Below, in pieces: positions 1-32,000 of a DNA stretch of 32,000 nucleotides. This stretch comes from Candidatus Hermodarchaeota archaeon. GTDB taxonomy: Archaea > Asgardarchaeota > Heimdallarchaeia > Hodarchaeales > Hodarchaeaceae. The position numbers were made by a program, and so were the translations under genes. The notes beneath the pieces were generated by a model. That model did no database searches, was not told the DNA's origin, and saw only the letters and a list, made by a program, of their open reading frames with translations. The stretch is from positions 30,923-62,922 of the forward strand of contig JBHLKY010000023.1 in the NCBI GenBank assembly GCA_048886185.1, read 5' to 3'. The stretch's first letter is position 1; every line of letters begins with the position of its first letter.

Positions 1-152
1 ATTTTCTCAATTATTTCCCTTGTTTGAGTTTGAATATCAGCGTCCAAATTTGTCGCAATTTGACCAGAAACATATATGTGTTTTTTTCTTGATGTTTGAA
101 TCGCAGGACTGTATGGACCTACTACTTGACCGATTTTTATTGCTTTTTTCAT
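1..152 (-). CDS. RidA/YjgF/YER057c/UK114-family protein, 5' part only (runs off the window edge)
   Basis: Not in the ORF track. Manual translation from ATG at 152: MKKAIKIGQVVGPYSPAIQTSRKKHIYVSGQIATNLDADIQTQTREIIEK. It has the Rid-family GPYS-x-A, hYhSGQI and DI-x-x-QT motifs, and starts 17 bp after the stop of the DUF296 gene. Confidence 0.85.
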   Translation of the reverse strand, partial: MKKAIKIGQVVGPYSPAIQTSRKKHIYVSGQIATNLDADIQTQTREIIEK

Positions 153-169
153 AATTATCACATTTAAGA

Positions 170-598
170 TTATTCAATTAAGTATGGTAATTCCAATAGC
201 ATTAATTTTGATACAGGGTCTTCTGTTCGTGAAACTCCAGGTTCATAAACTGAAATTTGAATTTCACAGGTAACTGAAACGATACACCCTTGAAAAATAT
301 GTCCTCCAATACAGGATCCATCTTGCTGACCGAAAACTCCATGAATATGAACTATTTGATTTTGAGCAATATTTCCATTTAATGATAATAACTCAAGATT
401 TTCCGAAAAATTCATTTTTTGATATTCCTCACCATCAAAAAAACCAATATTTGCTTCAGAAACAGCTCCAATTCCATGGATCTGTCCAGAGGAGATTTTG
501 TTGCGCTTACAAAATTTTTGGAGTGATTCGAGGATATCTTCTCCTCGAAAAAGGCGTAGGAGGTAATTCTTTTGATTATTTTGCAAAATGTATTTCAT
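170..598 (-). CDS. PPC/DUF296-domain protein (putative Zn-binding, DNA-binding or hydrolase)
   Basis: Motifs LRLxxGEDILESL, GIGAV, ELLSLNGNI, HIH and GGHI match the DUF296/PPC pattern. Confidence 0.88.
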   Translation of the reverse strand: MKYILQNNQKNYLLRLFRGEDILESLQKFCKRNKISSGQIHGIGAVSEANIGFFDGEEYQKMNFSENLELLSLNGNIAQNQIVHIHGVFGQQDGSCIGGHIFQGCIVSVTCEIQISVYEPGVSRTEDPVSKLMLLELPYLIE

Positions 599-978
599 AT
601 GGGTAAAATCTCCTTGATTTATAGTAAAATTGTGAATAGATACAGTTTGCTAAATAATTTAAATAATGTTCATAAAACTCTAGACTATCAAGAATTGCAG
701 TTCATCTCCAATATTCTTTTCAAATTCATCTCAAATTATCATTTCAGAGGAGAGAACGAAGAAATTCAAGTGTGATTTGTGTCTAAGCTTACACCAATGT
801 CTGATTTTTTGAAATCAAAGAATCATAGAAAAGGTTTTTTAAGAGGGATTCATTATGTTATTTGGAATTGCTTTTATATTTTTGATTTAGAGCCTAGTAA
901 GTCTTTAGTCAATCAAGATAACATCAAGAAACACATGATTTAGTACATCATTGAAGGGATTTTATGAGGTTTTAACTG

Positions 979-1950
979 TTGAAAATGCATTGTGATAGTA
1001 ACTGTAGGCCCTGTGTGTTAGAGGGGGGTCCTAATCGGGATCTCGACAATAAGAATGCTGGATTCATGGCCTATTTCTGCCCCCAATGCCGATCGTCCTT
1101 CTTTTGTGAAATAGGAGTTGTACGTCAATATTCCTCCAACAGGGTTAGTTATTCCTGTGTTGACTGCAGTTCAAAGTTGAAAATCCTCTCTCTCGAAGAA
1201 ATTGCCTTAGAAAAAGCTCGTTTCTTGATGGATAACCGTAAATTAAGTAAGAGTGGAAAATTTAGGCCAGCTCTCATACAAAAGAAGCTAAGTAGACCTG
1301 TTGAGACCCTTTCCATGTTATACGATACTAAAACAACTAGTGCCTTCCACCAGTCGCTTATAACAGAAATGACAAGAATTTCAGGACTAACCCCACAAGT
1401 TATTAGTAATTTCGCACGGGATTTTGGGATTGGAGAAAATGTTATCTCGAATCTTTCAGGAGATAATGAGTCAATTTTATTGACACTTGCAAGCGTTTCA
1501 CCCAAATTTGTAGAAATTCTTCATTCAATTCTTATCGGACGTGATCCGAGCGTCAATGGAGGTTTGGGTCTACGTTTTTCAGTATTTGCAAACAATATTG
1601 CAGATATTGTGTTCATACAACCTTCCCGGTCTCTCGTGGAGGCTGGACCTTACGATTTAATTGCTTATGATGGACAAGGGATGCGAATATGGGTGTTCTG
1701 CGTCCAAGGAGTAGTTGATTCAAAAGACATCGAGAAAATTGTAGGCCCACTTCTGAATCAAGAACTATCTGAATTTAGTGGGGTATCTAAAATCTGTATT
1801 GTCGCACAAGGTTTTTCATGGGTTGCCCTACAGATTTTACGGAAATATCGGGGGATTGTGGTTGATAAAAGATCAATTCCATTCGAAATTTGGCAAGAAA
1901 AAACCATTGAGGATCATCCCGAAATTATTTTCGAAAATATTCGGCTTTAA
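979..1950 (+). CDS. Hypothetical protein: N-terminal Zn-ribbon plus C-terminal Mrr/restriction-endonuclease-like fold, probably inactive
   Basis: CPQC...CVDC plus HCxxxCxxC at the N-terminus. C-terminal GPYDLIAY...WVFCV...ICIVAQGFSWVAL follows the Mrr_cat layout (DLh...hQCK...hhVTxxxFTxxA) but lacks Q/E-x-K. True start may be ATG 985. Confidence 0.5.
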   Translation: MKMHCDSNCRPCVLEGGPNRDLDNKNAGFMAYFCPQCRSSFFCEIGVVRQYSSNRVSYSCVDCSSKLKILSLEEIALEKARFLMDNRKLSKSGKFRPALIQKKLSRPVETLSMLYDTKTTSAFHQSLITEMTRISGLTPQVISNFARDFGIGENVISNLSGDNESILLTLASVSPKFVEILHSILIGRDPSVNGGLGLRFSVFANNIADIVFIQPSRSLVEAGPYDLIAYDGQGMRIWVFCVQGVVDSKDIEKIVGPLLNQELSEFSGVSKICIVAQGFSWVALQILRKYRGIVVDKRSIPFEIWQEKTIEDHPEIIFENIRL

Positions 1951-1958
1951 TCAACGCG

Positions 1959-2519
1959 GTGTTATTATTGAGTTCTTCTTTGTCAACTTTAGGGGACTAT
2001 TACAGAATTATATTTCTTGGGAGCGAAAAAGTAGGGAAAACTTCAATTGTTCACTGGATTCTTGATCTTCCCCATCAAGAGGACTATCTTCCTACAATTG
2101 GAGTAAGATTCTATAATCTGGACTCGTTCCTGAATAATAAGCAGTATTTTCTACAGCTTTGCGACATTTCAGGTAACAAAATCTATTCTAATCTACTCCC
2201 ATTGTTAATAAAGACAGTAGCTGTCGCTATACTAGTTTTTGATTATAAGAATCAAGATTCTATGGTGGAAGCTCAAACGCTATTTAAGAAGGTACGGGAA
2301 TATCTTTCACCAGATCAAATAGTAGTTGTGGGCAATAAATCTGAAAATAAGAAAAAAATCATTCCTAAAATATTGGATTCTTGGACTAAAAAGAATAATG
2401 TAAAAATAATTTCTGTATCTGTTCATAAGAATATAGGAAAATATGTACTTCTACAGAACATTAATAGAATAATTCTAGGGTTTTCTGGTGATCAGGTAAA
2501 AGAAATAGATAAATCATAA
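1959..2519 (+). CDS. Divergent Rab/Ras-like small GTPase
   Basis: G1 GSEKVGKT, G2 YLPTIG, G3 CDISGN, G4 NKSE, G5 SVSV. Begins 8 bp after the upstream gene. Confidence 0.85.
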   Translation: MLLLSSSLSTLGDYYRIIFLGSEKVGKTSIVHWILDLPHQEDYLPTIGVRFYNLDSFLNNKQYFLQLCDISGNKIYSNLLPLLIKTVAVAILVFDYKNQDSMVEAQTLFKKVREYLSPDQIVVVGNKSENKKKIIPKILDSWTKKNNVKIISVSVHKNIGKYVLLQNINRIILGFSGDQVKEIDKS

Positions 2520-2539
2520 ATCGAGTCCCATTTCCAGAT

Positions 2540-2941
2540 TTATACCCATTCCTCATTCTCGTTTTGACATGAGGCTTGAACGATCTCACATTCCCACCAC
2601 TGAGATTCTTCCTGAAATGGACAAGTATCAATAGTTACTTGACATTTTTGATCTTCCCTTAAGTAGAGGCAAAGACTCGTCATTAATAAGCGTAAGTTCA
2701 TTTTTTCTGGCTGTTCGCCCATTTGATAACTTCTATGTAATCTATCACGAATTTCTTGATAATTATGTACCTGAACTGTTGTTAGGATGCTTCCAGTCTT
2801 AAATGTAATGCCCCCAGTTAGTGCTGAATCATCATATTCTAGAAATTGGAAGAGTTGACGTTGCAATGAATCAAGTAGTTCATCATCAATGTCTCCTACA
2901 CCCATCATTTTCAATAAATCACGTAATCTTTTCCTAAACAC
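2540..2941 (-). CDS. Hypothetical protein with a C-terminal Cys cluster
   Basis: 133-aa ORF convergent with the GTPase (20 bp gap) and divergent from the 961-aa gene. Contains C-x6-CPF-x8-C. No family recognised. Confidence 0.6.
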   Translation of the reverse strand: MFRKRLRDLLKMMGVGDIDDELLDSLQRQLFQFLEYDDSALTGGITFKTGSILTTVQVHNYQEIRDRLHRSYQMGEQPEKMNLRLLMTSLCLYLREDQKCQVTIDTCPFQEESQWWECEIVQASCQNENEEWV

Positions 2942-3022
2942 TGACTTGAGGCCTTCATTGATACTTTCTTATTGATCTCTCTGTTTCTTTCACTCTACTT
3001 CTTATTTCTAGCTAAAATTGGT

Positions 3023-3046
3023 TAAATTTATAATTATATAATTTAT
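3023..3046. promoter_or_regulatory. Candidate bidirectional TATA region between divergent genes
   Basis: Near-palindromic AT tract taaatttataattatataatttat in the 166-bp gap between ORFs starting at 2941(-) and 3108(+). Confidence 0.3.
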
Positions 3047-3107
3047 GCATCCTTTATAATTGTACATAATTAAAACGCTTTGGACATAGTACAAGGAGAT
3101 TTTTGAA

Positions 3108-5993
3108 ATGGTCGAGAACGATTACAACCCTGTAGTTTGGGTTAGTTTAGCTTCTGTTTCAGGTCTGAGCTTGATCAGTTTGGGGCAGCCTGGTCTAAGA
3201 ACTGACCTTGATGAGCAAGTATATACTGGTGGGTTGACTGCCGTTCAAGCTATGCTAGGTGGGGAAATTGGGGGCGATACTGAACGATTTGTAGGTGGGA
3301 GTCACAGTAATAGAACAGGTAGGTTTCTAGTTAAAAACGATAGAGGCGAGCTTGTTGGTCAATTCTTGTTAATTTCTCCCAAAAATCTTAACGTTGCTCC
3401 AGAATTGGTCGATTTTTATGAACAGCTTGTTACAATCTTTGCCGAGGATACAATTCAGACTGAAGTTTATGAACGAGTCCAAAGAGAATTTAGAGCCTTG
3501 GGAGTGAATGATGTCTTAGATATCTTTTTTGATAGTATAAAGAAGGCAAGAAAGCGTAAATCGCTCCCCATGAATAAGGACATGTTCTTTTCAGCTCTCA
3601 CCGAAGCAACATTCAAATCTATTAATGATTATGAGTATTCAACGACCTTAGTTAAAATATCTGAATATAAAGGGAAATATCACGATCTTCATTTAAAAGT
3701 TCAGAACGAAAGGAATGATCTAATAACAGAATTATCGCAGGATATGTTAGAATTCATGACAAGTGAGCATCCACATGCTTTAGTGACATTCCCTAAGATT
3801 GATTCATTAAGAAAAGATTTTCTAAAATATATGCAATCAGAAATTAATAGTATTGAAAAACAAAATAAGGTAGAAGAAGCACTTGAAGAAATAATCGAAG
3901 ATTTCAAGAAAAATGACTTAAATGGCGTTCTCGCGGACTTTGCTCTTAGTGAGGTTACTAAAGTTAATCTTTATGCACGTCTAGAAGATGAAATTTTTAA
4001 AAAGTATCGCCGGGAATTTCCACTGCTTTTTCTTGTTGATCCCAAAATAAATGGTTTTTTAAGCGCTATAGAAAAACTCACGACTAAGATAAATGAAGAA
4101 TATGATGTAGCAGGAACTTTATCACGTATTGGTCATGATATGTTAGTGGGTCATGAAAAAGAGGAAAAATTGGTTATTCCTTTTATTCGACAATTTTGTG
4201 ATCAATTTGCTACAGGATTAACCCACGCAGCATGGAAATATATGCAAATTATCTTTAGAATCGTAACAATGGAGACTGAAATCGATGTGACGGATGTTCT
4301 TTCGGCATTAGAAGGACAAATCCCTGATTCTCACTTTTCCACAGTCCAACGGATGATTACCAAATATAAGATCACAAAGCTTGATCCCCTTTCCTTTTCA
4401 GTAAAAAAAGCAACTGATATATTACCCTTTTATAGAGCATTATTAGCTTCAATAGGTTATGGTGTTAATTTTCTTATTTTTCAAGTTACTTTGGGGGAAG
4501 AAAACCCAGATAATTATCTCAATCATACTATAAAGAATTTATATGACTTCAGTACTCAGATTATACCCACTTTTTCAATATTTTCAATCTATTCTCATTT
4601 AGAAAAAATACAACCACGTTTAGAGTTTAATATAGGATATCCTGAGTTTAAAAATGAAATTGATATTACAACTTTAGATGTCCAAACATTAACACAAGCA
4701 TTCATAGAAGCAACCAATGATTATCTCCAAAAAGAACATCAACAAATAGAAAGCCGCTTAGACGAGTTTCAAAAGGCCTTTGAAGAGCAAATAAATGACA
4801 TTCACAAATTTTTGTCACGGAAACCAATCGACATCTCTAAAGGTTATTCTACTGATCTTAAAGAGTTAAAATTACTTTCATTTTCAACAAAACTTGTTGA
4901 AAGCATTGAATCCATTTTACAAAAGACTCAAGAAGAATACAGGGGTATTATTGAAAGAATATATCCTGATTTAGATAAAGCAAAAGAGGCTGCTTTGGAA
5001 TTTGTCAACAAACAAATTGATGAAAAGAAGTTAGGATCAATTCTATCAAATCGTGGATTTCTTGAAAAAACTCGAGATAATTTTCAAAAATTCATACGTA
5101 AAACTCGAGAGTCAATAGAAAAGAGGTATAGTGAGCTTCCTTCAAAAGTTGAAAAGGATTTTAATGGATTTCAGAAAGAATTCACAAAAATATTTTCTCG
5201 TGAATGCCCTTTTCTCAATATTGACAGGAAAGCATTTTCAAAAGGGGATAAGAACTATCTCCAGGATCCCTCTTCCATCATTAATAAAATTCAAGGATCA
5301 ATCAAGCAAATTATTACTAAAGATCCATTTATCTCTTCTGAGAATCTAGGTCAATATTATTTTTATTCCAAAAACATGTCTTTACCCACGAATCTTCAGT
5401 TTGCAATTTCAGATTCATTAGTTCACAATAAGAAATCATATCCTTTTCTAAAAGAAGCGATAGAAAACCTGAAATCGAATCCAAACCAAGACATTTTCAA
5501 AAGTTATGCAGAAGTTTTAGAAGATCAAACAAAAGGATTAATGTCAAGAATTTTCCAAGAAGCAGGAAGAATCATAGGAAAAGATTACTTAAGATCTGAT
5601 CCTGACATTTTTTTCATAGAGAGAGATAAAAAACCTATCCCCACTCTTGAAATGGGAGTTTTATCGTGTGTTGACGCTATGAATTCTCTCCGAGATTTAT
5701 TAGGTTTAAGAATTGCCGTTGAGTCGGAAAAACGCGAAGAGATAACACTATTCCATGTTTCCGCTACAATCCCAGATTTTGGATGTGATTATGACGATCT
5801 GAAAAAAGTTTGGAAGAAAAAGGAATGGACTCTAAGAAAGGTACTACTTCTCTTGAGTTGGCGCTCTATTCTAAAATCGAATGCGTTTTATCTTAACTTA
5901 CTCCAATATTCCAGCGGATTCTACTCAACTCGAGTAAAAGAGTCACTTGAGGAAATTTTGGAAGAAATTGGGAGAGCAATAATCTCTAGTTGA
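3108..5993 (+). CDS. Large hypothetical protein: N-terminal longin/roadblock-like domain followed by long alpha-helical/coiled-coil region
   Basis: 961-aa ORF with a GGAG SD-like site upstream. The N-terminal ~130 aa (VWVSLASVSGLSLISL...DEQVYTGGLTAVQAMLGGEIGG...GRFLV...GQFLLIS...helix) follow a beta-beta-alpha-beta-beta-beta-alpha pattern. The remainder is E/K/L/I-rich and helical. Confidence 0.55.
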   Translation: MVENDYNPVVWVSLASVSGLSLISLGQPGLRTDLDEQVYTGGLTAVQAMLGGEIGGDTERFVGGSHSNRTGRFLVKNDRGELVGQFLLISPKNLNVAPELVDFYEQLVTIFAEDTIQTEVYERVQREFRALGVNDVLDIFFDSIKKARKRKSLPMNKDMFFSALTEATFKSINDYEYSTTLVKISEYKGKYHDLHLKVQNERNDLITELSQDMLEFMTSEHPHALVTFPKIDSLRKDFLKYMQSEINSIEKQNKVEEALEEIIEDFKKNDLNGVLADFALSEVTKVNLYARLEDEIFKKYRREFPLLFLVDPKINGFLSAIEKLTTKINEEYDVAGTLSRIGHDMLVGHEKEEKLVIPFIRQFCDQFATGLTHAAWKYMQIIFRIVTMETEIDVTDVLSALEGQIPDSHFSTVQRMITKYKITKLDPLSFSVKKATDILPFYRALLASIGYGVNFLIFQVTLGEENPDNYLNHTIKNLYDFSTQIIPTFSIFSIYSHLEKIQPRLEFNIGYPEFKNEIDITTLDVQTLTQAFIEATNDYLQKEHQQIESRLDEFQKAFEEQINDIHKFLSRKPIDISKGYSTDLKELKLLSFSTKLVESIESILQKTQEEYRGIIERIYPDLDKAKEAALEFVNKQIDEKKLGSILSNRGFLEKTRDNFQKFIRKTRESIEKRYSELPSKVEKDFNGFQKEFTKIFSRECPFLNIDRKAFSKGDKNYLQDPSSIINKIQGSIKQIITKDPFISSENLGQYYFYSKNMSLPTNLQFAISDSLVHNKKSYPFLKEAIENLKSNPNQDIFKSYAEVLEDQTKGLMSRIFQEAGRIIGKDYLRSDPDIFFIERDKKPIPTLEMGVLSCVDAMNSLRDLLGLRIAVESEKREEITLFHVSATIPDFGCDYDDLKKVWKKKEWTLRKVLLLLSWRSILKSNAFYLNLLQYSSGFYSTRVKESLEEILEEIGRAIISS

Positions 5994-6658
5994 ACTTTAC
6001 TACAAGATACCTTAGAACGTTTAATATTATGGTCTTTCCCAGTATGAATCATCCCAAAAACACAGGAGTTTACCCACCTCAAGAGGATACTTGGTTTCTA
6101 GCTGATATCTTAGAAATTAAATTTCAAGAAGAGTTAATGGTAATTTCTCACCCATTGACAGTATGTGAGATAGGAGTAGGGGGTGGCTTTATTTCCATTG
6201 CCTTAGCTAAGAAATTTCCTCAAATTCATTTTATCGGAACTGATATTTCTCCTCAATCGGCACTATCATGTCAAATGAACATGTCAAACCATCTTCATCG
6301 TGACCAGTTTGATCTTGTGTGTATGGATTCAATCCATGGATTTAATCCTTTAAAATTTCATCCTGATTTAGTTTATTTCAATCCCCCTTACGTAAGAACA
6401 GGTCTGGATGAAATGAAGAAAGGGTTCTTGGAAAGAACTTGGGCTGGTGGTCCCAGTGGGATTGTAGTAATCCAAAAGTTCCTTAAAGAGCTATCTCGTT
6501 TCTCTTTCAGGAAAGCATTTTTTTTATCGTCCAATTTAAATGAAAACGAATTATTAGAGACTATTTTTCATCGAATTTTCAAATTTCAAGTTATCTCTGA
6601 TAGAAAAATCGGAGATGAGAGATTGTTATGCTTCGAGGTTCGACCCAAAGGGTACTAG
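5990..6658 (+). CDS. HemK2/Mtq2-type SAM-dependent N5-glutamine methyltransferase (release-factor methylase family)
   Basis: VYPPQEDT, motif I EIGVGGG, GTDIS, NPPY and WAGG...G. The TTG start overlaps the upstream TGA; ATG 6029 or 6044 are alternative starts. Confidence 0.85.
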   Translation: MNFTTRYLRTFNIMVFPSMNHPKNTGVYPPQEDTWFLADILEIKFQEELMVISHPLTVCEIGVGGGFISIALAKKFPQIHFIGTDISPQSALSCQMNMSNHLHRDQFDLVCMDSIHGFNPLKFHPDLVYFNPPYVRTGLDEMKKGFLERTWAGGPSGIVVIQKFLKELSRFSFRKAFFLSSNLNENELLETIFHRIFKFQVISDRKIGDERLLCFEVRPKGY

Positions 6659-6670
6659 AATAAACATATT

Positions 6671-7387
6671 TTATTTTTGAAAGTGAGTAAGAAAATCAAC
6701 AATATTTTTTAATGATCTTTCAGAATCCTCTAGATATAATAATAGACGATCGTTTTCTTGAGTGGGATGATCAAGTGGGAAAATCTTTTCCTTTGAATCT
6801 TCTCGTAGAATGTTTAGAATTCGAACTTTTGGGATGCGAAGATCATCAACCGGGAGTGTTATTCTGCTTTTAGGAACAGAGATGGAGATAACTGGGGGCT
6901 TTACTAGTGGTAAACCCATTTGATTGTAGAGTTCATTTACAATTTGGTTCAGGTTATCAACAATGATAATTTGACCTTGTTTTTGTCCAGATAGATATTG
7001 AACGAAAGGAGGAGCAAATTGTTTTAATAGAATGACTTTTAATTCATCATTAGATATAAATGCCATAATATTCTGAATTATAACTGGATCCTCATGAAGG
7101 ATAATGACTTTTTCTGCGTATTGAAAGCCAATGGTTTCATAGAGGTTTCTTTTAGCATATTCTTCATTCTGTTCTTCATAAAGGACATTAACTTCATCTT
7201 TAACTTCCTCTATCCATGCTAATTTCTTATCTGATATTAAAGCAACCTTGCTTTGCCCACCAATCCTGATCAATTGGTCAATAAAAGCTTCCGCAAAAAT
7301 GTTACTTCCAAACACAAAAATCGTGTTTTGTTTTTCCACAGCTTTTTCGGCAAATTTACGAACCCGTCTTCGTCTAAAAAAACCCAT
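6671..7387 (-). CDS. Soluble RCK (TrkA-N/TrkA-C-like) domain protein
   Basis: Rossmann-like IFVFGSNIFAEAF, LYETIGFQYAEKVIIL, then a TrkA-C-like tail (ENDRLLLY). Paralogue of the C-terminal part of the upstream gene. Confidence 0.7.
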   Translation of the reverse strand: MGFFRRRRVRKFAEKAVEKQNTIFVFGSNIFAEAFIDQLIRIGGQSKVALISDKKLAWIEEVKDEVNVLYEEQNEEYAKRNLYETIGFQYAEKVIILHEDPVIIQNIMAFISNDELKVILLKQFAPPFVQYLSGQKQGQIIIVDNLNQIVNELYNQMGLPLVKPPVISISVPKSRITLPVDDLRIPKVRILNILREDSKEKIFPLDHPTQENDRLLLYLEDSERSLKNIVDFLTHFQK

Positions 7388-8704
7388 TTAGTTAACCTCC
7401 TCATCATGGTCTCCTGAGTCATAGACTGGTGGATCCTCAATCGTTGGTATTTCAATTGTAGGTATCTTAAGGTACTCCTCTGGAGTTGGTACTTCTTTAA
7501 ACTCCTCCTCTTCCTTTTGCTTTTTTTCCTTCTCTTTCTTCTTCTTAGGTGTTTTTGGGAGTAGAGGAAGTTCGGTAACAACTCTGTTGGTTAATCTCAT
7601 GTAATAATTAGAAAAGAAATAGATTATCACACGATCTCCCAATTTCATTTTTTCTTCTGGTGATAAGAGTTCCTCCCCGCGACGAATGAGAAGAACCTTC
7701 TGTCTAATAAGATCTGAACTCATAGCTTTTCCTGTAGAACCTACGTAGGTTCTCGGGACATCTATCTCGACAGTTGGAGGAAAATCGAAATCCATACTCA
7801 GAGAATGAACTAGGCCCTGAATAGTAGCATCTAGATCTTCGATAATGATGAGGTTTTCGTCTTGGACAAGATCGCTAAATACAAAAGCAGGAGCATATTG
7901 GGAAAGGAGTATAATCTCAACATCAGGTCTCACTCGTCTGATATTTGTCAAAATATTCTGGTTTAATTCAATGCTTTCAGTAAGAATCATGATACGACTG
8001 GCGTTCTTGAAGCCAATAATATCATATAAATTTGGTTTTTCAAATTCCAACTGATTCTCAACCACGTATTTGTCAATTCCCTGTAAACTACGGATCCAGA
8101 GCAGATCAACATCAGCAATTAATGATACCCTTTCTTCATAACCATATTGAAAAATCATCTCAAACAGAAATTGCTCTGCAGGTCTTGAAGTTCCAAAAAC
8201 ATAGGTAATATCCTTCCTTGTATTCACCTTGTCTCGATACTTGGCTATTGGGGATTTAATCATTGCTCGGATGATTATAGTAAGAGTACCGATAATACCA
8301 GCGCCATATCGTACCGTTGTCTCGTTAAAAATCCCTGTTATCAAGGTATGGTGCAATCCAGCTTCAGAGCCAGGCTCTCCAAAATTAGATCCTCCCCACG
8401 CGTTCCAAGGGTCTCCAGGTATTAACCCGAGGGCAAGAGGAACACCCCAAATTACTAGAACAAGAAGAAGCGCAATAAAAAGACCGATCCAGAAGAAAAG
8501 GAGAAATAAATCTTGAAGGGGGATATAATATTTTATTTCTCGTAGGACAATTCGAATGACTAGCTTTGCATTTGCTCGGGCTGCTGTTAAATTAAACTTT
8601 AATTGACGCATATTGTCTCCGAATGTCCTTTTCTGACTTTTTACTCTTTCTTTCTTCTTTTTCTTATCTTTTTTCTCTTTCTTTAGTTCAGAGGATTGAT
8701 TCAA
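7388..8704 (-). CDS. Membrane protein with about two TM segments plus RCK (TrkA-N and TrkA-C-like) domains; MthK-like layout
   Basis: Hydrophobic LFLLFFWIGLFIALLLVLVIWGVPLALG, then a loop, then GAGIIGTLTIIIRAMI, then TYVFGTSRPAEQF...LYDIIGFKNASRIMIL and KLGDRVIIY. Lys-rich N- and C-tails. An AAGGTGA SD-like site precedes the TTG start. Confidence 0.7.
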   Translation of the reverse strand: MNQSSELKKEKKDKKKKKERVKSQKRTFGDNMRQLKFNLTAARANAKLVIRIVLREIKYYIPLQDLFLLFFWIGLFIALLLVLVIWGVPLALGLIPGDPWNAWGGSNFGEPGSEAGLHHTLITGIFNETTVRYGAGIIGTLTIIIRAMIKSPIAKYRDKVNTRKDITYVFGTSRPAEQFLFEMIFQYGYEERVSLIADVDLLWIRSLQGIDKYVVENQLEFEKPNLYDIIGFKNASRIMILTESIELNQNILTNIRRVRPDVEIILLSQYAPAFVFSDLVQDENLIIIEDLDATIQGLVHSLSMDFDFPPTVEIDVPRTYVGSTGKAMSSDLIRQKVLLIRRGEELLSPEEKMKLGDRVIIYFFSNYYMRLTNRVVTELPLLPKTPKKKKEKEKKQKEEEEFKEVPTPEEYLKIPTIEIPTIEDPPVYDSGDHDEEVN

Positions 8705-9056
8705 TGACTATCACCTTATTTTCGCTTTTATTAAACTGATGGATCTGAAATATCCCTTGATAAGCTTCTCACACAGAATTCTTTTGTATAATCTGAAGTA
8801 ATCTTGTCATAAAGCTTCATTAAATAATTATTGGTAATAACTCAAGAGCTTCTTATAAAAAAATTGATTCTTTCCAAGGTAACCAATTTTTTGTTGAAGA
8901 GAATGAATTGGGAAGAGTCTTTAGTTATTAAATTTCTAAGTCATCCTCTGATATTGAAAGGGATTATAGTAAATATATTATATGAGAAAAGGCTGCTATG
9001 GCACTTTAATCGTGATCTCTCTCTGCCTTATGACCAAATTCTTATAATCTTTAGTC

Positions 9057-9257
9057 TTATTCGACCTCTGCTAAAGAAGCGGGTGAACTTCCAGATTTCC
9101 ATTGGAGTTCTCGTTTGAGTAAATCTCGAATAGCCATTCGTATAGCTTCCGATCGCGAGCTATATACACCTGTCCGAACCAACTCATCTAACCCTTCCAA
9201 GTATGTATTGGGTGCCTTAAATGATATAAGTTTCATTTCTACTGCGCTCTTAATCAA
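9057..9257 (-). CDS. Ribbon-helix-helix (CopG/Arc/MetJ) regulator, CdrS-like
   Basis: MKLISFKAP...LDELVRTGVYSSRSEAIRMAIRDLL matches the archaeal RHH signature GxYxxRSEAIRxAhRDLL. Likely start is ATG 9236. Confidence 0.85.
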   Translation of the reverse strand: MIKSAVEMKLISFKAPNTYLEGLDELVRTGVYSSRSEAIRMAIRDLLKRELQWKSGSSPASLAEVE

Positions 9258-9548
9258 ATATTCGTTTGAAGAATATACATTTAGAGATGTAACTCGAGTT
9301 TAATCGGAAGCCTAACTTAAGTTTAAATTCCTTTGGCCTTTATAAGGAAATAATTTCCTGATTAAAAGGAGATGTTTTATGCTTTTTCCCAAAAAAGTAA
9401 GGGAATTAATATTCATAACTAATTTGAGTAGAACATAGAGGGCCGTACTTTAATATTCATTGTTATTTCGTTAGTTGCGAGAAAAAATCCTGCGTATCAA
9501 AAAGACAAATGCTTTAAATGGATTGAGAGCAGTTCTTAGATAAGGTGT

Positions 9549-9956
9549 TTGCATATGACCAATTCGTTCAATGAAGTTTCTGAACAATTAAAAGAAATTC
9601 AACAGAATCTCACACAAGCCGTAAATATTGTAAAAGAAGTTCCAACAAAGCTTAATCAGTTTCTTGGGGAAAAAAAGGATTTAGAAGAGCTAACTGAAAA
9701 GCTTAATCAGTTCAATACTGATCTTAAAAATCAAATCTCCACACTTGAACATAAGTTTTCCGAAGAACAAGCAGAATTTGAAAGAAAACTTGAATCTAAC
9801 GAAAATAAAATCGTTTCTCTACAACGAGAGCTTGATCTAACAAAAGATGATGTAATCAAGCTGCAGGCTCAATTAAAATCAAAGGATGACCGAATCAATA
9901 TATTAGAGAGTCAAAACAAGGAATTAACTGATTCATTAAGACAACAATCCCAATAA
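9549..9956 (+). CDS. Coiled-coil hypothetical protein
   Basis: Continuous heptad-like L/E/K/Q pattern over ~130 aa. A GGTG SD-like site at 9544-9547 favours ATG 9555. Confidence 0.7.
   Translation: MHMTNSFNEVSEQLKEIQQNLTQAVNIVKEVPTKLNQFLGEKKDLEELTEKLNQFNTDLKNQISTLEHKFSEEQAEFERKLESNENKIVSLQRELDLTKDDVIKLQAQLKSKDDRINILESQNKELTDSLRQQSQ
9647..9712 (+). repeat. 15-bp direct repeat inside the coiled-coil gene
   Basis: AAAGCTTAATCAGTT at 9647-9661 and 9698-9712 (51-bp period), encoding KLNQF twice. Confidence 0.75.
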
Positions 9957-9978
9957 ATTCTTAATAATTCAAAATTGG

Positions 9979-10728
9979 GTGCCTATAAGTTTGAAAGTGG
10001 CCTTCATTTCGGATATACACGGAAATTTGGAAGCCCTTTCCACAGTCATTAAAGATATCAATAATAATGATGAAATAGAATTAATCTGTTGTACTGGGGA
10101 CATTGTGGGATACTATCCACATCCTAAAGAATGTATTGACATAGTACGAAAAAACTGCCACCATATTATTCGTGGAAATCATGATGAGGTTGTTACTGAT
10201 AAGAACTTTAAAGAGAAGAAATCATGGTTTAATCCAATTGCCGCTGATTCTCTAACTTGGACTCGCGAAAAATTATTAGAATCTGATGCTGCAAGCCACT
10301 TCCATTATCTTGAGTCTTTACCTGATAGTAAAGAGGTTATTTTTGAGGGAAGAAAAGTTTTACTTGCGCATGGAACGCCTGAAAAAAAATGGGAATATTT
10401 TCTTTTTCCTTATTGGCTTGGGGAACCCCTTCCTGAACAAAAAGTACAAATCAATGAGTGGTTAAAAAAATGGGAGTTAGTTATTATTGGTCATACTCAT
10501 CAACCTTTTATCTATAAGCATCGGAAAAAAGTCGTGGTGAACCCTGGGAGTGTGGGACAATCTCGTGATGGGGTACCAAAAGCAAGCTATGCATTAGTAG
10601 ATATTACTAATTCAAGAATTGACGCAGAAATCATCCGTCTTGATTACAATATCAAAAATACTTGTGAGGCTCTTATTCAAGCCAAGTTGCATGAACATCT
10701 GTGTTTAAGGTTGTTGACAGGAAATTAA
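9979..10728 (+). CDS. Calcineurin-like metallophosphoesterase (YfcE/MJ0912-like)
   Basis: All metal motifs present: SDIHGN, GDIVGY, GNHD, AHG, GHTH, plus NPGSVGQ. Confidence 0.92.
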   Translation: MPISLKVAFISDIHGNLEALSTVIKDINNNDEIELICCTGDIVGYYPHPKECIDIVRKNCHHIIRGNHDEVVTDKNFKEKKSWFNPIAADSLTWTREKLLESDAASHFHYLESLPDSKEVIFEGRKVLLAHGTPEKKWEYFLFPYWLGEPLPEQKVQINEWLKKWELVIIGHTHQPFIYKHRKKVVVNPGSVGQSRDGVPKASYALVDITNSRIDAEIIRLDYNIKNTCEALIQAKLHEHLCLRLLTGN

Positions 10729-10882
10729 AGGTATATTACCTATCTTTAATCTTTCACAATCGCACACGAAACTGAATGTGGGATTAGGAAAACTCCTTTT
10801 TATGAAAATAAAGAGTTTTTACTCAAGTGATTTTTGTCTGAAAAAGGTATTTTCTTTAGAAAAAACTTAAAAGTCATTTTGT

Positions 10883-10895
10883 CGAAATTTATACA
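10883..10895 (+). promoter_or_regulatory. Candidate BRE/TATA for the topoisomerase cluster
   Basis: cgaaa followed by TTTATACA about 90 bp upstream of the gyrB start. The region is very AT-rich, so alternatives exist. Confidence 0.25.
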
Positions 10896-10983
10896 TAATA
10901 AAGTTGAATTTCTTTACTTTGGATTAATCAAATAATGAAATTTTATCACATTTTTTTAAACTAGAGTCATTCGGTGTCAGATT

Positions 10984-12963
10984 TTGTCTGGAAATTATGA
11001 TGCAAGTAGTATACAGGTTCTAGAAGGCTTAGAGGCCGTTCGTCGTCGTCCAGCGATGTATATCGGTAGTATTGATGAAAATGGGCTTCTTCATTTAGTG
11101 TGGGAAATCGTGGATAACTCGATTGATGAAGCAATGGCTGGTGCGTGTGACCAGATCAAAGTCATCCTAGGTCAAACAGAACATGGTTTTGAATCTGTTA
11201 CTGTTCAGGATAATGGTCGTGGGATTCCCACGGAACCACACCCCGATTATAACATGTCATCCTTGGAATTAGTCACAACTCGTCTTCATTCTGGTGGGAA
11301 GTTCGATCACACGTCATACAAAGTCAGTGGTGGATTACATGGAGTCGGAATTGCTGTAGTAAATGCACTATCTAGTTGGATGCAAGTTAAAGTTAGAAGA
11401 AATAACGGACCGGTGCTAATGCAAGAGTATGTTAGGGGAGAAACAATCTCTCATGGATTAATCAAATTAAAAGAAAGATGGAAAGATCATAGTGGGACAC
11501 ATATATCATTTATTCCTGATCGTGAAATCTTCGAGACTGTTCACTTCGATATTTTACCTATCCGGAATCGGCTTCGTGAACTGGCGTTTCTGAATAAAGG
11601 GCTCGTTATTACTTTAATTGATAATCGAAAGCCATCAAGCGAAACAATTGTCAAGTTAGATGAGTCTTTTGAAAAAGAAAAGGAAAATACTTGGACCTTC
11701 CATTATGATGGTGGGATCCAAGCCTATGTTGAACAATTAGGAAGAAATCGAATACATGATGACATTCCTTATTTTGATGAAACTATTGAAACCACCCAAG
11801 TAGAAGTATCGTTAGCTTATGATAGATCTGAACGTGAATTAGTTTACACTTTTACAAATAACATCAATACCCGACATGGAGGGACTCATTTATCAGGATT
11901 TAAATCAGGTTTGACCAGAGCAATCAATGCCTATGTCCTGAAAAATGAACATTTAGTTAGGAATACACATTTGCGAAAAAATCTAAAGGAAAAAAGGTCA
12001 ATTTTTTCAGGAAATGACGTTCGTGAGGGATTAATTGCTGTTGTTTCTGTAAAAGTCATGAATCCACAGTTTGAGGGGCAAACGAAGAGTAAATTAGGTA
12101 ATAGTGAAGTCAAGGGAGTCGTAGAACGCTGTAGCTATGAAAATATATTGAAATTCCTTGAGGAACATCCCACCAGTGCCAAAGAAATAATCGATAAATG
12201 TGAACAAGCCGCTACAATTCGGATGAAATACAGGCAAATTCGTGAAGCTGTTAAGAAAACTCAAGCGAAAGGTACAGGAAAACTTGTCGATTGTTCGGAA
12301 TCTGATCCAGCAAAACGGGAACTGTTCTTGGTAGAAGGTGATTCAGCAGGGGGTAGTGCTATCGAAGGGAGATGGAGTGAATTCCAAGCCATCCTGCCAT
12401 TAAGGGGGAAAGTGATAAATGTTGAAAAAGCACGTTTGGAAAAAGCAATGAGAAACAAGGAAATACTTGAAATCATTCGCTCTATTGGTGCAGGATATCG
12501 GGAAACCTTTGAAATCGAAAAAGTTCGGTATCACAAAGTAATATTGCTCATGGATGCCGATATTGATGGTCATCATATTGTTTGTTTACTCCTAACGTTT
12601 TTCTTCCGCTATATGCCCGAACTGATTGATGAGGGTTATTTGTATGTAGCACAACCTCCTCTTTATCGAATTAAAAAAGGTAATAAGGAGCAATATGTCC
12701 TTACTGATCAGGAAAGAGATGATATTGTTAACGAATGGGGAGGAAATGTTGAAATTAGTCGTTTTAAGGGATTGGGGGAAATGAATCCAATACAGCTAAG
12801 AGAAACTGTCATGGATCCTTCAAAACGTACTCTTCTTCAAGTCACACGAGAAAATATCATTGAAGCTGAACGAATCTTTGTAACTTTGATGGGTGATGAA
12901 GTGAGACCCAGGCGAGAATTTATCCAAACGCATGCATTAGAGGTAGAAAATTTAGATATTTAG
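10984..12963 (+). CDS. gyrB: DNA gyrase subunit B
   Basis: EAVRRRPAMYIG, EIVDNSIDE, DNGRGIP, HSGGKF, GGLHGVG, FEGQTK, EGDSAGG, PLRGK, DADIDG, RFKGLGEMN. Short (659 aa) form without the E. coli-type insert. Confidence 0.97.
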   Translation: MSGNYDASSIQVLEGLEAVRRRPAMYIGSIDENGLLHLVWEIVDNSIDEAMAGACDQIKVILGQTEHGFESVTVQDNGRGIPTEPHPDYNMSSLELVTTRLHSGGKFDHTSYKVSGGLHGVGIAVVNALSSWMQVKVRRNNGPVLMQEYVRGETISHGLIKLKERWKDHSGTHISFIPDREIFETVHFDILPIRNRLRELAFLNKGLVITLIDNRKPSSETIVKLDESFEKEKENTWTFHYDGGIQAYVEQLGRNRIHDDIPYFDETIETTQVEVSLAYDRSERELVYTFTNNINTRHGGTHLSGFKSGLTRAINAYVLKNEHLVRNTHLRKNLKEKRSIFSGNDVREGLIAVVSVKVMNPQFEGQTKSKLGNSEVKGVVERCSYENILKFLEEHPTSAKEIIDKCEQAATIRMKYRQIREAVKKTQAKGTGKLVDCSESDPAKRELFLVEGDSAGGSAIEGRWSEFQAILPLRGKVINVEKARLEKAMRNKEILEIIRSIGAGYRETFEIEKVRYHKVILLMDADIDGHHIVCLLLTFFFRYMPELIDEGYLYVAQPPLYRIKKGNKEQYVLTDQERDDIVNEWGGNVEISRFKGLGEMNPIQLRETVMDPSKRTLLQVTRENIIEAERIFVTLMGDEVRPRREFIQTHALEVENLDI

Positions 12964-12978
12964 ACATCAGAGGTAGAA

Positions 12979-15477
12979 TTGAAGATGAGTAGTAGTATTA
13001 AACTGACTCCTATCGAACTAACTATGTCAAAGAGCTATTTAGAATATTCAATGTCGGTTATTACTAGTAGAGCCTTGCCACATGTACGAGATGGACTTAA
13101 ACCTGTCCATAGACGAATTTTGTGGTCAATGCACAATTTAGGGTTAGTCCATAACAGACCACCACGGAAATGTGCTCGCACAATAGGTGAGACCCATGCA
13201 AAATACCATCCCCATGGAGAAGCAGCAATATATGATGCCTTAGTAAGGATGGCACAAGAATTTTCTTTTCGCTACCCTCTGATCCTGGGCCAGGGTAACT
13301 TTGGGAGTATGGACGGCCAACCCCCAGCAGCTCAACGCTATACAGAAGCTCGTATGGCAAAAATCACTAGTGAAATTCTAAAAGATATTGAAAAAGATAC
13401 CGTTGATTTTGTAGACAACTTTGATGGATTAGACAAAGAACCTATCATTCTTCCAGCTAGAATTCCTAATCTTCTAATCAATGGAGTAATGGGAATCGCT
13501 GTTGGAATGGCAACATCTATGCCTCCTCATAACCTAACTGAAGTATTAAATGGAGTTATTGCCACAATTAAAAATCCTGAAATTAGTACAGAACAGTTAA
13601 TGAAACATATTCCTGGTCCTGATTTCCCCACTGGTGGGGTCATTTTTGGTACCTCAGGTATTAAGCGGGCTTACCACACTGGTAGTGGAAATGTTATTTT
13701 ACGAGCGAAGTATGAAATTGTTGAGAAGAAAAATAAAACTCAGATTGTCATCACAGAGGTACCTTTTCTTGTTAAACGTCAAGATACGATCGAACACAGA
13801 GGATTAGTTGATATTATTGAACAGATGAAGGAATCTGGCAAGCTTCCAGAAATTGGTTCAATAAAAAATGAGTCTAATATTATTCATGGCACTAGAATTG
13901 TGATCAATTTAAAAAAAACTGCTAATTTGGATATTGTGCTAAATCGGCTGTTTAAGTATACTCCAATGCAAATTTCATACTCTATTAAGAATATGGTGCT
14001 TGTAGATGCTCGTGTGGGTACCGAAACTCGATTTCGGCCTAAGAAATTGAATCTGAAGGGATTGATTAACCAGTTTATTGATCATCGATATGAAATAGTA
14101 GTTCGTCGGACAGAATATGAGCTGAAGAAAGCTCAAGAACGAGCACATATTCTCGAAGGAAGGAAAATAGTAGTAGAAAATCTAGATGAAATAATTTCAA
14201 TTATAAGAGCATCCGAGACGGCAGCAGAGGCCCAATCTTCATTAATATCACGTTTTTCTCTTTCAGAGATTCAAGCTAAAGATATTCTCTCACTTCCTTT
14301 GAGGAGTTTAACTCGTTTTGATCGTCAAAAAATAATTAAAGAATATGAGGATGTTTTAAAAGCCATTAAAGATTATAAAGAGATCTTAGATAGTCGTGAT
14401 CGTATTTTTGATATTATTATTGAAGAAATAGAGGAAATTAAAAGTAAATACGGTGATGAACGTCGTACAACGATTCTAAGGGATGATTCTGAAGGATTTC
14501 AAGATTGGACTGGTAAAACTGAGGAAGATTTTATATCAGAGGAAGATATTGTTATTACACTAACTCAAAATGGCTACATTAAATCCATTCCAGCTGAAAC
14601 CTATAAAGCTCAACATCGTGGAGGAAAAGGAATAAAATCAATGGAAATTGGGAAAGATGATTTTTTGAAAGAGATGATTGTTGCTTCTACTCACGATACT
14701 ATCCTCTTTTTCACAGTCAATGGGAAAGTATATAGCGTTCGTGGATACCAAATTCCACTTTCCAAACAACGTGTTACAAAAGGAATTAATATTGTCAATC
14801 TAATTCGAAAAGAAACTGATGATGAGATTGAAACCATGATTTCAGTATCTAATTTCGATGAAGAACACTTTTTGGTATTGGCTACTAAAAACGGGCTGAT
14901 CAAAAAAACCACACTAACTGATTACGCAAACATACGAACTACTGGGATTATAGCGATTCAACTTAGAGATCAAGATATGATTGTTGGTGTTAAAGTTACT
15001 GATGGAACTAAGGATATCGTGCTAGCTACACAGAAAGGGAAAGCAATACGTTTTCCTGAGAACCAAGTACGCGCTGTTGGGAGAAGTAGTATTGGAGTCT
15101 TAGGGATTCGACTAAGAGAGGATGATTTTGTTGTCGATATGGCGATTGTTGACGAAAAAAAGACATTATTAACAGTATGCGCGAATGGATTTGGAAAACG
15201 AACAAAGTTCAATCAATACCGAATTACTCGTCGAAACGGAAAAGGTGTGATTAACATCAAAACCAAAAAAGGAAACGGTGACGTCATTGCGGTACGAACT
15301 GTAGCGGAGACCGATTACCTCATGCTAGTTGCTAGTGATGGGAAATTAATACAAATACCAATAAGAGATATTAGAACAATTGGTAGATCCACGTCTGGGG
15401 TGACTTTGATGAGGCTAGACAAACAGAAAGGAGTCACAATTACCTCTCTTGCTATTTTAATAGAGGATAAATCTTAA
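12979..15477 (+). CDS. gyrA: DNA gyrase subunit A
   Basis: RDGLKPVHRR, YHPHG, catalytic AQRY(121)TEAR (13339-13341), GIAVGMAT, GyrA-box QHRGGKG and beta-pinwheel blade repeats. Start is TTG 12979 or ATG 12985. Confidence 0.97.
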   Translation: MKMSSSIKLTPIELTMSKSYLEYSMSVITSRALPHVRDGLKPVHRRILWSMHNLGLVHNRPPRKCARTIGETHAKYHPHGEAAIYDALVRMAQEFSFRYPLILGQGNFGSMDGQPPAAQRYTEARMAKITSEILKDIEKDTVDFVDNFDGLDKEPIILPARIPNLLINGVMGIAVGMATSMPPHNLTEVLNGVIATIKNPEISTEQLMKHIPGPDFPTGGVIFGTSGIKRAYHTGSGNVILRAKYEIVEKKNKTQIVITEVPFLVKRQDTIEHRGLVDIIEQMKESGKLPEIGSIKNESNIIHGTRIVINLKKTANLDIVLNRLFKYTPMQISYSIKNMVLVDARVGTETRFRPKKLNLKGLINQFIDHRYEIVVRRTEYELKKAQERAHILEGRKIVVENLDEIISIIRASETAAEAQSSLISRFSLSEIQAKDILSLPLRSLTRFDRQKIIKEYEDVLKAIKDYKEILDSRDRIFDIIIEEIEEIKSKYGDERRTTILRDDSEGFQDWTGKTEEDFISEEDIVITLTQNGYIKSIPAETYKAQHRGGKGIKSMEIGKDDFLKEMIVASTHDTILFFTVNGKVYSVRGYQIPLSKQRVTKGINIVNLIRKETDDEIETMISVSNFDEEHFLVLATKNGLIKKTTLTDYANIRTTGIIAIQLRDQDMIVGVKVTDGTKDIVLATQKGKAIRFPENQVRAVGRSSIGVLGIRLREDDFVVDMAIVDEKKTLLTVCANGFGKRTKFNQYRITRRNGKGVINIKTKKGNGDVIAVRTVAETDYLMLVASDGKLIQIPIRDIRTIGRSTSGVTLMRLDKQKGVTITSLAILIEDKS

Positions 15478-15493
15478 TAGGTGGGAAAATATC

Positions 15494-18400
15494 ATGACTA
15501 AGGCTGCGAAAACAACTAAAAAAGAAAATATTACTGAAGAGAAAGTCGTGCGAAGATCTGCAGCTGATTTTTTTCAAGATAATAAAGCAATTGCTGGTTT
15601 TGACAATACCATGCGCGTTGTGTTTACCAGTGTGCGAGAATTAGTTGAAAATGGACTTGATGCAGCTGAAAGAATTGGAAATTTACCAGAATTACACATA
15701 ACAATACAACGGTTGGAAAAAGAAGATATCGCTAGATTATTAAGCATTAGTAAGTTTGATTCAGCAGAAAAAATTGATTTCATTCGATTAACTGTCCGTG
15801 ATAATGGGAGTGGTGTTCAAAGCGAATTTGTACCCCCTTTATTCGGGAGGGTTTTAACAGGTAGTAACTATGGAGCCCGACAATCTCGTGGTCGTTTTGG
15901 CCTTGGTGCGAAGATGGTGTTATTAAATGCCATGTCATCTGTTGACCTCCCTCTTGTCATAAAATCAAAGTATATCAATGAAGACTTTACTAGCTATTAT
16001 GAGCTAATGATAAATTTAGCCGAGAATGAGCCGATAATATTAACTCAAAGAGAAATCCCTCAAGAAACTGCTGAAGCAATCCCCAATTCGGGCACAGAAG
16101 TAAATGTAACTTTTACTGGTTCTTGGAACCTTGCCTCTCGTTGGATTCGTGAATATTTTTCCCAATTAAGTTTGATTACCCCGTATTCTAGCTTTTACGT
16201 TCAATACCCTGATATTGATGAACCAATAGAAATGAAAAGAGTCGTCGAGGAGATGCCTGCATATCCACAGATCGCAAAGGTGCATCCTTGGGGAACTGAC
16301 ATTACTCAATTTAAGCGTGAGCTAGCAGTAACGAGAAGTAAAACCATGGAAACCTTTCTCCAAGATCACTTCCAAGGCATTGGGCCTAAAACAGCTCAGG
16401 AATTCTTAGATTTTGTTAAAATAGATCAAAATAAATCTCCCAACGATCTTTCTGCAAGCGATATTAGGCGAATAATTCACGAAGGGTTTGTGATGCCCGA
16501 TTCTGACCCTAAAAAGCGTCGTGAACAAAAATACTTTCCATTCAGGAGACCAAGTGGCGATTCTCTCTCACCACTAGGTTCAGAATTATTAGCAAAAGGG
16601 ATTGAGAAAGAACTGAATCCACAATTTGTCCGCTCAGCTGCAGGAGAAATTTCAGCTTATTCTGGGCATCCTTTCATCGTCGAGGTAGCCCTAGCTTATG
16701 GAGGGCCAATACTTTCCAGCGAATCTGGCAATCCGAAAATTTATCGATTTGCAAATCGAATTCCGTTATTATTTGGAGCAGGAAATGACATAATCACGAA
16801 ATGTGTTCAAAAAATGAATTGGAAAGCTTACAAAATCAATATCAATAAATCACCTATCGCTATTGTTGTTTCAGTTGTTTCCTCAAAAATTCCTTTTCCA
16901 GAAACTAGTAAAGAGTATATTGCTGATGTTGACGAGCTTCGAAAGGAAATAATGCGAGTATTGAAAAAATTAGCTAGAGGATTAAGTCAACACTTAGGAC
17001 GAGCTGAACGAGAGCGTCGGGAGAAACAAAGACAATCCCGATTTGAGAGCGCAGCTCCCAAAGTACTTCAGAATCTGTCAAAAATATTGGAAGTTACCCA
17101 AACTCCTTTCCTTTTACAGTCTTCTGAGGAGATATCAAAACTAGAAAAAGCCCTTGCTTCAGCAGTTCCCAGATTAGTTCGACGTACTTTTCCTCCCAGT
17201 CCTTTGATCTCGTCTATTGGGGAGTGGTTACCAATGGAGACTTATGTAACTCTTGTTGAACATAATATTCAAACAATCTACCAATTTTTACGAGCTCCTG
17301 TAGCAGAATTAAGTGATATTACAGGCCTAGCAGAAAATAGAATAGCAGAAATCAAACGTGCAACAGTTACTAGTCAAGAAAGGTCAAATTATGCCCCTTC
17401 TATGCGAGAATTCGAATTATTTTCCAAATCTATTGAAGATGATTATAGTAAATATCGTGATTCATTACGTATTCACAAAGCATTGAATAAACGGTGGATT
17501 GTATCTTCTTTGGATTTTTTTGCAACCCCGATACCCCAATTGCGCTTGGTTGAAAGTTTTCCTGAGAAACTTCTATATGAGGCAAAACAAAGAGCAATCG
17601 ATAAACATCTAGCGAATAATCCTGTAAGCGATTTCAGTTTACAATTACTTCCATGGATAACTGAAGATTTGGAGAAAAATCTTAAGTCAGCTAAAATTCA
17701 CAATATTCTAGATTATATAATTGCATTTCCAGAAAAGCTGGCACAAATACCAAACTTATCAATCCGATTACTTGAATCTGTAAAAAAGGAAATCAAAGAT
17801 GGGATTACTCAAGGGTATATAGACCCTGAGAAAGTAATTGGAGCCGCTACATTTGATTGGATGGATTATCGTGTCACCCCACGTTTACGAGGGAGAAATA
17901 TATCAAAAATAAGAGAATTTATGGAAACTCCAAATGAAAAATTAGCAGATATATCGGAACTTTCTGAAAATTTAATTCTCCGTTCAAAAAAGATTCATAA
18001 TGAAGTACTAGTACAATTAAATGAGGAAAAACCCTTCTTAAAAGTGACAGCTCTCCAAGAATCAATGATATCAGACCTGGAACGGCTGGAAATTAATGGC
18101 TTCATTGATTTTCTCTTAGCTGAAGAAAAGGATCTACAAATAATTCGTGACTTAATATCACACCTTATCTCATTGAAACAGGATGAAGTCCAAGAACAGA
18201 TTGAACAAGAACATGAAATCTTTCCTACGAAGGCTGCTTGGTGGCTTGATTCAGAACTAGAGGTCCAGTTAAAGGATTTAGGTATTCAAACAGTGTACGA
18301 TTTTGTACGTTGTCCTTCTTCAAGATTATTACAGTTAAAAAAGTTAGACCCAAAAATACTAGAAACTATTAAAAAAACATATGGAACTCCTATTCCCCTT

Positions 18401-25495: not shown

Positions 25496-26515
25496 TCATC
25501 TTGTTTTCAACTCTGGAATCTTTGGTACTGTTCTTGCATAATTTGATGCGTGATAATAATAATTTACCTTTTTTATCGCTTCTAAAGGAATGTTAATATC
25601 CTCTGCAATCTTTTCTAAGGATAAATCGGATTCCAACCTTATTAAAATACGATCAACATCTTCTACAGGAATGTTGAAGAAAAATTCATAACTTGAAGGT
25701 GATTGAATAACTTTGGAAGAAATATACTCTTGAAGTTCAAGATGTCTTGCTAGTTGGAGGACCTGAGTTCGATAAAGACTTGCCAATGGCAAGAAATCAC
25801 ACGCATGATATGTACCAAACTTTGTAAACAATCCTAATGACCACTCTGTTTTGTTTGATGATCCTATTACAGAAATGTTCTCTATTTCAGCCAAGAGAAA
25901 TGCTAAAAGCATACCTAAGCGAATTTGACTTTTATGATGAGCAATTGTACGTTGGATAAACCTCTCCCGTTGAGAGGAAGGGTGCTTTGCAGGTGGAGAA
26001 TATGTTTTTTTCTCAATTTCCCTACTTGCCATATCACGGAGTAATAGATAACTAAGATTGTAATTAAGAGATGAGATTAGCTCTGGAGTAACAAATCTTG
26101 ACCTGATTTCATATTGTTCAGTAAATACTCCTCTTATTTCTTTAAGTATTCCTTCCTTATTTGCAAAAATAATGTTTTCTCGTGGTAATTTGATGTATTT
26201 ATTAATTGATTCTAGATCCATTTCTTCACGGGGTTGCTTGTTAAGAAATCTTCCCTTTGTAACAAGCACCTTAACATTTTCTTTTCCAACTATTTCTTTA
26301 GCAAGATGGACATTTGTGATACTCTCAACACAGTCTCTATAAAGAACTAGAAGCCCATTGATATCTCTTTCTGCTAGAATAGAGCGAATAAAGCTCTTAA
26401 TTTGAGACTGTACTTTAACTGGATCTATTATCAAATTTGTGTCAAATGCCATTCTACTTTCTCCACACCTATACATAAGATTGCATTTCTTTAAAATTAT
26501 TTTTTGAAGGGTCAT
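25496..26515 (-). CDS. NH3-dependent NAD+ synthetase (NadE)-like protein with a degenerate active site
   Basis: GSSNKTEWSLGLFTKFG, CDFLPLASLYRTQVLQLARHL and a NadE-like C-terminus. The SGGxDS PP-loop is replaced by YRDCVES (26341-26321). Likely start is ATG 26452. Confidence 0.75.
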   Translation of the reverse strand: MTLQKIILKKCNLMYRCGESRMAFDTNLIIDPVKVQSQIKSFIRSILAERDINGLLVLYRDCVESITNVHLAKEIVGKENVKVLVTKGRFLNKQPREEMDLESINKYIKLPRENIIFANKEGILKEIRGVFTEQYEIRSRFVTPELISSLNYNLSYLLLRDMASREIEKKTYSPPAKHPSSQRERFIQRTIAHHKSQIRLGMLLAFLLAEIENISVIGSSNKTEWSLGLFTKFGTYHACDFLPLASLYRTQVLQLARHLELQEYISSKVIQSPSSYEFFFNIPVEDVDRILIRLESDLSLEKIAEDINIPLEAIKKVNYYYHASNYARTVPKIPELKTR

Positions 26516-26748
26516 AAAAAGAAATTCAGAAAATTGTGAGTATTTACTTTATACACATTATGGTGTGATAAATCCGTAATTAAGGTTCATTTTACTAAAT
26601 ATTAAGTGATTTTACTGTTCAGCCTTCATTTATTGGTAAATGAATTCTCTCAATTAATGATTTGGATACCATGAAACCCACTTATGAAGAAGGCACCCGA
26701 AAAGTTACAAAATATTAAGTTGAATTAGAGTAGCCAAAAGATTCTTGA

Positions 26749-26760
26749 AGAACTAGTTCT
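26749..26760. promoter_or_regulatory. Perfect 12-bp palindrome in a divergent intergenic region
   Basis: AGAACTAGTTCT lies between the divergent NadE-like and transporter genes. It could be chance in AT-rich DNA. Confidence 0.25.
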
Positions 26761-26894
26761 AATCACCATTATCAAGGTACATAAAAAATAATGAATTTTA
26801 GGAATGCAAAAAACCATTAAACACTAGCAGCTTTAGACTTAATGATAAAAATAACGAAACTAGAAAGAACTAAAATCAGGTGTAACATAATAAG

Positions 26895-28397
26895 ATGACT
26901 GAGGAAAGAGATCAGATCAATCCAGAAAAAAGAGGAAAAATCTCACTTTATTCTCGGTTATTCGATTATGGTTGGCTTAACAAACGTCGCTTTATTGATA
27001 TCCTTTTAATCTCTGTTTTGATTCTCTTTTCTAGTCTATTTCTCTTTTTTTATCATAATGATCCTCATATAGGAAACATGATACTTTTTTCAATGATTTT
27101 TGTTGGAACCTTTTTATTAGTAGCAAGATATCACAATCTTCAATTAACTATTATCCTCGTCTCTTGTTCTATATCTGTACTTTTGGCTTTTTTTTTGTTA
27201 GAAGATTTCCATTGGAATCGTATAATTGATCACTACATGGAGTGGGAGGTTCTAGCCGTAGTTTTTGGTATGTCAATCTTAGTAGAGGCAACCTCAGAAA
27301 CAGGACTCTTCGATTGGTTAATAATACGGATGCTTAAGATATCTAAGGGAAATATCTTTCCTCTTTTTGCTCTTACTTTCCTCCTCACATTCTCTCTATC
27401 CACTGTCCTTGCTAATGTGACCGCGATGATCTTAGTCAGCTCAATGATCCTTACAGTATGTAATGGATTAGATTACGATCCAACTCCTTTTTTACTTGGT
27501 GCTGTACTTGCAACAAGTATCGCGGGGATGGCAACACTAGTAAGTTCGCTTCCATCAATTATGGTTGGAGCTCCATCAGCAGGAAATATTGGATTTCTTG
27601 ATTTTATAGTTGTTTCAATACCCTTTCTTTTAATTACAATTCCTATTTCGATTTTTTACTTGAAATGGGCATTTCCATCAGAAAAAATACCTTTGGGAAA
27701 TGTACCAATAAATGGGATAGATACCCAAATGATCCTTTCTCTTGATGAATGGGGAGTTGTTGAAGATCGTAGAAAGTTTTATCTAGCAGCACTTTCACTA
27801 ATAATAACAATTATAGGTTTTGCTATTTCTCAACCATTGAAATTTCCCATAGGCGTGATCGCAATTCTAGGAGGTATATTAGCGATTGTTTTAACAAGGA
27901 GTGATGAAAATCGTCTCATTCGTGAGCTTTCTTGGGATACTTTGTTATTTTTTGGCGGATTATTCATTTTAGTTGGTACATTAGAAGATACATATGTTCT
28001 TCAAGACATAGCAGAGTCTCTTAAAGTAATAAGTGGTGGAAACTTGTTTTTCGCAGGTTTCCTTATATTAATAATTGCTTCAGTGGTCAGTGGAATTCTT
28101 GATAATATTCCTGTAACTGCTGCATTGATACCTATTGTTGCTGACATAAATGAACCATTTCTGGAAACAAATCCCTGGTTTCTATGGTTTATCCTAGTTT
28201 TTGCAGGAGCTTTTGGGGGTGGATTAACACCATTTGGTAGTGCTGCTTCAATTCTCGCAATCTCTATCCTTACGAAAGAGGGTCAGCCATTAAATTTTAG
28301 GTACTTTATGAGTCGACTTGTCCCTATCTCCCTCATTCTGCTTGTAATTAGTGGAATTTATCTATCTATTCTAGCTTTTGTCTTGGGGATTATTTAA
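26895..28397 (+). CDS. ArsB/NhaD (IT superfamily; SLC13/P-protein-like) permease
   Basis: Many TM helices; FGMSILV...TGLFDWL, LANVTAMIL, WDTLLFFGGLFILV, SGILDNIPVTAALIP, GGGLTPFGSAAS. Confidence 0.88.
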   Translation: MTEERDQINPEKRGKISLYSRLFDYGWLNKRRFIDILLISVLILFSSLFLFFYHNDPHIGNMILFSMIFVGTFLLVARYHNLQLTIILVSCSISVLLAFFLLEDFHWNRIIDHYMEWEVLAVVFGMSILVEATSETGLFDWLIIRMLKISKGNIFPLFALTFLLTFSLSTVLANVTAMILVSSMILTVCNGLDYDPTPFLLGAVLATSIAGMATLVSSLPSIMVGAPSAGNIGFLDFIVVSIPFLLITIPISIFYLKWAFPSEKIPLGNVPINGIDTQMILSLDEWGVVEDRRKFYLAALSLIITIIGFAISQPLKFPIGVIAILGGILAIVLTRSDENRLIRELSWDTLLFFGGLFILVGTLEDTYVLQDIAESLKVISGGNLFFAGFLILIIASVVSGILDNIPVTAALIPIVADINEPFLETNPWFLWFILVFAGAFGGGLTPFGSAASILAISILTKEGQPLNFRYFMSRLVPISLILLVISGIYLSILAFVLGII

Positions 28398-28599
28398 ATA
28401 AGAAGTTTCTTTTCTCAAATCTTTGGTATCTTGAGAATGAAAATTTGTTCGTGTTCAAGGGATTAGATCTTATTTTTAGGTGAAAATTTATTGGTTTAAT
28501 TCCTAAATAACTTTAGACATTAAAATGACATTATGTTCTTTAAAAGTGAGTCTAGAGAATTTATCCGAATATACAATACTACCCATTTAGAAAAATATA

Positions 28600-28632
28600 T
28601 ATTCTACTAGTGGAAATTATACTAGTAGAATA
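28600..28632. promoter_or_regulatory. Perfect inverted repeat (12-bp arms, 9-bp spacer); candidate PadR operator overlapping the promoter
   Basis: TATTCTACTAGT (28600-28611), spacer GGAAATTAT, ACTAGTAGAATA (28621-28632). It ends 2 bp before the PadR GTG and overlaps the TATA-like AATATATA at 28594-28601. Confidence 0.75.
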
Positions 28633-28634
28633 AA

Positions 28635-29294
28635 GTGAGGCGAATCCAATTTAGTAATTTAGAATTCATCCCACCAACTCAAATATCATTACTATTGATA
28701 CTATCGGAAAGTCCAGCTCATGCTTGGCACATAAAGAAAGTGCTTGATGAAAGAGGCTTTGAAGAGTGGGTCAATATGAAAAAATCTACAATTTACAAGA
28801 ACTTGGGTATATTAGAGGAAAAAGGGTACATCAAAGGATCGAAAAAATCACAAGAGCAGCTTTCAAGGAAAATTTACAAAATTACTGGTAGCGGTCAAAA
28901 GAAATTAAAAGAACAAATTCAGTTTTGTTTGTGTAATCCTCCAAAGGCAAAAACATTGTTTGATCTAGGACTGGCAGGAATCTCGTTGGTGACAAAATCT
29001 AATGCTATCTCTGCTTTAGAAAAATACAAAGGTCATCTGGATAATCGTATCAAGTGGTTTGAAAGAATTCTTAATCAAATGGATAGTGTGAATGAAATTG
29101 TACGAGAAGGGGCCAAACAAAGGATAGTAGGTGGGATGACTGCAGAAGAATTTCAAAGTTCAGGGATTTCATACTGTATTAAAGCTCTCTTCGATCGGCC
29201 ATATTGGGTACTCAAGGCTCAGAAAGCGTGGTTGGAAGGATTCATTCATTCGATCAAAGAGGATGACGGAGAATTTATGTTTCAAGAGGAGTAG
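28635..29294 (+). CDS. PadR-family transcriptional regulator
   Basis: LLLILSESPAHAWHIKK...STIYKNLGILEEKGYI...RKIYKITGSGQKKL winged HTH plus a C-terminal helical domain. Confidence 0.9.
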   Translation: MRRIQFSNLEFIPPTQISLLLILSESPAHAWHIKKVLDERGFEEWVNMKKSTIYKNLGILEEKGYIKGSKKSQEQLSRKIYKITGSGQKKLKEQIQFCLCNPPKAKTLFDLGLAGISLVTKSNAISALEKYKGHLDNRIKWFERILNQMDSVNEIVREGAKQRIVGGMTAEEFQSSGISYCIKALFDRPYWVLKAQKAWLEGFIHSIKEDDGEFMFQEE

Positions 29295-29424
29295 AAATGT
29301 ACATGCAATCTCTCATTAGAATTTTTCCCCATATTAAAAGTAATTATTGTGAATCCACCAAATTGGCATGATTATTTCAAAGGAAAATATAATTCAAGAA
29401 ACACGAGAAAATGGAGAAATTTGA

Positions 29425-30462
29425 ATGAAAAACAACGAATACCTAATTCCAAATTTTCATCATGTACCAGGAGTTCACTGCACTTCCTCCGCCATTAGAG
29501 ATATCTTCCAATTTCATGGATTTAACATGAGTGAAGCAATGATTTTTGGCATAGGTAGTGGTATGGGACTAGCGTTTGGGAAAATAGGCAGTCAGAATCC
29601 GATTATTGGTGGACGACAGTATAAATTTGAAGACAATCTTTGCAAGCTGCTCAATATCATACTCAACAAATTTCAGACTACAAATGAAGAAGAAGGCTGG
29701 TCACGACTCCAAGGTATGCTAAAAAGCAATATTCCAGCCGCAATAAACGTTGATATGGCTTATCTACCATATCAAGAGTTACCAGAGGAATTTCATTTTG
29801 GTCAACATACAATTGTTGTAGCTGGTTACAATCCTGAGAAATCTACGGTTCTTATTGCGGATACTCATTTTCCTGATATGAAAGAAATATCACTTGAGGA
29901 TTTAACAAATTCTAGAAATTCCTCTTATGATCGATGGATGGATCCAAGAAACTTTATCTATGAATTTACTTTTCCAGAAGCTATCCTAGATTTAGCAGAT
30001 ATTATACCCACTGCCATTCGAACAAATGGAGTGAACATTCAAAAAAAGAGTAGAATGATGCGTATATTTGGGATAACTAATGGTCTTGATGCTATCAGTA
30101 AATTCTCACAAAGTTTAAAGAAATTATCAACCTTGAGTAATCTAGAACTTCAAGAACGGTGTAATGAAATATCAGGATTTATCTCAGAGTATGGAACTGG
30201 TGGTGGCCTCTTCAGGTTACTTTATTCACGATTTTTGGAAGAATCAGCTGATATATGCAGCGATCCTTCGTTAGTTAAATTAGGGGAGTATTACAAAAAT
30301 CTTGGCAATAAATGGGAAGAAATATCCCAAAATATTCTAAGAATACCCGAATCATCCGATCAAGAGAGAAAGCAAGTGATACTACTAGTTATGGACATCC
30401 TGAATAAAATACGGATGCTAGAAGAGAAAGGTGCCCAAAAACTTCAAGGATACTCTGGTTAG
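29425..30462 (+). CDS. BtrH-N/DUF4872-family protein (papain/C39-like fold)
   Basis: HCTSSA (Cys19), SEAMIFGIGSG, VDMAYLPY...HFGQHTIVVAGY, IADT, GTGGGLFRLLYSRFLEE. Confidence 0.82.
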   Translation: MKNNEYLIPNFHHVPGVHCTSSAIRDIFQFHGFNMSEAMIFGIGSGMGLAFGKIGSQNPIIGGRQYKFEDNLCKLLNIILNKFQTTNEEEGWSRLQGMLKSNIPAAINVDMAYLPYQELPEEFHFGQHTIVVAGYNPEKSTVLIADTHFPDMKEISLEDLTNSRNSSYDRWMDPRNFIYEFTFPEAILDLADIIPTAIRTNGVNIQKKSRMMRIFGITNGLDAISKFSQSLKKLSTLSNLELQERCNEISGFISEYGTGGGLFRLLYSRFLEESADICSDPSLVKLGEYYKNLGNKWEEISQNILRIPESSDQERKQVILLVMDILNKIRMLEEKGAQKLQGYSG

Positions 30463-30547
30463 AATAATGAGGGCTTATATTTGTTTATTCTTATATTCAA
30501 CCTACTTTAGAGTAAGCATTTATTCTGGAAAAGAAAAAAAGAGGGAA

Positions 30548-31219
30548 TTAATCCCAGAGAAAATGATCAAGAAACGAAGAGGCAATGTTTACTCCAAGTT
30601 CACCAAAAAGGGAACCTAAACTATTACTCGAAGTACCGCCGATCCTCAAGACCTTATCACCCTCCACGATAGATATACCATCCTGAGGATCAACCTGAAC
30701 TAGGTGATGCTCCCCTTTACGAACTGAAATTTGTTTTTTATGAATTAAAACGAATTTTTTTTCTTCTGCAACAAGAAGAAAGTTTTTGCGACCGAATATG
30801 ACATACTCATGATCTTTATCATCAAAAGAAATGTTCATATGGGGATCAGACTCTTCGATCCAATATTTTAATTTTGCAATCATCTCTTTAGCTTGGTCTT
30901 TAATATTTTGGGCTTCCTGTTCGCTAAGAGTGCTCTGATGAAGAAAATTTTTCAATTCTGAGATAGAAAGGCCAAAAATGACCAAATTAGAACCAGTAAA
31001 CGTTGTGGTGTTCCCAACAGCACCTTGAGACGTGTGAACAATTGCATCAACAACAGCTTCAATCTGACCTAAGATCACAATTCCTTTAGTTGAAGTGTCA
31101 GTGGTAACTTCGATTATTTTTGTTGGTTGAAACAGGGTAATTTTATAAAAAGGTGAGTAGAGAATTTCTGGTTTTCCCTGCCACTCAAAAATCTCGTCCT
31201 CAAGTTGAATTGATCTCAT
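30548..31219 (-). CDS. Hypothetical protein, beta-rich, probably co-transcribed with the upstream HTH gene
   Basis: 223-aa ORF starting 5 bp after the stop of the ArsR-like gene. No family recognised. Confidence 0.65.
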   Translation of the reverse strand: MRSIQLEDEIFEWQGKPEILYSPFYKITLFQPTKIIEVTTDTSTKGIVILGQIEAVVDAIVHTSQGAVGNTTTFTGSNLVIFGLSISELKNFLHQSTLSEQEAQNIKDQAKEMIAKLKYWIEESDPHMNISFDDKDHEYVIFGRKNFLLVAEEKKFVLIHKKQISVRKGEHHLVQVDPQDGISIVEGDKVLRIGGTSSNSLGSLFGELGVNIASSFLDHFLWD

Positions 31220-31224
31220 ATAAA

Positions 31225-31947
31225 TTACTCCTCTTCCTCAGGAAAATCGTCTAACTCTTCATCCTCATCATCTGTGGAGTAGATGGGGACTTTAATTCGT
31301 TTTTGAGCACTCGTGTAAAGAAATTCAACTAATTTCAGAGCTTCACGTCCAGAAAAGGTTAATATATAGCGTTCTCGGACACCCTCCTGACGAACTAACC
31401 CCTCATCTTTAAGAATGGTGATATGGTGCTTGAAGTTCCCTCCACGTGTGTTAGTCCTTTCACTGAGATCGGATTGCCGAAGAGGTTTTTTCTCAAGCTC
31501 TTTAAGCATCCGTAAACGGGTTTGATCAGAGAGAGCGGCCATGATCGAAGCCCCTTTCTGGAAAAAACTTTCTAGCTCATCTTCAGGGATAAAAAATGGG
31601 TCTTTTTTCCTTCGTCTCTGACGCCTAGAAGAAGGTGAAGTTTGAAAGATCGATCCAACAGTACGGTCAAGAGTATCACCAATGGAATCTAAAATACCTC
31701 CAATATAATGTTCGAAAGATCTACCGAAACGTTCACCCCAATCCTCCCAATCCTCATCTATTCGGATGGATATGTCGTGTGGTTTCCTAGGAGGTCTAGG
31801 GGGTCTAGGGGGGCGATCTCTTCGAAATGACCTCCGAGAATCGGCACTGATTTCTTCACGTATTACCTTACGGAGAGTTTCTTCAAGGTCAGTTTCTTTA
31901 TCTTCTTTGTCTGGAAGGTCATCCTTATCCTTCTCATCATTTTCCAT
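31225..31947 (-). CDS. ArsR/SmtB-like winged-HTH regulator with a long low-complexity N-terminus
   Basis: ALSDQTRLRMLKEL...LRQSDL...GGNFKHHITILKDEGLV...YILTFSG. Acidic N- and C-termini, Pro/Arg-rich segment, GGAG SD-like site upstream. Confidence 0.85.
   Translation of the reverse strand: MENDEKDKDDLPDKEDKETDLEETLRKVIREEISADSRRSFRRDRPPRPPRPPRKPHDISIRIDEDWEDWGERFGRSFEHYIGGILDSIGDTLDRTVGSIFQTSPSSRRQRRRKKDPFFIPEDELESFFQKGASIMAALSDQTRLRMLKELEKKPLRQSDLSERTNTRGGNFKHHITILKDEGLVRQEGVRERYILTFSGREALKLVEFLYTSAQKRIKVPIYSTDDEDEELDDFPEEEE
31787..31813. repeat. 9-bp tandem repeat (3 copies) encoding PPRPPRPPR
   Basis: CTAGGAGGT CTAGGGGGT CTAGGGGGG on the + strand, inside the HTH gene. Confidence 0.8.
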
Positions 31948-32000
31948 ATTAATAATCTCCTACATTGCCATTATTTAAACACTACTGACTGGAGAATGGG

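Follow-up and report, generated by a model that had tools for sequence, protein, structure and literature searches.

A giant Top6B subunit with a predicted C-terminal arm of HhH-type helical repeats in a Heimdallarchaeial archaeon

Genes for gyrase and for Topo VI lay one behind the other on the forward strand of the window, i.e. the whole 32,000-nt stretch of DNA that was analysed. The gyrB gene (10984-12963, +) was found directly upstream of gyrA (12979-15477, +), which was itself directly upstream of top6B (15494..22438, +, stop codon included). The top6B gene is a single ORF with an ATG start encoding 2,314 aa, and a gap of 16 nt separates it from gyrA on one side and from top6A (22455..23864, +) on the other. 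The latter encodes the catalytic partner Top6A of 469 aa, in which Pfam identified the 5Y-CAP and Toprim domains (PF04406, 3.3e-17; PF21180, 2e-63). Comparison of partner lengths revealed that the N-terminus of this Top6A is ~85-100 residues longer than that of standard Top6A, and that the extra N-terminal domain was seen only alongside a giant Top6B. The host belongs to the Hodarchaeales (Heimdallarchaeia, Asgard), and in its genome, which is 96% complete, the giant protein was the sole Top6B. A search for homologs yielded one cluster that was 100% identical (P0004) and 80 long homologs, and a comparison of coordinates showed that the adjacency of gyrA and top6B recurs in genomes of the same genus.

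The first 513 residues (15494..17032, +) form a canonical Top6B core, consisting of the GHKL ATPase, an H2TH-like region (aa ~256-329) and the transducer (aa 353-513). The NCBIfam model PRK04184/NF003218 for Top6B matched aa 10-538 with 446.2 bits (cut-off 274), while TIGR01052 scored 354.3, under its cut-off of 380.7. The Pfam profile Topo-VIb_trans (PF09239) was covered in full (2.8e-53, aa 353-513, profile positions 1-159 of 159), and HATPase_c also matched the core. Residues 4-502 of S. shibatae Top6B (2zbk_B) aligned with the core at an E value of 5.8e-84, and the ATP-binding motifs were kept in this alignment, i.e. the N-box ELVENGLDA, G1 DNGSG and G2 GRFGLGAK. The core segment SKEYIAD aligned with GKESIAE of S. 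shibatae, including the conserved lysine, which we take to be the transducer switch lysine. PRK04184, Topo-VIb_trans and the 2zbk_B alignment thus agreed with the preliminary description, in which the core had been called intact, and indicated a complete core from aa 1 to ~545. Together with Top6A it should assemble into an ordinary A2B2 enzyme of type IIB that depends on ATP.

The transducer end and a charged helical linker (aa 514-576; 17033..17221, +) lead from the core into the arm, the alignment with 2zbk_B reaching aa 548. The tail of ~1,750 aa continues the core without a stop codon. Pfam analysis of the tail yielded RAD51D_N (2.5e-29; 101.6 bits, cut-off 27.3), HHH_5 (8.5e-12; 45.8 bits, cut-off 27) and RNA_pol_A_CTD (1.3e-5). 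When an HMM was built iteratively from the protein's own sequence, it recognised 24 units in the stretch from aa 577 to 2292 (E <= 0.01), against none in 20 shuffled tails. The arm defined in this way by Pfam, self-HMM, AF2 and VIA extends from 17222 to 22369 on the + strand, and the start of the repeat region given in the preliminary description, position 17222, coincided precisely with the beginning of unit 1 at aa 577. A unit comprises ~60 aa, and successive unit starts were 50-68 aa apart. The autocorrelation of the tail showed peaks near 64, 117-128 and 368-376 aa, which were weak because linker lengths vary. Three stretches missed by the HMM (aa 621-719, 1065-1144 and 1924-2070) are unit-like in sequence, and the last of these, the only one covered by the second AF2 model, also showed a unit-like helix pattern there. 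Spacing and predicted structure therefore suggest about 28 four-helix units, in line with the 25-28 copies originally counted.

AF2 modelling of aa 1195-1640 yielded seven four-helix units (pLDDT 79, pTM 0.60), and a model of aa 1115-2314 reached a pLDDT of 85-90 across aa ~1454-1994. Both tail models were all-helical save for one short beta hairpin, and the arm is accordingly predicted to be a continuous all-helical repeat and not beads on a string. In VIA, a unit superposed on the N-terminal domain (NTD) of a RAD51 paralog (8faz_C) with a Z value of 8.9 and an rmsd of 1.5 A over 56 aa, and on the RAD51C NTD (8gj9_B) with a Z value of 7.7 and an rmsd of 2.0 A over 62 of 64 aa; other HhH domains, alphaCTD, NusA AR2 and SAM domains came next. 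Z values in this range are often reached by helical models, and the profile match therefore carries most weight. The NTDs of RAD51/RadA and its paralogs (8faz_C, 9q25_D, 8gj9_B) were the best match to a single unit in both profile and structure, so that the resemblance to the RadA/Rad51 N-terminal HhH domain first noticed in the letters of the DNA could be specified as a (HhH)2/SAM-like fold. In the recombinases, however, this domain occurs once, before the ATPase, whereas here some 28 predicted copies follow in tandem behind the ATPase of a topoisomerase.

Canonical archaeal Top6B (S. shibatae 2zbk_B, 530 aa; M. mazei 2q2e_B, 621 aa) shares with the protein the full GHKL-H2TH-transducer core and the adjacent Top6A, but differs in what follows the transducer. 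In S. shibatae this is a short helix and in M. mazei an Ig-like C-terminal domain of ~100 aa, whereas here it is ~1,750 aa of HhH-type repeats, predicted to be all-helical. An Ig-like beta fold of the M. mazei type was absent from the two AF2 tail models, within aa 1115-2314. The protein is about four times the normal size because a chain of approximately 28 predicted domains follows a normal core. Its identity as a Top6B and the HhH-type architecture of its arm are, in our judgement, almost certain.

A long ORF of this kind could also be an artefact of mis-assembly, of a chimera or of read-through between two genes. Contigs from three runs, produced with a different assembler, covered all 7.1 kb with 0-2 differences and no indels, and the junction of core and tail was bridged by a contig of a ~93% identical strain from another study. 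The check for a chimera that had been proposed for this junction was thereby answered in favour of the fusion. The units have a mean pairwise protein identity of only 22%, and the gene contained no DNA repeat longer than 35 nt and no tandem array that might mislead an assembler; this rules out a repeat that was collapsed or expanded during assembly. The preliminary description had argued against a collapsed repeat from the divergence of the units at the DNA level. The fusion, whose conservation in independent genomes was named there as support, was found in independent assemblies and in relatives, including 26 full-length orthologs and closed single-contig genomes with ORFs of 2,312-4,305 aa. 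One related metagenome bin carried the gene in three ORFs of 611, 617 and 1,033 aa, which would favour an artefact, but the pieces sum to about full length and thus look like frameshifts within one gene. The first of them (P0086, 611 aa) was accordingly rejected as a tail-less variant, and P0209 (3,547 aa, no core) was rejected as a tail-only variant, the gene being cut by the contig end. An artefactual origin is, in sum, hardly credible.

The 26 orthologs measured 2,279-2,330 aa, and their tails showed a mean identity of 65% with almost no indels. Because the protein sequences of all orthologs diverged by 20% or more, the ~93% identical strain was used to estimate selection. Among the 38 of 287 differences that were listed, 28 fell into the tail, 18 of them synonymous and 10 non-synonymous, so that the ratio is a rough one. 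A tail segment matched only 34 clusters among 1.84 billion representatives, and these matches lay at the corresponding position. The results showed that the gene is genuine and intact and evolves under purifying selection, and that its modules are ancient, differ from one another and correspond position by position between species.

Far from being a one-off, the giant form is the Top6B normally found throughout an archaeal class, and such sequences are already present in public databases, where they are annotated simply as Top6B. All gyrase-carrying Heimdallarchaeia had a single giant Top6B. In families f1-f6 of the class, the genomes possess one Top6B, 2,300-4,300 aa in length, and 63 of 67 genomes yielded a gyrase; as the families are related lineages, these counts of co-occurrence are not independent. 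The gyrase-less families f7 and f20 possess a tailed Topo VI and also a second, ordinary Topo VI, while the gyrase-positive families f14 and f27 (three genomes) have a Top6B of ~1,000-1,150 aa. HhH units were absent from the one that was scanned, L015 (1,013 aa), the only Top6B scanned in full from gyrase-positive genomes of other classes. The link between gyrase and the arm is therefore not strict, since tailed forms occur without gyrase in f7 and f20, and gyrase occurs with a Top6B of ~1,000-1,150 aa in f14 and f27.

On the core tree, the tailed Top6Bs formed one clade (support 99/99), in which the ~1,110-aa Top6B of the gyrase-less Heimdall-group family f7 (P0100-P0126) was the sister of the giants. 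This protein likewise carries a C-terminal HhH extension, but one of ~550 aa that is basic (pI 9.0-9.4), with 5 GhG motifs and canonical matches to HHH_5, IMS_HHH and Cdd1. It also shares its cell with a second, ordinary Topo VI, whereas the giant is the sole Top6B. The single clade and the basic tail of the sister lineage support a derivation of the arm from DNA-binding HhH modules, as judged from sequence.

Lineage-specific C-terminal extensions of Top6B in gyrase-encoding Asgard archaea were reported by Villain et al. (2022), who also raised the question of how two type II enzymes share labour in archaea; the array itself was not described there (PMC9348778). A Top6B carrying an HhH array was nowhere described in the literature searched, which included PMC9348778, PMC9665070, PMC11302465, the main text of PMC12680538, PMC11894792, PMC12395588 and one bioRxiv preprint. 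This agrees with the preliminary description, to which no described Top6B of such architecture was known.

The whole array had initially been taken for a DNA-binding or wrapping arm, a claim of which only a part could be upheld. The tail is acidic (K+R 228, D+E 267, net -39, pI 5.4), and the canonical Gly-hydrophobic-Gly (GhG) hairpin does not occur once in its 1,754 aa. The hairpin position was occupied by a single Gly in 39% of the unit copies and by Asp or Glu in 35%, and in units 3, 12, 13, 14, 17 and 22 it was fixed as acidic. The hairpin Gly was retained in most orthologs in units 1, 4, 7, 8, 9, 20 and 24, and of these, units 7, 9 and 24 are basic. Unit 7 (aa 1021-1065; 18554..18688, +) and unit 9 (aa 1204-1249; 19103..19240, +) are both net basic, with the Gly present in 22 and in all 26 of the 26 orthologs, respectively, and are candidate DNA-competent modules. 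Unit 24, the last one (aa 2250-2292; 22241..22369, +), is the most basic of all, and its hairpin Gly is invariant. The differentiation of the units is thus position-specific and conserved across orthologs, and the near-absence of indels in the tail suggests a precise architecture rather than simple DNA avidity.

Extra elements that tune the DNA engagement of a type II enzyme are also found in other systems. The plant Topo VI partners BIN4 and RHL1 are separate subunits, and the C-terminal domain of GyrA is a beta-pinwheel; neither has a sequence or fold relation to the arm. Closer in layout is Topo V of Methanopyrus kandleri, a type IC enzyme with 12 tandem (HhH)2 domains (PMC9489208, PMC4838376), which likewise consists of a topoisomerase followed by a C-terminal array of HhH-fold domains. 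Its catalytic domain is unrelated to the type IIB core found here, and the unit number of the arm is more than twice that of Topo V. The whole array might, by analogy, be a non-specific DNA-wrapping or processivity arm, possibly with AP/dRP-lyase sites, and such a reading would fit the probable descent of the units from HhH modules. With the 1,200-aa model, Topo V (8df7_A, E 0.023) also ranked first in the PDB, and with the 446-aa model Topo V chains stood among the leading matches. However, Foldseek searches of the PDB with both AF2 models returned nothing at E values of up to 0.001, and the Topo V matches, although first or second in rank (E 0.02-0.3), had TM values of at most 0.1 and were not significant. 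A phmmer search of all PDB sequences with the tail (E <= 1) gave no match to the Topo V repeats and returned only the NTDs of RAD51L3 and RAD51. The repeats of Topo V form a positively charged track round the DNA, which is contacted by repeats 3-6 and 9 only, of 12 (PMC9489208), whereas the arm is acidic, lacks GhG hairpins and carries acidic residues at the hairpin of many units. Lyase lysines were not identified, and no AP/dRP-lyase sites could be aligned. A wrapping arm of this type is thus distinctly improbable.

The arm might instead be mainly a protein-protein scaffold or spacer whose modules have lost nucleic-acid binding, as in NusA AR1/AR2 and some RAD51-paralog NTDs. The acidic tail without a GhG motif, the hairpin Asp or Glu seen in one unit out of three and its fixation at particular positions all point in this direction, and the best structural matches in VIA include protein-binding HhH folds such as the NTDs of RAD51B/C/D and the acidic, AR2-type repeats of NusA. 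Further points are the near-zero indels among 26 orthologs, the conserved terminal peptide, which is typical of a short docking motif, and the occurrence of the extra Top6A domain only where Top6B is giant. Such a scaffold might recruit or order partners, for instance histones, chromatin proteins, components of the replisome or SMC-like factors, or might be a rigid ruler setting the distance of the enzyme to an anchor. Against a pure scaffold, canonical HhH motifs and a basic tail are found in the sister clade, the hairpin Gly persists in seven units, three of which are basic, and many relatives have Lys-rich ends resembling DNA binders. The scaffold reading is considered possible, though less than probable.

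The arm is followed by a conserved C-terminal peptide, GNIRLRRKSDVVGRLDSYMTKE (22370..22435, +), which was delimited by ortholog alignment and consists of a basic patch and then an LDSYM motif. The consensus terminus in this clade is RLRRKxDVxGxLDSYM. The motif resembles a PCNA-interacting peptide, although the protein's own terminus, V-G-R-L-D-S-Y-M, is without the Gln of Q-x-x-[LIVM]-x-x-[FY]-[FYLM]. Distant subclades end in QKSLNAF, QKSLDEY or QKTLDAML, which are related to Q-x-x-L-[DN]-x-[FY], and many giant relatives have Lys/Ser/Thr-rich, histone H1-like C-termini. A predicted complex of the C-terminal 70 aa with the PCNA core of the same genome scored 0.31, against a mark of 0.32, and the controls scored 0.00, which speaks neither for nor against an interaction. 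The arm might be a rigid tether of defined length, with the peptide, PIP-like in several subclades, seated on the sliding clamp or on another replisome or chromatin anchor and a few modules capturing a second duplex, a proposal that we consider unlikely. If it were true, the Topo VI of Heimdallarchaeia would be a decatenase that brings its own accessory apparatus and is coupled to the replisome or to chromatin. In function it would then be analogous to the additional subunits of the plant enzyme and to the partner-laden eukaryotic Spo11/TopoVIB-like meiotic complex.

The reading that we favour, with about an even chance of being correct, is that the arm is a rigid helical-repeat structure in which a few modules are DNA-competent and which ends in the conserved peptide; it would specialise Topo VI alongside gyrase. 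The arm would exit from the transducer end, near Top6A and the DNA gate, and would be a built-in accessory scaffold. Most modules would be structural, their HhH DNA-binding features having been lost, while a fixed subset (the seven units that retain the hairpin Gly) could touch DNA, much as DNA contact is confined to some of the repeats in Topo V, as could the basic C-terminal end, and the C-terminal peptide could dock a partner. The enzyme would in this way be held on flanking or second-duplex DNA, on chromatin or on replisome components, and Topo VI would thereby be specialised, most plausibly as a decatenase, where gyrase handles supercoiling.

Plant Topo VI and the Spo11/TopoVIB-like machinery, with which meiotic recombination begins, both descend from archaeal Topo VI, and no known archaea are closer to eukaryotes than the Heimdallarchaeia. 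In this class a conserved arm of helical repeats lengthens the B subunit by 1,700-3,700 residues, which ranks among the largest additions known for topoisomerases of any kind. The arm offers a natural experiment on what long arrays derived from HhH domains can do after the loss of canonical DNA-binding features, and its co-occurrence with gyrase or with a second Topo VI offers a handle on the division of labour between two type II enzymes.

The giant Top6B of 2,314 aa is encoded at 15494-22438 (+), between gyrA (12979-15477, +) and top6A (22455-23864, +). Together with gyrB (10984-12963, +) these genes run head to tail on one strand with intergenic gaps of 15-16 nt (window 10984-23864), an arrangement suggestive of a single operon for all four type II topoisomerase subunits. 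Several genomes of the window's own genus have gyrA directly adjoining top6B, the adjacency having been found again by coordinates in at least six; it was absent in the closed genome G026 of family f3. The giant gene is the sole Top6B of the source genome (4.84 Mb in 75 contigs, 96% complete). Its close homologs bear the names Hodarchaeales or Heimdallarchaeota, which places the source organism among the Hodarchaeales (Asgard archaea). Ras/Roc-family small GTPase genes, which are typical Asgard content, lie on either side of the topoisomerase cluster (1959-2519, +; 24639-25190, -). Two large ORFs, of 961 aa (3108-5993, +) and 438 aa (7388-8704, -), were without a hit in Pfam at E <= 1e-4.

The curated Top6B model PRK04184 matched aa 10-538 with 446 bits (cut-off 274) and the Pfam transducer domain matched aa 353-513 (E 2.8e-53). 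The protein could be aligned to residues 4-502 of S. shibatae Top6B (2zbk_B, E 5.8e-84), and this alignment showed the motifs for ATP binding (N-box, G1, G2) and the transducer segment with its lysine to be intact. The pI of the core is 9.0. Because Top6A is encoded next door to this retained core, the plain expectation from sequence is a functional type IIB enzyme.

From aa 577 on, Pfam matches were obtained to RAD51D_N (2.5e-29), HHH_5 (8.5e-12) and RNA_pol_A_CTD; PF26169 (HHH_XRCC3_RpoA) was also among the precomputed matches. A profile iterated on the giant Top6B itself detected 24 units up to aa 2292, with unit starts 50-68 aa apart, and none in 20 shuffled tails; the proposed architecture of a Top6B joined to an HhH array was thus confirmed. 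Three arm stretches missed by the profile were all unit-like in sequence, one of them (aa 1924-2070) with a four-helix pattern in the second structural model, and the arm probably holds about 28 units in total. The consensus of the unit copies was L-P-x-I-x2-K-x-L-x-K-L-x3-G-I-x-T-I-x-D-F-L-x2-P-x-E-E-L-x2-I-L-G-L-S-x3-I-x2-I-K. Mean identity between units was only 22%, and no repeat > 35 nt was present in the DNA analysed for repeats, in agreement with the earlier view that the units are divergent at DNA level and not an assembly repeat.

The full 7.1 kb was spanned by Logan contigs of three runs with 0-2 differences (the runs may be source samples), and the core/arm junction was also crossed by a contig, ~93% identical, from another study's estuary metagenome. 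Such contigs speak for a real fusion. Among the listed differences of the estuary strain, 27 were synonymous and 11 nonsynonymous overall (18 and 10 in the arm). The same domain set was found in eighty long homologs of 1,300-3,900 aa. Conservation in related genomes was likewise seen: in 26 orthologs (2,279-2,330 aa) identity was 84% in the core and 65% in the arm, and indels were nearly nil over 1,750 aa. A full scan of aa 1195-1640 against 1.84 billion cluster representatives gave only 34 matches, every one a giant Top6B or a fragment of one at the corresponding position. By sequence comparison the arm units are therefore ancient and each conserved in its own right, not the product of recent amplification.

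AlphaFold2 modelling of aa 1195-1640 with the 26 orthologs (pLDDT 79, pTM 0.60) gave seven four-helix units in succession, and in a second model covering aa 1115-2314 (1,200 aa) pLDDT was 85-90 over aa ~1454-1994, with lower confidence at either end. Since model confidence stays at such a level across many units, the predictions point to a packed helical repeat and not to independent beads. The sole non-helical element in the modelled arm was a short predicted beta hairpin in unit 16 (aa ~1669-1676, nt ~20498-20521, IFLVKEGDKKIRID region). In VIA-align, single units matched RAD51-paralog N-terminal domains best (Z 8.9, rmsd 1.5 A over 56 aa; RAD51C, Z 7.7 over 62/64 residues), followed by other HhH domains, RNA polymerase alphaCTD, NusA AR2 and SAM domains. 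Together with the RAD51D_N and HHH_5 matches, this upholds the HhH-like fold family. Foldseek with both arm models gave no significant match; Topo V chains ranked first or second in these lists, which reflects a common layout only.

In a survey of 301 genomes of the phylum, families f1-f6 of the window's class had one Top6B of ~2,300-4,300 aa where the gene was complete, closed genomes included, and gyrase was present in 63 of their 67 genomes. Family f7 of the same class carried two full Topo VI sets, with B subunits of ~500 aa (ordinary) and ~1,110 aa, and gyrase was not found in 10 genomes. Family f20 of another class had an HhH-tailed 2,290-aa Top6B beside an ordinary one, and gyrase was not found in 4 genomes. 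In f14 and f27 three gyrase-positive genomes were examined; their Top6B measured ~1,000-1,150 aa, and HhH units were absent in the one scanned in full. The divergent 1,013-aa Top6B of G145, a gyrase-positive f14 genome of another class (locus L015, 1912-4950, -), has its transducer at aa 623-782, so its enlargement consists of N-terminal or internal insertions, not of an HhH tail. The remaining families mostly had a Top6B of 500-680 aa. In the core tree all tailed Top6Bs formed one clade (support 99/99), with the ~1,110-aa forms (100/100) sister to the giants (100/99). Within this sample a tailed Top6B always occurred alongside another type II enzyme; this is a lead and not a test, given the relatedness of the lineages and the fact that Top6B is multi-copy in many Asgard genomes anyway.

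Top6A (469 aa) carries ~85-100 extra N-terminal residues (22455-22790 encoding aa 1-~112). Across genomes it measured 469-476 aa with a giant Top6B, 409-413 aa with a ~1,110-aa Top6B and 382-390 aa with an ordinary one; the extension at the N-terminus thus varies in step with the arm. The C-terminus of Top6B in the window's clade is a conserved peptide, RLRRKxDVxGxLDSYM (22370-22435, +; terminal motif VGRLDSYM). A terminal [Q]-x-x-[LIV]-[DN]-x-[FY] motif, to which VGRLDSYM corresponds, was conserved in several distant subclades (QKSLNAF, QKSLDEY, QKTLDAML; relatives P0039, P0042, P0048, P0054, P0211, P0215 and P0220); its sequence is similar to that of a PCNA-interacting peptide. The looser [LIV][DN]x[FY] was present within the final 60 aa in 41/85 relatives, a set that includes some fragments and many close orthologs from a single clade; the remainder of the tails would predict ~15%. 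The C-terminal ~30 aa of the source genome's single-copy PCNA (299 aa, locus L018, 1453-2352, contig C9) form a strongly acidic tail (EVEEEEEDTEDAYADEDWDEEEDEDWDEDDE), conserved as D/E/W-rich among Hodarchaeales homologs.

The preliminary description had read the arm as a long DNA-binding or wrapping element, possibly a repair lyase, with the tandem HhH domains of Topo V as precedent. A Topo V-like wrap by the whole arm goes too far: the arm has a net acidic composition (228 K+R vs 267 D+E, pI 5.4), no Gly-hydrophobic-Gly (GhG) hairpin was found in it, and the second-hairpin position across unit copies is Asp/Glu in 35% (Gly in 39%). The lyase function also goes too far. Most giant tails resemble it: of thirteen compared, 11 had a pI of 5.0-6.9 and two a pI of 8.1-8.6, and each contained 0-3 GhG motifs. 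The hairpin position is fixed as acidic in units 3, 12, 13, 14, 17 and 22. Several observations nevertheless suggest that DNA contact was not fully lost. In the sister forms of ~1,110 aa the tails are basic (pI 9.0-9.4), contain five GhG motifs and match canonical HhH families. Units 1, 4, 7, 8, 9, 20 and 24 of the giant retain the hairpin Gly in 16-26 of 26 orthologs, and three of them (7, 9 and 24) have a net positive charge. Many distant giants have long Lys/Ser/Thr-rich C-terminal tails where the window's clade has its peptide. Of the Topo V repeats, 3-6 and 9 alone contact the DNA backbone (PMC9489208). On the best reading, the arm would be a rigid scaffold in which a few modules, constant in position, would be DNA-competent and whose end would be a basic or docking element; a purely protein-binding arm is the main rival.

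Lineage-specific C-terminal extensions of Top6B in gyrase-encoding Asgard archaea, modelled as a globular domain, were described by Villain et al. 2022, who proposed their co-evolution with gyrase (PMC9348778); Brinkmeier et al. 2022 listed a CTD for Asgard TopoVIB. An HhH array or a Top6B of such size was not described in these two papers, in the reviews from 2024 or in the 2025 paper on the Asgard replisome. The giant sequences are already public, annotated merely as "DNA topoisomerase VI subunit B", and their architecture is of high interest to the topoisomerase and eukaryogenesis fields.
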